A stretch of 64,000 nt of DNA from a virus. Below the pieces are notes generated by a model. It ran no database searches. It was not told the origin of the DNA and was given only the letters and a program-made list of their open reading frames with translations. The DNA is taken from positions 27,247 to 91,246 of the IMG/VR virus record IMGVR_UViG_3300027749_000070. One strand, written 5' to 3'. Positions 1 through 64,000 of the stretch are shown here, in pieces. Position 1 is the first letter of the stretch; each line of letters opens with the position of its first letter. The position numbers and the translations under genes are program-made.

Positions 1-116
1 TTTTTCTTTTAGTTTGTCCATATATGTATATGAATGGTTTAGAATTACTAATAATAAATTGAATTCTTGTTCTTTTATCTAACCTTTTTATTCCTCGAAA
101 AATTCTCAATCTCTTT

Positions 117-1685
117 TTAGACATTCTTAGGACGCATTTGAGGAAATAATAAAACATCTTGTATAGACGCTTGTCCTGTCATCAACATAGCCAATCTATC
201 TATACCTATGCCTATACCAGCAGTTGGTGGCATACCATATTCTAATGCTTGTATATAATCATTATCAATATACATAGCTTCGTCATCACCTCTATCCATT
301 AGTTCCATCTGTTCTTCAAAACGGTGTCTTTGATCAATAGGATCATTTAACTCACTATATGCATTAGCTATTTCTTTACCATTGACTATTAACTCAAATC
401 TTTCAACTAAACCTTCTTTTGAACGATGTTTTTTAGTTAAAGGACTCATTTCAATAGGATAATCTATGATAAATGTTGGTTGTATATAATGGTGTTCGCA
501 GCAATTACCAAATATAGTGTCAATTAACTTACCTTTACCATCAGTTTGACTGACTTTTATATTTAATTGACTACAAGTATCAAGTAATTGACGTTGTTGC
601 ATATTAGAAATATCTATACCAGTATGTTCTTTAATAGAATCATAGATACTAATTCTTTTATATGGACCCTTAAAATCTATTACATTATTACCTACCGTAA
701 AACTATAAGAAGGATAAGAGCAATCTTCACAATTTACTTGATATGCTATATATTCTAACATTTTCTCAGTAGTATTCATCATCCACTCATAATCTTTATA
801 TGCAGCATAATATTCCATAACCGTGAACTCTGGGTTATGTGTTCTATCCATGCCTTCATTTCTAAAATTACGACTAAATTCATAAACAGAATCAAACCCA
901 CCTACAATCAATCTCTTTAAATATAGTTCATTTGCAATACGTAAATATAAAGGTATATCTAATGCATTATGATGCGTCTTAAATGGGCGAGCGGCAGCTC
1001 CACCTGGTATACTTTGTAATACCGGTGTATCAACTTCTAATGCACCTAAACTATTTAGGTGGGTCCGCATAGCGTTTTTTAATATGGTTATTTTTCTAAA
1101 AGTAGTTTTCACTTCTGGATTAATAATCAAATCAACATAACGATGCCTATATCTAAATTCAGGATCATTTACTTTATCAAATTCTTGTCCATCTTTCTCC
1201 TTTGTAATAGGAAGCGGATGTAAACTCTTCGATAATAATGTAAATTCTGTGACATGAATAGTTGTTTCGCCGGTTTTTGTAGTAAAGACATAACCTTTTA
1301 CGCCGATAAAATCTCCTATATCAAGTAGTTTTTTCCATACGGTATTATAAAGAGTTTTATCTTCATTAGGACAAATATCATCTCTTTTTATGTATAATTG
1401 TATTTTACTAGTTCCATCCTGGATATAAGCAAAATTAGCTTTACCCATATCTTGTATAGACATAAGCCTACCCGCAATAGAAACTTTATCGAACTCCATA
1501 TAAATATCAAGTTCATCGCTATCAGCTAAAATCAATCTTTGGTTATCATAAGTTTCCTTTACATACATAGCATGTATGTAGTTTATATTATGTGTAGTTT
1601 CGTAAGTAGCTGCTGGATAGGGATTTATACCTAACGCTATAAGCTGTTCTAATTTTTGCCTTCTTATTATTTCTTGTTCTGTCAT
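117..1685 (-). CDS. lysS: Lysine--tRNA ligase (class II)
   Basis: OB-fold N-terminus (GRLMS..MGKANF), [16 protein letters not shown], motif 2 [14 protein letters not shown], motif 3 [16 protein letters not shown]. The [19 protein letters not shown] segment is Bacteroidota-like. Confidence 0.97.
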
Positions 1686-1695
1686 TTTCTTTTAT

Positions 1696-1977
1696 TTAAA
1701 AATCATAATCAACATCTTCCTCATCATATTCTTCCTCACCATAATCGTCATAATCCATATCTTCATCATCATCGTCATCATATTCTTCATCTTCAACTAC
1801 TTCCTCTGCGGTTTCATGTAAGATTAGATGATCGACTTCTAAATCTAGATTAGATAATTTTGCTTCATCATTTAATTTAGTTAAATATTCGGAAGCACCA
1901 AGAATACCTATTCTTCTTAGTTTATAATTTTCAATAATTTCGGCTAATTTTATATAAAAATCTATATGGTCTAACAT
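1696..1977 (-). CDS. Hypothetical protein with very acidic C-terminal tail
   Basis: 93-aa ORF in an operon with lysS; last third is almost all D/E/Y. Confidence 0.7.
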   Translation of the reverse strand: MLDHIDFYIKLAEIIENYKLRRIGILGASEYLTKLNDEAKLSNLDLEVDHLILHETAEEVVEDEEYDDDDDEDMDYDDYGEEEYDEEDVDYDF

Positions 1978-2228
1978 CTAAATAAAACTTGTTTTGGTTC
2001 TTCAAACGAAACAAATCCAGATGGAAAACCAGATGGAATTTTTGTTTCTAATTCTTGTATTTTTTCTTTGATATGTTCAATTGGAACTGTAGTTGGTTCT
2101 TCTGCTACATGTTCGAATAGGCTATTCAAAGTTTCTTTAATAATTATTACTTGCTTTTCAGTCGGCATACCATCACATGCATCAAGAAATCCTTTCAGCC
2201 AAATAGCATATCTTTGTGTTTTTGTCAT
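1971..2228 (-). CDS. Hypothetical protein, paralog of 2231-2470
   Basis: WLKGFLD..TEKQVIIIKETL matches WLQGFFE..TEKQTQIIKNHL; start moved to the ATG just after the upstream stop. Confidence 0.75.
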   Translation of the reverse strand: MTKTQRYAIWLKGFLDACDGMPTEKQVIIIKETLNSLFEHVAEEPTTVPIEHIKEKIQELETKIPSGFPSGFVSFEEPKQVLFRC

Positions 2229-2230
2229 AT

Positions 2231-2470
2231 TTAACATTTTACTTTTGGATTATTTCCATTTTTTGGAGGTCGTGGATTTACTCTACCATCATGTATATCT
2301 TGCATAGTATTTAAAACTTCTACATCTTCGGAATAAGAAGGATCTATTTCATACATAAATACCAGTTTAAGATGGTTCTTAATAATTTGTGTCTGCTTTT
2401 CAGTTAAAGTATTTGTCTCCGATAATTCGAAGAAACCCTGCAGCCAATAAATAAACGATTTGCTTTCCAT
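2231..2470 (-). CDS. Hypothetical phage protein (YWLQGFFE family)
   Basis: First ORF after a Bacteroidota-type promoter; paralog of the next gene. Confidence 0.8.
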   Translation of the reverse strand: MESKSFIYWLQGFFELSETNTLTEKQTQIIKNHLKLVFMYEIDPSYSEDVEVLNTMQDIHDGRVNPRPPKNGNNPKVKC

Positions 2471-2504
2471 TTTTATTTTTATTTTTTGTTAAAAATTATT
2501 TTTA

Positions 2505-2535
2505 CAAATATACAAAAAAATTTTAAAAAAACAAA
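2505..2535 (-). promoter_or_regulatory. Bacteroidota sigma-A type promoter for the lysS operon
   Basis: TTTG (2535-2532)-N19-TATATTTG (2512-2505). Confidence 0.65.
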
Positions 2536-2579
2536 CTTTTTAGATAAAAAACTTTAAATGATTTTTGACTAATAGTTAA

Positions 2580-3746
2580 ATGGATACAGCATATATCAAA
2601 ACTTTAGCTCAAACAATTTTAAGCAAAGCTTTTACCGACCCAAATAGAAGAAATATAGTCACCTATGATAATAGAATTAATTTCTGTTGTCCAGTATGCG
2701 GTGACTCAGCTAGGTCAGCTGCTAAAAAAAGAGGTAATATATTTTTTGATAAACTATTTTTCAAATGCTTCAACTGCGGTCATCAATCCTCACTAAATAA
2801 GTTATGCAAACATTTTGAAATACAAATAGATCCTACTAAAAGATTAGAAATGATCGAGTATCTGAGCACCATAGTTTCTAACTCTGATTATAAAACAGAT
2901 ATGTCAGATGTTAATTTTGATGAATTACTTAATCTATCCGATTTAACAAGGATATTTAGTAGTGGCGAAACTATTTTAACTGACTTTAAACCAATTACTA
3001 AAAATAGTTTAGTATATAATTATCTTACAGAGCGAGGTATAACCGAAACTATGCATCAAAATATTTATGAAGCTAAACATTGGTTAAATGAGGAAAGATA
3101 TGAACCAGTTATGGTTCTACTAAATAGACATGGTGATAAAGTGTTGGGTATTCAAACAAGAAACTTAAAATCTGGAAAATATAGAAGTTTTAAGATTTAT
3201 AATTTTGAAACTCTTTATAAATGGGTTCACAATATTTCTAATGACGAAATCGATGATGTAGATTTAAACCAATTATTAATTTATAATAAATTAAGCTATT
3301 TCTTTAATATACTAAATATAGATTTTGATTCTACGATTAGTATATTTGAAGGATATTTAGATTCCTTATTTTATCCAAATTCTGTTGGTGTTGTTGGTGT
3401 TAATACTAATATGAGTATATTAGAATCAAACAATCTAGATATACAATATTTCTACGATAATGATGAAGCTGGATTTCTAAAATCAGAGCAAAAAATTAAA
3501 GCTGGATATAAAATATTCTTATGGAAAAAATTATTTGAAGATATTGTTGAAAAGAAAAATTCTTCAGATCCTTATTCTTTAATGCATAGAATATCACAGG
3601 TTAAAGATTTAAATAAATTAGCACAATTAGTTCCAAATCCTTATAAAAAATTAGATTTAGATAAATATTTTAGTAAAGATATTTATGATTTAAAATGGAT
3701 TCCCAAAAAAATAAAACAACCATATAAAAAGTTCACTAAGAATTAA
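2580..3746 (+). CDS. DNA primase, T4 gp61-like
   Basis: Zn ribbon CPVCGDS...CFNCG; TOPRIM motifs FEGYLD and YDNDEAG; KDLN. Confidence 0.9.
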   Translation: MDTAYIKTLAQTILSKAFTDPNRRNIVTYDNRINFCCPVCGDSARSAAKKRGNIFFDKLFFKCFNCGHQSSLNKLCKHFEIQIDPTKRLEMIEYLSTIVSNSDYKTDMSDVNFDELLNLSDLTRIFSSGETILTDFKPITKNSLVYNYLTERGITETMHQNIYEAKHWLNEERYEPVMVLLNRHGDKVLGIQTRNLKSGKYRSFKIYNFETLYKWVHNISNDEIDDVDLNQLLIYNKLSYFFNILNIDFDSTISIFEGYLDSLFYPNSVGVVGVNTNMSILESNNLDIQYFYDNDEAGFLKSEQKIKAGYKIFLWKKLFEDIVEKKNSSDPYSLMHRISQVKDLNKLAQLVPNPYKKLDLDKYFSKDIYDLKWIPKKIKQPYKKFTKN

Positions 3747-3756
3747 TATATAGTTA

Positions 3757-4305
3757 ATGAAGTTTTTAAAAAAATATAAATCAATTGGTAAATTAAATGA
3801 AGATTCATCAAATGAGGAAACCATTTATTATCAAGGTAGCATAGAAGGAATTATACAAAAAGCAAAAGGTGATGAAAACATCACAAATGCGATGAAAAAA
3901 CTATCTGAATTATGTAATGGCTTATCGCTTGGTGATAGTATTGGATTTCATGTTGAAATAATAGATAATTATACTACAATAAGAGGACATATTGGTGATA
4001 ATGATGACAATTCATATTCATTTGGGTTTAAATGTATAAATGGTAATTGCGAATTAGACTATTTCACAAGCTCTGATAATTGGTGGAAATATTTATCAGG
4101 GTTTGTAATGTGGTCTTCATTACAAACTTGGAATCAAGAAGAACAAGAAATGGTTAGAAGTATTTACAAAGATGCTAGATCCAAAAAATCTTATACAAGA
4201 GAAATGGCTCTTATAAAAAGAGAAATACCTTTTTTATGGAATTTATTGAAAAAAGTGGAAAATCCAGAAAAATTAGAAGCTGCTGCTGATATAGGTGAAG
4301 ATTAA
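3757..4305 (+). CDS. Hypothetical late protein (putative head-internal)
   Basis: TAATATATA at 3744-3752; N-terminus MKFLKKY..LNE; C-terminus resembles that of 42090-43415. Confidence 0.7.
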   Translation: MKFLKKYKSIGKLNEDSSNEETIYYQGSIEGIIQKAKGDENITNAMKKLSELCNGLSLGDSIGFHVEIIDNYTTIRGHIGDNDDNSYSFGFKCINGNCELDYFTSSDNWWKYLSGFVMWSSLQTWNQEEQEMVRSIYKDARSKKSYTREMALIKREIPFLWNLLKKVENPEKLEAAADIGED

Positions 4306-4306
4306 T

Positions 4307-4795
4307 TTATATAAAGGTATATTTACTTTTTTTATATTTTAAATTTTTCATTTTCAAAAATCTTTTAAATGGCATTGTTCCTCTTTCTGAGTTGCAAGGT
4401 TGACAGCATACCATTAAATTAACCTTGCAGTTATTACCACCAGAAGCTATTGGTATTATATGATCTGTTGTTGCATTTTCTTCGGTTAATTTAGTTTCAC
4501 AATAAATACATTTAGCATTTCTATTAGCCGCTACAAATTCTTTAGCAAATCCAATAGTTCTGCGTTTAACGTTTTTTCCGTTCCATTTAAGTCCAATTAC
4601 AATAAAGTTTCTATGATTCTTAAACTTTTTTCTAGCAATTTCGCAACGAACATAATTCTTATTAAAGTGAACTAATAATTGAATTATATATCTCCATTTT
4701 TTATAGAATACAAAGTCTACCTTTAAAAAGTGTTCTGTTTTTGCTCTATAAATTCTTTTTAACCTGTTAAGATCTTCTAATATCTTTTTAAACAT
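4307..4795 (-). CDS. HNH endonuclease
   Basis: CIYC...TTDHIIPIASGGNN..NLMVCCQPCNSERG. Confidence 0.88.
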   Translation of the reverse strand: MFKKILEDLNRLKRIYRAKTEHFLKVDFVFYKKWRYIIQLLVHFNKNYVRCEIARKKFKNHRNFIVIGLKWNGKNVKRRTIGFAKEFVAANRNAKCIYCETKLTEENATTDHIIPIASGGNNCKVNLMVCCQPCNSERGTMPFKRFLKMKNLKYKKSKYTFI

Positions 4796-4875
4796 TTAAA
4801 TATAAAAATAACCTTTAATTTCAAAAGTATTATTTTTTATTATAATATATATTACATAAAAAAATATAGTTTATC

Positions 4876-5172
4876 ATGAAAAAATTTTTTATGGATTTAT
4901 TAAGTGCCAATAGCCCACTAAGCTCAAAAAGATTTGCTGGTTTAATCACTTTATTCTCTTGTATTATTTTAGCATTTTTTGGTGCTGCTGAAAATAAATG
5001 GGTCACACCTGAATTTATGTATAATGGTTTATTACTTGTTGTAGCTGGTTTATTTGGCTTCAATATGGCTGAAAGTATCTTTAAAAAATCTGATTCTAAA
5101 GTTGCCGATGCAGCAAAAGATATTCCAAAAGAAGAGCAACTAGAAAAAGAAGCAGATGATAAAGTTGAATAA
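4876..5172 (+). CDS. Small two-TM membrane protein (holin-like)
   Basis: SSKRF, two hydrophobic helices, charged C-terminal tail. Confidence 0.55.
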   Translation: MKKFFMDLLSANSPLSSKRFAGLITLFSCIILAFFGAAENKWVTPEFMYNGLLLVVAGLFGFNMAESIFKKSDSKVADAAKDIPKEEQLEKEADDKVE

Positions 5173-5201
5173 AAAAAACCACTCAAATTGAGTGGGTTTT
5201 T
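5172..5201. terminator. Bidirectional intrinsic terminator
   Basis: AAAAACCACTCA-AAT-TGAGTGGGTTTTT between convergent genes. Confidence 0.7.
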
Positions 5202-5965
5202 AATTCAAATAAATCTCTATCTTTTAAAAATGGTAATTCATTTCTTACCTGTTGTAGCCATTGTGCATCTAACTCAAAATCTTTTATCTCCGATTTATCA
5301 GACATACAAGATACATTACCAAGTGGGTCTATTACCTGACTATTACCTGAATAAATATGTCCATTGCCATCTATTCCAGCTCTATTTACACCAATTACAT
5401 AGCATTGATTTTCAATTGCTCTGGCTTGTAAAAGAGTATTCCAAGCCAAACTTCTTTTAGCCGGCCAACTAGCTACATATACAATTACATCATAATCATC
5501 TTGATTACGAGCAAATACAGGAAATCTTAAATCAAAACAAATTTGCAAAAGTATTCTCCAGCCATTTATATTTACTATTTTCCTTTCTGTTCCTTGTGTA
5601 TAAAACTTATCTTCACCAGCATAAGTAAATAAATGTTTTTTATCATAATACTCAATAGATTGGTCTTTAACACATAATAATCTATTAAATGGCTTTATTT
5701 CACCTTTATCATAAATTATGATACTACCCATTATGTAGGCATTCTTTTCAATAGACATTATTTGCATCCATTCGGTAGTATAACCATCTTTTGGTTCGGC
5801 TAAACTGGTTTCCATAGTAAACCCAGTAGTAAACATTTCCGGCAAAATAATAACATCCGTATTGGATGTTATATTATTTATAGTTTCCTCATATTTAAGA
5901 AGATTACTTATTTTATTTTCCCAGATTATATCAGGCTGGATTATCGTTATTTTTAGATTTTGCAT
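5183..5965 (-). CDS. Nitrilase-superfamily amidohydrolase (omega-amidase / YafV-like)
   Basis: E-K-C triad in LPEMF, YDKKHLF, ICFDLRFP; ARAIENQCYV. Confidence 0.92.
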   Translation of the reverse strand: MQNLKITIIQPDIIWENKISNLLKYEETINNITSNTDVIILPEMFTTGFTMETSLAEPKDGYTTEWMQIMSIEKNAYIMGSIIIYDKGEIKPFNRLLCVKDQSIEYYDKKHLFTYAGEDKFYTQGTERKIVNINGWRILLQICFDLRFPVFARNQDDYDVIVYVASWPAKRSLAWNTLLQARAIENQCYVIGVNRAGIDGNGHIYSGNSQVIDPLGNVSCMSDKSEIKDFELDAQWLQQVRNELPFLKDRDLFELKTHSI

Positions 5966-7034
5966 CCTTTTTTAATTTTTTAGTAAACTTCTTTTTTACA
6001 GGTTTTGTTAATAGATTAGCTACTTTTACTTTTTGTAAAGCAGTATAATTTGGTTGGCTAAAATCGTTAGTAGAAAATTGTAGTGTATTTGCCATACTAT
6101 TTGGTCCCATAAATTTTAATATAGAACTATCTTTATTAGAAATAGATGGACCCATATCAATGGCTTCTGCTATGTTAATTTCTGTTTTTATATTACCTTT
6201 ATTAGAAGTATCATAAACATTAAATTTCATCTTATCATATATAGCGGATTTAAATTCAAAGAATTTTTTAACATGCTCTACATTTTTCTTATCATCATCA
6301 GAAAATCCAATTGAAACTTTTGCGTTTATTTTAGAACCATATTCATTACATATTTCTATAAATTTCCCAAGTACCATTTTTTTAGCCTCTTCAATTCTTA
6401 TTGAACCACTAATTTTAAAATCTTTTTTGAAAGATTCTGATAAAGGAACACCAACACCATAATATTTACAACATTCTAAATATGTTTTAATTAAATCATT
6501 TTCAGTAAATTTACAATTATATTTTCTAGTATAAGATCTTTTTTCAAAAACTTTTGCAAATTTCAAACAATTTTCATACATTAAATCCTGTTGCTCAACA
6601 GTCAAACAATTATCTATAACATATTTTGCACCTTCTTTTATGGTATTATACTCATGCCCCCTTGCAGTAATAATTGCAAATAAAGCACCTTCTGTTAGAC
6701 ACTTTATAAATTTATTCCAAGAAGGACCAAATGCCCCTTCTTCAATTGCTAATCTAACATCATTGACAAATGATTTATTACCACGTGGACCAAAATCTCT
6801 AAATTCTTCATAAGCCTTAGCTGCGTCATTGTCACGAATTCTATAATTAGAATCATCTCTTATTAAAGCAAATTCGGATGGTGATATAGAGACTTGTTCC
6901 CAAGTACCATTAACTAATTTATCCATATAAATTATGGTTGGCATGTGTAGAATATTGTCATCCCAGTCAAAACCATAGTAAAAAAGTCTATTTACCTTAT
7001 TATTTTCCATAAATGAATTATAATTATTCAGCAT
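5931..7034 (-). CDS. HAD-superfamily protein
   Basis: FDWDDNIL (motif I), ITARGH (II), K (III), GFSDDD (IV); late motif upstream. Confidence 0.7.
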   Translation of the reverse strand: MLNNYNSFMENNKVNRLFYYGFDWDDNILHMPTIIYMDKLVNGTWEQVSISPSEFALIRDDSNYRIRDNDAAKAYEEFRDFGPRGNKSFVNDVRLAIEEGAFGPSWNKFIKCLTEGALFAIITARGHEYNTIKEGAKYVIDNCLTVEQQDLMYENCLKFAKVFEKRSYTRKYNCKFTENDLIKTYLECCKYYGVGVPLSESFKKDFKISGSIRIEEAKKMVLGKFIEICNEYGSKINAKVSIGFSDDDKKNVEHVKKFFEFKSAIYDKMKFNVYDTSNKGNIKTEINIAEAIDMGPSISNKDSSILKFMGPNSMANTLQFSTNDFSQPNYTALQKVKVANLLTKPVKKKFTKKLKKDAKSKNNDNPA

Positions 7035-7139
7035 ATATTATATATTATATCACAAAATTACAAAAAAATCTTTTAATTATCAAATATTATGCGATATTTC
7101 TTTTTAGATAGGGACATATCAATTATTTATATATAATTT

Positions 7140-8018
7140 ATGATAATAAGTAAAAAAGTATTGGTAAAAATATCTTCTAGTAATTTTAAATGGTATAAAA
7201 ATAAAGGATATGAAGTTTGCAATGGTAAAATTATAGAAATTGATATAGAAGATATTACAAAATCATCTAGTGTTATATTGGATGTGAAATGTGATGAATG
7301 TGGAAATATAAATACTTTAATGCACAATAGATACATTAATAATATAATGAAAAATGAAAAATATTTTTGCAAAAATTGTGGCACTAAAAATGCAAGCAAA
7401 ACTAATATTATAAAATACGGTTCAAAATCACCACTTACAAATATAAAAATTATTAAAAAAACAAAAGAAACTATGCTCAATAAATTTGGCGTAGATAATA
7501 TTTCCAAAGCTGATTATATCAAAAAGGAAAGATCTGAATTAATGAAAATTAATTCAGATGATTATAATAAAATTATACATAGTAAATATGGTTCAAATGT
7601 ATCTAAATTAGACTGGATTAAAGAAAAGAAAAAAGAAACTTGTTTAAAAAATTGGGGTGTAGAGAATCCATCTCAAAACCCTTTTCTTTTTGAAAAGGCA
7701 CAAAAAGCTGGTAAAAAAATTAAATTACATGAAATCGGCTTATATTATCGTGGAACTTATGAAAAACATTTTTTGGATTATTGCCAATTAAATAATATAA
7801 TAGTTGAAAAAGGTCCGTCAATAAGTTTTATATTCAATGGTAAGAAAAAATATTATCATTCTGATTTTTATATAAAGGATAGAAATATAATAATAGAGGT
7901 TAAATCCTCATATTATTATGAAAAATATAAAGACTTAAATATAGAAAAAGAAAAAGCAGCCATTAATAATGGATATAATTTCTTGTTTCTAATTGATAAA
8001 AATTATAAACAAATTTAA
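7140..8018 (+). mobile_element. Free-standing putative homing endonuclease (PD-(D/E)xK C-terminus)
   Basis: CDEC/CKNC, repeated K[YFW]G..N/S segments, C-terminal YHSDFY..IIEVKS. Confidence 0.7.
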
Positions 8019-8359
8019 ATTGTGGTAAATATAATCTCAAATTTAAATCCTTTATTTTCTAATGATTTAATATAAAAATTAATATATTGTGGATCACCCT
8101 CCATTTTTAAAATATAATAGCTATCAGGAGAAGATATAGTTATTGGCATTTTACTATTTTTAGAACCAATTTTATATACATTATATTTTTCATCATCAAA
8201 ATCCTTCTTTATAAAGGAAACGGCTCTATTATAAAGTTCATTAGTATCAAATTCTAATTCCGCAATAGAATTAGGTAACCCAATTCTATCTTTTGAGTCA
8301 TCAATTATATTTCCATCAAAATCTACATTAAATGCTTCAAATAATTTTAAATATTTCAT
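8015..8359 (-). CDS. Hypothetical protein with capsid-targeting-like N-terminus
   Basis: Start at the internal Met gives MKYLKLFEAFN; the upstream in-frame part overlaps a TCCCGGA..TCCGGGA hairpin. Confidence 0.7.
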   Translation of the reverse strand: MKYLKLFEAFNVDFDGNIIDDSKDRIGLPNSIAELEFDTNELYNRAVSFIKKDFDDEKYNVYKIGSKNSKMPITISSPDSYYILKMEGDPQYINFYIKSLENKGFKFEIIFTTI

Positions 8360-8435
8360 TTTGTTAATTTTTTCAAAAGCAAAATCCCGGAAGCTTGACT
8401 GAATCAATTACATCCGGGACTTTAAATTTTTAAAA

Positions 8436-8753
8436 TTATTTCTTTTTTCTTAAAAAAGATGCAAAAGATTCTAATTTTGCTTCACCAATTGGCGCTTGTG
8501 CTTGTGCTTGTGCTGGAGCTCCGAAATCTTCTTCTTCTTCTTCTTCTCCACCTTCGATATCCATATCTTCTTCACCTTCTTCTGGTAATTCTTCCATACC
8601 TTCCTCGTTTCCCATGTCTTCGTGGTCTTCACCACCTTCTAGTTCAAATTCTTCAACTACTTCATCATCTTGCATAGCGGAAACCTTGATTGTATTTTCT
8701 TCAGTTTCTTCTATTGTGATCATATAGCCATGTACTTCAAATGTTAATTTCAT
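8436..8753 (-). CDS. Acidic late protein (possible scaffold or core)
   Basis: Glu-rich; late motif at 8770-8778; ends KLESFASFLRKKK. Confidence 0.65.
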   Translation of the reverse strand: MKLTFEVHGYMITIEETEENTIKVSAMQDDEVVEEFELEGGEDHEDMGNEEGMEELPEEGEEDMDIEGGEEEEEEDFGAPAQAQAQAPIGEAKLESFASFLRKKK

Positions 8754-8829
8754 ATTACTATTTTTCTTTTATATATTAAAATTATATATTGCTTTTTAAA
8801 TCTTTTAATAAATCTATCATATAATTACT

Positions 8830-9489
8830 ATGAAAAAATTAGCATCGGATTACCGAAATTATCTCAATTCTAGAATACCCGAAAGTATTGTTAAGAAAAC
8901 AATTCAAAATAATTCTAACTTTATCATTGATAATGAAAAAGGATTTATGTTGGATATTTATACAAAACTATTAAATGATAGAATCGTGTTCCTTAATGAC
9001 GAAATTGATACATATACCTCTGAATTAGTTAAAAGTCAATTACTTTACTTAGAACAATTAGACAATAAAAAAGATATTAAAATGTATATTAATTCACCAG
9101 GTGGCTCAGTATATGACGGCTTAGGTATACTAGATACAATGGACTATATTAGACCAGATATTATTACCATAAATACTGGCTTAGCAGCTTCAATGGCAGC
9201 TGTTATACTTTGTTATGGTACAGAAGGCAAAAGAAAATCATTAAAGCGTTCTAGAACAATGATACATCAACCAATTGGTTATACTGGTTATGCACAAGCT
9301 TCGGATATAGAAATTGATGCAAAAGAAATTAATTCTCTTAAAAAAGAATTATATGAAATTATATCAGAAAGAACTGGACAGCAGTATGATAAAGTAGAAA
9401 GAGATTCTGATAGAGATTATTGGATGACATCCACTGAGGCAAAAAAATATGGTATAATTGACGAAGTGATAAAAACAAGAAAAAAGTAA
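8830..9489 (+). CDS. clpP: ATP-dependent Clp protease proteolytic subunit
   Basis: YINSPGGSV, catalytic S (GLAASMA), H (MIHQP), D (DRDYWM). Confidence 0.95.
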   Translation: MKKLASDYRNYLNSRIPESIVKKTIQNNSNFIIDNEKGFMLDIYTKLLNDRIVFLNDEIDTYTSELVKSQLLYLEQLDNKKDIKMYINSPGGSVYDGLGILDTMDYIRPDIITINTGLAASMAAVILCYGTEGKRKSLKRSRTMIHQPIGYTGYAQASDIEIDAKEINSLKKELYEIISERTGQQYDKVERDSDRDYWMTSTEAKKYGIIDEVIKTRKK

Positions 9490-9511
9490 TATATAACAAA
9501 ATAAAAAAATT

Positions 9512-10336
9512 ATGAAAGAAACTAAAAAGAAATATTTAAACTCTGAGTTTTTAAGCACTGCTGTTTGTTATTGTATACCTGAAACAAAAGCTACTATTAA
9601 TTATTTAGAGCAAATTGAAACTGGAGAAAATGATGGTTATAAAGAATTTTCAATTCAAGTTAAACAAACAGATATTTATTGTGAAAAAATAACTGTACCA
9701 AAAACAATAAATAATATCCTTATTAATACTTTAATTAAAAAGTTATATAATAAATATATGGATTTAGCGAGTAATAATGATAAAAGTATAAAGTCAAAGC
9801 TACCAAATCATAAAAATAATTTTCTAACTAATTGGATTAAAAAAGATTATAACTTCTTAATTGAAGATAATGATGAGGATTCAAGAAGATTAATTACTAG
9901 AATAATACATACTAGCAATAATATGGCGGTTAATAGTAGAATTGGTCCTTCTAATTTTATTGTAATTAGTCCAAAATTAATACCTATTTTACAAAATTCA
10001 ACTAGTTTTATTTATTCATTTAATAATATTAAAGAATATGAAAGTATAACAACAATTGGAAACTTAATGGATTTATGTGTGTTTGTAAATTACGATTCTT
10101 GTTCCGATGAAATCTTAATAGGACGACATTCAAGTCAAAATAATTTTGGTGGGGTTGCTCTATTAGAAAATTCTATTAATATAGAAGATAAATTTATTAC
10201 TTGGATTGGAGCTATTGATTTTATGTCACCTACATCAAAGTATATGTTTGACACTATCAAAGTTAAAATTGTAGAAGAATTACCATGGTATAAACAATTT
10301 GTTTATAAAATTCTTAAAAAGAGAAAGTTAATTTAA
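9512..10336 (+). CDS. Truncated paralog of a gp23/gp24-type capsid protein (tentative)
   Basis: SNNMAVNSRIGPSNFIVISP resembles T4-type capsid ANxIAxxTRRGxGNFIIxS; IGNL..VFVN..DEILIGR follows. Confidence 0.5.
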   Translation: MKETKKKYLNSEFLSTAVCYCIPETKATINYLEQIETGENDGYKEFSIQVKQTDIYCEKITVPKTINNILINTLIKKLYNKYMDLASNNDKSIKSKLPNHKNNFLTNWIKKDYNFLIEDNDEDSRRLITRIIHTSNNMAVNSRIGPSNFIVISPKLIPILQNSTSFIYSFNNIKEYESITTIGNLMDLCVFVNYDSCSDEILIGRHSSQNNFGGVALLENSINIEDKFITWIGAIDFMSPTSKYMFDTIKVKIVEELPWYKQFVYKILKKRKLI

Positions 10337-10404
10337 TTACACTTACTATTACTAAATTCCATAACTATTATATAAACCATTAAAGTTTTTTTAATATAAT
10401 AGTT

Positions 10405-11979
10405 ATGGAATTTACATATGATCCAAAAACAGAGAAATTAATAGTAGCACAAGCAACAAGAACCGAATATCATCAATTAGATATTTGGCTTACAAGAAAT
10501 CCCAAGGGATATCGTTTCACACCTGCATTTAAAGCGGGGTATTGGGATGGTAAAGATTCAGTTTTTAATGGCGGTAAAATAAATCAAGGGCTATGGAAAG
10601 AATGTCTTAAAGCATGTCAAATAATAAATGCAAAATTCACTATTACAAATAAGGAAGAATTTCCAATTAATAGAAATGTAACATTTGAAAAAGTACAAGA
10701 ATTTTGTAAAGATTTTTTTAAAAACCATAAAGTTAAAAAAGACGGCGAATGGATCCCATTTATGCCTTATGATCACCAAATAGAAACCGCATTTAAAATA
10801 TTAAAGAACCGCTATTGTTTAGCAGAAGTTGCTACGTCAGGTGGTAAATCTTTAATTATTAGTATTGTATATTTTTATACTTTAACACATCTTAATCCGG
10901 ATGCTAAAATGCTTTTAATAGTTCCGTCAATATCATTAGTTACGCAGTTCTTTGATGATATTATAGATTACAATATTGGTCAAAATAAAGATTTAGATGG
11001 AGGTAATCCTAATAAATTAACCTTAAATATCGAAGAAATTATGTCTGATAGACCTAGGAAGCATTCTAATGCCGAAAATCCAAATATTTGTATAGGAACT
11101 TATCAATCTTTAATTAATTATCCTAATGATTTTTTCGAACAATTTCATACTGTAGCATGTGATGAAGCACATACCTGTAAAGCAAAATCGTTAAAAACTA
11201 TTCTAAATAAAACATTTGGACACGCCTATAATAGATATGGCGTATCAGGTACATTTCCAACAGAAGAAACTATGGAAATATTAACCATACAATCTGTTCT
11301 TGGTCCAATTATATCTAATGTAGAAGCAAAAACATTAATTGAAAAAGGTATAATTACACAAATGGATATTAAAGTGCTTATGTTAAATCATAATGATAAA
11401 GAATTTAATGATAAAGTTGCCTATATTAAAAGAGCGGGTGGTGGTAAAGAAGCTTATCTAATTGAGAAAGAATATATTCATCAATCTGATAAAAGATTAG
11501 AGTTTATGAAAAAAATAGTTGAAAAATGTAATAATAATACATTAATCTTATTTCATACAATAGAATATGGACAAAGAATATTAGAAAAAATGTCATCTGA
11601 AATAAAAGATAAAGAATTTTATTATATTGATGGTGAAGTTAATGGCAAAAAACGTGAGGAAATAAAGAAAAATATGGAATTAAATGATGGTAAAGTAAAG
11701 ATACTCGTTGCTTCTTTTGGGACTTTAAGTACAGGCGTTAGCATTAAAAATCTACACAATATTATATTTGCAGATTCTTTCAAATCTGAACAAATGATTA
11801 TACAAAGTGTGGGTCGAGCATTGAGATTATTTGATGGAAAAAAAACAGCAAATATTTTTGATTTAGTTGATATTTTTGAAAAAGATCCTAATAATATTTT
11901 TTACAAGCAATTCTTAGAACGTGAATCCTTCTATGTTAAGAGATCTTATCCTTATAAAATACTTAAAATAAACTTATAA
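10405..11979 (+). CDS. uvsW: SF2 DNA helicase, T4 UvsW-like
   Basis: YDHQ, ATSGGKS, DEAH, GVSGT, STGVSIKNLHNIIFA, QSVGRALR. Confidence 0.9.
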   Translation: MEFTYDPKTEKLIVAQATRTEYHQLDIWLTRNPKGYRFTPAFKAGYWDGKDSVFNGGKINQGLWKECLKACQIINAKFTITNKEEFPINRNVTFEKVQEFCKDFFKNHKVKKDGEWIPFMPYDHQIETAFKILKNRYCLAEVATSGGKSLIISIVYFYTLTHLNPDAKMLLIVPSISLVTQFFDDIIDYNIGQNKDLDGGNPNKLTLNIEEIMSDRPRKHSNAENPNICIGTYQSLINYPNDFFEQFHTVACDEAHTCKAKSLKTILNKTFGHAYNRYGVSGTFPTEETMEILTIQSVLGPIISNVEAKTLIEKGIITQMDIKVLMLNHNDKEFNDKVAYIKRAGGGKEAYLIEKEYIHQSDKRLEFMKKIVEKCNNNTLILFHTIEYGQRILEKMSSEIKDKEFYYIDGEVNGKKREEIKKNMELNDGKVKILVASFGTLSTGVSIKNLHNIIFADSFKSEQMIIQSVGRALRLFDGKKTANIFDLVDIFEKDPNNIFYKQFLERESFYVKRSYPYKILKINL

Positions 11980-12019
11980 GTGTTCCAAACAAAGCAAGTA
12001 GTTTTCGAATATATAATAT

Positions 12020-13669
12020 ATGTTAAAAGATAAATTATTAGTAAATGGAAAATTTGATAGTAGGACAAAAGAAGAATATATTAAAAAACATTATCCTTTA
12101 TATTATCAAGAGATATTAGACTTTGTTATATTATATAAATTTGAAAATTTTGAATGGAAAAGAAAATTATATCATTATATGTATGATATTAAAAATATAC
12201 CTATATGTGTATGTGGTAATGAAATAAATTTTAGAGGTAGAATAGAAAAAATCTATAACGATTTTTGTTCAACAAAATGTTCAGCTATAAATGTTTCAGT
12301 TAAAAGAATGGAAACATTAGAGAAAAATAACATGGAAAAATATGGTGTTAAAAATGTTTTTCAATTAGACTCAGTTAAACAAAAAAGCAAAAATACTTGT
12401 TTAGAAAAATATGGTTTCGATAATCAAAACAAATCAGTTATAATAAAGAATAAAATAAAGGAAACTAATTTAAAAAAATACGGAAGTGAATATTATATGG
12501 GTAGTTTGGATTTTATGGAAAAATCTAAAACAACATGCTTAGAAAAATATGGCAGTACTCATCCTATGAAAAATTTAGATATCAAAGAAAAGTTAAAAAA
12601 TGTATTTATAAAAAAATATGGCACTAATACTATTTCAGAAAATGATAAATTTAGAAAAGATAATTTTTGTATAGCAAAAAATATAAATTATATTAAATAT
12701 ATTGGAAATCGTATTTCTCTATTTAAATGTGATTTAGGAAAAAACCACGAGTTTGAAATATCTAAAAATATTTATATAACTAGAACAAAAGCCAATAATC
12801 CTTTATGCACTATTTGTTATCCTATATCAGAAAATAATTCAATAAAAGAATTAGAACTATTAAGATTTATTCAAGAAAATTATAAAGGTGAAATTTTACC
12901 TGGGTGGAGAGGTCAACTAGAAATAGATATTTATTTACCCGAATTAAATATAGGATTCGAATTTAATGGACTTTACTGGCATTCAGAAGAATATAAAAAA
13001 AATAATTACCACTTAGATAAAACATTATTTTTTAAAGATAAAGGCATAAAGATTATACACATATGGGAGGATGATTGGGATAACAAGAAAGATATAATAA
13101 AAAGCCAAATTATAAATTATTTAGGATTAACAGAAACGAAAATATTCGCTAGAAAATGTCAAATTAGAGAAATTATAGATTCGTCTAATTTTTTAGATAC
13201 TAATCATATTCAAGGAAATGCTAAATCTGTTATTAAATTAGGGTTATTTTATAATAATGAGTTAGTTTCTGTTATGTCATTTGATAATTTTGAAGGTAGA
13301 AAGAAGATGGAACAAAGTGGATGGAATTTAAGCAGATTTTGTAATAAAATAAATTATAATGTTATTGGTGGTGCAAGTAAATTATTAAATTATTTTATTA
13401 AAACTTATACCCCATCGAGAATAATTAGTTATGCTGATCGTAGTTGGTCTGAAGGGAATTTGTACTACCAATTAGGATTTAAATTGGTAAACGAAAGTAA
13501 ACCAGATTATAAATATATCGTTAATAACGTTAGAGAAAATAAAACAAAATATAAAAAATCTAAATTAATTAAAAACGGATTTATAGGCACAGAAAAAGAA
13601 ATAACAGAAAATCTTGGTTATAAGAGAATATACGATTGTGGTAAAATTAAATTTGAATATATCTTATAA
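12020..13669 (+). mobile_element. Hef-like free-standing homing endonuclease
   Basis: Repeated EKYG segments; EIDIY..GFEFNGLYWHS, IHIWED, FARKC, ISYADRSWSEG..Y..LGF, IYDCG. Confidence 0.8.
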
Positions 13670-13692
13670 ATTATTGAAAATAAATTTATAAA

Positions 13693-13719
13693 AAAAGACG
13701 GTGTTTAACACCGTCTTTT
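13693..13719. terminator. Bidirectional intrinsic terminator
   Basis: AAAAGACGGTGTT-T-AACACCGTCTTTT between convergent genes. Confidence 0.8.
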
Positions 13720-13749
13720 ATTATAAATAAAACAAATAGTCAATTATAT

Positions 13750-15141
13750 CTAAGCTCTATCTTTAAGTGACTGTAAATCATCTAATCTTTTTTGATTATC
13801 TTCTATTTGTTTTTGCAAATCTTTTATCTTAGCGTTTTCTGTTGATAACTCATTTGTATAAGCGGTTTCTGCTTCAGCGTCTGTCTTTGTTGTATCCACC
13901 ATATAATTTGTTTTAAATTCTATTTTACCAGCTGGTGTATTTAAGCTATTATATTTTGTATTTAGTTCATTAAGTTGCACAGTTTGTTTTTTCATTTCTA
14001 CCACTATATTACTTGTACCATTAATTGAACTAGCAAATGCACCTGTTGCTTGCTCTGGATCTCCATTAGCGTTATTTTCTGTATTATTAGTTGTTGTTGC
14101 TACTGAACTTATATTAGCTAACTGATCTGTAAAAAGTTTTACAGATTCACCTAATACGACTTTTAATCCTATTAAAATAGCACCAGCTGGTCCAAGTGCA
14201 ACTAAATCTAAAGCTAATACTGCGGCATCTAAAGCTACAATACATTCAGCCATTACATTTAAAAACTGTAAAAGTGGATTGATAAGATATTTATACAATG
14301 CAATTAAAACTTCATCAGGTAATACAAAATGTATTTTTGGAATTGGCGGAACACTTACTTTAACTGGAACTTTTATTGGTGGTGCGCCATTAATAGCAGG
14401 CGTTTTTACTTTTGGTGCGGTAACTTCCGCGATCGCACTACCAACAAGTCCAGTAGTAATCTCATTTAGAGATGTTAAAACATGAACTGCAGCCAAGGAA
14501 TCTTTTAATATTGTATTTAATAGATGTGAGGTATTATGCAATGTTAATGCTATATGTGCGGCACTAAAAGGATTAGCAACAAATAAAGGTGCTGGCGGAA
14601 TTGCAATTTGTGGAGTGACAACAGCGGTCATACCATTTATAGCTTGTGTAACTGCTTTTGGGACTTTATCAATCATTTGTTTTACACCACTTTCTATTTG
14701 TCTTATTTCTCGTCTTATTTCTTTTTTTAAATCATTTATAGTATCTTTAATCATTTGCCTTATATCCATAGGCTCATAATCACCACCATAATATACCATA
14801 TCTTCTGTCTCGGTTAAATATGCGGTATATCCAGGATTAGGTTGCTTAACGTATTCACCGTCAGTAAAAATATAGATATTATCAGCCTCTAAATCTTGTC
14901 CCCATAACATTAAATTTAATTCCCTATCAGTTAATTGTGGATTGGTGTTATATGATAATATTTTTTTAGCAACTTGCCTATGCGATAGCATATTTAGATC
15001 CATAAACTTTAATAAACCAACAACTTCACCATCAAACATATTGACTATTTTATCAAGAGCCATAGTTTTTAAAATAGCATCTGTATTCTTATCTGCTAAA
15101 TCAGTTTGTTTTTTAAGTTCTTTTTTAGATTTTTCTGACAT
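13750..15141 (-). CDS. Hypothetical virion / baseplate-associated protein
   Basis: Directly downstream of the gp5-like gene; hydrophobic helical middle, coiled-coil C-terminus. Confidence 0.55.
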   Translation of the reverse strand: MSEKSKKELKKQTDLADKNTDAILKTMALDKIVNMFDGEVVGLLKFMDLNMLSHRQVAKKILSYNTNPQLTDRELNLMLWGQDLEADNIYIFTDGEYVKQPNPGYTAYLTETEDMVYYGGDYEPMDIRQMIKDTINDLKKEIRREIRQIESGVKQMIDKVPKAVTQAINGMTAVVTPQIAIPPAPLFVANPFSAAHIALTLHNTSHLLNTILKDSLAAVHVLTSLNEITTGLVGSAIAEVTAPKVKTPAINGAPPIKVPVKVSVPPIPKIHFVLPDEVLIALYKYLINPLLQFLNVMAECIVALDAAVLALDLVALGPAGAILIGLKVVLGESVKLFTDQLANISSVATTTNNTENNANGDPEQATGAFASSINGTSNIVVEMKKQTVQLNELNTKYNSLNTPAGKIEFKTNYMVDTTKTDAEAETAYTNELSTENAKIKDLQKQIEDNQKRLDDLQSLKDRA

Positions 15142-15167
15142 AATTTAATTAAGTTTGATTATATATT

Positions 15168-16655
15168 TTAAACATATGTACCTCCTGAACTCTTGATATT
15201 ATTAATATCTGCTTGTGTGAAATCTCCTTGATATGCTTTGGATATTGGATTTTCAGTTAAAGGATTTTTCGTTTTGTATTCAGGATGATATTCCCAATGC
15301 CACCATTCATCTGTTCCAGAATTATCTCTTAATTTAGCTGGATTAACCCATCCATATCTCCAACCATTATTTAAAAACCAAATATAATTTGGATGTTTAT
15401 AACCAGAAGGTCTTTTATTATTATCTTTAAACATAATAGTTCTTACACCCCAATACATATCGACAGCAATTCCCCATCCATGATTAGATTTACCAGGAGT
15501 TGCAGCTCTACCAGCACCGTATTTAGAATACAATGCTTGTTGCCTCACATAACTTCTATAACCGTCAGTAAATACAATTTTTTGTTTACCAGTAAATGTG
15601 GCGGCATTAAAAGCTGCTAACATCAAATCTAATGCATCAGAAGCCTCTGATAATAAATACGAAGAATCACCATCTAAATTTTTAGATAGATTACGATTTA
15701 GTTTCATTTTAGTAATAGGTATTTGACCATTACTAAAACCATTTACGCCGGATATAGTCTGCGGTGAACCAGTTTGCTGCTCAGTAGCAGCCTCACTTGT
15801 TATAGTGTTAGCAAAATTATCATTAGGTACAGAATTACCTTTAGTAACTGGTCTACCAGTTTCAGGTCTAACCGTTGGTGTATAAGGAGGATTAGAAATA
15901 GATGTTAAATCATTTGAAACTGTTGTTGATTTCCAATTATCACCTTGTTGATTAATATATTCTCTAGATTGTTCCAAAACTTCATCATTATTAACTAACC
16001 AAACATTATTTGATAAAAACTTTGGTGTTCTAGAAGATTTATACTCAACCAATATATCTATCAAGGCAGGTGTGCAACTAACAGGTGAACTACCTGATAC
16101 AAGTGCAGTATTTGATTTTAAACAATCAATTAGCTTGTCTAACCATTCCATATATGCTGTTCCAAGAATTGCTGCTTGTGCCGCATCTGGTGAGCCTATA
16201 TTTACTTTTGAATCATTATCTCTTGCATTAAGATTTATATTACCATTTGAATCTAAGTTAATGTTTGAATACTCATGATCTATTTTTAAACCTTCGCTAG
16301 TAGTTCTATAAACCTGTGTTGATTGATCAAAATGAATAGCTTTAAAACTCGCATAATCATCATCTGATAATGAATTTAATTTGGTTTCTAAATTTATATT
16401 ATAATGTTCGGCGTAAATAAATTCAGGTTTATAAATAGTGCCACTATTAAATATAACACCAACTACTTTACCAACTTCGGGAGCATTAAAAGTATTTCCA
16501 TTAACATCTTTATAAGGCATAGCCCATGGTATATCAGCGGTAGGTATGTTATCAAAAATAGTTTGAACTCTAACTTTAACTCTACCTAAATGTTTTGGGT
16601 CTTTATTATCCTCAACAACACCAACATATAAATCATTACCTATTCTTGTTATCAT
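15168..16655 (-). CDS. Baseplate hub/spike (gp5-like OB fold) fused to an M15 Zn peptidase
   Basis: GVVEDNKDPKHLGRVKVRV...IPWAMP; C-terminal GYRS..Q..LY, SNHGWGIAVD, EWWH. Confidence 0.85.
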   Translation of the reverse strand: MITRIGNDLYVGVVEDNKDPKHLGRVKVRVQTIFDNIPTADIPWAMPYKDVNGNTFNAPEVGKVVGVIFNSGTIYKPEFIYAEHYNINLETKLNSLSDDDYASFKAIHFDQSTQVYRTTSEGLKIDHEYSNINLDSNGNINLNARDNDSKVNIGSPDAAQAAILGTAYMEWLDKLIDCLKSNTALVSGSSPVSCTPALIDILVEYKSSRTPKFLSNNVWLVNNDEVLEQSREYINQQGDNWKSTTVSNDLTSISNPPYTPTVRPETGRPVTKGNSVPNDNFANTITSEAATEQQTGSPQTISGVNGFSNGQIPITKMKLNRNLSKNLDGDSSYLLSEASDALDLMLAAFNAATFTGKQKIVFTDGYRSYVRQQALYSKYGAGRAATPGKSNHGWGIAVDMYWGVRTIMFKDNNKRPSGYKHPNYIWFLNNGWRYGWVNPAKLRDNSGTDEWWHWEYHPEYKTKNPLTENPISKAYQGDFTQADINNIKSSGGTYV

Positions 16656-16658
16656 CTA

Positions 16659-18575
16659 TTATCTTATTAAGTGATTTTTTATCCAATCAGCTAAATCATA
16701 TTGCCAGCCGTCTGCCCCAAATTCTTCATTATAAGAACCAAGAACTCTAGTAGTTGGTGTTACGAAATTATTCAATGAACTTTCAGCTTCATTTGTTGTC
16801 CAATCTTTCAAATCATATTCCCAACCATCTGGTCCAAAAGTTTCATTATAATGTCCAAGAATTTTAGTAGTTGGCGTTATTTGTTTTATTCTGTTAGTAG
16901 GTAAGTTAGCATATATCCAACCATCAGTAGCAAATTTACCACTATAGTTTCCAAAAGTGGTAGTACTGAGTGCTACTTCAAATGGTTGATGATTAAGTAA
17001 ATAAGCAGAGGTGCTATATTGGAAACCATCACTTACACTACCATTTCTATCAGTTAAAGAAGCAAAATTATAATTACCTTCAATTTTAGTAGTTATATTA
17101 CTACCAGCATTACCCAAAGCTGCACTTAAAGTATTATTAAAACTATTTAAAGTCTTATTCAAATAATAAGCAGCTTTGTTATAAGTATAACCGTCATCTG
17201 TAAATCCAGATAATATACTACCAAGTAATATACCACCTAAATTAGAAAGAGACATACCATATTGAGCTGATAGATTATCAAGAGTTTTTTTAAGTAATTT
17301 ATCTCTTAAATTGACTTTTATACCTGAATTTGAACCATAATGGATAGATTGAAGTGGATTTAAGTCATATGTAGCTACATTAGCAGTAATTGTAGAACCA
17401 ATAGTCGCATTTTGTGTCTCAGCGGAATCTACATAGGTTAAGTCATATACTCTTGTAGAATTGCTTGTTAAATTAAAAGATCCATTATTTAAAAATGCGC
17501 TATCTTTAATTTGTGAAACAATTGCATTATTAAAATCATAAGTTTTTAGCCACTCAAATTTTAAAGTAGAAAATTTAAAATTTATCTTCAAGTCAAATCC
17601 AGCTGATATATCCAATGCTGACATATCAATAGCATCATCATGTGATAATTTTTCAAAGAAAAATTGGCACTCATATACTTTATAAACATATCTAGATATT
17701 AAATCTGCATATTCAATAATATTTCCATTATCATTGTAAAGTCTGGTATATTTTCTTGCTTCGGTAACAACTATATCCATATCAAACCTTAATAGATTAT
17801 CAGGAAACATTTTTTTACCATTAATTCTTGACCAAGTCAATATTCTATAAATAGAAGCTAAATAACCCATATTTATATTAACATCTTCATTTAATGTTAA
17901 TGTTAAATAATCATTGCCATAATCAACAAATTGTTTTGGTTTATCCGAATTAATAGTTTCAGATAAAGAATCTAAACCACTAATTTTTTTCAAATAATAT
18001 GTCCTAGCTAAACGTTGATTATTATAACCAAGTGAACCAGGTGAGTCTACTTTAAAAAATTTAAATAATTGTTCTTTAAATTGTTTAACTAAATCCATTC
18101 TAGAGCCTAATTCAACATAACTTTTTCCAAACATATCAATAAACTCTTCTATACCACCATTAAATAAAGGCGATGTTGCGTAATTTATTATAATATCATA
18201 TCCAAAACTAACAGGATCCTCATTATCACTAGGTGTGTTTTGAAAGTTAGATAGTGATCTATAAGGATATGATGCATTGCTATCCTCTAAAAAGTGTCTA
18301 AATAACCATTCGTTTAAATTATCACGATTTAAATAATCATTATGAATATCTTTTAAAATAGACTTTATACCGCTACCAGTGCCATCACTAGTTAACTTAC
18401 CAATTAATTCACTAACACTTACATCAAGTGGTTGAAGCATTAATCCAGTGTATTGTGTTCCACCTAAATTGAGTTCACTATCAAATTGATTTGTAAAATA
18501 ATTTTTATTACTGACACCAAATGCAGCATCGATAGTACTAGTTAGAGAATTAGATAATGTATTTAGTAAGCTCAT
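16659..18575 (-). CDS. Putative baseplate / tail-tube-associated structural protein
   Basis: In the baseplate module with a late motif upstream; C-terminal DG[WFY]xY repeats. Confidence 0.55.
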   Translation of the reverse strand: MSLLNTLSNSLTSTIDAAFGVSNKNYFTNQFDSELNLGGTQYTGLMLQPLDVSVSELIGKLTSDGTGSGIKSILKDIHNDYLNRDNLNEWLFRHFLEDSNASYPYRSLSNFQNTPSDNEDPVSFGYDIIINYATSPLFNGGIEEFIDMFGKSYVELGSRMDLVKQFKEQLFKFFKVDSPGSLGYNNQRLARTYYLKKISGLDSLSETINSDKPKQFVDYGNDYLTLTLNEDVNINMGYLASIYRILTWSRINGKKMFPDNLLRFDMDIVVTEARKYTRLYNDNGNIIEYADLISRYVYKVYECQFFFEKLSHDDAIDMSALDISAGFDLKINFKFSTLKFEWLKTYDFNNAIVSQIKDSAFLNNGSFNLTSNSTRVYDLTYVDSAETQNATIGSTITANVATYDLNPLQSIHYGSNSGIKVNLRDKLLKKTLDNLSAQYGMSLSNLGGILLGSILSGFTDDGYTYNKAAYYLNKTLNSFNNTLSAALGNAGSNITTKIEGNYNFASLTDRNGSVSDGFQYSTSAYLLNHQPFEVALSTTTFGNYSGKFATDGWIYANLPTNRIKQITPTTKILGHYNETFGPDGWEYDLKDWTTNEAESSLNNFVTPTTRVLGSYNEEFGADGWQYDLADWIKNHLIR

Positions 18576-18601
18576 AAATTATATATTAAACAATTGGTTG
18601 T

Positions 18602-20725
18602 TTAAATGAAATATTTTCTCATCTCATTCCAATTATTGATTTTATCTTTATAACCATTATATCCATTTATTGCTAAACAAATAGGTGTAAAGTTACTCAG
18701 ATTATTATTATTTATAGTTTTAGAAAAATTATCGTCTAATTTATAACCATAACCAAGTTCGGCAGCACTCGAATCTTTATTAGGTACAGTATAGAGTCCA
18801 TAAGTAGTAGATTGATTAATATCCATTTTGTCCGCGTAATCATTTAAATTACCCCAAGTGGAAAGTTTTAAATAATAAATTAAACTAACCTCTATACAAT
18901 TATTTAACTGCTCCACCGTATCACTACCTAAAATATGCGTTTTATTGTCCGCAGCCACTAAATTTGGATTATTAACAAAATCTTTATTCATCAATTGTCC
19001 GGCAGTTGTATATTTATTTTTTCCTAAAATTTTAATTAAGCCTCTACCAATATATTTTGGCCCATCTCCATCTACATTTCCTAAATCTGCTCTATTATTA
19101 TATTGTATACCAGAAGTTATCTCTTCGACTTCTTGTAAAAAGTTAGATTCTATATTTACTTGTGATAAAAAAGTAACAATACGAACTGGAGTATCCATTT
19201 GATACCTCTTTAATAAAGCAACCATAGATTCATACATCAATTCAATAACTTTTGGATTAATTTTTCCATTATAAATTAATCTCCATATTTGTTTACTTAA
19301 AATAAAATTATCAGGTGGAGCAGTAGCAACACTTGTAACACTTGAAGTACCAGGAATTGGTGGATTACTACGCTCTACTAACATAACTTGATCTGTGTTA
19401 GTAACAGTGTTTGGTAAATCTGGATGATTTATTGGTGGTTCATTTTCCAATTCATCTGGTGATAATTCCAATTCTCTTTTAATTAGTTTAATTTTTTGAA
19501 CATATCTACGTTCAGAGTATTCAAAAGATATATCAACAATTAACCAATCACCAGTTAACCGATTATTAATTAAATCAGATGATGGAGTTGAAGTTTGATT
19601 TGATACAAATACTTTTATTTTTTGATATCTATAAACAGCATAATTTGGATTTCGCATAGTGATTTCCAATACTATTTTTTGCATATCAAAAAGGTTTTTA
19701 TCATTTTGAATCGTAGCAAAGTTATAATTATTATGGCAATTATCCGAATCAAATTTACCTAAATAATAATAATTAGTATTTAAATCATAGAATCCATCAT
19801 CTTGTGGTTGTGATTTTAAAATTATTTTATCTTGATTTTTATCTGTTATAGAATGCACATCAAAAACTAAAAAATCTTTTTTTAGTTCATCATAGTATTT
19901 TACCGTATTTTTATATCCAGATTGCAATGATATATTAGTTGAATTATTTATTATTTTATAAGCTTGGAAATAATTATTATTATCAAACATAGAATAATCA
20001 TTTGTTAATAACAAACTTTGTACACTTTCCGTACTTATTGTTTTCATTGCTTCACCTAATGATTTATCAGTAACTCCCAATTGATCATCAATATTTCTAT
20101 CTAATTCTTTTGCAATATCCACATAGTTAAGATTATAATAATAATCTATAAAATATGTTAAAAACGATGAATCTGATTTATAAGCTGCCTCAACTATCTC
20201 GTCAATAAAATCATAAACATAATTACCACAATTTATCCAAGTCATTGCATCATCGGTATTATCAATATTAGTATTAAATCCAAGACCACATTCTTTACAT
20301 ATTTTCTGTAACGCTTCATAAGAAGTCATATTAGAATAAGAGCTATACTGACTTACAAGTAATGGACTAACATCTAAAACACCACTTATATTATATACAC
20401 CACCATCTACCGAAAAATTAATTATTTTAAATTGTATTAAAATTTCTTTTAGTTGATCTGATTTTGGATTAATAAATACTTTAATTTTAGAATCATCTAA
20501 AGGCATGCCTTTATCTTTCATCAAATTTAAAGTATCATAGAAAGATATACTCAAATACGGCATACCGCCCTTATAATATAACCTAAAAGTACTAATATTT
20601 TGAACATCTATTTGATAAGAACCATAATAAATAAAGGGTATATTACCTAAATTGCTAGCCACTTCCTGTTTATAAGGCGTAGGGTCAGTATTTAAAATAG
20701 GAGTTGAATTTTGATTTGGATCCAT
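18602..20725 (-). CDS. Baseplate hub (gp27-like) fused to a GH19 lysozyme/chitinase-like domain
   Basis: Hub-like N-terminal part; C-terminal FLSQVNIES, RADLGN..GDG.KYIGRGLI, AINGYNG. Confidence 0.7.
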   Translation of the reverse strand: MDPNQNSTPILNTDPTPYKQEVASNLGNIPFIYYGSYQIDVQNISTFRLYYKGGMPYLSISFYDTLNLMKDKGMPLDDSKIKVFINPKSDQLKEILIQFKIINFSVDGGVYNISGVLDVSPLLVSQYSSYSNMTSYEALQKICKECGLGFNTNIDNTDDAMTWINCGNYVYDFIDEIVEAAYKSDSSFLTYFIDYYYNLNYVDIAKELDRNIDDQLGVTDKSLGEAMKTISTESVQSLLLTNDYSMFDNNNYFQAYKIINNSTNISLQSGYKNTVKYYDELKKDFLVFDVHSITDKNQDKIILKSQPQDDGFYDLNTNYYYLGKFDSDNCHNNYNFATIQNDKNLFDMQKIVLEITMRNPNYAVYRYQKIKVFVSNQTSTPSSDLINNRLTGDWLIVDISFEYSERRYVQKIKLIKRELELSPDELENEPPINHPDLPNTVTNTDQVMLVERSNPPIPGTSSVTSVATAPPDNFILSKQIWRLIYNGKINPKVIELMYESMVALLKRYQMDTPVRIVTFLSQVNIESNFLQEVEEITSGIQYNNRADLGNVDGDGPKYIGRGLIKILGKNKYTTAGQLMNKDFVNNPNLVAADNKTHILGSDTVEQLNNCIEVSLIYYLKLSTWGNLNDYADKMDINQSTTYGLYTVPNKDSSAAELGYGYKLDDNFSKTINNNNLSNFTPICLAINGYNGYKDKINNWNEMRKYFI

Positions 20726-20766
20726 ATAAAATATATTTTATTATATATAAATTGTATACCTTTTTA

Positions 20767-21981
20767 TCAAGACATATCAAAAGATATTGGACTTGGTTTT
20801 ATTGTAGGTCCAAAAATATTAGTCATTGAAGACACTTGACCTGTAGTTGCTATTTGGGTAGTTGGGTCTTGCCCAGTTCTCTCTAATCTACTTGTTTCTT
20901 GTGTTGGTATAGTAGTAGTTGCCACAAGTGGTGTCATTGGTGTTGAGTTAGGACCATAACCATTTATTAAATTAAGTTGTACTATAACACGTTCATAAAA
21001 AAGTTTCGCATAAGCACCTTTACTACCAGAACCAGATACTTTACCACCCATATTTAATATACGACTTTGCAAAGCAGAAGGTGATGAAGAAGCATTTATT
21101 TCATTATAATTACCACTATTTTTGTTATGAGTATATACAGCATAGTTAGCCACTGTATAATTTGTTCTCAAAAACAAAGTGTCCCATTGAGCATTTGTTG
21201 ACATGGTTAAAATTTTATCCTCATTATTACCATATGCTTTCCATTGTTTTTGAATTTCTAAAATAGAATTATCATTACCTGTATAACTTAAAATAAATTT
21301 AATTAAACCTTTATAATTTGGTCTACTTGTAGTTTGTATCAATCCTCTACCTCTAAATTTAAAGAAGTCTGCTTCAATTAAAAATCCATTTGATTTGCCA
21401 TTAGAAGAAGTTTCATCTTCTAAATTTAGTCCAGAAAATCCTAATGGGAAAGTATTTGTTTGCCAACTTGTATTAGTAGTATTTTTTAAAATATTTGCCA
21501 ATCCTTTAGTGCCATGTGCTACAATATAATCACTATCATGAAAACACTTATACGCAGAATAATTACCAGAAAGTGTATTATATGATCTTTTAGAACCACT
21601 ATTTGTTCCATATTCATAAACAATGCCTGGACTAACTTTATTACTTGAGCTATTTATAGTCTCAGAGACAGGCTTAAAAGAACCACCAGTTTCATTTGTC
21701 ATTATTGAATTCATGCAAATAAATTCAACTAAATTAATAGAATTTCTACCAAAAATTAAAGGCAAATTTGACCAAATAATTTCCCAAGTTGTCTTATTAA
21801 TAGAGTAATCTTTAGATTTACCATTTTCATTTTTTTGCCAAGGTGAGGTTTTTGATATATTACTATTAAACCACTCAGCAAATCCAGCAAATCCAAATTT
21901 ACGAAAAAAATTATCTATATCTACATTTGAAGTAAATGTCTGTGAATTAAAATTACCATATTGTGAATTATCTTGACTCAT
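20767..21981 (-). CDS. GH19-like (lysozyme superfamily) protein
   Basis: MTNETGG (candidate catalytic E) and FRGRGLIQTTSRPNY. Confidence 0.65.
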   Translation of the reverse strand: MSQDNSQYGNFNSQTFTSNVDIDNFFRKFGFAGFAEWFNSNISKTSPWQKNENGKSKDYSINKTTWEIIWSNLPLIFGRNSINLVEFICMNSIMTNETGGSFKPVSETINSSSNKVSPGIVYEYGTNSGSKRSYNTLSGNYSAYKCFHDSDYIVAHGTKGLANILKNTTNTSWQTNTFPLGFSGLNLEDETSSNGKSNGFLIEADFFKFRGRGLIQTTSRPNYKGLIKFILSYTGNDNSILEIQKQWKAYGNNEDKILTMSTNAQWDTLFLRTNYTVANYAVYTHNKNSGNYNEINASSSPSALQSRILNMGGKVSGSGSKGAYAKLFYERVIVQLNLINGYGPNSTPMTPLVATTTIPTQETSRLERTGQDPTTQIATTGQVSSMTNIFGPTIKPSPISFDMS

Positions 21982-22045
21982 TTATTATTTCATTCATTTT
22001 TTCTAATATATCTTCATTATATTTTATAATATAAAGTGGTAAAAT

Positions 22046-22513
22046 TTATGTGTTTCCTCCTAAAACTATTTTATTACCTACTATTTTAACGGCATTTTTT
22101 GGTGTTTGTAAGAATGTTGGTGGTAAAGCTAAATTATTACCAACATAATCATTTCTATTTGGATCTTGTTGTGAAATTTTATTTGCATTAAGATAAGTAT
22201 TTCTAACTGCTTTTGCGGTAGTTTCGTCTAAATGGAAATAACTTATTTGTTCTTGACTTACATATAGTATGATGTCATTTTCCATTATATTTAATGGATT
22301 ATCAATATCATTTAGGTCTAATAAAAAATCACAATAATCAATAGTGCCATAAATATCATTACAAATAGAATCAATTCTCATTTGATGATATCCATTAACA
22401 GTATATTGGTACATTGTAAATCCACTATAATATTTATATGTAGCATCAAAGAAATTATATAAATTGCTTTGTGCTATATCTTTTTTTAAATTGCTAATAT
22501 CATATAACTCCAT
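22046..22513 (-). CDS. Baseplate wedge protein, gp53 / LysM-like
   Basis: YTV...RIDSICNDIYG...LLDLNDIDNP. Confidence 0.7.
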   Translation of the reverse strand: MELYDISNLKKDIAQSNLYNFFDATYKYYSGFTMYQYTVNGYHQMRIDSICNDIYGTIDYCDFLLDLNDIDNPLNIMENDIILYVSQEQISYFHLDETTAKAVRNTYLNANKISQQDPNRNDYVGNNLALPPTFLQTPKNAVKIVGNKIVLGGNT

Positions 22514-22535
22514 AATAATTTATATATTAATTATA

Positions 22536-22928
22536 CTAGTAGTCTCTTATAATTTGACTGTGGCTAAATTTAGATAAATTACCTAAAACATCGTCTAGTA
22601 ATTCTTGATCTTTTCTAAATTCGTTATAGAAAACAAGTACATTAAATTCATTTTCTTCTCCAAGAATTTTTTTAATATTTAATAATTTATCAATTGAAAA
22701 TTCCGAATCAAAATCAGGAATATAATAAATATCTTTTTTCTTTTCCATAGCTTGTTGAATCTTTTGAAAAATTAAAATCTTTAAATAAGTTCTCTCCTTA
22801 TCTAATTCAATTTCCTCTTCTTCTTGGATTTTTTTTAAGTCAATGATATATTTATTTTTGATATGATTAACCTTTATCATTTTATCAAGTTTTTTCCTTG
22901 ATTTTACATATACACAGAAAAATTTCAT
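22536..22928 (-). CDS. Hypothetical late protein
   Basis: 130-aa ORF; TAATATATA motif at 22946-22954. Confidence 0.7.
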   Translation of the reverse strand: MKFFCVYVKSRKKLDKMIKVNHIKNKYIIDLKKIQEEEEIELDKERTYLKILIFQKIQQAMEKKKDIYYIPDFDSEFSIDKLLNIKKILGEENEFNVLVFYNEFRKDQELLDDVLGNLSKFSHSQIIRDY

Positions 22929-23014
22929 TAAGTTTAATTTTTCAGTATATATTAGATGGTATTTCCTCTCCTACAAACCATATATTTATTAATATATAAA
23001 GAAAAAGTTTATCA

Positions 23015-24676
23015 ATGGCTTCTAATCTCGGACTATTACAAACACAATCTCCATTAAATTTTACATCAAATACTAATGATACTGATACAAAAACTGTTGG
23101 TGGATATGGTGTCATAGACACTAATACAAATAATCTAAAATCTTTATTCGGAAAACATAGTTTTACACCATTTCCTGGTTCACCAAATGAAAGTGGCTAT
23201 CCAGACAATAATAAATATAATAATAGAAATACAGATGAAAATAATGATACATCAACAAGTTCTATTATCAACTTTACTAAACAAAAGGGTAATTCTGCTT
23301 TAGCACTGGATTATGCACATTTTGCTTATTTAAAAAATCTTGGAGTATATCCAAACAATAGACTAATTATAGCTAGACGTTTTGCTAGTCCTGTTGGTAA
23401 TGACTTGATCGCCATGGGAGCCAACGGAAGAGATTCTAATAATCCACTATCAACATTAATATCTTGGATGCCAGAAGGTGAAGATTTATTAGATATAAAT
23501 TTTGGAGAAGTGTGGGATAGTGCACAAAGTTCTTTTAGCACACTTTTAAATAGTATAGGTAAAGATATGACTCTAAGTAGCGACAATGCAAGCGGTATGT
23601 CAAATCTAGGTGGAGCAGCGGGTTCAGCTATGAATGCTGTACCTTTACCAGGTTTAACCGAAGCGATTCAAAGAAAGATGATAGTAAAATTAGGATTAGC
23701 TAAAGATGATAAAAGTGCAATTTTACCAGTAGGTGATCCAAATTTAATAAAGCAAGCAAAACAAAGACATATTGTAGGTAAAGATGAAGCTGGTAGTGGT
23801 CTAAAATGTGACTTTAAAATTAAAATGTCTGTTGAGTATGAACAAAAATATATAGATGGTATAGATCCAACTTTAGTTTATATGGATATAATAGCTAATG
23901 CTCTGAGCTTTGGAACATCTAATGCTAGATTTTTATTCAATTCTAATTTTGCTACAAAAACAAGTAGTTTAATAAAAGATTTAATTAGTGGAGATCTAAG
24001 TGCTGTTGGTAGAGTATTAACAATTGTAGTTAAACAATTTGCTGAAGTTGTTATAGGTTATGCGAAACAATTAAAAGATGCATTAAAAGGATTTGTAAAC
24101 AAAGCTACCAAAGTAGCCACTGCAGCCACTGAAGCAGAAAAAACTGCCGCTGATGATAGTTTAAAAAAAGCAGCACAAAAAGCAATCGACACGGCATTCA
24201 AATTCAGTGTTGGTGCTGTTATAGGTAAATATAAAGTAGCATTATTAGGTGTTGTCAACGCATTAACTGGTTCTCCTTCTGGATATTGGCACGTGACAAT
24301 AGGTAATCCAAAAAGACCAGTTTTTAGCTCAGGTGATATGATAGTTGAAGATGTGCAATTAAAACTTGGACCAATATTATCTTGGAATGATTTACCATCT
24401 AGTATAAAAATAGACTTTACACTCTCAAATGCAAGAGCATTAGGTGCAGATGAAATATATGCTAGATTCAATAGTAGCATGGCAAGAAATTATACAAGAG
24501 ATCCAGATGTTAATCAAGCGAATGACGCCACATTAGGTATAACAAGTGATGAAGTTGAAAAAAAACCTGTTGAAAAAACACCTAATGGTCCCGCTCCATT
24601 AGCTCCTGCCCAAACAAATGCATTTCCAAATAGACCAGGTTATCCAGGATACAACCCAAATTTACCCAATAGTTAA
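23015..24676 (+). CDS. Putative baseplate tail-tube junction protein (gp48/gp54-like)
   Basis: Late motif at 22990; WHVTIGNP...VEDVQL.....DLPSSIKIDFTL pattern; position next to baseplate genes. Confidence 0.5.
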   Translation: MASNLGLLQTQSPLNFTSNTNDTDTKTVGGYGVIDTNTNNLKSLFGKHSFTPFPGSPNESGYPDNNKYNNRNTDENNDTSTSSIINFTKQKGNSALALDYAHFAYLKNLGVYPNNRLIIARRFASPVGNDLIAMGANGRDSNNPLSTLISWMPEGEDLLDINFGEVWDSAQSSFSTLLNSIGKDMTLSSDNASGMSNLGGAAGSAMNAVPLPGLTEAIQRKMIVKLGLAKDDKSAILPVGDPNLIKQAKQRHIVGKDEAGSGLKCDFKIKMSVEYEQKYIDGIDPTLVYMDIIANALSFGTSNARFLFNSNFATKTSSLIKDLISGDLSAVGRVLTIVVKQFAEVVIGYAKQLKDALKGFVNKATKVATAATEAEKTAADDSLKKAAQKAIDTAFKFSVGAVIGKYKVALLGVVNALTGSPSGYWHVTIGNPKRPVFSSGDMIVEDVQLKLGPILSWNDLPSSIKIDFTLSNARALGADEIYARFNSSMARNYTRDPDVNQANDATLGITSDEVEKKPVEKTPNGPAPLAPAQTNAFPNRPGYPGYNPNLPNS

Positions 24677-26329
24677 AGAGTTGCTACCATAAAGTTTTAT
24701 ATCTTCTGTCTCAATTATTTTTTCACCATCTAATTTAGACTTTAGTATATTTATATATTCAGATGCAAAGAATACCATTAAGTCTTCTGCTGTATTAATA
24801 TACTTGTATGATAATGAACCATCTTCTTTATAATAAGGTATTGTTGTATTACCATAATACTTATTAATAGCATCTCTTCTTTCGTCTAAGAAGTTTAAAC
24901 CTTGTATATTTGTAATACTAGGATGTCCACCTGACATTATTTCAAGTATATTTAAACCAGGTATTTTAAAATTAGCAATTTCTTGCTTTTCATCAAATGT
25001 CCAGTTACTCCATAACTTATCCATTGTATTTTTAAGGAATTGAACATCTGAATTTTGCATATCTGTTACATCTAATTTAGCAACAGTTTTCAAATCTCCT
25101 GATTTACGATTTGGTTGATACCATATTTCTTCACCGTAGAACGTAACTAAATCATTCCATTTAAAACCGATTGGGCTAAAATTAGCATACTTCTGCTTTA
25201 ATTTATATGATTCAGCTTCTGCAATTTTCTTAATTGCGGTTATAGGTATTCTAAAATTAGATAAAGCTTCTTTATGTTTTGAAAACAATTCTTTAGTTAA
25301 AGAACCTAAATGTATATTTTCTATTTTTTCATTTTTAAATGGATTACCCGATATCTGTATCAAACCCATTTTATAAATAGTACAAACCCAATTAGATTTT
25401 GGGAAGTTTCTAAATACTACATATCTATCATATGAACCTGTTTTAAACGTTTCGCCAATGTCAAATTGTTTGATGATTTTATATTTATCATCATATTCTA
25501 ATTCTTTATTCTTAACAATGTCTTTACCTACTTTAACAAACTCTTTTCTAGATAAAACATAATTATGTAAATTCTCATTTATCTCTGTTTGAGTTGGTAA
25601 TTTCACCGGATTATGATATGACTTTAAATCCATATTCCACTCATAAGAGATAGCGTTATTAATATAATGCATCAAATTAATATAAAGAGAATATAAACTT
25701 GGTTTGGAATCGGTTACTAAACACTCTAATAAGTTTCTATTATGATGATGTGTTTTACCGTCTAAACTATCTACCTTAATTCTTTTATTCTTTAAAGCTA
25801 ATAACAATCTATTAACTACTAATCCTAGAAAGAACCTATTAGTTTCTGGCTCAGCATTTTTATTTAAATTAAAAATAGCTTTTTGTATTTGTTCAGGAGT
25901 AATACTATATTTAGCATAATCAGCGGAGTCAACCGTTTTAATTAATTCAATATCTAAATCTGTAAATACATCAGTAGAATTAATTTCTCCTGAAATGGTT
26001 TCAACATTTGAACGAGATTTCTTAAAATTAGTTGACATATTAGAATTAGCACCTGCCTGCTTATCATGGTGGTCTGTTGCTATAATAAACATGTCTTTCA
26101 CATGTGCAAAATCAACAATAACAGGCAATCTACCTTCTTTTGTATTCTTAACGTTAAATTCTAATGAACCATATTGTATAATATGTGATTCAACTACTTT
26201 AATACCATGTGATTCTAAGTAGTTTTTCATGGCTAAATGCGAGCATACACCATCTAAATCTTGATGGAAATATATTTCAGCTTCTTTGTATTTATTAGCA
26301 ATTTGCTTAATGTTTCTTATTCCTGACAT
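24662..26329 (-). CDS. DHH-family phosphoesterase
   Basis: FHQDLDG, IVDFAH, TDHH, C-terminal SGGH. Confidence 0.8.
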   Translation of the reverse strand: MSGIRNIKQIANKYKEAEIYFHQDLDGVCSHLAMKNYLESHGIKVVESHIIQYGSLEFNVKNTKEGRLPVIVDFAHVKDMFIIATDHHDKQAGANSNMSTNFKKSRSNVETISGEINSTDVFTDLDIELIKTVDSADYAKYSITPEQIQKAIFNLNKNAEPETNRFFLGLVVNRLLLALKNKRIKVDSLDGKTHHHNRNLLECLVTDSKPSLYSLYINLMHYINNAISYEWNMDLKSYHNPVKLPTQTEINENLHNYVLSRKEFVKVGKDIVKNKELEYDDKYKIIKQFDIGETFKTGSYDRYVVFRNFPKSNWVCTIYKMGLIQISGNPFKNEKIENIHLGSLTKELFSKHKEALSNFRIPITAIKKIAEAESYKLKQKYANFSPIGFKWNDLVTFYGEEIWYQPNRKSGDLKTVAKLDVTDMQNSDVQFLKNTMDKLWSNWTFDEKQEIANFKIPGLNILEIMSGGHPSITNIQGLNFLDERRDAINKYYGNTTIPYYKEDGSLSYKYINTAEDLMVFFASEYINILKSKLDGEKIIETEDIKLYGSNSLTIG

Positions 26330-26349
26330 TAATTTTTCGTTTGTTTCAA

Positions 26350-26380
26350 CAAAGATACTTATATTTATTGAATTTACAAA
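26350..26380 (-). promoter_or_regulatory. Bacteroidota-type promoter
   Basis: TTTG-N19-TATCTTTG, 20 bp before the DHH start. Confidence 0.65.
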
Positions 26381-26386
26381 ATATTT

Positions 26387-26686
26387 TTAATTTTTGTCTT
26401 TAATTTTGTCTAAAATAATTTTACGATAATTAGTTGAGCTTCTCATCCCAACCCATTTACCCAGTACCGCACCTAAAATATAAACTACACCAACGAGCCA
26501 ATTACCACCTAGTAGCATAGATAGAGAGTAATATGTAGAAGCTAATACTATTAAATTCATTAAAATAGTATTTAACATTAGCTTTAATACTTTATTCTCA
26601 TAAGTTAATCTAATTTCTTGAATCCTTAAAAGATTATAAAGAAATTGCAAAAAGAAAACGATAATATATTTATAAATAAGTTCCAT
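26387..26686 (-). CDS. Small three-TM membrane protein
   Basis: Three hydrophobic stretches; YILGAVLG. Confidence 0.7.
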   Translation of the reverse strand: MELIYKYIIVFFLQFLYNLLRIQEIRLTYENKVLKLMLNTILMNLIVLASTYYSLSMLLGGNWLVGVVYILGAVLGKWVGMRSSTNYRKIILDKIKDKN

Positions 26687-27474
26687 TACATTCTTGGGAG
26701 TGGGTAATATATTTTAAGAATATCTTTCAATTCATCTCTATTACTTGAATTAGCATATACATTATACAAATTAACTTTATTAGTAAATGATTTAACAACT
26801 CTTTTCATCCTTTCAGGATCAATTTTCATAAATAACTTCGGCACATATGAATAACCAAGAGCCGATCTCAATTCTTGATTCGTCATGTCATCAAATACTT
26901 TCTTACCTATAAGTTTAACCATTTCAACTGGATTTTGTGAATATTGTATTAATCCTTTTTTTTCACTATCAGTAATAATATTTAAAAACTCAGTTCCTTT
27001 TTGACCTAAAAGAGTTATTACTTCTTGTGGATTTCTACTTCTTCCTAATACTGATTCTATAATTTGCCTATTAGCAATTTTAATAAACTTTGGATTTTGA
27101 AAAAACATTTTAATTATTGTATCAGTATATTCATCATCACGATCTATTATATGACTCATCCCATAACTTAAACCACCACCATACTGTGATTTCCAATCAA
27201 ATATACCAGCAGCACCCGCACTCTCATCATCGTATATTTCTACAAAATATACCTTATCAATTAATTTATTTACATACCATATTTGATTAGTATGTGAAAG
27301 TTCTTTAAAACTATCTATATCAAGATTCAAATTAGAATCGTCAGCTTGAAGATATCTTAATTTGTCCTCTTCAGATAACTGATTATAATCTCGGTCTAAA
27401 ATAGGATCATAATCTAATTCATGTGCTTCTTGAGCGTCTTCAAATATATCCTTATATCTTTTTAAATGTTTCAT
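26686..27474 (-). CDS. Hypothetical protein with capsid-targeting-like N-terminus
   Basis: MKHLKRYKDIFE; short helical repeats toward the C-terminus. Confidence 0.7.
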   Translation of the reverse strand: MKHLKRYKDIFEDAQEAHELDYDPILDRDYNQLSEEDKLRYLQADDSNLNLDIDSFKELSHTNQIWYVNKLIDKVYFVEIYDDESAGAAGIFDWKSQYGGGLSYGMSHIIDRDDEYTDTIIKMFFQNPKFIKIANRQIIESVLGRSRNPQEVITLLGQKGTEFLNIITDSEKKGLIQYSQNPVEMVKLIGKKVFDDMTNQELRSALGYSYVPKLFMKIDPERMKRVVKSFTNKVNLYNVYANSSNRDELKDILKIYYPLPRM

Positions 27475-27986
27475 ATAATGTTAAATCCAGGGTTTAAATA
27501 CCAATCACTAGCAAACTTAATCATTTCTGGTGTGGTTAAATCTATTTTATTCACCAATGTAACATCATTTTGATTAAATACATAAAGAGAATAAATACTT
27601 GGTCTTTCTCTTAATTTCAAAGCTTTAAATCCTAATGCTATAAATAAATCTTCAATATCTTCATATTCAGGACAATCCATATTACCAAGTGATGACCAAT
27701 CTAATTCATCCTCGGAGTTTCTAATAACACTTTCAAAAGATTCTTTAGTTAAATTATTTCTTAATAAATTTCTGTGAGCAGGATTTGATATGGTAAAAAT
27801 TTCGGTTTCTGGGAAATTTAAAGTAAATGCCCATAATTCTTTATGATCCGAAAATGATATACCAAATCCCATATTATCTGTTAAATAGATATAATTACCA
27901 CTATAAGGACGTCTTTCCGAGTCTCTACCATGATAATAAATCTTTTTATTACTTTCAAATAATCTATAAGGGGTTAAATGCTTCAT
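27471..27986 (-). CDS. Putative ADP-ribosyltransferase-fold protein
   Basis: YYHG...IYLTD...GFKALKLRE...YVFN pattern; MKHLTPYRLFE N-terminus. Confidence 0.45.
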   Translation of the reverse strand: MKHLTPYRLFESNKKIYYHGRDSERRPYSGNYIYLTDNMGFGISFSDHKELWAFTLNFPETEIFTISNPAHRNLLRNNLTKESFESVIRNSEDELDWSSLGNMDCPEYEDIEDLFIALGFKALKLRERPSIYSLYVFNQNDVTLVNKIDLTTPEMIKFASDWYLNPGFNII

Positions 27987-27987
27987 A

Positions 27988-28473
27988 TTAAAAATCTTCG
28001 TCTAATGTTAAATTGGTTTGTGGTTTATCTAAATTTTCAAATAAATCTTTTGATTCTTTTAAAAATCTTTCTAAACCAAAATGTTTTGTTCTTAATCTTA
28101 ATAATTCATCATATGTCATCCAACGAGCTTCATCATTTTCCCAATTTAAAATTGGTCTAAACTCATCATTAACTATTCCTATAAAATTATGATACTCAAA
28201 ACTTCTTTCTCTAAATATAAATCCTTTAATTAAATTAACTTCTCCATTATATCCAGTTTCTTCTTCAAATTCTCTTTTAGCAGCTATTTCAATAGATTCA
28301 TCAACACCTTCGTCGATATCTAACTTACCACCAAACCCACCCCACGTTAAACCTTCCATAACATACTTTGATCTTAGACCTATAAGAAATCTTTTTGATG
28401 TTTCACAAAAAGGAACTATACCAGCTCCAATTGTTCCCCAGCGTATATTTTCAAATGTTAATAGATATTTCAT
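27988..28473 (-). CDS. NUDIX hydrolase
   Basis: GG...E...AAKREFEEETG Nudix box; MKYLLTFE N-terminus. Confidence 0.9.
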   Translation of the reverse strand: MKYLLTFENIRWGTIGAGIVPFCETSKRFLIGLRSKYVMEGLTWGGFGGKLDIDEGVDESIEIAAKREFEEETGYNGEVNLIKGFIFRERSFEYHNFIGIVNDEFRPILNWENDEARWMTYDELLRLRTKHFGLERFLKESKDLFENLDKPQTNLTLDEDF

Positions 28474-29831
28474 TATTTAAATCCTTTTTTATCTGATTTT
28501 TTATCATCTTCACCAAATTTAGTATCAAAGAAATTATCACCATCAGTCACTATTTTAGTAGTAGAACTTATATTAGCAAATTGACCCAATTTACCACTTC
28601 TAAATACACCACCTTGCATATTACCATTAAAATATCCATTCATAAAGAAAGAATCTTTTACTTCGGAATTATCTACAACAGAGTTTAATATCTTTGAATT
28701 AATTATATCACCACCATTTACTTGACATTTTATTAATTGAGAATCATTTACTTTACTATTAACTATTCTACAATTATCAAATATACCTTCTACTACACAA
28801 TTTATAAAGTCAAAGTTATTAACATTCATTACACCTTTAACATTAGCATCAACTACTTCTATTCTTTGCTCACCAGTTAACCAGTTTAATATACAATCTT
28901 TTAAACTATCAATACTTTCAATTAAAGTATATAACTTACTATACACTCTATTATAGTAAGCATTAACAACGTTATAATCGGAAACTTGATCAACTTGTAA
29001 TGTTATACTTGGGAAAGCTATAAGGAAATTATCATAATTTGAAAATGATTTGAAATTAGAAATGTTCTTATCTAAATGCTTCTCCAATTCTTTTACCTCT
29101 GTTGGTGAAAATCCCTTATTAATAGAATCACTTACATTTAAAATAAATTTATCTAAGAAGTAAATTAAATCACCTATATTCTTTTCATAATCTTTACCAC
29201 CAATATATCTAAATTCTAATCTTTGTTCACCTAACTCTTTATTCATATGCAAAAGATTTATACCATAATACTTATCCTCTGGAACTCTTATATTATTTTT
29301 CACAACATCAATTGGAATATTATTAAAATCATATTCTTTAAATGGTATAATTCTTTTTATAGATTTAGCATAAACGTTATTTTTTCTCGTTGGAAATGAA
29401 CGATATATTTCGTCCTCATCTGTATTTAAAATCATTTTCAATACATTTAAATCTTTTAAATTTTTATCAACAAATGATATATTAAAGTGTATAGACGCTT
29501 TTTCATTAGTATAACCATAATCTTGAATGAATTTTAAGATTTTAACTAGATAAAATTTAGCTTCAAAATAAGGAAGAGGACCAGTAATAACTTCGACCAT
29601 GTTTGAACCACCAGATAAATCGGGTGTTAATAAAAATTTGGTTGCGTCTGGTTTCATATTTGGATGATAGTGTCTAAATCCATATATTTGAACTGGGCTC
29701 AGAATCTTATTCAATAATTCTAAGGTTTTATAAAAAGATAGTTCTTTTATATAAAACTCAAATTCAAACCCGATTACAGCTTGTTTTAATATGTCCGAAT
29801 TATTAATAAATTCCTCTGTATATTTACGCAT
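28473..29831 (-). CDS. Putative amidoligase (COOH-NH2 ligase fold) with C-terminal beta-helix-like repeats
   Basis: GFEFEF, EVITGP, ASIHFN, LEFRYIGG; C-terminal xxNS pentapeptide-like repeats. Confidence 0.7.
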   Translation of the reverse strand: MRKYTEEFINNSDILKQAVIGFEFEFYIKELSFYKTLELLNKILSPVQIYGFRHYHPNMKPDATKFLLTPDLSGGSNMVEVITGPLPYFEAKFYLVKILKFIQDYGYTNEKASIHFNISFVDKNLKDLNVLKMILNTDEDEIYRSFPTRKNNVYAKSIKRIIPFKEYDFNNIPIDVVKNNIRVPEDKYYGINLLHMNKELGEQRLEFRYIGGKDYEKNIGDLIYFLDKFILNVSDSINKGFSPTEVKELEKHLDKNISNFKSFSNYDNFLIAFPSITLQVDQVSDYNVVNAYYNRVYSKLYTLIESIDSLKDCILNWLTGEQRIEVVDANVKGVMNVNNFDFINCVVEGIFDNCRIVNSKVNDSQLIKCQVNGGDIINSKILNSVVDNSEVKDSFFMNGYFNGNMQGGVFRSGKLGQFANISSTTKIVTDGDNFFDTKFGEDDKKSDKKGFK

Positions 29832-29908
29832 TTATTATATATTAATTATTACTATTTCAAAATTTTAACTTTTTTTTAACAAAATTTTTATTTTTAGTTT
29901 TTTATTGT

Positions 29909-29916
29909 TATCTTTG
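29909..29916 (+). promoter_or_regulatory. Bacteroidota -7 promoter element for the 29.9-36.2 kb operon
   Basis: TATCTTTG 11 bp before ATG; TTAACT-N5-TTAACA at 29865-29881. Confidence 0.55.
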
Positions 29917-29927
29917 ATACAAGAACA

Positions 29928-31052
29928 ATGAAAAATATGACAAAAATATTAAAAGTTAATAATAATACATTCGAGCAAGGAGACGAAGTAACACTTATCA
30001 TGGATAGTTATAGCCCAACTATATTACATGGTAATTTACATATTAGCGATAATGGCTATTATGTATGTCACAATAACGAAGACTATGATTACGATAATTC
30101 ACCAGAAAAATATGGCAATAAATACGCTTACTATATTTATTATAGCGATGACGAAAGCTTACTCTACCACAAAATAGATATAGAATTACTATACACCGAC
30201 GTTGATAGAGCCTTCAAAAAAGGTGTTAGAACTTTTTTACAATCACAATTACCCTACATATTTCCACTTTTTAATATAAAATTAGGTGTTATCGACAACT
30301 ATGCTACTATAAAAGAGTCAGAAAAACAAGGATTCGTAGATTTAAGCTCTGGTAAACCAAGAAATAAAAAACTATCTACTAAATTAGGTAGACTAACTGG
30401 TAAATTAGCGGTTGCATTTGGTGATAAAGTTAAAGAAAATCAAAAAAATAGTGAATTTAAACTAAAAGATGAAATTATAGAAAAAATCCACAATCAATGG
30501 ATGTCATCACACGAATCAGTATTGAAGTATGAATTCCTAGGTGGTGAAGATATATTAATTGGATATACTAAATCCAATTATGTAAATACTAAAGATAATA
30601 GAAAAAGTGTCTTACACAACTCTTGCATGGGTGATAAACAAGATTTACTTAAAATATATACGCAAAATCCGGATAAAATATCTTTAATGGTATTTTATAA
30701 TGAAGAAAAGAAAATAAATGGACGCTGTTTGATTTGGAAAGCAGATGATGGCAATACCTATTTTGATAGAATATATTATATAAATGATTGGTTTGAATAT
30801 TCAATGGAGAAAACTTGTGTTAATCTAGGATTCATTAAAATAAATGCTTCTAGAGTAGAGGCAAAGGTTAGTCTTCAAAATATAGATTTTAGAAATTATC
30901 CTTATTTAGATACATTCCATTTTATTTCTTTTAAAAAGAAAGCATTATATCATAATCCACTTAATACATGGAAACTCAAATATGAACTAAGGACTACAAC
31001 AGGACAGATATTTGAGAAAACAATAGATATACCCGAAATAGAATTAGAATAA
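29928..31052 (+). CDS. Conserved phage protein (SCM / GRxLxW / DRIY / PYLD motifs)
   Basis: NSCM, YTQNP, GRCLIW, YFDRIY, YPYLDTF. Confidence 0.6.
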   Translation: MKNMTKILKVNNNTFEQGDEVTLIMDSYSPTILHGNLHISDNGYYVCHNNEDYDYDNSPEKYGNKYAYYIYYSDDESLLYHKIDIELLYTDVDRAFKKGVRTFLQSQLPYIFPLFNIKLGVIDNYATIKESEKQGFVDLSSGKPRNKKLSTKLGRLTGKLAVAFGDKVKENQKNSEFKLKDEIIEKIHNQWMSSHESVLKYEFLGGEDILIGYTKSNYVNTKDNRKSVLHNSCMGDKQDLLKIYTQNPDKISLMVFYNEEKKINGRCLIWKADDGNTYFDRIYYINDWFEYSMEKTCVNLGFIKINASRVEAKVSLQNIDFRNYPYLDTFHFISFKKKALYHNPLNTWKLKYELRTTTGQIFEKTIDIPEIELE

Positions 31053-31270
31053 TGAATTATAGGAATGCTTATATTAAATATGTAGAATCAGTTATAAATC
31101 CAGGAAGTTTTAATTCAATTGAAGATTATAGATTTTATTGTAATATAAAATCCATAATAGAATTCGACTTCTTGGATATTGAATTATCAAAAGAAATATG
31201 TGAGAAAAGATGGGTAGATTTTTTCAAAAATCAAAAATTATTAGTATCTTGCACTCAAAATAGAAATTAA
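31052..31270 (+). CDS. Hypothetical protein
   Basis: Translationally coupled (TAATG). Confidence 0.65.
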   Translation: MNYRNAYIKYVESVINPGSFNSIEDYRFYCNIKSIIEFDFLDIELSKEICEKRWVDFFKNQKLLVSCTQNRN

Positions 31271-31467
31271 TGAAAAAATACGCAATTACTACGCAATCCG
31301 AAAGCGGTGACGACTATATTTACTTTGTAATAACAGACAAAAAAATGGATGCCAATTTAGCAAATACATTTCTTAAAGCACATGCTTACGACAAAGATGA
31401 AGATATGGTTTATGAAGCAGTAGTCACAATAAAAGAAATATGTGATGATAATTTCATAGAAATTTAA
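31270..31467 (+). CDS. Hypothetical protein
   Basis: Translationally coupled. Confidence 0.65.
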   Translation: MKKYAITTQSESGDDYIYFVITDKKMDANLANTFLKAHAYDKDEDMVYEAVVTIKEICDDNFIEI

Positions 31468-31476
31468 AAATAAAAT

Positions 31477-32382
31477 ATGACAACAGTTGAACTTGGTGCT
31501 AAAGACACCATTGAGAAAATAAAGAACGGTAAATCTTATATAGAAACCTTCAACGATTTAAACAATTGGTTAGCCGAATATAAAAAAATGGCTAAACTTA
31601 TACACCCAGATATTTGTAATTTATCCGGTGCCAAAGAAGCTTTATCCAAACTTAATTCATATAAAGACGAATTAGAAAAAGGTAAAACACACAAAGACGA
31701 TGCCGGTATGGTTAATTATAAAATTAATCAAGTTAATATAACTGGTAATAAATTAGTTTTAGAAAACTCTTTAAAACATTATAATAAATTAATGTCTCTT
31801 AAAGATAAAATGGACTTAGACTTCCAACGTTATATACCAGAAAGCGCAAAACTACAAATATCTGATGCAGATACTAATCTTAATCTACATATGAAATTAA
31901 GAGCTTTACCACTATCAGCATTAGATGTTTTACCACAAGGACATGTTAATTGGATTCTTTCTAGAATGCTCGAATTTATCGCTTACATAAATAAAAAAGG
32001 ATATGTTCATGCAGGCATTAACCCAGATTCAGTTTATGTTGAACCAGTTAATCATGGTATAAATGTAATGTCTTTTTATCATATGACAGAACTAAATAAG
32101 AAACTATCAACTGCTTCTGGTAAATGGCTTTATATGTATCCAGATCATGTTAAAATAGATAAACTTGCTAAAGCTGATATTGATATAGAATTGTGTAAAA
32201 GAACAGCAATATACCTATTAGGTGATAAATCAGGTATTGGAAATATATTAAGAAAAACACACTCTATACCATTTTTAGATTTTTGTCAAAAAAGACATAC
32301 TGACCCAGTAGAAGCTTTCTTTGAATATAGAGAACTGTTAAGCAAAAACTTTGAAAAGAAATTTATACCACTAATAATATAA
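31477..32382 (+). CDS. J-domain plus protein-kinase-like (probable pseudokinase) fusion
   Basis: YKKMAKLIHPD (HPD motif); GYVHAGINPDSVYV resembles HRDxKPxN but lacks the Asp. Confidence 0.65.
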   Translation: MTTVELGAKDTIEKIKNGKSYIETFNDLNNWLAEYKKMAKLIHPDICNLSGAKEALSKLNSYKDELEKGKTHKDDAGMVNYKINQVNITGNKLVLENSLKHYNKLMSLKDKMDLDFQRYIPESAKLQISDADTNLNLHMKLRALPLSALDVLPQGHVNWILSRMLEFIAYINKKGYVHAGINPDSVYVEPVNHGINVMSFYHMTELNKKLSTASGKWLYMYPDHVKIDKLAKADIDIELCKRTAIYLLGDKSGIGNILRKTHSIPFLDFCQKRHTDPVEAFFEYRELLSKNFEKKFIPLII

Positions 32383-32384
32383 TT

Positions 32385-32861
32385 ATGACAGACAAAAATT
32401 TATCTTTCGCAGATTTATGGGATGCCGCTGATGAGTATATCCCTGATGTAGAAAAAACAAAAGAAGAAATTATAGAAGATTACCTTAAAGTAGGTAAAAG
32501 AAATCAATGGATATATCTTACTACCGAAGATGTTAAAAATGCTAAATCATTTGATAATAAATTGTATTCTGAATACTATGAATATGATTGTGAAGAATTT
32601 ATCGAAGATAAATTGGAAGATACACCAATAGGTGATAAAATCATATTCAAAAATGAATATATGAATTTCAATAATGTTGTTGTGCATGAATATGCACAAG
32701 ATGATGAAATCTATCTTTTAGTAGATGGCGAAGATAAGTTTATATTTCATGGATATGATACAAGGGTTATTAACCATTATGAAAATTTAATTATCTTCGG
32801 CGGTAAAGAAGAAGTTATTATCTATGATATAGATAAAAAACTACTAAAAAGATTAGACTAA
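32385..32861 (+). CDS. Hypothetical acidic protein
   Basis: 158-aa ORF within the operon. Confidence 0.65.
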   Translation: MTDKNLSFADLWDAADEYIPDVEKTKEEIIEDYLKVGKRNQWIYLTTEDVKNAKSFDNKLYSEYYEYDCEEFIEDKLEDTPIGDKIIFKNEYMNFNNVVVHEYAQDDEIYLLVDGEDKFIFHGYDTRVINHYENLIIFGGKEEVIIYDIDKKLLKRLD

Positions 32862-33127
32862 TGGTTATAAGTAAATTAAAAAAGCCTGATTTTTTACTAG
32901 ACGAAAAACAAATAGAACAATATTTTTGTTGTTGTGTCCCAGGTAGAAGAGGTGAAGAACATTTAGACTTCTGCACTACACATGAAGAAAATAATGTAAT
33001 AGATGGATATGCTTGGAATCTTTATTTAATTGATATAGATTATGAAGAGTATAAAAGAAGCTCAAATACCGAAAAATTAAGAAAAGAGTTAAAAACTCAA
33101 ATAATAGAATTACTAAAAACTAAATAA
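32861..33127 (+). CDS. Hypothetical protein
   Basis: Coupled ORF; CCC..H..C..H cluster. Confidence 0.65.
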   Translation: MVISKLKKPDFLLDEKQIEQYFCCCVPGRRGEEHLDFCTTHEENNVIDGYAWNLYLIDIDYEEYKRSSNTEKLRKELKTQIIELLKTK

Positions 33128-33132
33128 AAATT

Positions 33133-34071
33133 ATGGGAAGTTCATCCTACAGCCACGATGCTTATTCGTATTTTTCTAGCACAGCTAGAACAAAGTCAGT
33201 TGACGATGTGTTTACACAAAATAAAACCAGAACAATCGCCACAACAATGGATCCAAAAGGCATCACGTTTCGTGAAGCAAGAGATTCAGCCACACACCCA
33301 GAATCATTAGCAATTATGATTTGGTTAGATGTAACAGGTTCAATGGGCAAAATACCTGAAATAATCGTGAAAGAAAAATTAGATAAAATTATGTCTACCT
33401 TAATCAATCACGGTGTTAATGACGCTGCTGTATTCTTTGGTGCAATTGGTGATCACAACACAGGTCTACGTTCCGACAAATACCCACTACAAGTTGGACA
33501 ATTTGAAAGCGGAACAGATGAATTAGTTACTTGTCTTTCTTCAGTTTATATCGAAGGCGGTGGTGGCGGAAATAGCTGTGAGTCTTATTGCCTTGGGCAC
33601 TATTTTGCCGGTAAACATACTTCTATCGACTGCTATGAAAAAAGAGGTAAAAAAGGTTTCTTATTCACCATTGGTGATGAAATGAATCATAAAGTATTTA
33701 CAGCGGAAGAACAAATTAGAATATTTGGCTATGAAGCTGGACAAACTATGACTGATAAAGAAATGCTTGCTATGGCTCAACGTATGTATAATGTATTCCA
33801 TATACATTGTAATGAAACCTCTTATAAAGATAGTCCAGAAGTTTTAAACTATTGGAAAGATTTATTGGGGGAAAGATTAATCATAATGGATGACTATAAT
33901 ACCGTTGCCGAAATAATTGCATCTACAATTGCAGTTATGAATGGAGTAAGTATTGATACAGTAACATCTTCTTTTGATTCCTCAGTTGCTAGTTCTGTTA
34001 GAACAGCGTTGGCAAAAGTTGATATGAGTGTAACAACTTATTCATCTGAAACAGGTGTTGTAGCACTTTAA
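33133..34071 (+). CDS. von Willebrand factor A domain protein
   Basis: MIDAS-like LDVTGSMG, GGGGN..ESY, FTIGDE. Confidence 0.85.
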   Translation: MGSSSYSHDAYSYFSSTARTKSVDDVFTQNKTRTIATTMDPKGITFREARDSATHPESLAIMIWLDVTGSMGKIPEIIVKEKLDKIMSTLINHGVNDAAVFFGAIGDHNTGLRSDKYPLQVGQFESGTDELVTCLSSVYIEGGGGGNSCESYCLGHYFAGKHTSIDCYEKRGKKGFLFTIGDEMNHKVFTAEEQIRIFGYEAGQTMTDKEMLAMAQRMYNVFHIHCNETSYKDSPEVLNYWKDLLGERLIIMDDYNTVAEIIASTIAVMNGVSIDTVTSSFDSSVASSVRTALAKVDMSVTTYSSETGVVAL

Positions 34072-34116
34072 AAAACAAATCTATTAATACTATAACAGGT
34101 ATTAGTGGAACTAATT

Positions 34117-34299
34117 ATGGGAAGTATATTAACAGCGATATATGATGATTACGATGATTATAAAGCATTCTGTGAGTGCATAGGTGAGGAAATTATGCCT
34201 ATTTATCATATTAAATCATTTTATGAACATAGAGAAGAATTACTTAAATTAAAAGGATTTAAGACAATAGAAGATTATTTTCTAAATAAAAATCAATAA
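34117..34299 (+). CDS. Hypothetical protein
   Basis: Short ORF within the operon. Confidence 0.55.
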   Translation: MGSILTAIYDDYDDYKAFCECIGEEIMPIYHIKSFYEHREELLKLKGFKTIEDYFLNKNQ

Positions 34300-34301
34300 A
34301 A

Positions 34302-34949
34302 ATGGCAAAGAAAAAAGATATATTAAATATAGCAGTGGATTTTGATGGAACGTGTGTGTCACATGAATATCCAAAAGTAGGCAAAGATATTGGCGCAGTT
34401 CCAGTATTAAAAGAACTTGTAAACTTAGGACACAAACTAATTCTTTTTACCATGAGAGATGGACAAGAATTGCGGGATGCTGTTGAATGGTTTAAACAAA
34501 ATGATATTAAACTCTATGGGGTTCAATACAATCCTACACAACAACATTGGACTAAATCTAATAAATGTTATGCCAATCTTTATATAGACGATGCAGCACT
34601 TGGTTGCCCATTAATCTATGAAGATGGTGTAGAAAGACCTTATGTTGATTGGAAAATAGTTAGAGAAATGGTGATTGAAGGCAAAATAGGAAAAACCTTG
34701 GAAGATTTACAAATTGAAAACTTCGATAAACATGATTGGAATAGTTTACATGATGTTATATTTGATATAACTGATAAAGAATTATCACAGGAACAATTAG
34801 AAAAAGCATTTAGATTATTACCCGAAAATATCAAAGAAGATGCTTACCACTGGGGCTTAAGTGATACACCAGTTAGAGATAACATACATGAGCATTATCA
34901 AGAAATAGCTAAAAGTATAGATAACTTTAATAAATTATTAGATAAATAA
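34302..34949 (+). CDS. HAD-superfamily phosphatase with C-terminal extension
   Basis: IAVDFDGT, LFTMR, K, LYIDD. Confidence 0.85.
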   Translation: MAKKKDILNIAVDFDGTCVSHEYPKVGKDIGAVPVLKELVNLGHKLILFTMRDGQELRDAVEWFKQNDIKLYGVQYNPTQQHWTKSNKCYANLYIDDAALGCPLIYEDGVERPYVDWKIVREMVIEGKIGKTLEDLQIENFDKHDWNSLHDVIFDITDKELSQEQLEKAFRLLPENIKEDAYHWGLSDTPVRDNIHEHYQEIAKSIDNFNKLLDK

Positions 34950-34970
34950 AACATTAATATCAAAAGAAAT

Positions 34971-36221
34971 ATGAAATATTCAATCGTACTAGGCACTCAA
35001 TTTGGAGATGAAGGTAAAGGATCATTTACTAACTACCTTTGTTCTAAATCGGAAACCCCATTAGTTATACGCTTCAATGGTGGTCATCAAGCCGGACACA
35101 CTGTTTTACATAATGGTAATAGACATACATTTTCTTCATTCGGCTCAGGTACATTACAGAATGTTCCTACATACTGGTCAAGATTTTGCACTATATATCC
35201 AACAGCAGTATTTAATGAATATAACAAATTAAAAGAAATAGGTATAACACCTAATATTTACTTTGACCCATTATGTCCTATAACTACTCCATATGATGTA
35301 TTGGCAAATATAGTAGCGGACAGAAAGAATAATCATGGCACAGTTGGTGTTGGTTTCGGAGCTACTTTAAAGCGTCAAGAAGCATATTTTAAGCTTTATT
35401 ACCAAGATTTATTCAATAAAACCGTATTAAAAGCTAAGATGTCTAACATAAAGCAGTATTATGGTGAAATACATAGAGATTATATCTATGATATAGAAGA
35501 TAAATTAGAAGCATGGTATAATTCAATTGACTTCTTAATAAAAGAAGAAATATTCTCAAAATCAAAAATGGGGTTTCAAAAACTTAATGTTGACGGAACA
35601 CACGATCATTTAATTTTTGAAGGAGCACAAGGTATTCTACTTGATCAAGATTTTGGTTTCTTTCCAAATGTCACTCGTTCTAATACTACTTCTAAAAATG
35701 TATTTACTTTATTATCGGAATTAGAAATAAGTGAAAATATTTCGGAGTGGTTGCATCAAAAAAATGCAAGTATATATTACATAACCAGACCATATCAAAC
35801 TAGACATGGTATGGGATTTATGTCGAATAGAGAATTATTAGAAGATAGAAAATTAATTATTCCTGATTTAATTAATACCGAAAATGAGATTAACATAGAT
35901 GGTGGTGAACAAGGCATATTTCGTAAATCTATACTAGATTTAGATTTAATACAATATGCGATAGAATCAGATAATAATTTCTCAAAAGATTATAAAAAAA
36001 CTATTGTAATTAGTTGTTTAGATCAAATAAAAAATCCAGACGAAATAAAATATACAATAAATAGCGAATTAAATACTTCAAATTTATCAACCTTGAAAGA
36101 TAAAATAACAAAATTAACTGGTATTAATACATTTATAGATGGAGTATCTGAAGGAAACTTTAAAGAGTATTGGAAAGCAAAAATGAGATTTATACCTAAT
36201 AATATGTATAGTAATAAGTAG
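34971..36221 (+). CDS. Adenylosuccinate-synthetase-like ligase (divergent PurA family)
   Basis: QFGDEGKG, RFNGGHQAGHT, FEGAQG.LLD, PNVTRSNT, YQTRHG; aspartate loop not conserved. Confidence 0.85.
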   Translation: MKYSIVLGTQFGDEGKGSFTNYLCSKSETPLVIRFNGGHQAGHTVLHNGNRHTFSSFGSGTLQNVPTYWSRFCTIYPTAVFNEYNKLKEIGITPNIYFDPLCPITTPYDVLANIVADRKNNHGTVGVGFGATLKRQEAYFKLYYQDLFNKTVLKAKMSNIKQYYGEIHRDYIYDIEDKLEAWYNSIDFLIKEEIFSKSKMGFQKLNVDGTHDHLIFEGAQGILLDQDFGFFPNVTRSNTTSKNVFTLLSELEISENISEWLHQKNASIYYITRPYQTRHGMGFMSNRELLEDRKLIIPDLINTENEINIDGGEQGIFRKSILDLDLIQYAIESDNNFSKDYKKTIVISCLDQIKNPDEIKYTINSELNTSNLSTLKDKITKLTGINTFIDGVSEGNFKEYWKAKMRFIPNNMYSNK

Positions 36222-36268
36222 TATTATATATATCATGATGTTGACGATCTTTTGCTAAACCCTTTATT

Positions 36269-36332
36269 AATGACATTACAAAATAAAATCTTTGAAATTA
36301 TTTTGTAATGTCATTTTTTATTTGTATATTTG
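36269..36332 (+). promoter_or_regulatory. Long inverted repeat (terminator-like) overlapping a Bacteroidota promoter
   Basis: AATGACATTACAAAATA...TATTTTGTAATGTCATT; TTTG(36302)-N19-TATATTTG(36325). Confidence 0.6.
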
Positions 36333-36353
36333 TATAGAGTAAAAAAAAAATTT

Positions 36354-36536
36354 ATGAGTAGAATTAAGGAATTATACAAAATAATAGAAGAAGCAAAGAA
36401 GGAAATTGAAGAGATTCGCACTAATTGCCAGCATATTAAGACATTCAAAGGTGATTATATGTGGGCACCAGGTCATATAAACACAGGTTATATTTGTGAA
36501 GATTGCGGTAAATACTTAGGTAAAGATGAAAATTAA
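36354..36536 (+). CDS. Small Zn-binding protein
   Basis: Coiled coil, then CQH...CEDCG. Confidence 0.7.
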   Translation: MSRIKELYKIIEEAKKEIEEIRTNCQHIKTFKGDYMWAPGHINTGYICEDCGKYLGKDEN

Positions 36537-36873
36537 ACATAAAATACCTATGAAGTTTCAAGACGGTGATGGTGGGCGTAAAATGAAAGCAGAGTTTATT
36601 GGAAAAACTTGCATTGATCTTGTATTAGAAGGATATAGAACTGGCACAAGCCGTGATATGTCCAAAGCTTGGAATAAGTATGATATTAAAGTAGGTGATA
36701 TAGTTATGTTTTATTCAGGAAATAAAAAAGCTTATGTGGAAATTACAAAAGCTCCTTATTCTATAAAAGATATAAGCCGAGAAGAATGGTCTAAATTAGA
36801 ATGTTGGGATGTTTCTGTTTATGACAAATTAAATAAAAATTACCAACAATACCAATATAAATTAATACCGTGA
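36526..36873 (+). CDS. ASCH / PUA-like domain protein
   Basis: DLVLEGYRTGTSR...IKVGDIV..LE resembles the ASCH GxKxxTxR signature. Confidence 0.6.
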   Translation: MKIKHKIPMKFQDGDGGRKMKAEFIGKTCIDLVLEGYRTGTSRDMSKAWNKYDIKVGDIVMFYSGNKKAYVEITKAPYSIKDISREEWSKLECWDVSVYDKLNKNYQQYQYKLIP

Positions 36874-37133
36874 ATAGAAACTTATATTATACAGTAGAAC
36901 ATATACTCTCCGAACTTGCTATTATTATAACACATAATAGTAAATTACCAGAAGAAATATATGAATGCTATACCGAATTGCAAGAAATAGCTGATGATTT
37001 AGAATTAATGGTACAAAGAAGCGGTATGGATTGTGAAGAAATTGCTAATGATATATATAACATATATTTAGATATGATTGATTTATATATCGAATATTTA
37101 GAAATACAGGCATCACACGTAGATATGTTATGA
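36870..37133 (+). CDS. Hypothetical acidic helical protein
   Basis: Overlapping coupled ORF. Confidence 0.55.
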   Translation: MNRNLYYTVEHILSELAIIITHNSKLPEEIYECYTELQEIADDLELMVQRSGMDCEEIANDIYNIYLDMIDLYIEYLEIQASHVDML

Positions 37134-37432
37134 AAAATACATTAAGTAAACAAGAAATAAATACTTTATTTGAAAAAGGTAAATGGATTACAACCAATAA
37201 TATTAAAGCGGTTTATCTTCTATCTACCTCTTTTAACTATATGGTAAGTGGACCGAAGAAGAATTTCAAAAAAGCTGTTGATAGGAATAAAATCAAAAGA
37301 CATTTAAGAGCAACATTAAAAAAATGTTCAAAACCGATTTCAATCGCTTTAATATATTCTTCGAAAGACATTAATTCACTTACATTGGTAGACAAAGAAG
37401 TAGAGCAGATATTAGCTTCTTTAAAAGTCTAA
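37130..37432 (+). CDS. rnpA: RNase P protein component
   Basis: RNR motif PKKNFKKAVDRNKIKRHLR; N-terminal EINTLFEKG. Confidence 0.8.
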   Translation: MKNTLSKQEINTLFEKGKWITTNNIKAVYLLSTSFNYMVSGPKKNFKKAVDRNKIKRHLRATLKKCSKPISIALIYSSKDINSLTLVDKEVEQILASLKV

Positions 37433-37466
37433 TTTTAAACTCATAGGTTTTATATATATATACAAT

Positions 37467-38294
37467 ATGAAATATTTAAACAATTTCAATTATTATAAAC
37501 CTGTGATTAAAGAAGCAATAGATACAAAAATATATGAATCTAATTTCTCCTTCTCTCCAACAAATGTTTTATATACCTTTTGTTCATTAACACAAAAGAC
37601 ATATCCACATGGAACGGAAGCAGAAGTGTTAAAATGGATTAATCATCCATTACAACAAGATGAATATGATAATTACTTCATTAAAATAGGTGAAAGTAAT
37701 ACAATGTTTACATCACATTTGGATTCAGCAACTAATAAACAAGAAACAGTTAATCTAATTAAGTTTGTGGAAAATGATAATTTATTCATTACTACTGACG
37801 GAAATACTATTCTTGGAGCTGATGATAAAGCTGGTGTAACAGTAATGCTTTATATGATTGAGCATAATATACCTGGTCTTTACTACTTTTTTGTAGGTGA
37901 AGAAATAGGTGGAATAGGTTCAATAAATTTAGCCGGTTCAAATCATGATAATTTAAATGATATACAAAGGTGTATATCATTTGATAGAAGAGGATATGAA
38001 TCAGTTATAACGCATCAAATGTTCGAGTCTTGTTGCACGGATAGTTTTGCGGATGCATTATGTGAAGCTTTTGAAGAAAATGGATTGAAATTGAATAAAG
38101 ATAATACTGGTATATTTACTGATTCAGCCAATTTTATGGGTGTTATAGATGAGTGCACCAATATATCTGTAGGTTATTTTCACGAGCATACTAAACGTGA
38201 ATATCAAAACATCACATATCTAGAAAAATTGTGTGATGCTTGTACCAAAATTAAATGGGATAATCTACCGATCAAAAATAAAAATCTTTTATGA
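37467..38294 (+). CDS. M20/M28-family metallopeptidase
   Basis: SHLD, LGADDKAG, GEEIG, ISFD, EHT. Confidence 0.85.
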   Translation: MKYLNNFNYYKPVIKEAIDTKIYESNFSFSPTNVLYTFCSLTQKTYPHGTEAEVLKWINHPLQQDEYDNYFIKIGESNTMFTSHLDSATNKQETVNLIKFVENDNLFITTDGNTILGADDKAGVTVMLYMIEHNIPGLYYFFVGEEIGGIGSINLAGSNHDNLNDIQRCISFDRRGYESVITHQMFESCCTDSFADALCEAFEENGLKLNKDNTGIFTDSANFMGVIDECTNISVGYFHEHTKREYQNITYLEKLCDACTKIKWDNLPIKNKNLL

Positions 38295-38494
38295 CATCAG
38301 ATTCGGGTCCCAAACAGAACCAAGAACTAAACTACATTACCATCAAAAATAAATATGATGATCAAAAATTAACATTCGCATTAAAATTAAAAGAAAAGAA
38401 ATGCTGGTATGTTGATGTAGACTCCAAAAACAAAAATCTAATACCTGTTGAATTTAATAGATTTTTTGACAATAACGGTAATTATATAAACTAA
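38291..38494 (+). CDS. Hypothetical protein
   Basis: Coupled ORF. Confidence 0.55.
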   Translation: MTSDSGPKQNQELNYITIKNKYDDQKLTFALKLKEKKCWYVDVDSKNKNLIPVEFNRFFDNNGNYIN

Positions 38495-38805
38495 TGACAC
38501 TATATTTAGTCGCATACAAACCTAATCAAGTAATAAGCACAACTAGTGCTGTTACAGAACTAGAAATGCTTTATGTTGAAAAATGGTTAGAAACAAATTC
38601 ATTAAAAGAAATTAATACATTTCTTATGAGTGAACCAGGTGGTCGAAATATACCTCTATTATCTTCGAATGATAAAGAAAGATTAGCAGAAGATGGTAGA
38701 ACTGTATTATTATTTGGACATGAATACTGGGTTTTATTTGATATGTCACATGATAATAATAAAGCTATATGGAGAGAAATAGCAATTGATTCTATACTTG
38801 AATAA
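38494..38805 (+). CDS. Hypothetical protein
   Basis: Coupled ORF ending WREIAIDSILE. Confidence 0.6.
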   Translation: MTLYLVAYKPNQVISTTSAVTELEMLYVEKWLETNSLKEINTFLMSEPGGRNIPLLSSNDKERLAEDGRTVLLFGHEYWVLFDMSHDNNKAIWREIAIDSILE

Positions 38806-38819
38806 AAGTAGAAATATTT

Positions 38820-38849
38820 AAAAGTAGTTAGTATATACTAACTACTTTT
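38820..38849. terminator. Perfect 30-bp palindrome / terminator
   Basis: AAAAGTAGTTAGTAT|ATACTAACTACTTTT followed by T-run. Confidence 0.75.
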
Positions 38850-38910
38850 TTTGTCTTAAATCGTCTAAAAAGTGCTTTAAAATCAATTTTAGAAGCATAA
38901 TATATAAGAT

Positions 38911-39600
38911 ATGAAAAATCTATTATTTATTTTTATGCTCTTACCTTTATTCGTAAAGTCACAAACTAATTGTGTTAAAATAGAACATAACGGTTATATA
39001 ACATCATTTGATACCGTATTAGAATATCCTATTTTAGTAGAATGGTGGGACACAAAAGAAAGATGTGGTTGTAATCAAATTCCAAGAAAAGATCAATTTG
39101 CACCAGATCCGTTACTTAAAAATCAAACCGATATTCAAGAAGAATATGACTTAGCTAATAAAACCGAAAAATCAAAAGGCTTAAAAGGATTTGATAGAGG
39201 ACATATGAGTCCAGCTGCGGATAATGAGTGTCCTTATACACATGATGGTAAAATTACAAAAGCAGAAGAAATGTTAACTGAATGTTTTTACTTCTCTAAT
39301 ATGACACCACAATACCATTCTTTAAATGCAGGCGATTGGAAAAAACTAGAAGAAAAAACTAGAAAATTAGCTATAGTAGAAGACTCTGTACATATTTGGT
39401 GTGGCTCTGTTGGAAAACTAATGGTTATAAATAAAATGGCTATTCCAGAAAAATGTTGGAAAGTTATTTACATAAAAAAATTAAATATATTTGAATATTA
39501 TATTTTTAAAAATTCAACAGATAAACCAATTGGATTAGATAAATGTAAAGTAACAAAAGAAGAAATTGAAAAATTAACAGGTTTAACTTTTCAAATATAA
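38911..39600 (+). CDS. DNA/RNA non-specific endonuclease (NucA-like) with signal peptide
   Basis: DRGH, SNMTPQ..LN..W..LE; hydrophobic N-terminus; late motif upstream. Confidence 0.9.
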   Translation: MKNLLFIFMLLPLFVKSQTNCVKIEHNGYITSFDTVLEYPILVEWWDTKERCGCNQIPRKDQFAPDPLLKNQTDIQEEYDLANKTEKSKGLKGFDRGHMSPAADNECPYTHDGKITKAEEMLTECFYFSNMTPQYHSLNAGDWKKLEEKTRKLAIVEDSVHIWCGSVGKLMVINKMAIPEKCWKVIYIKKLNIFEYYIFKNSTDKPIGLDKCKVTKEEIEKLTGLTFQI

Positions 39601-39615
39601 AAATAAAAATAATTT

Positions 39616-39978
39616 ATGAGCATAAAAGAATTTTTTAGTGGCAACTCTAAATATGAAAAAATAGAAAACTCACAAAGATTTTATTACATGTTGCAAAACA
39701 TGCATTCTAATAGATGGAAAATAACATTAATAGTATTATTCACCTTCTTTTTCATAATTTTTGGTATAGTATTATCAGTAATGTTTAAAGCTAGCATACA
39801 AGAATCATGGAAAGAAATGTTATTAATATTATTAGGTGCATTTGTTGGAAATTTAAATAAAGTAATTGATTTTTGGTTTTCTAATGAAGATAGAGATAAA
39901 TTAATGGTACAAAAGATGGATGAGGAAGATGATGATCCAGGTAGTGAAAAATTTAATATTCTAAACGAAAAACATTAA
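39616..39978 (+). CDS. Two-TM membrane protein
   Basis: Two hydrophobic helices; VIDFWF. Confidence 0.7.
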   Translation: MSIKEFFSGNSKYEKIENSQRFYYMLQNMHSNRWKITLIVLFTFFFIIFGIVLSVMFKASIQESWKEMLLILLGAFVGNLNKVIDFWFSNEDRDKLMVQKMDEEDDDPGSEKFNILNEKH

Positions 39979-40000
39979 TACGATTGCTACATATAATTAT

Positions 40001-41482
40001 ATGAGCAAATTAACACCTTCTATCTTTCAAAAAGACATTTTTGATTTCGTCAAAAATGGTAGCGGCAATGCTGTAATTAATGCGGTTGCCGGTAGTGGTA
40101 AAACTACTACAATAATTGGGTCTTTAAAATATATTCCACAAGAAAAATCAATTATATTTTTAGCCTTTAATAAATCAATAGTCGAAGAAATAAAATTAAA
40201 AGTACCGGGAAATGTAAAAGTGCAAACTTTCCATTCTCTTGGTGCTTCTTCTATTTATAAGTCTTATAGAGATAAAGCCAAATTAGAAAATAATAAAATA
40301 TTTGAGTTTATAAATAATATGTCCCCAAGATGGGCAATGATTGATAAAAAAGAAATTGATACCGATTATAAAGGACGTATTAAAAAAATAGTTGATTTAG
40401 CTAGATGTTTTTTATGTCATGACCCAGAAGAATTAAAAGATATATGTTATAAACACCAAATAGATGTTTTAGGTTTAGAAATAGAAAGAGCCTTAAAAAT
40501 TATTAACGATGCTAATAATGATATATCTACTTTTGATTTTACTGATATGATATATTGGCCCGCTAATTATGATCACTTTAAATTGGAAAAATATGATTAT
40601 ATTTTTGTGGATGAATGCCAAGATTTAAATAGAACACAACATAAATTAATTGAAAAATTAGCACACACAGATAGTCGAATCGTAGCAGTAGGAGACAAAA
40701 ATCAAGCTATTTACGGCTTCGCAGGCGCGGATGCGGATAGTTTTGAAAGATTAACTAAAATACCAAATACAGTTTTACTTCCTCTTTCTGTTAATTATAG
40801 ATGTGGTTCTAAAATAATAGAATTAGCCAAAAACTTTGTTACTCAAATACTAGCGCATGATGATGCACCAGAAGGTATATTAGAACATAACGCTTCTGTT
40901 AAAGATGTATTGGAAGGAGATATGGTGCTTTGTAGAAATTCTGCGCCATTAGTTAAATTATGTTTAGAGTATCTACATGATAATAAAAAGGCGTATGTAA
41001 AAGGTGCTGATATAGGAGAAGATTTAATTAGATTGATTGTTCGTTCAAATACTAGAACTACTGATAATTTGAAAAATTGGTTAGATACAGAAATGAAAAA
41101 AGTTATTTTAGCTATTAAAAAGAAATATCCATTTTTAGAAGATGTTGAAATAAAAGAACATAATTCATTTATTCTTTTTTATGAAAAGCATTTACTAATT
41201 AATACGGTTATTACTAATGATAATATAACTGATTGTAATAATTTAATTTCTAAAATTAGACAGATATTTTTGGATAATAGCACTGGTATTTGCTTATCAA
41301 CAATTCATAAAGCAAAAGGATTGGAATGTAATAGAGTATTTATTATTGACAGAGAAAAAACAATGCCGTCTAAATATGCCAAATTACCTTGGCAAAAAGA
41401 GCAAGAATTTAATCTTCAGTATGTCGCCTTCACTAGAGCCAAAAACTACCTTGGATTTATATCAGATTGGTCATTCTTTTAA
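40001..41482 (+). CDS. SF1 UvrD/Rep-type helicase
   Basis: AVAGSGKTT, VDECQD, VGDKNQAIYGF, STIHKAKGLE, YVAFTRAK. Confidence 0.92.
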   Translation: MSKLTPSIFQKDIFDFVKNGSGNAVINAVAGSGKTTTIIGSLKYIPQEKSIIFLAFNKSIVEEIKLKVPGNVKVQTFHSLGASSIYKSYRDKAKLENNKIFEFINNMSPRWAMIDKKEIDTDYKGRIKKIVDLARCFLCHDPEELKDICYKHQIDVLGLEIERALKIINDANNDISTFDFTDMIYWPANYDHFKLEKYDYIFVDECQDLNRTQHKLIEKLAHTDSRIVAVGDKNQAIYGFAGADADSFERLTKIPNTVLLPLSVNYRCGSKIIELAKNFVTQILAHDDAPEGILEHNASVKDVLEGDMVLCRNSAPLVKLCLEYLHDNKKAYVKGADIGEDLIRLIVRSNTRTTDNLKNWLDTEMKKVILAIKKKYPFLEDVEIKEHNSFILFYEKHLLINTVITNDNITDCNNLISKIRQIFLDNSTGICLSTIHKAKGLECNRVFIIDREKTMPSKYAKLPWQKEQEFNLQYVAFTRAKNYLGFISDWSFF

Positions 41483-41496
41483 AAATAAAAATAAAA

Positions 41497-42079
41497 ATGG
41501 ATAAAAAATTTTGTAGTAATAAACATTTATGTATAAACCCTAATCAGGGTAATTTAACACAGAGCAATTATAGCAAGGGTGGTGGAGTTAATGGAAGAAA
41601 GCAGTGTAAATATTGTCAACAAAAAGGTATAAAATTACCACAATTTGATTATATTTAAAGATTTTAACAAAAGAAGTAAAAATATTTGTATTTTATGCAG
41701 AAAAAAATATGATGATGAATATAATAAAAAAGAAGAAACGGTAAAACGAATTAAAACTTATTTAAAAACAGATACTTATTTTAACAATAGATATAAATTA
41801 AATAATTACATGTCTGGTGAAAAATTTTTTATGAGAGAAGAATTTAGAATGATGCTATCAAATCAAAATAATAGTTGTTGTATATGTGAGGAAGTATTTA
41901 TAGATGATAAATCTGCACATGTAGATCATTGTCATAAAACCAATCAAGTTCGTGGATTATTATGCTCAAAATGCAATCATGGGTTAGGCTTATTTAAAGA
42001 TGATGTTGGTATATTAAAAAATGCCATAAATTATTTAGGTATAATTACAGATTGGAGTTTTTTCAAAGAGAATTCTTAA
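41497..42079 (+). mobile_element. Endonuclease VII-type HNH homing endonuclease, split over two frames
   Basis: 41497-41658 Cys-rich part, then +1 frame 41645-42079 with CCIC..HVDHCH..VRGLLCSKCNHGLG. Confidence 0.75.
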
Positions 42080-42089
42080 TATATACTCT

Positions 42090-43415
42090 ATGAAATTCAT
42101 AGAAAAATATTTTAAATTTTACGAAACATATTTCGTTCCTGCACCAGAAGGCGAAACTGATGCTGAAAGAGAGGATAGAGAAGAACTCGAAGAACTCGAA
42201 AGACAAACCAGAGAAAGAGGAGAAAGATGGTGGAATAATAGTAGCCATAAATTTGGTGGTAATTACAGAGTTACCGTTCGTAATACTCAATTAGCATTAA
42301 AAGACGACACTTCTTCTCTTGCTAATTACTTACATGCTAGTGACGCAATGGGTGATATTAAAGCACTACTTCCAGAATATAATGTATCTGATTCTAAAAT
42401 GTATAGCATTAAAGGTAATGATCCCCGTGCAGCCAAAAAAGTTTATATAACTTTTCTTACAGTATTCGGACAAAGAGTAACACTTGAAAGACTAGAAAAT
42501 GGTGATTATAAAGCTAGATATAATGAGGTGGCTAGTTCTAAAAATCCAAGTGGTCAACCAATTATAGAAATATATGGAGAAGATAGCGAAGAAGTACCTG
42601 ATGCTCAAAGAATGCCGCCTTTAGAAAAAGCTTTAAGAGGTATTTGGATATATTTGATAGTTAGAAAAATAAAAGTTAGATTTGACAAGCTTATTACTAA
42701 AAAAGAATTATATGGTGGTAAATATTGGGGTGATAGAAAATCTTTATCAGAAATAATTGCATTAGAAGGTACTGTAATGGAATTGACTTCCGAACAAGAA
42801 GAGAAATATAATGAAATAATAGATTCATTAAGCACAATATTAAATCCAATTGGATTATTAGTATCAAAAGTATTTGATAATGGTTATGGTATTAAAATTA
42901 ATTTAAACCTAACAGCTATGCCAGATAGTTTATTATCTAATATAATAAATGATACTATTAACGGAGCAAAAAAGAAATCAGTAGAAACCGGAACATTTAT
43001 GAATAATGAAACTTTACAAAATAAGGTTTATGATAAATTAGAATTATACATTTCGAATATAATAAGTAATACAAAAATTTCTCCAAGAAATCCAAAAGAA
43101 GCAGTTAGATTAGTTCTAAAAAGAATTGAATTATTTTTTAATCAAAAAAATGATACAGTAACTAATAAAAAGGCTGCAATTATTTCTGGCTTAATAACTA
43201 ATTATTGTAATCAAGCATTAGCTATGCACGCAGAAGAAAATGACGAAGCTGATAATTTGAAGGCATTATATAATGCTATTATAAAATCAAAAGAAAAAAG
43301 TTATCTATTCTATTTAATTAAAAATAAAATGATGGATAGTCTATGGACTAAATTAACTTCTGTTAATAATGAAGATCGTATGAATGCATTAGCAGATTTA
43401 TATGAAGAAGATTAA
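42090..43415 (+). CDS. Hypothetical late (putative head-internal) protein
   Basis: TAATATATA at 42077; MKFIEKYFKFYE. Confidence 0.7.
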   Translation: MKFIEKYFKFYETYFVPAPEGETDAEREDREELEELERQTRERGERWWNNSSHKFGGNYRVTVRNTQLALKDDTSSLANYLHASDAMGDIKALLPEYNVSDSKMYSIKGNDPRAAKKVYITFLTVFGQRVTLERLENGDYKARYNEVASSKNPSGQPIIEIYGEDSEEVPDAQRMPPLEKALRGIWIYLIVRKIKVRFDKLITKKELYGGKYWGDRKSLSEIIALEGTVMELTSEQEEKYNEIIDSLSTILNPIGLLVSKVFDNGYGIKINLNLTAMPDSLLSNIINDTINGAKKKSVETGTFMNNETLQNKVYDKLELYISNIISNTKISPRNPKEAVRLVLKRIELFFNQKNDTVTNKKAAIISGLITNYCNQALAMHAEENDEADNLKALYNAIIKSKEKSYLFYLIKNKMMDSLWTKLTSVNNEDRMNALADLYEED

Positions 43416-43435
43416 AAATAAAAATTATAATAATT

Positions 43436-43705
43436 ATGAAATTTGTAAAAACATACGAAGAATTTAAATTTAATTCACCTAGACCAGGTATTTTAACACC
43501 AGAAAGAGAAACAGAGGTAGAACCTGATACTATGCCAGTGCCACCACCTATGCCAGATTATCCTCCAGGATTTAATCCTGAGGAAGATGAAGAAGATGAC
43601 GTAATTGAAAGACCAGTTGTTGACCCAGTTCCATTAGCTGAAAAACCAAAAGATGAGAAAGAAACAATTAGAGAAATCATCGCAAGAATTGAAAAAGAAT
43701 CATAA
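43436..43705 (+). CDS. Pro/Glu-rich late protein with T4-IP-like N-terminus
   Basis: MKFVKTYEEF compared with T4 internal-protein signal MKTYQEF. Confidence 0.7.
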   Translation: MKFVKTYEEFKFNSPRPGILTPERETEVEPDTMPVPPPMPDYPPGFNPEEDEEDDVIERPVVDPVPLAEKPKDEKETIREIIARIEKES

Positions 43706-43706
43706 T

Positions 43707-45221
43707 ATGAAACATCTTAAAAAATTTAATGAAGCCGAAGAATATATTCATGGTAATCCTGCTTTTCCAGAAGGTTATCTTGAAGATGCTTTGCGTAGAA
43801 GACAACTTCAAATACAACAACAAGGTGAAGGCAGTTTTAATATTTCAAAAGCTCAAAGATTAATCGCAGGTAAGGAAAGAGAATTAGAAGAGCTTTTAAC
43901 AAAAACTATGAATAAATTATATTCTGGTTTAGTTGAGAGATATAATATAACTTTTGACATTAAATTTGCAAATAATAGGGAAATAAGAACTCTTTTAACT
44001 GAATCTTTTGAGGAAGAAAAGCATAAAAGAAAGATAGCTAATTTAATTACACAAGGAGAAGCTAAAAATATGATGCATGTAATTCATAGTCCAGAAATTA
44101 CAGAAGGTGTTATAGAAATATTTGGTGAAGAAAAAGGTAGAGAATTGATAGAAATATGGTCCAATATAGTTAAAGCGGTTGATATAATTGATATGAATCG
44201 TGATATTAACCATTTTGATATGTCATTCATTACAAGCACCGTAATGGGTGTAGTAAAGATTGGTTGGACTCCAAATGACGAAACAAATGAGGAGCAACCA
44301 AATATAAATTCTGAAATAGAACAAAATATAGAAACACCAGAAGACGAAGAAGATAATTCATATGAAGAAACAGAACAAATAATAAATTCCAATGAAGATG
44401 ATTATGGTGAAGATGATTATGATGAAGATGAGTATGATGACGAGGAAAGTGAAGAGAGCGATGAAGATGATTGGAACCAAAGATTATTAAATGCTTTAAA
44501 TACTGGTAATGAAGAAGTGGTTGACGATATAGTTGAAGAAGAAGACTTACCAACTGATTATGTCAATAGAAATTTTACCCCAAAGATTATTGTAAGAGGA
44601 GCGGATTTTACATTATTAATACATGAATGTATTAAAGGTATATACAATGTTTTATCTCTTGCTGGTGTTCCAAAGGATAGAGATATGGCAAGAAGATTAA
44701 TTGGTGATTTAGAACAATCTTTAAGAGAAGAGCCAGAAGAATTTAAATGGGGTCCAATAGTTGCCGCTGATTTGAGAGATTTCCTAAATGAATATCCTGA
44801 TGTAGATAAATATCCAAATATGAGAGAAGAATTTTGGAGAGAGCTACTAAAATTACCAACTAATGAATTTTTTCCAATAGTAAATGCTATTCTATCTAAA
44901 TCAGAAGAAGGTAAAATTAAATCTAGAGTTATATTTAAACGAGTAATTAAAGGTATCGAAAAAAAAATTGGTAAAAAAATGAAAGCTGAGTATGAAAAGA
45001 GATTGCGTGAACATGAAGAAGAAATGAGATTATGGCAAGAAAGACAAAGACAAAATCAACCAGTAAGACAGGAAGCACCTATCACACAAGAAGAACCACA
45101 AGAAGAAACTGAAATTGATTACTCAAATATGTCACAAAAGCAATTAAATGATTTACAAAATCAGGCAATTGATGACGGTGATTATGTAACCGCAACAAAA
45201 ATAGCACAATATATAAGATAA
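43707..45221 (+). CDS. Hypothetical late protein with acidic insert and C-terminal UVR-like motif
   Basis: Start at MKHLKKFNE; LIHECIKG; C-terminal AIDDGDYVTATKI. Confidence 0.7.
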   Translation: MKHLKKFNEAEEYIHGNPAFPEGYLEDALRRRQLQIQQQGEGSFNISKAQRLIAGKERELEELLTKTMNKLYSGLVERYNITFDIKFANNREIRTLLTESFEEEKHKRKIANLITQGEAKNMMHVIHSPEITEGVIEIFGEEKGRELIEIWSNIVKAVDIIDMNRDINHFDMSFITSTVMGVVKIGWTPNDETNEEQPNINSEIEQNIETPEDEEDNSYEETEQIINSNEDDYGEDDYDEDEYDDEESEESDEDDWNQRLLNALNTGNEEVVDDIVEEEDLPTDYVNRNFTPKIIVRGADFTLLIHECIKGIYNVLSLAGVPKDRDMARRLIGDLEQSLREEPEEFKWGPIVAADLRDFLNEYPDVDKYPNMREEFWRELLKLPTNEFFPIVNAILSKSEEGKIKSRVIFKRVIKGIEKKIGKKMKAEYEKRLREHEEEMRLWQERQRQNQPVRQEAPITQEEPQEETEIDYSNMSQKQLNDLQNQAIDDGDYVTATKIAQYIR

Positions 45222-45222
45222 T

Positions 45223-47505
45223 ATGATAACTACTAAATACTTTGATTTTTTTAATCAATATAAAATATTCGAAGCTACCGAAGAAGAAATAACTGATATT
45301 GCGGTAAATTTCCTATTTAAAGAAATATATGGCAAAAGAGCTTTAGCTTCATTAAAATCAAAAATCAAAAAAGAAAAATTAGAAGAAGCTGGTATAACTG
45401 AAGAAGAATTTCAGGGATTTATAGATAGTCTTAAAGGACTATCTAAAGAACAAGTTGCAGAAAAAATAGCAAGCAGCACTACATATAGTACTTTACAAGA
45501 AATAAGAGATATTTTAAAAAATACACAATTAAGTGAAAATCAAATTTCTGCTGCTAAAGCTAGAGCAAAAAAAGATCCTTATTTTCTTAGACTAAAACAC
45601 CTTTTTACTAAAGCTGATTTACCTTATGAGTGGCTAGAAGCATTTTTAAGATTATTTTATTCACACTTTAAAAATTATAAAGTAAATACTGATCCAACTG
45701 ATCCTAATGGCGATTATGATAAAATAACTGATTTTTTTGGCCCATATACATATTCAGATGATCAAATTAAATGGGTTAGTGAATATGGTCCTTACGGTTC
45801 TTTTGGAGATATTTATAATAAAATAGCTATATTACCAGGTGATAATAACAATAAAGCTCAAAAAGATATATTAGGTAAATTTATCTCATATATAAAGTTC
45901 GAAAAAGATAAACAAAATTCAAATAGTGATGATCTTTCTACTGGGTTTGAAAAATTAAAAGAAGATGTTAATGACTTAAGTAAAAAATTAAATATAGAAA
46001 CACTTGCTAAAAGATTACCAAGAGGATATTGTGTTGATGAATCTAATAATGAAATAAAAGATTCAAATGGTAAAAGAATTCAAGATTCGAACGCTTGCTC
46101 ACTAAAAGGTGGTAATATAAAATATAATGTATATGAAGAGTATGAAAAATTAAAAGATGATGATCAATTGAAAAAATCTGTTAATTCAGCAATAGAATCA
46201 TATATAGAAATTTTAAAAGAAAATGACATACCTATCAAACCAGTTATAGAACTAGTTAATGGTAAAGAAACACCAGTATATAAATATGAAGTATTATTCC
46301 CAATAAGAAGAGGTACAGCGGATAATAACTATCAAAATTATAAAACATTAGAAGATTTTAGAAAGCAGTTGGTCGAATATATCAATTCTTACTATGGTAA
46401 TTCAGATGTCGGACTCTTAGTGAAAAAAGTAATTGAAGTTAATAAAAAATATGGTGAAAATAGAGGAGTTGAGATTATTTATAACAAAGACAATAAAGCT
46501 GTAATATGGGTTAAAACACATGAAGCAAATCGTCTTTTACATAACGAACAAACTGGTATCTTAACAAAAACTCAGCACTGTTTAGCTTGGACAGGTGATA
46601 CACAGTGGGAGGTAAGATTAGGTAATCATCCCGGTTATGAGGACAACACCGCTAATAAATTATATTATATTTATAACTATAATTTACCAAAAACAAGTGC
46701 TCTACTACCATTTGGTGTTATAATAATGCCAAATGGTAATGTCGCATCGGCATATGACAAAAAAGATGCTAATGGTGCCGGAATACCAAGGTTGAGTATG
46801 ACACAGACTCAGGTTCAACAACATATGAGAGATTTTGGAATACCATTTTCTGTATTAGCACCGATTACACAAGAAGAATTATCTTTATTAAATAGAACAA
46901 GAGATATCACAAAAATAATAATACAAAAAAATATTTCATTAGATGATATAAAATTCTGTGTAGAAGGTGGTGTCGATATTAATAGGAGCCAAGGTCAAGC
47001 ATTAAAAAATGCTATAGAAGAAAAACATACAGAAAAAATTACTTATTTATTAGAACATGGTGCAAATATAAAACTTTTACAAAGGATAGAACTTACAAAA
47101 CTAATAAAGTTATCTATGCCAACTGATACTAATGATATACCTGCTAAAATAGCATTAATTAAAAATATCTTAAATGCAGATTCTACATTTGAAGATTATG
47201 CGATGCTTAATGCCGTTACAGAATGGTCTCTCAACAATAATAATTTTAATTTTTTCAAAAGTATAGCAGATTATTATAATGCTTCTAGCTTTAGTACAGA
47301 AGATATTAAAAAGGAATTAACTCATATGATTGAAAAATTTAGTGAATTTGATGGTAAAATAGATAAACAATTTCTTAATTGGTTAGCTAATAGAATTAAA
47401 TTATTTTGTGTAAATAATGATGTTCGTCTAAATAAATATAAAAAATATTTAATTACACATTTTGATAAAGAAGACTTAACTTATATTAACGAATTATTAA
47501 AATAA
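45223..47505 (+). CDS. Large hypothetical protein with ankyrin-like repeat
   Basis: GVDIN....ALKNAIEEKHTEKITYLLEHGANI; N-terminal YKIFEA. Confidence 0.65.
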   Translation: MITTKYFDFFNQYKIFEATEEEITDIAVNFLFKEIYGKRALASLKSKIKKEKLEEAGITEEEFQGFIDSLKGLSKEQVAEKIASSTTYSTLQEIRDILKNTQLSENQISAAKARAKKDPYFLRLKHLFTKADLPYEWLEAFLRLFYSHFKNYKVNTDPTDPNGDYDKITDFFGPYTYSDDQIKWVSEYGPYGSFGDIYNKIAILPGDNNNKAQKDILGKFISYIKFEKDKQNSNSDDLSTGFEKLKEDVNDLSKKLNIETLAKRLPRGYCVDESNNEIKDSNGKRIQDSNACSLKGGNIKYNVYEEYEKLKDDDQLKKSVNSAIESYIEILKENDIPIKPVIELVNGKETPVYKYEVLFPIRRGTADNNYQNYKTLEDFRKQLVEYINSYYGNSDVGLLVKKVIEVNKKYGENRGVEIIYNKDNKAVIWVKTHEANRLLHNEQTGILTKTQHCLAWTGDTQWEVRLGNHPGYEDNTANKLYYIYNYNLPKTSALLPFGVIIMPNGNVASAYDKKDANGAGIPRLSMTQTQVQQHMRDFGIPFSVLAPITQEELSLLNRTRDITKIIIQKNISLDDIKFCVEGGVDINRSQGQALKNAIEEKHTEKITYLLEHGANIKLLQRIELTKLIKLSMPTDTNDIPAKIALIKNILNADSTFEDYAMLNAVTEWSLNNNNFNFFKSIADYYNASSFSTEDIKKELTHMIEKFSEFDGKIDKQFLNWLANRIKLFCVNNDVRLNKYKKYLITHFDKEDLTYINELLK

Positions 47506-47543
47506 CAAAAAACCTCAACTTTAAAGTTGAGGTTTTTTGTTAT
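47502..47543. terminator. Perfect 42-bp palindrome, bidirectional terminator
   Basis: ATAACAAAAAACCTCAACTTT|AAAGTTGAGGTTTTTTGTTAT, containing both convergent stop codons. Confidence 0.8.
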
Positions 47544-49399
47544 AACACATAATTTATATTAGAATTGTAATTAAAATTAGGATTTATATTTATTTTATTT
47601 TCTTCAAAAATATAATTTACGACCGATTCTTCATCTCCAAACTTACTATCAGCCATTAATGGATCATACCTATTAAAATCATAAGCCCAGTCTTTTACAC
47701 CCAATTCAATAAATCTTTGATTAATCTTATCATTATAAAATTCTCTTATTGATCTCACTCGCCTTTGTATATCCGCTCTTGTTTTATCCTGTGTATTATT
47801 TGAGTGATAGTATTGTAAATATAACATTTTAGGTATTCTTACCATTTTTGTTCTTAAAAATGTCCTTACTATTAATTCATAATCATCTGCAATTGTTAAT
47901 CTCCTATTATGACCACCGATTGAATGATAAAACTTTCTATCCCAAGCTCTAAAATGATTTGGAACACCCACAATATGACGTATTGTTTTTGGATTTATAT
48001 TAGACGTATTCATAGCCTTATATGTTATACCATTATAAACTTCATCCCTATATGATCCATAACCAAATGAAAATCCATCACCATAAGTTATAGAAGTATG
48101 ATTCTCCCATATTTCAGCACAATCTGAGTAAACAAATTTAGCATCTGGATATTTCTTAAATGCTTCAACCATCCAATAACCAGCGTCACTAGTTAATATA
48201 TCATCATGATCTAACTCCATAATATATTCACCCATACATAGAGCAGCAGCTCTATATTTAGATTCACCAACAATTCCACCAGATTTTTTTCTAAAGTCAT
48301 ATAACTTAACTCTACAATCTTGTTCAGCAATAGTTTCAGCAATTTTTAAAGTTAAACCATTATCAGTTGAATCATTAACTATAACCCATTCCCAGTTATT
48401 ATAAGTCTGTGTTTTTAGAGATTCATATGTACGCCATAATTTTTTACCAGTATTATAAATAGGTGTGAAAAAACTAATTAAAGGTGTATTCTTATCTGAT
48501 GAATCTAAAATATAACTATTTGCACATTTATACGACATATCACCTAAATTATCTTCTATTTGATTGAAATGTAGCCATCTTTTTCTAAAATCTAATGATT
48601 TGCCGCATAAATTAGAAAATAAACCAAAATTTTCACCTATTGTCACAATAGAATCTGGATTAAAATTACTTAACACTTTATCTATATCTTCATCATTTTT
48701 TATCTGTAAAACATTTAAATCCGAAGATTCATAATTCACCAATTGATTCGATTTTAAATCTAATGTATCTACATCACCTATTACTAGTACCTTTGGTGAG
48801 GAATTATTTGAATTAGTAATATAGTTATAATAACATAACTCTTTTTCAATAAATATAAAATCTTCTTGTCTTTCTTTCCACAATTTTTCTACTAATTCAC
48901 CATCGGCGGTATAACTATTATTAAATATATATTTACTATATATACCTATATCAATTAAAACTTGCGCAATATCTATACTACCAACTTTCATATTTTCAGG
49001 TTTAGCTTCTCTTATATCTAATTTAGTAAAATCTTTACCATCAACTTTTTGATTAAAAACTAATACACCATATAATTCATGTTCCTCAATTTCACTTAAT
49101 GCATTATAAAAATCCGGATGAATTATATTATCATCATCTAATATATAAACCCATCCATCAGTTATTTCATCTAATACTTCATTAATCATATTATATCCAA
49201 AACTATTTGGATCAGATTTTAAAAATTTAATTTTAGCTCCTATATTAGATATATCCATTAATAACGAAACATCTATATCTTTAAGTATAGTAGTATCAAA
49301 TAAAATATACCAACTTATTTCAAATAAATCAGTAAAAATTGTTTTACTTATTGTAAGTAAATTTTGAGGTCTTGTACACCTAGTTATAACATTTATCAT
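47540..49399 (-). CDS. Tandem GT-A (family 2) glycosyltransferase
   Basis: N-domain ILDDDN; C-domain FTPIYNT, IVNDS, ELDHDD, ADDYEL. Confidence 0.88.
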   Translation of the reverse strand: MINVITRCTRPQNLLTISKTIFTDLFEISWYILFDTTILKDIDVSLLMDISNIGAKIKFLKSDPNSFGYNMINEVLDEITDGWVYILDDDNIIHPDFYNALSEIEEHELYGVLVFNQKVDGKDFTKLDIREAKPENMKVGSIDIAQVLIDIGIYSKYIFNNSYTADGELVEKLWKERQEDFIFIEKELCYYNYITNSNNSSPKVLVIGDVDTLDLKSNQLVNYESSDLNVLQIKNDEDIDKVLSNFNPDSIVTIGENFGLFSNLCGKSLDFRKRWLHFNQIEDNLGDMSYKCANSYILDSSDKNTPLISFFTPIYNTGKKLWRTYESLKTQTYNNWEWVIVNDSTDNGLTLKIAETIAEQDCRVKLYDFRKKSGGIVGESKYRAAALCMGEYIMELDHDDILTSDAGYWMVEAFKKYPDAKFVYSDCAEIWENHTSITYGDGFSFGYGSYRDEVYNGITYKAMNTSNINPKTIRHIVGVPNHFRAWDRKFYHSIGGHNRRLTIADDYELIVRTFLRTKMVRIPKMLYLQYYHSNNTQDKTRADIQRRVRSIREFYNDKINQRFIELGVKDWAYDFNRYDPLMADSKFGDEESVVNYIFEENKININPNFNYNSNINYVL

Positions 49400-49458
49400 G
49401 TTTATTATAACAAAAAATTAAAAATTGTTTAAGAACAAATTTTTAATATATAAATCAT

Positions 49459-52400
49459 ATGGCTACCAATAATCCTAAACTCAAAATATACCAAGTTGTT
49501 CCTGAAATGTATCCTAGAATGGTACAATATTCTAACGGCAATTATTATGACGGCAACGGCAATCTATTAAATGTCGGAAGTGGAAATGGCACACAAGGAC
49601 CACAGGGTCCACAAGGGCCAGCTGGTTCTGGAGGTGGCGGAACTGGCTCTGGCACACAAGGTCCTACTGGTCCACAAGGTTTAAAAGGAGCCACTGGCTC
49701 AATCGGACCACAAGGAGCCAGTGGGTCACAAGGATTTCAAGGTGATCAAGGTCCTCAAGGAGCCACTGGGTCAATCGGACCACAAGGAGCCACAGGTTCA
49801 CAGGGTTTAATAGGTGCTACTGGATCACAAGGTGATCAAGGTCCCCAAGGAGCCACTGGATCACAAGGTTTATATGGAAATGACGGTTCTAATTCAGGTA
49901 GATGGATGTATTACACAACAGTTCCACCATTTTTACCAAATAATGATCCTAATGCTTCATTTTTTATAACTAATTCGACAAATATAACTTCAATATTACT
50001 TATTGATATATCAAGATATTCTTTAAGTAGCGATTATTATAATTGGTTTAATATAATTAGTACATTAAATCCTAGTGTTTATCCATTTTTTATTCAAATA
50101 TATGAAGTAGGTAATACTTCTATTAATGGCATTTTTCAAATTAATAGCATAACAGATTATATTACATATTTTGAATTAAGTGTAACTAATATAATAGGAA
50201 GTGGAACACTAACTGATAAACCTTATTCTATATCATGGGTATTTAATGGTATAGATGGAACACAAGGTACACAAGGCGATCAAGGCCCACAAGGAGACCA
50301 AGGTCCAGGATTTGATGCAGTATATAATCCTGGGGCTAATAGATTGTTAGTTTCTGATGGAACTACTACTGGAGCAATAGCACAATCTAACTTAACATTC
50401 GATGGAACAACTTTAATAATGGGAACAGATTCAAATTCTATTAGTATTAACACTAATAGTAATTTAACTAATGTCAATAATATTATATTTAATACTAATC
50501 CAACTTATTCAGCAACGGCATCTTTATTATTTTATGATAAAAATGAAGAAACTTTAGCTTATTTCTCGGATAGTTTAACAACTCCAGCACATATTGGTAG
50601 AGACTTGTTTATAAGAGTTTATAATATATCTGGGACAACTATATCTACTGGACAAGCTGTGCATGTTAATGGTGCAACAGGTAGTTTACCAACAGTAGTT
50701 CTATCATTATCTAACCCAGATTTAAATGCTACTGTTAATGGAGTAGCTTCTGCTGATATACCAAATGGTTCAATTGGATTAGTAACAACTAATGGTGTAG
50801 TACCAGTTGATACAACTTCTTTGATATTAACTCCTGTTAATCCTGGAGATGCATTATATCTTTCTGATAAAATACCTGGTAAATACAGCACAGATTATTA
50901 TGGTCTATCTTATTCTTCAAGAACAAATGTTGTTGGATATGTAATAGCAACAGGTTCTAATGGAACAATGTATGTATCTGTAAATAACGAAAATCTTAAC
51001 TTAAACATTACTGATAGACAAAGAAATATATTAGAAGGTAATATAATCTCAACTGGTGCATTTTTATTTAATGCGCCAGGTATAACTATATCATCAGCTA
51101 CTACATTTAATGTATCAGCTATGAAAGGTTGGATTGTAGATAATTATGGTCTAACTACTTCAACAAGACCGACAGTTAAATTAATAGAGTATGCTGGAGC
51201 TACTGGTTTAACTTCTTCTTATTTAACAACTGATACCGAAACTTATTTATATGTAAATTCAAATGGCATATTAAATCAAACTAATATATTCCCAACACCA
51301 CAACAAAGAAGGTTAAATATTTATCTAGGTAAATTAGGTCATGGTACAAAAACAACACTTTTGAATGCTTTTCCAGAACCAGATATTGATATATCTCCTT
51401 TATCACAATTGCGTGATATGTTTTCACCTATTAAATTAATTAATGGTGGTGTTTATCCTTCTGCTAATGGCGCTAATTTAACATTTAATACATCCGAAGG
51501 TACTTTATGGGGATTAGGAATTGGATTTACCACAGACACAACAAATCCAAGTAGCATATTAGTTCCAGCAAAAAGTCCTGTTACATTTCAATATAGAACA
51601 CAAATAGGTACCACCGCTAGTGCTAGTGATGTTAGCGTAGTAGATCCAGGTTATTATGATAATGGTGGAGTTAGAACCGCTATTGGTTCACCAGCTAAAC
51701 AAGCTACGAATCAAAGAATATATTTATTACAAAATGGTAAGTTTAGAATGCAATACGGTCAAACTGTATATTCTAACTTAACTGCGGCTATAGCAGCAGT
51801 TCAAACTGAAACATTTACTACTTTTCCTAATTTTATAGATAATGCCATATTAATAGGTATATTATCTGTAAGATCTGATGCTACTAACTTATCTAGTTCA
51901 ACACAAGCTAGATTCTTATTAGTATCTAAATTTGGTGAAACAGTAGGAGCTGCTGGTGGATTATCTACAACAACTTTACAACAAGCGTATGATAATTCTT
52001 CCGAACCAGAGATAGTAACAAACTCAACCAATGATGGGGTTACATTTAGAAGAGGATCTACTGCCGATAGTGATAATGTATTGATAGTACAAAATGGTTC
52101 GTCATCAAATGTAATGACAGTTGATGGAACTGGTAAAACTACAACTAACACATTAGCAATTACAAGTATATCTGCTACAGCAGGAGCAACTAATTATTTA
52201 GTTGCTAATGGTAGCGGCAATATTTACTACCAAACACTAACACAAGGACCAACAGGTTCTGCTGGTCCTCAAGGAACCACTGGACCACAAGGTATACAAG
52301 GAGCTACTGGCACACAAGGTCCACAGGGTGTTCAAGGTCAAATTGGTTTATCATCAAGTGTAGCAGGACCACAAGGTGTTCAAGGTCCACAGGGTTTTCA

Positions 52401-52935
52401 AGGTGTTACAGGTTCAACAGGTGCAGCATCAACTATACCTGGACCACAAGGCGCTACTGGACCACAAGGTTTTCAGGGTCCACAAGGTCAAATTGGTTTA
52501 TCATCAAGTGTAGCAGGACCACAAGGTGTTCAAGGTCCAATAGGTTTTCAAGGTGCTACAGGTAATATAGGTCCTGTTGGAGCAACAGTTGGTACAATAG
52601 GTATATCATTAAATGGTAATGGTGCTAATATATCAACAGGATCTAAAGGTTATATTAATATGCCTTATGCTTGTACTATAACAGGATGGCAATTGGTATC
52701 ATCAGCAACAGGTTCTATTGTAATTGATGTAAAAAAATCTGATTATGCAACATTTCCTACAACAACTTCAATAGCTGGCTCAGAATTACCTACTTTAACT
52801 ACCCAACAAAAAAATCAATTATTAACATTAACAACTTGGACAACTACTGTGTCACAAAATGATATAATAGAGTTTGTGGTTAATAGTAATACAGGTATAA
52901 CAAATGCTTCTTTAAATCTAAGAGTGCTTAAATAA
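49459..52935 (+). CDS. Collagen-like tail fibre / whisker protein
   Basis: Three Gly-X-Y blocks (GPQ/GAT); late motif at 49444. Confidence 0.85.
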
Positions 52936-52950
52936 AATAAATATAATAAT

Positions 52951-53193
52951 ATGGAATACATAATTAATTCAACAACACAAGAAAACGAAGTAATCATCAC
53001 AAATGTTACTATGACTTTAGATAGTGGTAATATTTTAACATTAGATATACCACATTTTTTACCAAAATCAATACAAGAAATTCAACAGAATATAATAAAT
53101 AGATCAATAACCGAACAAATTAAATTAGACGCAATAAATAACTTATCTAATTTAATGGACGAAATAACATTAAACGAAAAAATAATAGTATAA
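52951..53193 (+). CDS. Small fibre-associated protein (possible chaperone)
   Basis: Position between fibre genes. Confidence 0.5.
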   Translation: MEYIINSTTQENEVIITNVTMTLDSGNILTLDIPHFLPKSIQEIQQNIINRSITEQIKLDAINNLSNLMDEITLNEKIIV

Positions 53194-53202
53194 TAATATA
53201 AT

Positions 53203-54495
53203 ATGGCTCTTAATATTTTTACAGGCTCAACAACAGCTAACTGGGGTTCAACATCATCTTGGACTCTTAATAGAATACCTACATCAACAGATTTAGATAC
53301 AGCTTACTTTGGTCCTATAAGTCCAACCTGTTCGGTGAATGTAGTTGGTGCGCCTTGTTACAATTTTGATTGCTCAACTTATATAAGACAGATACAGATG
53401 GCACAAAATTTAAGTATTTATGGTACATATTCTAACTTTGGTAATAGTGCTTCTATTAGATTTAGTGCTTCGTCTGGCCCAGGCTCAACTATAACCTATT
53501 TTAATGCAACTTGTAGTATAACATCAAATAATTATGTATTTAAGAGAGAAATGTTTACTACATTAGGACAACAAGGTATTATATTCTTTTCAGCACCAGG
53601 TAGTGGTGCTATCATTACACTTTTAGATCAATTTGAGGCAACAGCAGTACAAATTTCACCAAATTCTGGTGTACCTACATTAACTCTTAATGGTGCTACT
53701 TTCTCTGTTAGAGAAAGTTTCACAGTTGCAAATAATGTCACTCTTAAAGGAAGTAATATACAAATAAAAGCAACTGCTTCAACAACAACAACCACTTTTA
53801 CAACGAACATTACACCGATGAGTAATAACATTTATATTAACACACCTGGTAGTGTAACCATAGCAACACTTTATATATTACCTCTTAATAATACGACACA
53901 AACCTTAAAATGGATTAGTGGTACAGTAAATAATGGTGGTAGTTTAGTAGTAGTAGCAAATAGTGGAACATTAAACTTGGATTGGTCGCCAACTCACACT
54001 TGGGCTACATTTCAATTAAACTCTGTTGCTACAACTGGTTTAACATCAAGTATTGTTACAACACAACCAATAAATGCTACTATTCTTACATTAGCACAAT
54101 CAGGAGCCGGTGGTTCATATAATAATTATATAACAGGTGGATTTACTTGTAGTATATTTAACTATACAAGAAGTATAGCAAGTGATTCAAGTATATTATG
54201 GATAAGTCCAACATATAGTCATTATATAAATGGCACATATAATTCTTATGTAACTTCAACAGCAACAAATACTTTTAATAGAATAAATAGTATAGTACCA
54301 GGTACAAGAGCTCCACTTATAGTAAGTTATAATACTAATCAATTTTTATGGAATTGTTACTTTACAGATATAGATGCATCAAATGGGTCAACCATATTAC
54401 CATATTTAGTAACAGCAACTTTAAGTAATACATTAAATATATTGGATCTTAAAAAGAATACAATAATAAACTCAAATCAATTTTATACTAACTAA
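53203..54495 (+). CDS. Beta-rich fibre / receptor-binding protein, paralog 1
   Basis: T/S/N/G-rich; N- and C-termini shared with the next gene. Confidence 0.7.
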   Translation: MALNIFTGSTTANWGSTSSWTLNRIPTSTDLDTAYFGPISPTCSVNVVGAPCYNFDCSTYIRQIQMAQNLSIYGTYSNFGNSASIRFSASSGPGSTITYFNATCSITSNNYVFKREMFTTLGQQGIIFFSAPGSGAIITLLDQFEATAVQISPNSGVPTLTLNGATFSVRESFTVANNVTLKGSNIQIKATASTTTTTFTTNITPMSNNIYINTPGSVTIATLYILPLNNTTQTLKWISGTVNNGGSLVVVANSGTLNLDWSPTHTWATFQLNSVATTGLTSSIVTTQPINATILTLAQSGAGGSYNNYITGGFTCSIFNYTRSIASDSSILWISPTYSHYINGTYNSYVTSTATNTFNRINSIVPGTRAPLIVSYNTNQFLWNCYFTDIDASNGSTILPYLVTATLSNTLNILDLKKNTIINSNQFYTN

Positions 54496-56141
54496 TGGCA
54501 GTTTTAACATTCACAGGCTCAACACCAGGAACTTTTAGTGTAGCAGCAAACTGGACACCAGCTCAAGTACCAACAAATGCCGATATATGCATATTTACTT
54601 CATCAAGTCCAACTTGTTCTCTAACATCAATTGGAACTTGTAGTCAAGTTGATTTTACAGCTTATAATAAAAGAATTAATTTTGGGGTTAATGCAATTGG
54701 CGTTTATGGTAACATTACATTAGGAACACAAATGTCTTTTTCATTCTCAACAACTGCTGCTTATAATGGATATAATTTTATTATGGCAGCTACTGGTTCA
54801 ATTACTACAAATGGTATGACAATGGGTGTTCCTTTTGGTTTATATAATCCTGCTGGTTCAAATAACACTTATACCTTAAATAGTAATATGGTATGTGCTG
54901 AAAACTTTTCAACAGGTGCCGCTGCTGGTGCCTTAACTCATACTATAAATGGATTTACTATATCTTGCTATAAAAATGTAAGTATAAATATAGGTTCAGG
55001 CGCTTCTTCGACATCTACAACAGGTACTACAAATATACTAATACTTGGTACAAATCCAACAATCTTATTAACTAATGGTACTACAAATGGCTTTACAAAT
55101 AACATTACTATTAACGCAATAGGTTCAGTTACGATGCCTGTTAACTTTTATTACAAAACAGGAACATTTAAGTATATATCAGGTACATTTAGCGCATTTA
55201 ATATAGCACAAACAGGTTCATATACATTAGATTTAAGTGGTAGTTCATCAGCAAATAGATTACCTATAACTATTGATAATAATGGATTAGCAGCCGCTAC
55301 AATAACGATGTTAAGTGATTGCCATATAACAGGTGGATTAAGCTCAGTTAGTAGAAACTTGGTATTAAATGGTGGTGATATATATCTTTATGGTACTGCT
55401 GTTTTAGTACCACAAGGTAGTGCTATTTATAGCGGTACAACAACTATTAGATTAGTAGGCACACACAACTTAAGTATGAGTGGTACTCTTGCTTGTAATA
55501 TATCTATACAAACAGCAGGAACTATTAACTGGAATCAAGTTCAGTGGTACGCTCAATCAGGTGGTGCCTCATTTGTATATACATCAGGAACTATGGTATA
55601 TAGTGGAGCAAACTTTCAAATAGGAAATAGTTCTAACCAACATACATTTTATACATCAGGTATTACTTTTAATAATGTATCAGTATATACCGGCGCACCA
55701 GTTAATATAAACCTTCAACAACAACTAAACGCCACTACATTAACAGTAGTATCAACAAATACTTATATAAGTATGACTGGTTCATTTGGATTTGTAGTAG
55801 ATACATTTTCGCCAGCCGTATATAATACTTCAAGAATAGGTTTATCCTTGCAGCCAGGTTTAACATATAAAGTTAATAAAAACTTTGTATATAATCCAGC
55901 AGTATTCTTAACAACTATTTATGGTATTAAATCGCAATTAGCAGGTAGCCAATCAAAGTTTATATTAGCATTTGGTGCATCACAATCATTGCATTCAATA
56001 GTAACAGATGATATAGATTCATCTGATGGACAACCGATATGGATTTGGAACTATAATGGCATAACAGCTAGTACAAATACATTAAACTGGAATAACTTAC
56101 AACCTAGTTCAGTTCAGTTCTCAGCTATAAATGTAAGTTAA
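54495..56141 (+). CDS. Beta-rich fibre / receptor-binding protein, paralog 2
   Basis: FTGST...W....P...D..F...SPTCS and DID.S.G..I...NTLN shared with paralog 1. Confidence 0.7.
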   Translation: MAVLTFTGSTPGTFSVAANWTPAQVPTNADICIFTSSSPTCSLTSIGTCSQVDFTAYNKRINFGVNAIGVYGNITLGTQMSFSFSTTAAYNGYNFIMAATGSITTNGMTMGVPFGLYNPAGSNNTYTLNSNMVCAENFSTGAAAGALTHTINGFTISCYKNVSINIGSGASSTSTTGTTNILILGTNPTILLTNGTTNGFTNNITINAIGSVTMPVNFYYKTGTFKYISGTFSAFNIAQTGSYTLDLSGSSSANRLPITIDNNGLAAATITMLSDCHITGGLSSVSRNLVLNGGDIYLYGTAVLVPQGSAIYSGTTTIRLVGTHNLSMSGTLACNISIQTAGTINWNQVQWYAQSGGASFVYTSGTMVYSGANFQIGNSSNQHTFYTSGITFNNVSVYTGAPVNINLQQQLNATTLTVVSTNTYISMTGSFGFVVDTFSPAVYNTSRIGLSLQPGLTYKVNKNFVYNPAVFLTTIYGIKSQLAGSQSKFILAFGASQSLHSIVTDDIDSSDGQPIWIWNYNGITASTNTLNWNNLQPSSVQFSAINVS

Positions 56142-56196
56142 AAAATTTCGCCGAAATACTTAAGAAAATTTTTCCAATATTTATTAAAAAATCCAT

Positions 56197-56466
56197 CTAC
56201 CTCTCAAATATACTTAAACTAGGATGATCCATAAAAAAATTAAACATATTATCAACATATTTTAACTCACTATTCCAATCCCCCAATAACATAAAATTAT
56301 TATTAATCTGACCAATAGATAAATATCCTACTATGTCAAATACAAAATTTAATATACTATACATCCTAATACCTTCCCTATCATAATAACTTAATAAATC
56401 ATACGAATAAAAATCACCTAACTTATAATTACGAAACGAACTCGAACAAACTAAATTATATACCAT
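56197..56466 (-). CDS. Hypothetical protein
   Basis: 89-aa ORF with a strongly G/T-rich coding strand. Confidence 0.5.
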   Translation of the reverse strand: MVYNLVCSSSFRNYKLGDFYSYDLLSYYDREGIRMYSILNFVFDIVGYLSIGQINNNFMLLGDWNSELKYVDNMFNFFMDHPSLSIFER

Positions 56467-56521
56467 GCTAATTAAAATTATAATGTAAAATTATAAAAAA
56501 AAATCGTAATAAACAAATATT

Positions 56522-56649
56522 ATTTTAATCAATAAAAAATCCACTATATAGATTTATAGGTATTTTATACAGGATTTTATTTTTATTTGTCAAATAATTT
56601 TAATCAATAAAAAATCCACTATATAGATTTATAGGTATTTTATACAGGA
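56522..56649 (+). repeat. 53-bp direct repeat x2 (75-bp period)
   Basis: ATTTTAATCAATAAAAAATCCACTATATAGATTTATAGGTATTTTATACAGGA at 56522 and 56597; extra TCCAC partials at 56691-56709. Confidence 0.95.
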
Positions 56650-57716
56650 ATTTTTATTGGATTTATTCTAAAATTTTTTCACAAATTTCTTCCACTATAA
56701 AAAATCCACCTTTTATTAGAATATATCTAATATATAAATTAATTTGGATTTTTTTTCTAATTTTTTACTATTTTTAATAAAATTAAAATCTAGCTCGCTC
56801 CCAAAGCGAGCATTACCAACAATCTTGTAGAACGATAAATAATCCTTCAATAAGAAGTTTTGTGAGTTAAAAATTAGAAAATTTAAAAAAATATAAACCT
56901 GGAAAGCCTAAAAGGGCCTAAACGGGTCTTTTTAGGCATAGTTCATATATACTCTATATTACATATGTTACATATACCGCAAAATCGTCATATGTAACAT
57001 ATATGCGATCTCACATATGTGTCACGTTATACATATACAAGACCATATATATGTATCGCGCCTATATGTTAATTAACATTTGTAACATATAGGCGTGGCA
57101 CGTATATGTTAATAGCTAGTTATCTATGTGTTAATTCGTTTACATAATCAGCAATGTTTCTACGCAGATCTGCGATCATATATAGACATGTGTATATATG
57201 TTCGCAACATATCAATATGTCTATATATGTTTATGCTCAGAAGCGATCATCCATTTATATTTGTTGCTGAAAATGTTAGACTATTAACAACTGATTAACG
57301 ATTGCTTAACATATTCGCTGTTTATATAATGTTAATAGAATGTTAAAGTTTTTATGGATTACATCACCTCTAGAGATTTGTTGTTGAATATGTTAGTTGA
57401 TTAACGAGTGATTAACATGTATGTTAAAATGTTTATATGTTAATGTTATAATATGTTAAAGCGAAACATATCGAAGATATGTATATAACTTTTACATATG
57501 TGTTTATGGAAGCCCATCGCCGGGCATAATTTATTGTTGAAAATGTGAGTTGATTAACAAATAGAGAAATTACAAATACATAGTTGCACTATGTTAATGA
57601 AACAACATTTTCAGCAATTAAATTTCTGGAGTGCGATTATGAATATATTATATTTATTTATATATGTTAAGAAAAAATAAAACACACATTTTTTATATGT
57701 GTGTTTTATTATATGT

Positions 57717-57923
57717 TTACATTAATTCAAGTGAGTTCATATCAAAAGTTTCTTTATATACTACTTTTTTTGATATTTCGTTATTTTCAATTTGTATTAA
57801 CTCTTCAATTAATTCGTCTTCTTCAATTTCAGCTTTAATTTTTGCTTTTGCTGTTTTGACTTTTCTCAGTAGCTTTTGTACACGTCTTATTTCACTCATA
57901 GTGAAATCTGTATTTTGCGTCAT
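57717..57923 (-). CDS. Small cassette protein (basic then acidic helix)
   Basis: Own TATCTTTG element (57954-57961) and downstream hairpin (~57676-57710). Confidence 0.7.
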   Translation of the reverse strand: MTQNTDFTMSEIRRVQKLLRKVKTAKAKIKAEIEEDELIEELIQIENNEISKKVVYKETFDMNSLELM

Positions 57924-58179
57924 AAGTTTTCGATTGCTGTTTTGTCAGCAATACAAAGATACGCAAAATACTTTTACAAAAGTAACACAAAAAGTCGGCA
58001 TTGGGAAACTTTTTGTGTTAAAGTTATGTTAAAGCTTTATATTAAATGTGTTATTATTTGTTAATGCTCAAGCATTTTCAGCAATAAATTTATGCGCAGC
58101 TACTGTGCTGAGTTGATACAATTTAAAAACTATTTTTAAAATTGTTTGTTTTATTTCGAAAGTTTGTGTATCTTTGAAT

Positions 58180-58214
58180 ATCGAAGTAAAAAAGTGGTCG
58201 CTTGCGCTTTATTT
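58180..58214 (+). ncRNA. Putative tiny hairpin RNA, copy 1
   Basis: TTTG-N20-TATCTTTG promoter followed by AAAGTG-GTCGCTTG-CGCTTT; no ORF. Confidence 0.4.
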
Positions 58215-58743
58215 AAATGTTAATAAAGTGTTAAAAACGGATGGAAGCCCATCTGGTTTAAAATTTGTTGTTGAAAATGTAGTGTCATTAACATATAAGT
58301 AATACCTTTAATATGTTAATTGCTCGTTAATCGAGTAGCAATTTCAACAATAAATTTAAACGCCTCTGCGCCTGGTGAAAACATATATGAAAAAGTTATA
58401 TATGAAAAAAATGTAATATGATGGTGGTTCATCCACCAAAAAAATTTGTTGCTGAAAATGCGAGTTGATTAACGAGTGATTAACATATTATAAAAAAAGC
58501 AATATCATTTTGGTGGACCTGCAGGTGTAAAATTTATTGCTGAAAATGTTGTTTCATTAACAAATTAGAAAATATACATATATAAGTTACACAAATGTGT
58601 GTAATTGTGTGGATAACTTTATTTGTTGCTGTTGCAAGTATTTCGTAAATTACAGCATTGACTTTAACATTTCTTTAAAAACATAATGTTAAAAGTGAGA
58701 TATGTAGATTGCACTACATATATGATAAGTTATGTTTATATGT

Positions 58744-58783
58744 GATAGCAATATGTAACATAATTATGTTACATATTGCTATC
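58744..58783. terminator. Perfect 40-bp palindrome after the Zn-finger ORF
   Basis: GATAGCAATATGTAACATAA|TTATGTTACATATTGCTATC. Confidence 0.75.
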
Positions 58784-58794
58784 TTACAAATTTG

Positions 58795-58995
58795 TCATTT
58801 TAAATCGTCAGGTAGTCCGATACCTTCAAAGTTGTAGTTCTTGTTTTTGATTGCTTCGATGTCAGCTTGTTCAGCTTCTTTATACTTCGTGTGTTGTTTT
58901 TCTGTGTCTTTGCACGTCATACAAATCATTTGAGTATTGAACATTGACATTGTAGTAATGTTTGTTTGTGTGTTGCATCTGTTGCAATTTTGCAT
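58795..58995 (-). CDS. Small CxxC-CxxC zinc-finger protein
   Basis: CNRC...MSMFNTQMICMTC; promoter TTTG-N20-TAACTTTG (59025-59056). Confidence 0.8.
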   Translation of the reverse strand: MQNCNRCNTQTNITTMSMFNTQMICMTCKDTEKQHTKYKEAEQADIEAIKNKNYNFEGIGLPDDLK

Positions 58996-59380
58996 AAGTA
59001 TAAGTAACTGTTTTATCAGTAGAGCAAAGTTACGAATGAGTTAATTACAAAACAAATAGATGTTGTTAAAGTTATGTTAATAGTAGGTGTTTTTTGTTTG
59101 TTAATGACATTGCATTTTCAGCAACAAATTTTTTGAATCTGTGATTCAATTTATATTATAATTTTTTATATATGAGTGTGTAAAATAATACATATTGAAA
59201 AGTTACAAAGTGTAATTTAACAATATGTATTATTTTTTATATTAAACTAATTGTTGTTCTATTGCGTATTTAATATGATGGAAGCGCAGTAGGATGAGAA
59301 TTTATTGTTGAAAATGCTGTTGCATTAACAAATAACTAATAAAATAAAGCATTATATGTTTCATATAATGCTTTATTTTA

Positions 59381-59689
59381 TTAGTTGGTTTCTTTAATAT
59401 TTTCGATAGACCAGCCGTATTTTTCTTTATACCAATTGTGGTAATTTTGCATACGTGTTTGTAGTATTGCGATTGCTTCACGTAAGCGGGCTGCGCCAGC
59501 ACGATTACAAACTAATAGCGTATCATTAAAGCCGCTGTATGCTTCAAATGATTCCATTGAAAGTCCGTCACCTTTGGTTCGTTCAACTGGGTGTGAACTA
59601 AGGCGGTAGCCTGTGCCTTTGTGGTATATTACGGAGAATTTAATTTCTTTCCCGTTTTCTAATGTAAAATATTGTTTGTGTAGTGTCAT
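59381..59689 (-). CDS. Hypothetical cassette protein
   Basis: Promoter element 59704-59711; terminator hairpin ~59338-59382. Confidence 0.75.
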   Translation of the reverse strand: MTLHKQYFTLENGKEIKFSVIYHKGTGYRLSSHPVERTKGDGLSMESFEAYSGFNDTLLVCNRAGAARLREAIAILQTRMQNYHNWYKEKYGWSIENIKETN

Positions 59690-60075
59690 GTCGTTCTTTT
59701 TTACAAAGATACGACTATCTTAATTAATAGCGTAAGTGGCGGATGTTAAAGTTTTGTTAAGGAACATATGTATATAATTATAATATGTTTTGTATGTGTT
59801 CTCTCTGGAGGGTGATCACCTGTAGAAATTTATTGTTGAAAATGTGGTTGCATTAACATATGGTAAAAGTTTAATATTTGTTAATCGACTTACATTTTCA
59901 GCAATAAATTTAATCCACCCAGCTCCAAAAATATATATGAAAAAATGTAATATGAATAGATATAAAAAAGCCCCATATAAAACATATGGGGCTTTGCTCG
60001 ATATGAGCATACAAGTTCACTACACTTGTATTCAACTATGACACATATGATAACATTACCATATGTGTCATATAG

Positions 60076-60924
60076 TTATTTTAGTACTGGGTACTGTTCA
60101 GTTGTTGGTTGATATGTTAAAGTTTTTAATTTCTTATCACGAAACATATTCCAACTTTTTACAAATAGTGCATAGCGATTAGATGCGATGACGGTCTTTA
60201 TATGTTTAGTTTCTTTATTCTTTACTAAGTAGTTACGAAACTGTAATACAGGGTCTTTCTCAGAAGTGAAGCCTAAGCCCGATGTAAGTGCATTAAAATA
60301 GCGTGATGCATCAGCCTCGTGTATGTCTGATGTTATTGCATACCAAGCACCAAGCAAAGACGGGTCAAGAAATCCACCGAATGACTTATGCGACTTATTA
60401 ACAAATTCTATAACATGCATCCAATAGTCGGGTCGTTTCTTATATTCAGCTAATAAATCATCCATGCTGAACATGCGATAATTGTCTGAGCTGTCTGTGC
60501 CTGCTTGTCTTTTACCAGATAGTTTTTTTCCTGATAAGAATTTTTGTATAATAGCAGCACATATTTTAGAGTTTTCAATTCCAGACATTTTGAATATGTC
60601 GCCAGGTGTTCTCTTTGTGCCTCTATCAATTATCTTGAAGTTCTCAGCGGGTACATTCTCAGCGATAGTCATACATACGGACTTTCCTGATATTATGACT
60701 GCTTGTAATCTGTGTTGTCCGTCTAACAGATTGTTTTTTTCATCAAATGATATTGGGATTGGGCTTGACTGACTGAATTCACCTCTTGTCATCAACTGCG
60801 CATAATTTTTCGCAATATTATCTTTGAAATCTCTGTTATTAGGATTTCTTTGCAACCATTCTGCTGCAAGTTCGGGAGTTACAAGTACTTGTTTGTACTT
60901 GTTCTGATGCATTTGATTTGTCAT
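60076..60924 (-). CDS. ParB/Srx-like N-terminal (DGQHR) domain protein
   Basis: VTPELAAEWL..N.NNR...Y...M..GEF...PISF...LLDGQHRLQA...IDRG..R. Confidence 0.8.
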   Translation of the reverse strand: MTNQMHQNKYKQVLVTPELAAEWLQRNPNNRDFKDNIAKNYAQLMTRGEFSQSSPIPISFDEKNNLLDGQHRLQAVIISGKSVCMTIAENVPAENFKIIDRGTKRTPGDIFKMSGIENSKICAAIIQKFLSGKKLSGKRQAGTDSSDNYRMFSMDDLLAEYKKRPDYWMHVIEFVNKSHKSFGGFLDPSLLGAWYAITSDIHEADASRYFNALTSGLGFTSEKDPVLQFRNYLVKNKETKHIKTVIASNRYALFVKSWNMFRDKKLKTLTYQPTTEQYPVLK

Positions 60925-61238
60925 AATTGAATTGTTTTATTTAGTGAGATACAAAGATAAGGACTATTATTTAAAAAGTGCTTTTTATTTAGTTAAAGTA
61001 ATGTTAAAGCTTTTCGCAGCGTAAGGATTTAAATATGTATTCTACATTAATGTAGGAAACATATTTAAATTATGTATAATTAATAATTTTATATAATAAA
61101 AACTCGAAAAAATTTGGGTTTTTTGGAGAAATGGTGTATAATTAATTGCTGAAAATGTAGTTGCATTAACAATTAGTTTTTAACATAATTTTAACAAAAT
61201 AAATTAGGTTAATAATTATAAATGTTGTACTTTTACAA

Positions 61239-61271
61239 TAGAAAAGAAAGGGCGGACGCTTGCGCTTTTTT
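61239..61271 (+). ncRNA. Putative tiny hairpin RNA, copy 2
   Basis: TACTTTTA (61228) then AAAGGGCG-GACGCTTG-CGCTTTTTT. Confidence 0.4.
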
Positions 61272-61300
61272 AAAATGTTAATAGAATGTTAAGGTGGAGA

Positions 61301-61585
61301 AAAGCTCCATCGCCGGATAAAATTTATTGCTGAAAATGTAGTTGCATTAACATATTAAAGTATTTTATATATGTTATTGGAAGCTCATCGCCGGATAAAA
61401 TTTATTGTTGAAAATGTAGTTGCATTAACATATTAAAGTATTTTAAATAGGTTGGTAGAAGCCCATCGCCGGATAAAATTTATTGCTGAAAATGTAGTCG
61501 CATTAACATATTAAAGTATTTTATATATGTTATTGGAAGCTCATCGCCGATAAAATTTATTGTTGAAAATGCAATGTTATTAACA
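61301..61585 (+). repeat. Tandem 78-bp repeat x4 (156-bp higher-order dimer) containing the 33-bp motif
   Basis: AAGCYCATCGCCGGATA-motif-TATTAAAGTATTTT; units alternate GCTGA/GTTGA. Confidence 0.95.
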
Positions 61586-61824
61586 AATGCTTTTTGTTAA
61601 CAATTGTTTAACATATTAATGGATATAATATATGGTTTGTGGGTAAGTATTTTTGAATAGCTATTAGCAATAGCTTACTTTTATTATCTTATGCTTATAG
61701 TGTTAAAAAGCGTTACATATTTAAAAGATAAGCTATATGTAACGTTTAGAGGTAACATTTTTGTTATATATTATTTGGTTACCTAATTATGTTACATTTT
61801 TGTGTAACATAATTAGGTTGTTTT

Positions 61825-62162
61825 AACCAAAAAACACAACTATGAAATGTGTGGTGGAAAATTACTATTTAAAGTAGTTAAATATATCTGGGAATATATA
61901 TAACATTTTCCGTGTCAAACTACATCCCATCCGTTGGGTAGTTTAGCCCCGTTGTTTTTTTAATTAGTGGGGCTAAAGGAATTGAACCTTTTTGAAGGGT
62001 TTGCTGTATGTAGTTTTGTCAGGTCAACTTATAGTCTTTATGCGGGTTAAAATGTTAATGAGTTGTTGTCCCGCATCCGCTATCCAAAGACGGTTATTAC
62101 AATTTACAATTTGTTTTTTTAAGTTGTTTGTAGTTTGCTGCTTTTGACCTTATTGATTATTG
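61825..62162 (-). ncRNA. Putative structured non-coding RNA with tRNA-like elements
   Basis: Promoter TTTG-N19-TATATTTG (62198-62168); no ORF; at least 7 helices; T-loop-like GGTTCAATTCC; 3' acceptor-like stem ending ACCA. Confidence 0.55.
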
Positions 62163-62283
62163 TATTGCAAATATACGACAAAGTTTTGAAACTACAAAAT
62201 AGTTTTTCACATAATTATTATTACAAAGTGAAAAACTACAAAATTAAATTTGGCTGAGTAAATTATTTGCATTATCTTTGTGT

Positions 62284-62562
62284 ATGGCTATACACTTATT
62301 CAATGCTGTTAAGGACTCGCTTCCATGGGAAGCTTTGCCTGAAACATTACAAAAAGTTATCATAGATACTTTTCGTATCGAACCGAAATATGCTGTGCAT
62401 AAAATACAGAAATGGGGTGAAAGCGGCTGGCTACTTCATTTCGGTGTTATGGGTAGTTTTTCTATTGATGCTAATCATTTTAGTATAATGGAAAAATATA
62501 ATATGGGTATTCAAGTGCCCGGCAATCAAACGTATTTGTGGAATTTATCTATAAGTGAATAA
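62284..62562 (+). CDS. Hypothetical cassette protein (near-leaderless)
   Basis: TTTG(62249)-N20-TATCTTTG(62273), ATG 3 bp later. Confidence 0.7.
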   Translation: MAIHLFNAVKDSLPWEALPETLQKVIIDTFRIEPKYAVHKIQKWGESGWLLHFGVMGSFSIDANHFSIMEKYNMGIQVPGNQTYLWNLSISE

Positions 62563-62616
62563 CAAATAATTAACGTAAAGATTTGGCATTTCTACGGAAA
62601 TGTCGTATCTTTACAC

Positions 62617-62649
62617 TATAAAGAAAGGACGGTTGCTTGCGCTTTTTTT
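62617..62649 (+). ncRNA. Putative tiny hairpin RNA, copy 3
   Basis: TTTG-N20-TATCTTTA then AAAGGACG-GTTGCTTG-CGCTTTTTTT. Confidence 0.4.
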
Positions 62650-62741
62650 AAATGTTAATAAAATGTTAAGAGCTTGGGAAGCACATCCAGCTCACCGATT
62701 TATTGTTGAAAATGTAGTTGCATTAACATATTAATAAAATA

Positions 62742-62772
62742 AAAATAGTCACCTATAACAGGTGACTATTTT
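62742..62772 (-). terminator. Intrinsic terminator
   Basis: AAAATAGTCACCT-ATAAC-AGGTGACTATTTT. Confidence 0.8.
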
Positions 62773-62790
62773 CGGGTATATTAATATTTT

Positions 62791-63216
62791 CTATGCGGGT
62801 TCAGCGATTGCTGGCACTTCAACTTCTGGTTTATTCAATTGATTTAGAAATACACGAATGCTTTGTGCCATTAAACATTTTTCTAATCTATCGCTGATGT
62901 CAGCGAAGGACACATTATGTTTTCTGTAATCTTTGATAACTTTGAGTATTGACTGAATTGTTTCGTTATCTTTGGCAAGAGTATTTTTTGTATGTGCTTC
63001 TATTCCCGTTTCCGCATGACGAATACCGAAAGACATATCACCGATTTTTATAGTCAGTGATTTTTCGCTATGCGATATGAAAAACTTTTGTGTAAGCGGT
63101 TCAGCGGCTTCTTTTTGTTTGCGTGGCGTAACTACTTTAAAAGTTCCGTTAGCTTGTTTTTTGGGTGTAGTTTTTTTGGGAGTAACTACATTGAACATAA
63201 TTTGTTTTGCGTCCAT
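62791..63216 (-). CDS. Hypothetical cassette protein with basic TP(K/R)K N-terminus
   Basis: FNVVTPKK..TPKK..FKVVTPRK; own promoter (63234-63264) and terminator. Confidence 0.75.
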   Translation of the reverse strand: MDAKQIMFNVVTPKKTTPKKQANGTFKVVTPRKQKEAAEPLTQKFFISHSEKSLTIKIGDMSFGIRHAETGIEAHTKNTLAKDNETIQSILKVIKDYRKHNVSFADISDRLEKCLMAQSIRVFLNQLNKPEVEVPAIAEPA

Positions 63217-63285
63217 AACGTTCTATTTTTGTGTAAAGATATACAAAAGTTTTAACACAACAAAAACAATGCTGTTAACGTTGTG

Positions 63286-63462
63286 TTAAAATAACGGTGG
63301 CGGCATATTTTTGTAGCTGTGTGTGTATTTGATAGCAAATGCAGCAGAAATGCCGAAAATCATCAAATATACTTTGAAACATATTACCGCAATTAGTAAT
63401 ACTTTATTTTCAGCTTTTTTCAGCTTCTTTCTCTCTATTACTAGTAATGGATGAGTTGACAT
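63286..63462 (-). CDS. Small membrane protein
   Basis: Start at MSTHP; TATCTTTA at 63482-63489 with a TTAACA-type box 32 bp upstream. Confidence 0.55.
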   Translation of the reverse strand: MSTHPLLVIERKKLKKAENKVLLIAVICFKVYLMIFGISAAFAIKYTHSYKNMPPPLF

Positions 63463-64000
63463 AAAAAATAGTTTTAGAATATAAAGATACAAAAAATAAA
63501 TGATGCACATACTTTTTTATTGTTAAATATATGTTAAAATACATATTTAGTTTATAGTAATACAAAAGATAGTCTTCTTCAAATTTATTGCTGAAAATGC
63601 AGTGCCATTAACAATTAAAAAAATCTATATATTTAGGTAAATATTTTATATAAAAATATATAAAAAACTGCTTATATTATATAAATTATATACAATTTAA
63701 AATAAATGTGAAATTCGTTGGATATAATTGATTTTATATATCTTTTAGAACATATTAAATAAAAGATCGTCAAGATCATGATATATATAAATACTACTAT
63801 ATTACAGGGTTATTTTTCATGTGTTAACATAACTTTAACAAAAATTATTTCTTAACAAATATTTAAGATAAAAGATTAGGTGATATCAGGACTCTGTTTA
63901 ACGCTATTTTTAGACGAAATGAGCGTATCTATTGTGTTTAGATAATCTCTATTGCGCTATGTTTCGATCGTGTCTGGTTTAAAAATAAGCTATTCTACTA

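Follow-up and report, generated by a model that had tools for sequence, protein, structure and literature searches.

A 33-bp quasi-palindromic repeat in a mosaic region of a T4-like phage of Bacteroidota: a possible protein docking site within PeSL-like cassettes

What could be the role of a 33-bp sequence that recurs 20 times near the end of a phage contig, in a fast-evolving early region and in both orientations? The source is an uncultured freshwater T4-like phage infecting Bacteroidota, its T4-type signs being gp23-family matches and the late-promoter word TAATATATA elsewhere in the genome. The window analysed here is the final 64 kb of a 91,246-bp contig, which represents about 36% of the genome; unless stated otherwise, positions are those of the window. 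The original prediction counted 20 sites, 15 on the plus strand and 5 on the minus strand, and saw none elsewhere in the window. We recovered the same copies at the same coordinates: with up to 3 mismatches the consensus gave exactly 20 matches in the window (15 plus, 5 minus), while the expectation from 100 dinucleotide shuffles was 0.00. A PWM built from the copies scored them at 36.7–50.0 bits; no other sequence of the 91,246-bp contig reached 12 bits, which agrees with the claimed absence elsewhere. The copies are confined to 84.5–90.9 kb of the contig, that is, to its last 7 kb. A weak look-alike with 2 mismatches was seen at contig positions 84,376–84,400.

The arms of the 33-mer are invariant or nearly so at 22 of 26 positions, and the variable ones are only positions 7 (R), 11 (Y) and 33 (R), which change by transitions exclusively. 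The 7-bp core showed 16 distinct sequences among the 20 copies. The near-invariant arms and the variable core had both been predicted and both stand, but the core does not vary freely: every copy has a pyrimidine at position 20, and none has A at positions 23, 25 or 26. The core TTGTTTC, which had been pointed out as common to copies 57592(−) and 58530(+), is indeed shared, although this is unsurprising given that at least one identical pair appeared in 19% of column shuffles. A quasi-dyad, TTGYTGA-N13-TTAACAA, is centred at position 21 and involves the outer 7-mers only; their mean mutual match was 4.95/7 against a background of 2.0, in which matches of at least 6/7 were found in 0.7% of windows. 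The half-site TTGTTRA (TYAACAA on the other side) is present twice per 33-mer, 20 bp centre to centre. The cores of the convergent pairs are non-complementary. The AAATTT end is always adjoined by a GC-rich segment, with a clear hairpin in about half of the copies, and the GC content on that side is 57–58% at −15 to −6 versus 17% on the opposite side. The possibility of a tiny peptide was discarded, considering the stops within the 33-mer in 4 copies, the stop just upstream of it in 5, the invariant third codon positions and the flanks in differing frames. The constraint on the 33-mer acts at the DNA/nucleotide level.

The array has a regular grammar. Each gene unit is composed of a doublet, a promoter, an ORFan and a terminator, and is bracketed by 33-mers; the promoter–ORF–terminator units that had been described between copies were found as stated. 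The promoters are of the Bacteroidota type, TTTG-N18–21-TAnnTTTR, and for every gene the promoter is sited between the 33-mer and the ATG. The half-site of the 33-mer also appears as TTAACN-N5-TTAACN doublets with 11-bp spacing (n = 17 in the array), and all 9 copies of the strict plus-strand form TGTTAA-N5-TGTTAA in the contig fall in the array. The doublet is located 31–32 nt upstream of the −7 box in genes B, C, D, F and G and in the plus-strand unit 61180/61228, and 54 nt before it in gene A. The 33-mer upstream of the promoter has the written sense for A, B and the 61228 unit and the reverse sense for C, D and G. Every gene terminator has a next 33-mer at a distance of 9–178 nt.

The array opens with M1 (57257..57289, +), whose own TTAAC is followed by two more at an 11-bp period, and M2 (57374..57406, +). 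M3 (57527..57559, +) is head-to-head with M4 (57592..57624, −), which lies 52 nt past the terminator (57676–57710) of gene A, a 68-aa ORFan (57717..57923, −; −7 box 57954–57961, doublet 58016–58032). On the minus strand M5 (58059..58091, −) is followed by this doublet, the promoter and gene A. The RNA-only unit a (58145..58234, +) carries a host-type promoter, TTTG-N20-TATCTTTG, a conserved GCTTGCGC hairpin with a T-run and an inverted doublet, downstream of which come a GC hairpin and M6 (58261..58293, +), head-to-head with M7 (58325..58357, −). M8 (58442..58474, +) and M9 (58530..58562, +) are 88 bp apart. Gene B (58795..58995, −) encodes 66 residues, is Cys-rich and belongs to PHROG 27033; it has a hairpin at 58740–58787, a −7 box at 59025–59032 and a doublet at 59064–59080, and M10 (59099..59131, −) precedes doublet, promoter and gene on the minus strand. 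M11 (59298..59330, +) is 9 nt from the bidirectional terminator (59339–59381) of gene C, a 102-aa ORFan (59381..59689, −; −7 box 59704–59711, doublet 59744–59760). M12 (59826..59858, +) is head-to-head with M13 (59879..59911, −), located 56 nt past the terminator (59967–59995) of gene D (60076..60924, −; −7 box 60952–60959, doublet 60991–61007). M14 (61139..61171, +) is followed on the plus strand by the doublet at 61180 and the −7 box at 61228, where the RNA-only unit b (61228..61292, +) begins; this has the module of unit a and leads into M15–M18 (61320..61585, +; starts 61320, 61398, 61476 and 61553), which sit in a 78-bp tandem array of 3.5 units with 90% matches, and to a hairpin with T-run at 61657–61683. 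Gene E, a 92-aa ORFan, is on the plus strand (62284..62562; promoter 62249–62280, terminator 62584–62605). RNA-only unit c (62582..62669, +), with the same module, leads into M19 (62696..62728, +), which is 13 nt from the terminator (62741–62773) of gene F, a 141-aa ORFan (62791..63216, −; −7 box 63234–63241, doublet 63273–63289). M20 (63581..63613, +) lies upstream of the doublet (63521–63537) and promoter (−7 box 63482–63489) of gene G, a 58-aa hydrophobic ORFan (63286..63462, −). The gaps of the head-to-head pairs, predicted as 20–32 bp, measured 32, 31 and 20 bp in order.

Related strains are mosaic in this region, where 43–65% of their contigs run on into unlike sequence. The earlier description holds: the units, each with a single gene or RNA-only, are self-contained and have the repeat at their borders. 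The sole clean indel between strains is a variant in which 59859–61074 is absent and 59858, the 3′ edge of M12, is joined to 61075; it appears to lack gene D, with M12 and M14 kept. Of the two ends of this indel a single one coincides with a 33-mer, and the copies on either side face opposite ways, so simple homologous exchange between two 33-mers did not produce it. No breakpoint was found inside the 7-bp core among related-strain contigs, and the few clean ones were at motif edges or in AT-rich DNA, those at 33-mer edges being 59858, 58562, 62728 and 58091/2. Loose ends within 5 nt of a 33-mer edge were 3 of the 18 listed versus 1.2 expected, which is not significant, and as the Logan contigs were assembled at k = 31, some of the breaks at a repeat of 33 bp are artefacts.

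Our best reading, to which we tentatively assign a probability of about 0.42, takes the 33-mer as the place where a dimeric DNA-binding protein docks; it would be the most conserved part of composite, PeSL-like cassettes that make up a hyperplastic region. The constraint at the DNA level and the dyad character are best fitted by what the original prediction offered as its alternative, a protein-coated array. PeSL and PmSL cassettes (promoter-early and promoter-middle stem-loops) have been described in the T4-type phages RB49/phi1, T4/PST and KVP40/nt-1 (PMC2839356, PMC4122927). The array resembles PeSLs in its location in a T4-like phage, in a cluster among small non-essential ORFans that is mosaic between close strains, in the intergenic composite of terminator stem-loop, upstream A+T-rich or conserved block and host-type early promoter, and in the presence of degraded, empty and tandem copies. 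It differs in that the conserved repeat of PeSLs is the sigma-70 promoter itself, whereas here it is a separate 33-bp quasi-palindrome outside the promoter and in either orientation; the array promoters are of Bacteroidota type with a fixed upstream half-site doublet; and mini-circles and PeSL-mediated exchange are experimental in RB49, while for the present array exchange is a proposal.

The original prediction had preferred tyrosine-recombinase sites in an integron- or shufflon-like platform. That the 33-mers are sites of a dedicated recombinase encoded elsewhere, tyrosine or small serine, by which cassettes are inserted, excised and inverted, seems to us very unlikely. It would account for the cassette-like layout and for mosaic strains with some breakpoints at motif edges, and the 27-bp span is the same as in hix or res subsites (PMC3241671). 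Moreover, two related sites, the only ones found outside the phage, lie in a genomic island of a 4.7-Mb Chitinophagaceae genome, 100–280 bp upstream of a Resolvase-family gene, with a chance expectation of about 0.003 by our own composition estimate. One of them, built of two left-arm copies, is palindromic at 22/27, a score not exceeded anywhere in 20 kb of that contig, and as such it was counted for the dimeric docking site. Around recombinases that share 76–77% identity with the Chitinophagaceae enzyme, no such site occurs within about 1.5 kb, the homology ending at the coding sequence. The recombinase missing from the window, as had been noted, is missing from the whole contig too: no PF00239 (serine) or PF00589 (tyrosine) gene is present in the 91 kb. 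About the 7-bp core the arms are not mirror images, the dyad centre is odd, and the presumed central dinucleotide for a serine enzyme varies too; with 16 cores in 20 copies, most pairs would be unable to exchange strands in the overlap. The 33-mer resembles Din sites only in T1, T2 and the A-tract, which make up 5 of the 7 specified positions in the left half-site consensus, and its right half is no mirror of the left (PMC3241671 Table 3). The strain contigs, without a core breakpoint and with an edge count not significant, argue against it as well. Single-gene units separated by repeats are also seen with integron attC and shufflon sfx sites, but here there is no integrase nearby and, unlike integron cassettes, the units face both directions and carry their own promoters and terminators; the 33-mer is without the R/L box structure of attC, and the core, conserved in sfx, is its variable part.

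It is unlikely, but less so, that the reverse complement serves as a promoter specific to the phage, a PmSL analogue in which TGTTAAT-N7-CATTTTCARCAA precedes a degenerate −7 box, YAAATTT. Host RNA polymerase would use it after remodelling by a phage factor (cf. T4 MotA/AsiA at middle promoters), and transcripts would start in the GC-rich hairpin. Two conserved blocks with a variable spacer are a typical promoter layout, the block ends in an AT-rich word like TAnnTTTG with the GC-rich segment and its possible 5′ hairpin next, the 15 plus copies would face as the minus-strand genes do, the three convergent pairs would become back-to-back divergent promoters, and phage nt-1 has PmSLs (PMC4122927). 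However, every gene already has its canonical promoter, the relaxed −7 pattern TAnnTTT[GA] is present in only 4 of 20 copies with no TTTG at −33, transcription from M5 and M10 would run away from genes A and B, and five tandem promoters before one gene would be odd. As the 33-mer is missing ahead of the replication genes, and of all others, in the rest of the contig (84 kb), it is not a general promoter class. A further proposal, in our opinion quite unlikely, makes the 33-mers operators or a centromere for the gene D protein, KorB-like or ParB-parS-like, spreading over or silencing the early region. A precedent is KorB, a member of the ParB family whose many operators lie near promoters. The densest cluster, M14–M18, is directly upstream of gene D, whose 282-aa product has a ParB/sulfiredoxin-type N-domain (residues 1–105; Z 5.3–5.9 over about 87 residues, rmsd about 3.1 Å, versus ParB, Noc and KorB) with an invariant DGQHR motif. 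Nevertheless, the structural match ends before the HTH DNA-binding domain, the helical C-part is without a clear DNA-binding relative, and the N-domain is also found in SspE, BrxU/GmrSD and sulfiredoxin, none of them centromere proteins. Gene D gave no match in Pfam, NCBIfam or PADLOC, its PHROG 5931 is annotated with no known function, and its homologues are scattered among unrelated actinophages and vibriophages; the strain variant apparently without it still has M12 and M14. Many copies near promoters, at varied distance and orientation, and a ParB/Srx-fold gene inside the array recall the OB sites of plasmid RK2 and parS, but those are perfect palindromes of 13–16 bp and the 33-mer is a lopsided site of 27–33 bp; DNA binding by gene D is only conjectural, no ParA-type partner was seen in the array, and partition is not obviously needed by a lytic T4-like phage. 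Lastly, it is highly improbable that the 33 nt act as RNA, a module repeated in plus-strand ncRNAs, for instance to sponge up an RNA-binding protein or offer it a platform. Canonical plus-strand promoters at 58145, 61228 and 62582 do drive ORF-free units through M6, M15–M18 and M19 towards terminators, and the arms vary by transitions only. Against this, the 33-mer by itself has folding energies of 0 to −5.5 kcal/mol in both senses and its copies share no structure, no Rfam family was matched, five copies are on the opposite strand, and many are outside any evident transcription unit; a search of the candidate host's genome for complementary RNA found none (17 loose matches versus 11 for the reversed control).

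The docking site has its own difficulties. About 26 conserved positions, the asymmetric inner AAATG and the 5′ AAATTT block exceed the needs of a simple dimer operator, the GC polarity and the 15:5 strand bias suit a directional element such as a reverse-sense promoter better than a symmetric operator, and the 59858/61075 indel has just one end at a 33-mer. Asymmetric sites in large numbers are known from the stoperators of cluster A mycobacteriophages (L5 gp71 sites), dozens of repressor sites in short intergenic spaces that are 13 bp long, genome-wide, in a single orientation relative to transcription, and serve lysogeny. The present array is similar in its many sites in gaps between transcription units and differs in lying within 6.4 kb, in both orientations, in a presumably lytic phage.

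We infer protein binding, a regulatory role and recombination at the 33-mer as follows. The 33-mer, as double-stranded DNA, would be a high-affinity site for a putative sequence-specific dimeric protein, probably phage-encoded, whose half-site would be found twice per 33-mer and again in the doublets at a fixed place before early promoters. A composite regulatory and boundary cassette containing it would punctuate the hyperplastic early-gene region, with occupied sites just past each terminator and ahead of each promoter, and the bound protein could co-regulate the early units, by shut-off or activation, and insulate them from each other. As 33 bp recurring 20 times, the element would also be a homology patch for the gain, loss and duplication of units, a role proposed for the repeats of PeSLs (PMC2839356, PMC4122927); these events may proceed via the general recombination of the phage, and cassette shuffling would then be a by-product of repetition.

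A consensus search allowing up to 3 mismatches recovered exactly the 20 copies of the 33-bp repeat (33-mer) of the original prediction, 15 on the plus and 5 on the minus strand (M1 to M20, 57257-63613), each formed by two arms around a 7-bp core; none is expected by chance in dinucleotide-preserving shuffles. The window is the final 64 kb of a linear IMG/VR contig of 91,246 bp, which is ~36% complete according to CheckV. Using a weight matrix built from the copies, these scored 36.7-50.0 bits and the rest of the contig remained below 12 bits at every position, so the family is sharply bounded. The confinement to one locus was thus maintained at the level of the contig, with all copies in its last 7 kb. 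The description of the arms as near-invariant holds for 22 of the 26 arm positions (invariant or nearly so), but positions 7, 11 and 33 vary, always by transitions. Likewise, the core is variable, with 16 versions, but it is not free, position 20 being always C or T and A being absent at positions 23, 25 and 26. One core is common to four copies because of recent duplication, which includes a tandem array (78-bp period, 3.5 units). The core TTGTTTC is indeed common to 57592(-) and 58530(+), but at least one identical pair appeared in 19% of column shuffles, so it is compatible with chance and was dropped as a sign of inversion. It was also possible to see the three predicted head-to-head pairs, with gaps of 32, 31 and 20 bp.

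Folded alone, the 33-mer gave energies of 0 to -5.5 kcal/mol in either sense with no common structure, and Rfam 15 gave no family match to the 33-mer region, the top matches being palindromic hairpins against miRNA models far under the cut-offs. The lack of both a shared fold and an Rfam match ruled out the RNA readings, whether as a structured element or as a member of a known family. Partner 33-mers of the convergent pairs have cores that do not pair with each other, hence there is no selection for a long hairpin, and trans-pairing with host RNA was ruled out for the single candidate host genome. Read as codons, the 33-mer gives KF(I/V)(A/V)EN(V/A)xxLT, where the transitions become conservative substitutions; this micro-peptide (KFIxENVxxLT) was rejected on account of stops inside 4 copies and a stop just before the 33-mer in 5, and is also opposed by arm third codon positions that never vary and by a conserved flank frame that differs between copies. 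Taking into account the weak folds, the empty Rfam search and the failed codon reading, the constraint therefore acts on the nucleotides of the DNA duplex. An inverted repeat relates positions 8-14 (TTGYTGA) to positions 28-34 (TTAACAA), and these outer 7-mers agree on average at 4.95 of their 7 positions; the background is 2.0, with 6 or more reached in 0.7% of windows.

Of the seven small genes of the array, six are on the minus strand and one, gene E, is on the plus strand. All of them are ORFans save gene D (60076..60924, minus strand, 282 aa), and no family function was found for the array genes. The proposed self-contained single-gene cassettes were confirmed, since each unit has its own host-type promoter and most genes a strong hairpin terminator (3' of genes A, C, D, E and F). 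The motif TTTG-N18-21-TAnnTTT(G/A), which we take to be the Bacteroidota promoter grammar described for Bacteroides and Flavobacterium, precedes every array gene and also other genes of the contig. In the minus-strand genes the order is a doublet TTAACN-N5-TTAACN (two half-sites 11 bp apart), 31-32 nt (54 nt in gene A), the -7 box TAnnTTTR, 14-30 nt and the ATG; the distance of 31 nt from doublet to box is found on the plus strand as well (61180/61228). These TTAACA doublets are tandem copies of the 33-mer half-site, one helical turn apart. The 33-mers themselves are all located outside the promoter-gene-terminator units, one lying 9-178 nt past every terminator and at least one ahead of every promoter region. 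Their orientation with respect to the next promoter is not fixed, being as written ahead of genes A and B and of the unit at 61228, and reversed ahead of genes C, D and G.

The two flanks differ. On the AAATTT side there is a GC-rich segment (57-58% GC at -15 to -6), which forms a clear hairpin in about half of the copies and in one subfamily carries the common word GGAAGCYCATC, and the ATTAACA side has 17% GC. A ATATATGAAAAAATGTAATATGA-like module with a 15-bp sub-repeat was seen past the AAATTT side of the minus-strand copies M7 and M13 (58378-58421 and 59927-59964); at M13 it stands between the 33-mer and the gene terminator. The RNA-only units of the original prediction correspond to three plus-strand units with a canonical promoter and no ORF: unit a (58145-58234), unit b (61228-61292) and unit c (62582-62669). 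Each bears a GCTTGCGC hairpin module of the repeat family D6, laid out as the conserved short GCTTGCGC hairpin with its T-run, an inverted doublet, a GC-rich hairpin and then at least one 33-mer. In unit c, the gene E terminator (62584-62605) sits within the promoter spacer (62582-62613). Judging from the three copies, these units could be an attenuator-like or small-RNA module. To the left of the array, 56950-57250 is a 300-bp ORF-free stretch with dense overlapping palindromes of ACATATGT and ATATGTTA words, which could be a regulatory or origin-like region.

Promoter-early stem-loop cassettes (PeSLs) of T4-type phages consist of a terminator stem-loop, an A+T-rich stretch and a sigma-70 early promoter and fill the intergenic spaces of hyperplastic regions; the ORFans beside them vary from one sister phage to another, some PeSLs are degraded half-copies, and their recombination yields deletions and encapsidated mini-circles (PMC2839356, PMC4122927). 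The array resembles them in its setting, a hyperplastic region of a T4-like phage with small accessory ORFs, and in having, within one intergenic space, a terminator stem-loop immediately followed by a host-sigma early promoter. However, the conserved repeat of a PeSL is the promoter itself (-35/-10), whereas the 33-mer has no match to the host-type promoter or to the late promoter and is a separate quasi-palindrome outside the promoter, in either orientation. The array promoters differ, too, in following Bacteroidota grammar and in having a fixed upstream half-site doublet. Because the defining feature, a repeat that is the promoter, is not present, the array is not a strict member of the group; by its sequence organization it is a variant of PeSL-type cassettes with the same setting and logic.

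The window has genes for baseplate, tail-lysozyme and tail-fibre proteins, as well as for several helicases, a homing endonuclease and a PurZ-like enzyme, and Gp23-family capsid matches were found on the contig. The nearest cultured relatives of a window helicase, at 39% identity, are Bacteroides thetaiotaomicron phages of 167-179 kb, among them DAC16, whose genes are tightly packed and all on one strand. The word TAATATATA is found at most 80 nt upstream of 24 of the 92 crude gene calls; as its occurrences in the contig number 31, 24 of them so placed, it behaves as a late promoter. It differs from the T4 word TATAAATA, which precedes none of the 92 genes of the contig. Near-identical DNA is present in freshwater and lake metagenomes of nine studies, and none of the sequencing runs listed with it is an RNA dataset. 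Gene content, promoter grammar and freshwater occurrence together place the source among the large T4-like phages, as an uncultured freshwater member with a Bacteroidota host. The 416-aa gene at 34971-36221 matches PHROG 1211 (PurZ-type adenylosuccinate synthetase, E = 6e-52), which raises the possibility of phage DNA with 2-aminoadenine replacing adenine. A 549-aa homing-endonuclease gene (12020-13669, PHROG 3339, E = 8e-124) lies amid replication genes and suggests a genome rich in selfish endonucleases, which could also seed recombination.

The search for relatives of the array gave no IMG/VR or metagenome contig with more than one motif match, and the two-copy convergent-pair pattern had 0 matches in IMG/VR. 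Protein-anchored scans with gene D, its alignment and the neighbouring tail-fibre gene gave none either, homologues of gene D existing at 49-74% identity, and no cultured phage was matched by megablast or blastn. Among the 120 matches listed for species-representative bacterial and archaeal genomes there were single chance matches only, with one exception; these single matches and near-empty Chitinophagales ruled out a mimic of a host CRISPR repeat or host regulon. The motif matched 4 of 401 Chitinophagales genomes, three of them as singletons at the level of the reversed control. The exception is a freshwater MAG of the Chitinophagaceae, in which one strand carries two sites separated by 146 bp (CANFHA010000023.1, 75011-75189); they are the only two zero-mismatch matches in its 4.7 Mb (~0.003 expected by our own composition estimate). 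Site 1 is a 22/27 palindrome formed by two left-arm copies, the maximum within 20 kb of its contig, and site 2 agrees with the phage copy M19 in 35 of 39 positions, core included. Considering this palindromic site together with the dyad of the phage copies, the 33-mer family looks as if it derived, in lopsided form, from a dimer-type binding site with dyad symmetry, the half-sites being spaced by two helical turns. A 207-aa Resolvase-family gene (E = 1.7e-22) begins 100-280 bp downstream of the two sites, which fall in the 510-bp spacer before it; the surrounding genomic island also carries a tyrosine integrase, DUF5131, a D12 methyltransferase, a WYL regulator and AAA ATPases. They were rejected as cognate sites of this serine recombinase, as two genomes with 76-77% identical recombinases have no site within ~1.5 kb; the homology of the loci ends at the coding sequence. 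Homology between island and phage beyond the motif was not convincing, and the sharing of the site may hint at the host lineage.

Strain variation was studied on 54000-64000 with Logan contigs (k=31) from four runs of four studies. Per run, 43-65% of the aligned contigs extend by at least 20 letters that do not resemble the window, which makes the region a mosaic between close strains, and tandem copy-number signals at 78 bp and 88 bp accompany this mosaicism. In the best-supported joint (side 74), the deletion of 59859-61074 takes away M13 and gene D together with the promoter of this gene. On the left it starts exactly at the 3' edge of M12, and on the right it stops in AT-rich DNA, 64 bp short of M14, the joint having 3 bp of microhomology; exchange between two 33-mers did not produce this indel. 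Beside M5, dense substitutions start at the first base past the AAATTT end, with no difference listed inside the 33-mer, and loose contig ends were seen at the 3' edges of M9 and M19. Loose ends at most 5 nt from a 33-mer edge were 3 of the 18 listed against 1.2 expected, a count to be read knowing that k=31 contigs break at a 33-bp repeat anyway. The predicted breakpoints within the 7-bp core did not appear, no joint of the four runs falling in any core. Junction positions are ambiguous because the contigs were built with k=31, and the data show plasticity, not the site of exchange. Joints on opposite strands (sides 30-44 nt) and most skips (sides <30 nt) were discarded as cross-mapping between repeat copies, and so was one that leaps over the entire array, from 56894 to 63639, as supported by 21 letters only.

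In tyrosine-recombinase sites the arms should be mirror images on either side of the overlap, and this overlap should be the same in partner sites. The original prediction placed the 33-mer among such sites, but its quasi-dyad is centred on position 21 and not on the core, and involves the outer 7-mers only, which departs from the core sites lox, FRT, dif, attC and sfx; moreover, 16 distinct cores in 20 copies stand against the overlap identity required of partners. The integron-like array did not hold either: integrons have promoterless cassettes in one orientation behind a common promoter, and none of this is seen here, where the units have their own promoter and terminator and occupy both strands. 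The Din-invertase sites hix, gix and cix are of 12-2-12 bp, TTC---AAAC- -A -GTTT---GAA (PMC3241671, Table 3). The left arm of the 33-mer has only T1, T2 and the A-tract in common with them, the right arm provides no mirror, and the dyad has an odd centre. The reported lack of a recombinase in the window extends to the whole 91-kb contig for Phage_integrase (PF00589; control positive in 14/14 genomes), and Resolvase (PF00239) gave none in the same contig, ~36% of the genome (control positive in 12/14). We consider a site-specific recombination system very unlikely, and equally slight are the chances that a dedicated system of cassette exchange uses the 33-mer as its attachment site and has its recombinase in the unsampled two-thirds of the genome. 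That enzyme might be of the small serine type, like the Chitinophagaceae one beside the two related sites. If true, this would be a new kind of gene-cassette platform, phage-borne and integron-like, with cassettes having their own promoters and terminators and insertable in either orientation.

A different possibility is that the 33-mers are operators or a centromere for the product of gene D, which belongs to PHROG 5931 (function not annotated). In the model obtained from 39 homologues (pLDDT 86), residues 1-105 match the ParB/Noc/KorB/sulfiredoxin N-domain (Z 5.3-5.9 over ~87 residues, rmsd ~3.1 Å), and a ParB/Srx N-domain protein at the locus is what ParB-parS and KorB-OB also have. The predicted model has no structural match past residue ~105-160, so that the HTH domain of ParB/Noc/KorB is not reached, and the N-domain fold occurs in SspE and BrxU too. 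The gene D protein is thus a candidate binder of the 33-mer and nothing more, and its operator or centromere role seems quite improbable. Read in the reverse sense, the 33-mer could be a phage-specific promoter; this gives the best account of the flank polarity and is doubtful rather than remote, while a general middle-type promoter was rejected by its absence from the other 84 kb of the contig. An RNA module, in view of the folding results, is the faintest of these readings, and others such as origin iterons share the remaining probability.

Our preferred reading, to which we give a probability of about 0.4, is that the 33-mer is a docking site for a dimeric DNA-binding protein. Such a putative protein would co-regulate or insulate the early units, and the shuffling of cassettes would follow as a by-product of the repetition of the 33-mer. 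The trading of small early genes for host takeover and counter-defence by large lytic phages is mostly inferred, from a few coliphage and vibriophage pairs. The locus described here presents PeSL-type cassette logic in a T4-like phage whose host belongs to the Bacteroidota, with promoters in the grammar of that phylum, and it has in addition a far better conserved 33-bp quasi-palindrome, whose half-site is within every early promoter. If a protein does bind the 33-mer, this one factor would give a means of acting on the entire early programme of an abundant lineage of freshwater phages, and it would also be a portable regulatory part for Bacteroidota genetics.

Follow-up and report, generated by a model that had tools for sequence, protein, structure and literature searches.

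Gene-less promoter units with an invariant end block in the accessory-gene region of a Bacteroidota phage

The stretch of viral DNA analysed here (the window; 64,000 nt, positions 27,247 to 91,246 of IMG/VR record IMGVR_UViG_3300027749_000070) contains a shuffled accessory-gene region of a Bacteroidota phage. Between 57.7 and 63.5 kb it holds seven small genes, mostly without family, as is typical of a hyperplastic region of variable ORFans. Within this region the sequence GCTTGCGCTTT, with at most one mismatch, occurs at 58200, 61258 and 62635, on the + strand in all three cases, where 0.30 occurrences would be expected and none of 100 shuffles reached three. A first-pass annotation had noted a threefold conserved motif with -7 elements at 58169, 61228 and 62606, and this is borne out; the genome-wide search that it had proposed, when run on the whole 91,246-bp record, returned the three + strand copies and no further exact one. 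Each copy lies 21-23 nt downstream of a Bacteroidota-type -7 box and 18 nt upstream of a TGTTAA-N5-TGTTAA direct repeat, the start of which is 18 nt past the G of GCTTG in 3/3 copies. The three units can be aligned over 190 bp at 79%, conserved blocks being interleaved with diverged ones (the 5' arm of the hairpin and a GC segment). All three copies in the window face convergent genes, and read-through there would be antisense. There is also a decayed fourth copy on the + strand (57312-57346; CGCTGTTTATATAA then TGTTAATAGAATGTTAA), which retains the 3' part of the end block described below, has no promoter, and lies directly 3' of three phased TTAAC hexamers. Separate from the units, there is an iteron cluster at 56535-56700, conserved with the relative G002.

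The promoters of the three units look real, being complete, host-type and, as sequence elements, of the same class as those of the neighbouring genes; the earlier assignment of promoter type can be kept. The common build is TTAACA-N5-TTAACA, 30-31 nt, and TAnnTTT(G/A), with TTTG at -33, and in each copy TTTG or TTAG stands exactly 20 nt upstream of the -7 box. The core promoter of copy 1 (58145-58176, + strand) has TTTG at -33 (58145-58148), a 20-nt spacer and TATCTTTG as its -7 box (58169-58176), while its upstream element, TTAAAA repeats at 58123-58141, is merely a degenerate form of TTAACA. Upstream of copy 2 (61143-61196, + strand) lie a 33-mer (61143-61171) and a canonical TTAACATAATTTTAACA (61180-61196), the latter 31 nt ahead of the -7 box; the core promoter (61204-61235, + strand) has TTAG at -33 (61204-61207) and TACTTTTA at -7 (61228-61235), a position occupied by TATCTTTA in a strain variant. 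The promoter of copy 3 (62560-62613, + strand) consists of a degenerate TAACA-N5-TTAACG (62560-62575), 30 nt upstream of the -7 box TATCTTTA (62606-62613), with TTTG at 62582-62585, and overlaps the 3' end of a 92-aa gene on the + strand. The -7 variants TATCTTTA and TACTTTTA are also found driving real genes. The arrangement TTAACA-N5-TTAACA, 29-32 nt, -7 box occurs six times in the record, in this region only, preceding genes in five cases and copy 2 in the sixth. Genes in the syntenic part of G002 have promoters of this build, which also recurs in L055, a contig discussed below.

Each promoter is followed by a leader and an end block, all on the + strand. Transcription of copy 1 would start about 5 nt past the -7 box, giving a variable purine-rich leader at 58182-58199 ahead of the block at 58200-58234 (GCTTGCGC, TTTATTTAAA, TGTTAATAAAGTGTTAA); the purine-rich leaders of copies 2 and 3 are at 61241-61257 and 62619-62634, and their blocks at 61258-61292 and 62635-62669. 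A metagenome scan added six distinct units, from L039 (a contig that overlaps the window and reaches beyond it) and from L052/L055 (a contig family with no shared protein found), bringing the total to nine. All nine have a promoter, a variable leader and an invariant 35-bp block, with the -7 box 18-33 nt upstream of the block. The block reads G(C/T)TTGCGC, T6-7, A2-4 and TGTTAA-N5-TGTTAA (the second hexamer is degenerate in one unit); the GC 8-mer is followed by an AT-only stretch of 27 nt. Its TGTTAA repeat, which begins 3-5 bp past the T-run, is the promoter's upstream element, TTAACA-N5-TTAACA, in inverted orientation. Invariant columns number 31 and cluster in the -7 box and the block. Leaders are of two families, the second of which is not purine-rich, and range in length from 13 to 28 nt. 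The first-pass annotation had made its reading depend on conservation of the loop sequence in relatives, and the core GCTTGCGC is indeed kept in eight of the nine distinct units (GTTTGCGC in the other). A profile search for the block gave matches in these units only, and it was not found in 185,579 cellular genomes.

Further downstream, a GC hairpin and a 33-mer accompany all three window copies, with the core of the 33-mer beginning 30-31 nt past the end of the TGTTAA repeat. In copy 1 they form an accessory part at 58240-58293 (hairpin 58240-58257; 33-mer core 58265-58293), in copy 2 the hairpin leads into a 78-nt array of 33-mers (61293-61585), and in copy 3 (62671-62773) the hairpin and the 33-mer (62700-62728) are followed by a strong two-way hairpin (62741-62773), all on the + strand. 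The first-pass annotation had listed the TGTTAA repeat, GC hairpin and 33-mer as parts of each copy, which is accurate within the window, but in relatives the unit does not regularly include the GC hairpin or the 33-mer. The 33-mers are scattered between all cassettes in both orientations and are not clustered. The array past copy 2 (61302-61571; 90% matches) has the 78-nt period previously reported, but 3.5 copies rather than four. Read-through of copy 2 would transcribe this array of 33-mers, and read-through of copy 3 would end at the two-way hairpin. That the copies have no ORF holds in substance: the 42- and 44-codon ORFs that span copies 1 and 3 begin within the -7 box or ahead of it, in copy 2 their frame is interrupted by a stop and is no longer the one at the 33-mer, and the alternative codes TAG=Q and 4 yield no additional ORF at the copies.

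The initial description of the motif as a hairpin with a conserved loop has to be revised. The whole hairpin has minimum free energies of -5.0, -9.6 and -6.5 kcal/mol in the three copies (z-scores -0.2, -1.7 and -1.0), and removal of the U-tract leaves -0.3 to -4.5 kcal/mol, versus -14.5 to -26.4 kcal/mol for five nearby gene terminators. It has three G-C pairs and an 8-nt loop, the remaining stem borrows the U-tract, and the fold differs between units. None of the three copies passed a simple terminator scan, and assignment as an intrinsic (Rho-independent) terminator was rejected, as there is no stable GC-rich stem with the U-tract outside it. Among the nine distinct units, in which the 3' arm is invariant, no pair is altered on both sides. 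On the 5' arm, one-sided substitutions (C to T opposite G, A to G opposite U) mostly preserve G-U or A-U pairing on the + strand and leave some room for an RNA hairpin. An Rfam search gave no relevant match at E up to 1, and no complementary site that could be an antisense target was found in the 91-kb record. A structured small RNA, whether an Rfam family or a new family backed by covariation, was rejected as well, given the lack of Rfam matches and of double-sided changes, the latter a comparison to which the invariant 3' arm lends no power. On sequence grounds, the conserved part is a linear 35-bp block that runs through the T-run into the TGTTAA repeat, and not a stable RNA hairpin. It is also doubtful that the promoters drive only a ~35-nt RNA, as first proposed, because read-through is likely unless a factor helps; a roadblock geometry, with the TGTTAA repeat just beyond the T-run, is plausible.

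In every comparison, homology to the L052/L055 units stops at 61292, precisely where the TGTTAA repeat ends. No protein was found to be shared between this phage and the L055 family, which have the toolkit in common. The five units of L055 all lie upstream of co-directional genes separated by hairpins, and no one downstream logic fits both that contig and the window with its convergent genes. Relatives differ in gene content. In the strain variant L046 the ParB-like gene is replaced, with a junction at the 33-mer (61143-61178) directly upstream of copy 2 and outside the promoter-block unit, and genes are swapped in L043 as well; the accessory region is absent or much shorter in G001, and in G002 the promoters are kept, the repeat is a different 20-mer and the block is absent. 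Conservation of the unit could partly stem from recent horizontal spread rather than from selection.

We tentatively interpret the units (probability roughly 0.4) as gene-less cassettes of a mobile regulatory toolkit similar to the promoter-early stem-loops (PeSLs) of T4-type phages (Arbiol et al. 2010, PMC2839356; Comeau et al. 2014, PMC4122927), in which the end block would pause or attenuate RNA polymerase, probably with a TGTTAA-bound protein. The toolkit would organise the hyperplastic accessory-gene region of the phage, and each of the three copies would bring a complete Bacteroidota sigma-A cassette promoter (TTAACA-N5-TTAACA at about -60 to -44, TTTG at -33, TAnnTTT(G/A) at -7), at which host RNA polymerase may initiate early in infection. 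Through its GC 8-mer and U-tract, the block would then make the transcribing polymerase pause or attenuate its transcript, presumably as a sequence-based signal that is aided by a putative protein on the TGTTAA direct repeats, themselves the inverted form of the element upstream of every cassette promoter. Where the stop is effective, the module would yield a non-coding RNA of 30-45 nt, and where it is overridden, transcription would cross the adjacent 33-mer sites into the next cassette; these start and stop points are what we infer from the letters. Such a module would be an exchangeable and transcriptionally self-contained unit, like the PeSLs, with no gene as its payload. That it is instead a new phage-borne control element, mobile among Bacteroidota phages without detected shared genes, seems unlikely to us; it would act either through a family of very small early RNAs, all ending in GCUUGCGC-U6, by which a host or defence protein is titrated, or as a promoter-proximal site that reprograms host RNA polymerase together with a TGTTAA-binding protein.

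The units resemble PeSLs in several respects: both are repeated intergenic modules that join a short stem-loop to a strong early promoter of host type with its AT-rich upstream element (here six in the record, and also in G002 and L055), both are concentrated in hyperplastic regions of small ORFans and vary slightly between phage groups, and in both cases close relatives carry different genes, with junctions at repeats in the PeSL phages and perhaps here. An A3-4G3-loop-C3T3-4 stem, known from one PeSL type, is like the AAAGGG...CGCTTT of this phage. In contrast, the promoter here belongs to the Bacteroidota -33/-7 type and carries phased direct repeats of TTAACA, whereas that of PeSLs has an A-tract UP element, and the L046 recombination junction falls at a 33-mer and not at a promoter-block unit. 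Moreover, the PeSL stem-loop ends the upstream gene and its promoter drives the next ORF, whereas here the stem-loop is a weak one that lies 3' of the promoter; the stop-like block, which includes the inverted upstream promoter element, follows directly, and there is no ORF.

One may also consider, as the first-pass annotation chiefly did, that each unit encodes a very small, stable RNA of ~30-45 nt, variable at its 5' end and constant at its 3' end (GCUUGCGC-U6), that acts in trans by decoying a protein, by mimicking an antitoxin or anti-defence RNA, or as a seed-type regulator. The units do combine a complete promoter and a conserved 3' end with a U-tract in the absence of an ORF, sibling sRNAs usually differ in the 5' part and agree in the 3' part, and both the multiple copies per genome (three here, five in 13.8 kb of L055) and the pairing preserved by one-sided 5'-arm changes on the + strand agree with this. 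Nevertheless we regard it as unlikely, since the hairpin is marginal and its fold not uniform, neither an Rfam family nor a complementary target within the record was found, and the invariant block extends, at fixed spacing, past the presumed end of the RNA into a DNA-level promoter element. There are also no type III antitoxin-like tandem repeats and no adjacent toxin gene. A type III antitoxin RNA or CRISPR-repeat mimic was rejected as a class on account of the dispersed single copies, the lack of an adjacent toxin-like gene and the absence of the block from the cellular genomes searched.

Somewhat less probable still is that the units have no function, either as by-products of shuffling, in which a promoter became fused head-on to the upstream half of another, or as a selfish miniature element that is bounded by inverted TTAACA repeats and spreads among co-infecting phages. 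An inverted TTAACA-N5-TTAACA does bound the unit exactly where homology between lineages ends, the 31 nt beside the downstream repeat look like the spacer in the promoter of the ParB-like gene (AAAAAGTGCTTTTT), a decayed copy is present, and strains swap gene cassettes while the flanking context varies. However, conservation is patchy in a functional pattern, with promoter boxes and block invariant and the leader free, all full copies have an intact promoter, and two lineages for which no shared gene was found have both kept the unit.

We consider it improbable that a processive antiterminator uses the block as a promoter-proximal site for loading or pausing (ops/RfaH-UpxY or nut/boxA-like), after which polymerase would resist the terminators of downstream cassettes. 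Sequence rather than structure is conserved, in fixed orientation after the promoter and at variable distance from the start, the block is a poor intrinsic terminator, and the L055 units (5/5) precede co-directional genes separated by hairpins. With lambda pR'-tR' (6S RNA), nut/boxA, ops/RfaH and Bacteroides UpxY the units would have in common a constitutive promoter with a stop or pause signal within tens of nt, and a conserved promoter-proximal element in fixed orientation, downstream expression requiring override. GGCGGACGCTTG would match the E. coli ops sequence, GGCGGTAGCGTG, at 9/12 positions and fit a G(-10) Y(-1) G(+1) pause, and CGCUUUUUUAAAA is presumably similar to boxA; these likenesses, however, are short and AT-rich. 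NusG paralogues (UpxY) are numerous in Bacteroidota, yet the 91-kb fragment has no NusG-like gene (NGN domain) nor any antiterminator gene that we could find, though the record is ~36% complete and a host factor could serve. In contrast to those systems, the units occur several times in one genome, their stop falls far short of tR' in strength, and downstream genes have full promoters of their own or, in the window, are convergent.

The units might, finally, make RNA that serves replication origins as a primer or in an R-loop, in the manner of T4 oriF, oriG and oriE, with copy 2 priming at its 78-nt iteron-like array. Minimal T4 origins consist of a promoter and an AT-rich unwinding element, oriE has an early promoter beside iterons, and the origins lie at points of transcriptional divergence (PMC3016281). 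The units likewise have promoters without an ORF at divergent control regions, polypurine leaders in the window, an AT-only stretch after the GC 8-mer and, past copy 2, the array. This is nonetheless quite improbable, given a density far too high for origins (3-4 units in 5.5 kb of the window, and that of L055), a conserved GC 8-mer with T-run that T4 origins lack, a second leader family that is not purine-rich, 33-mers in both orientations between all cassettes with no single cluster, and a GC skew that tracks gene direction only; the iteron cluster conserved with G002 is the better candidate for an origin.

The region contains gene-less units on the plus strand, each made of a Bacteroidota-type promoter, a variable leader and a nearly invariant block of about 35 bp that ends in TGTTAA-N5-TGTTAA, and this observation is confirmed and now covers nine distinct units, drawn from two lineages. 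The coordinates and sequences that the first-pass annotation gave for the three copies in the window (-7 boxes at 58169, 61228 and 62606, blocks from 58200, 61258 and 62635; copies 1, 2 and 3) were all correct, and its interpretation of them is partly supported. The GCTTGCGCTTT motif was found three times versus 0.3 expected, and nowhere else in the 91,246-bp record. The three copies align at 79% identity across about 190 bp, with conserved blocks alternating with diverged ones, and a decayed fourth copy is present at 57312-57346. An additional full copy, in opposite orientation, lies about 200 bp beyond the record end in L039, a metagenome contig that matches the window's final 900 bp at 88-90% and extends 3.2 kb past the contig end.

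The window is the final 64 kb of this virus record, which has 28% G+C, is about 36% complete (CheckV), and encodes a helicase whose best matches are in Bacteroides phages, with many additional matches in Flavobacterium phages. The host is taken to be a freshwater Bacteroidota. Tail-fibre genes stop at 56141, coding density falls beyond, and three repeat families nearly missing from the remaining record are found at 57.2-63.9 kb: a 33-mer, TTATTGYTGAAAATG-N6-CATTAACA (19 copies, both orientations), TGTTAA-N5-TGTTAA (about 20 copies), and GCTTGCGCTTT, whose three sites are the units themselves. There the genes are small, the majority of them encoded on the minus strand, and include those for a Lar-like 66-aa protein and a 282-aa phrog_5931 protein as well as several ORFans; every one has a promoter and a long hairpin terminator of its own. 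Past window position 64000 (L039:1670-4908) the repeat-rich region goes on for at least 3.2 kb, with more 33-mers, TTAACA promoters and small genes; the record's contig probably broke inside the repeats.

Two IMG/VR relatives, G001 and G002, are colinear with the record at 65-80% nucleotide identity in genes. G001 almost lacks the region, and the TTAACA repeat is absent from it; G002 does have the region with its TTAACA-31-nt promoters, the 33-mer being replaced by the repeat ATATTAAATTGTGCACTATA (16-18 copies), and the GCTTGCGC block was not found in it. In the part of G002 syntenic to window 56.2-64 kb (G002:C1:1-9000, contig L025), ATATTAAATTGTGCACTATA often occurs as inverted pairs around small CTCAC-NNN-GTGAG hairpins. 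Six of the nine units come from a metagenome scan queried with the 33-mer, which returned strain variants at 98-99.6% identity (L038, L043, L044, L062), at 88-99% (L046) and at 88-90% (L039), as well as a contig family, L052, L055 and L058, that has the 33-mer, the TTAACA repeat, the promoter type and the block in common with the record. This family, whose L055 contig spans 34.5 kb, is phage-like (helicase, endonuclease VII, methyltransferase), and no protein shared with the record, G001 or G002 was found in it. Searching IMG/VR by DNA pattern or neighbouring proteins gave chance matches or none, an annotated phage collection gave no relatives, and in cellular genomes the block was missing and only single chance 33-mers were seen.

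Throughout the nine units the -7 box and the block are invariant or almost so, the block reading G(C/T)TTGCGC, T6-7 (TTTATTT in copy 1), A2-4 and TGTTAATA-N3-TGTTAA; in one of the nine, L055d, TTTAAC replaces the second TGTTAA. The leader varies in length, leaving 18-33 nt between -7 box and block, and comes in two families, one purine-rich (the window copies) versus one starting with AAATCAG-N-AATG. The GC-rich hairpin and plus-oriented 33-mer that had been described as following each copy do so in the window, but are not constant in relatives: in L055 a minus-oriented 33-mer follows a unit twice, and four units have no 33-mer after them. When copy 2 was compared by BLAST with the L052 and L055 units, homology stopped in all comparisons at 61292, the final base of the TGTTAA repeat, and started at the upstream TTAACA repeat or at a 33-mer. 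Since these edges fall at repeats, the unit is a discrete module between two inverted copies of one direct repeat, with its promoter 31 nt from the left one. Helical phasing of the two inverted repeats (91-107 bp apart, near 9 or 10 turns) was not significant with six units, and a purifying-selection test on 90%-identical strains was discarded, as the divergence proved to be a recombination junction left of 61180, with the unit in the near-identical part.

All genes of the region show, on the plus strand, the reverse complement of TAnnTTT(G/A) followed 30-31 nt on by TGTTAA-N5-TGTTAA; on the gene strand this becomes TTAACA-N5-TTAACA, 31 nt and a -7 box, which places the direct repeat, whose period is 11 bp, between about -60 and -44. 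The record holds six such arrangements, always in the region, five before genes and one before copy 2, where the repeat at 61180-61196 is followed after 31 nt by the -7 box TACTTTTA. The TTAACA repeat is degenerate in copy 3, where it lies 30 nt upstream, and further decayed in copy 1, and in all three copies TTTG or TTAG precedes the -7 box by exactly 20 nt. Because this is the -33/-7 geometry reported for Bacteroidota sigma-A promoters (Bayley et al. 2000; Chen et al. 2007), and because the same build drives genes both here and in the syntenic region of G002 (TACTTTTA variant included), we take the promoters of the three copies as real, judging by their sequence. The downstream TGTTAA repeat was also considered as part of a leftward promoter, which was rejected because no copy has a -7 box at the canonical 31 nt. 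On the reverse strand of L055 (1813-2104), one 264-aa gene is preceded by three complete promoters in tandem, about 114 nt apart and each equipped with a TTAACA repeat and a -7 box. In two of their leaders AAGCGCAA occurs, which is complementary to the block core; it was considered as an antisense target and rejected, its arrangement being different.

What these promoters transcribe is less likely to be the conserved small hairpin that the first-pass annotation had proposed. The stem AAAG..CG against CGCTTT does pair in 85% of cells over the nine units, but with zero compensatory change: the 3' arm is invariant, so that no such change could occur and a shuffle control has no variance, and the one-sided 5'-arm changes are of the kind expected of any purine-rich leader facing a U-tract. 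Whole-hairpin energies are -5.0 to -9.6 kcal/mol (z-scores mostly 0 to -1.7), predicted folds vary by unit, and without the U-tract, as in a terminating complex, the values are -0.3 to -4.5 kcal/mol, compared with -14.5 to -26.4 kcal/mol for five gene terminators of the same region. A terminator scan did not list the copies and Rfam returned nothing relevant for them. Thus, the conserved element is the sequence rather than the fold, and the block alone is a poor terminator, which makes it doubtful that transcription from the promoters yields a 35-nt hairpin and nothing more. Unaided read-through would run about 600 nt from copy 1, to the strong hairpin at 58742-58790, about 575 nt from copy 2, over the 78-nt array of 33-mers, to the hairpin at 61781-61818, and about 155 nt from copy 3, to that at 62741-62773.

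The absence of a conserved ORF was borne out. Copies 1 and 3 are covered by ORFs of 42 and 44 codons in a common frame (..LAL(Y/F)LNVNK..F(V/I)VENVV..LTY), but these begin within the -7 box or before it, and copy 2 carries a stop and changes frame, so the coding reading was rejected. Conservation is lacking for micro-ORFs such as MLIKC and MVFRRLALF, the codes TAG=Q and 4 add no ORFs over the copies, and the 33-mer cores have in-frame stops at chance rate (3-4/20).

The fixed spacing of 3-5 bp between T-run and repeat, the identity of that repeat with the upstream promoter element and the strand-specific position of the block after the promoter together suggest a signal read during transcription, in which a protein binding the TGTTAA direct repeat is probably involved; tandem winged-helix binders, PhoB among them, typically show such an 11-bp period. 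The steps from promoter activity onward are those we infer: the block is proposed to act as a protein-assisted pause or attenuator, which would yield short early RNAs with the factor bound and, with it unbound, non-coding transcription that continues across 33-mer sites. A tiny RNA acting in trans fits less well, and a search of the record for antisense targets of the leaders gave low-complexity 10-12-mers only. The same holds for an ops- or nut-like antitermination site: GGCGGACGCTTG resembles, as we assume, the E. coli ops, and CGCUUUUUUAAAA presumably boxA, but there is no NusG-like gene in the 91-kb record, which is about 36% complete. A T4-like primer promoter also fits less well than an assisted attenuator, the origin or primer idea being weakened by the high density of units and by the iterons at 56535-56700, a separate cluster that G002 has as well. 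A functionless product of recombination, finally, fits the units less well too.

Close strains have exchanged gene cassettes. In L046 (648-1910, against window 59969-61178) a ParB/DGQHR-like gene cassette is swapped for two unrelated minus-strand genes of 125 and 243 aa, and the right junction falls within the 33-mer at 61143-61178 or beside it; this 33-mer differs in its variable core too, and L044 has an identical break. In the L046 strain variant three 33-mers make up the array behind copy 2, versus four in the window. L043 (817-1487), from a strain 99% identical, carries a 670-nt insertion at window 62238-62244, between the promoter of an ORF-free minus-strand RNA and that of a 92-aa gene.

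T4-type phages have repeated promoter-plus-stem-loop cassettes (PeSLs, promoter-early stem-loops) in hyperplastic regions, where they mediate modular shuffling (PMC2839356, PMC4122927), and these are the nearest described system. Like PeSLs, the units have a host-type early promoter with an upstream element, are set among ORFans, are group-specific in sequence and have genes replaced around them between close strains (the L046 ParB-like gene replacement and the L043 insertion). In contrast to PeSLs, the promoter type is another one, the order is promoter and then stop-like block with no ORF, the stem is weak, an inverted promoter element lies within the block, and the junction observed here is at a 33-mer and not at a unit. 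Given these common and differing features, the unit would work like a self-contained cassette of the PeSL type, outside strict membership.

The region can be seen as a four-part toolkit (33-mer, phased TTAACA repeat fixed 31 nt from the -7 box, host-type promoter and stop-like block) that is common to two phage lineages in which no shared protein was found in the DNA compared, with gene cassettes swapped around it. To our knowledge, the organisation of early transcription in large Bacteroidota phages has been little described. Of this toolkit's parts, the gene-less units give the cleanest access to it: with them as a ready promoter-plus-block reporter, one can look for the protein that recognises the TGTTAA repeat and ask whether protein-assisted attenuation, antitermination or tiny RNAs operate early in Bacteroidota-phage infection. 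Even if they are by-products, they would still record how such regions are shuffled.

Several other elements of the region were observed. Two inverted 33-mer pairs, 57592/58534 and 59099/61557, have the same 6-nt core within each pair (TTGTTT and CAATGT). If the 33-mer serves as a recombination site that includes a spacer, these pairs could invert segments of 1 kb and 2.5 kb, which hold copy 1 and copy 2. At 62001-62230 an ORF-free transcription unit starts on the minus strand, with its promoter TATATTTG on that strand at 62168-62175; this start is the region's only part kept at the DNA level in both G001 (79%) and G002 (72%); a tRNA/tmRNA search, this unit included, called none. The iteron cluster just past the last tail gene (56521-56720) has three (C)AATAAAAAATCCAC(T/C) at 75-90 nt spacing; the iteron ATAAAAAATCCAC occurs in three copies at 56535-56700 and G002 has four (ATAAAAAATCCACCTTA) at the syntenic place. 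With a core like the DnaA box (ATCCAC), it is a candidate origin or control site; GC skew was discarded as an origin marker, since it tracks gene direction only. Between the iterons and the first 33-mer, 56930-57250 is dense in ACATATGT-type palindromes (e.g. catatgtaacatatatg and cacatatgtgtcac). The record has three copies of a repeat of about 38 nt, GTAGTATTATATATATCATGATGTTGACGATCTTTT or its reverse complement, which lies at window 63757-63799 and at genome positions 12150-12192 and 63443-63499, and is present in G001 too.
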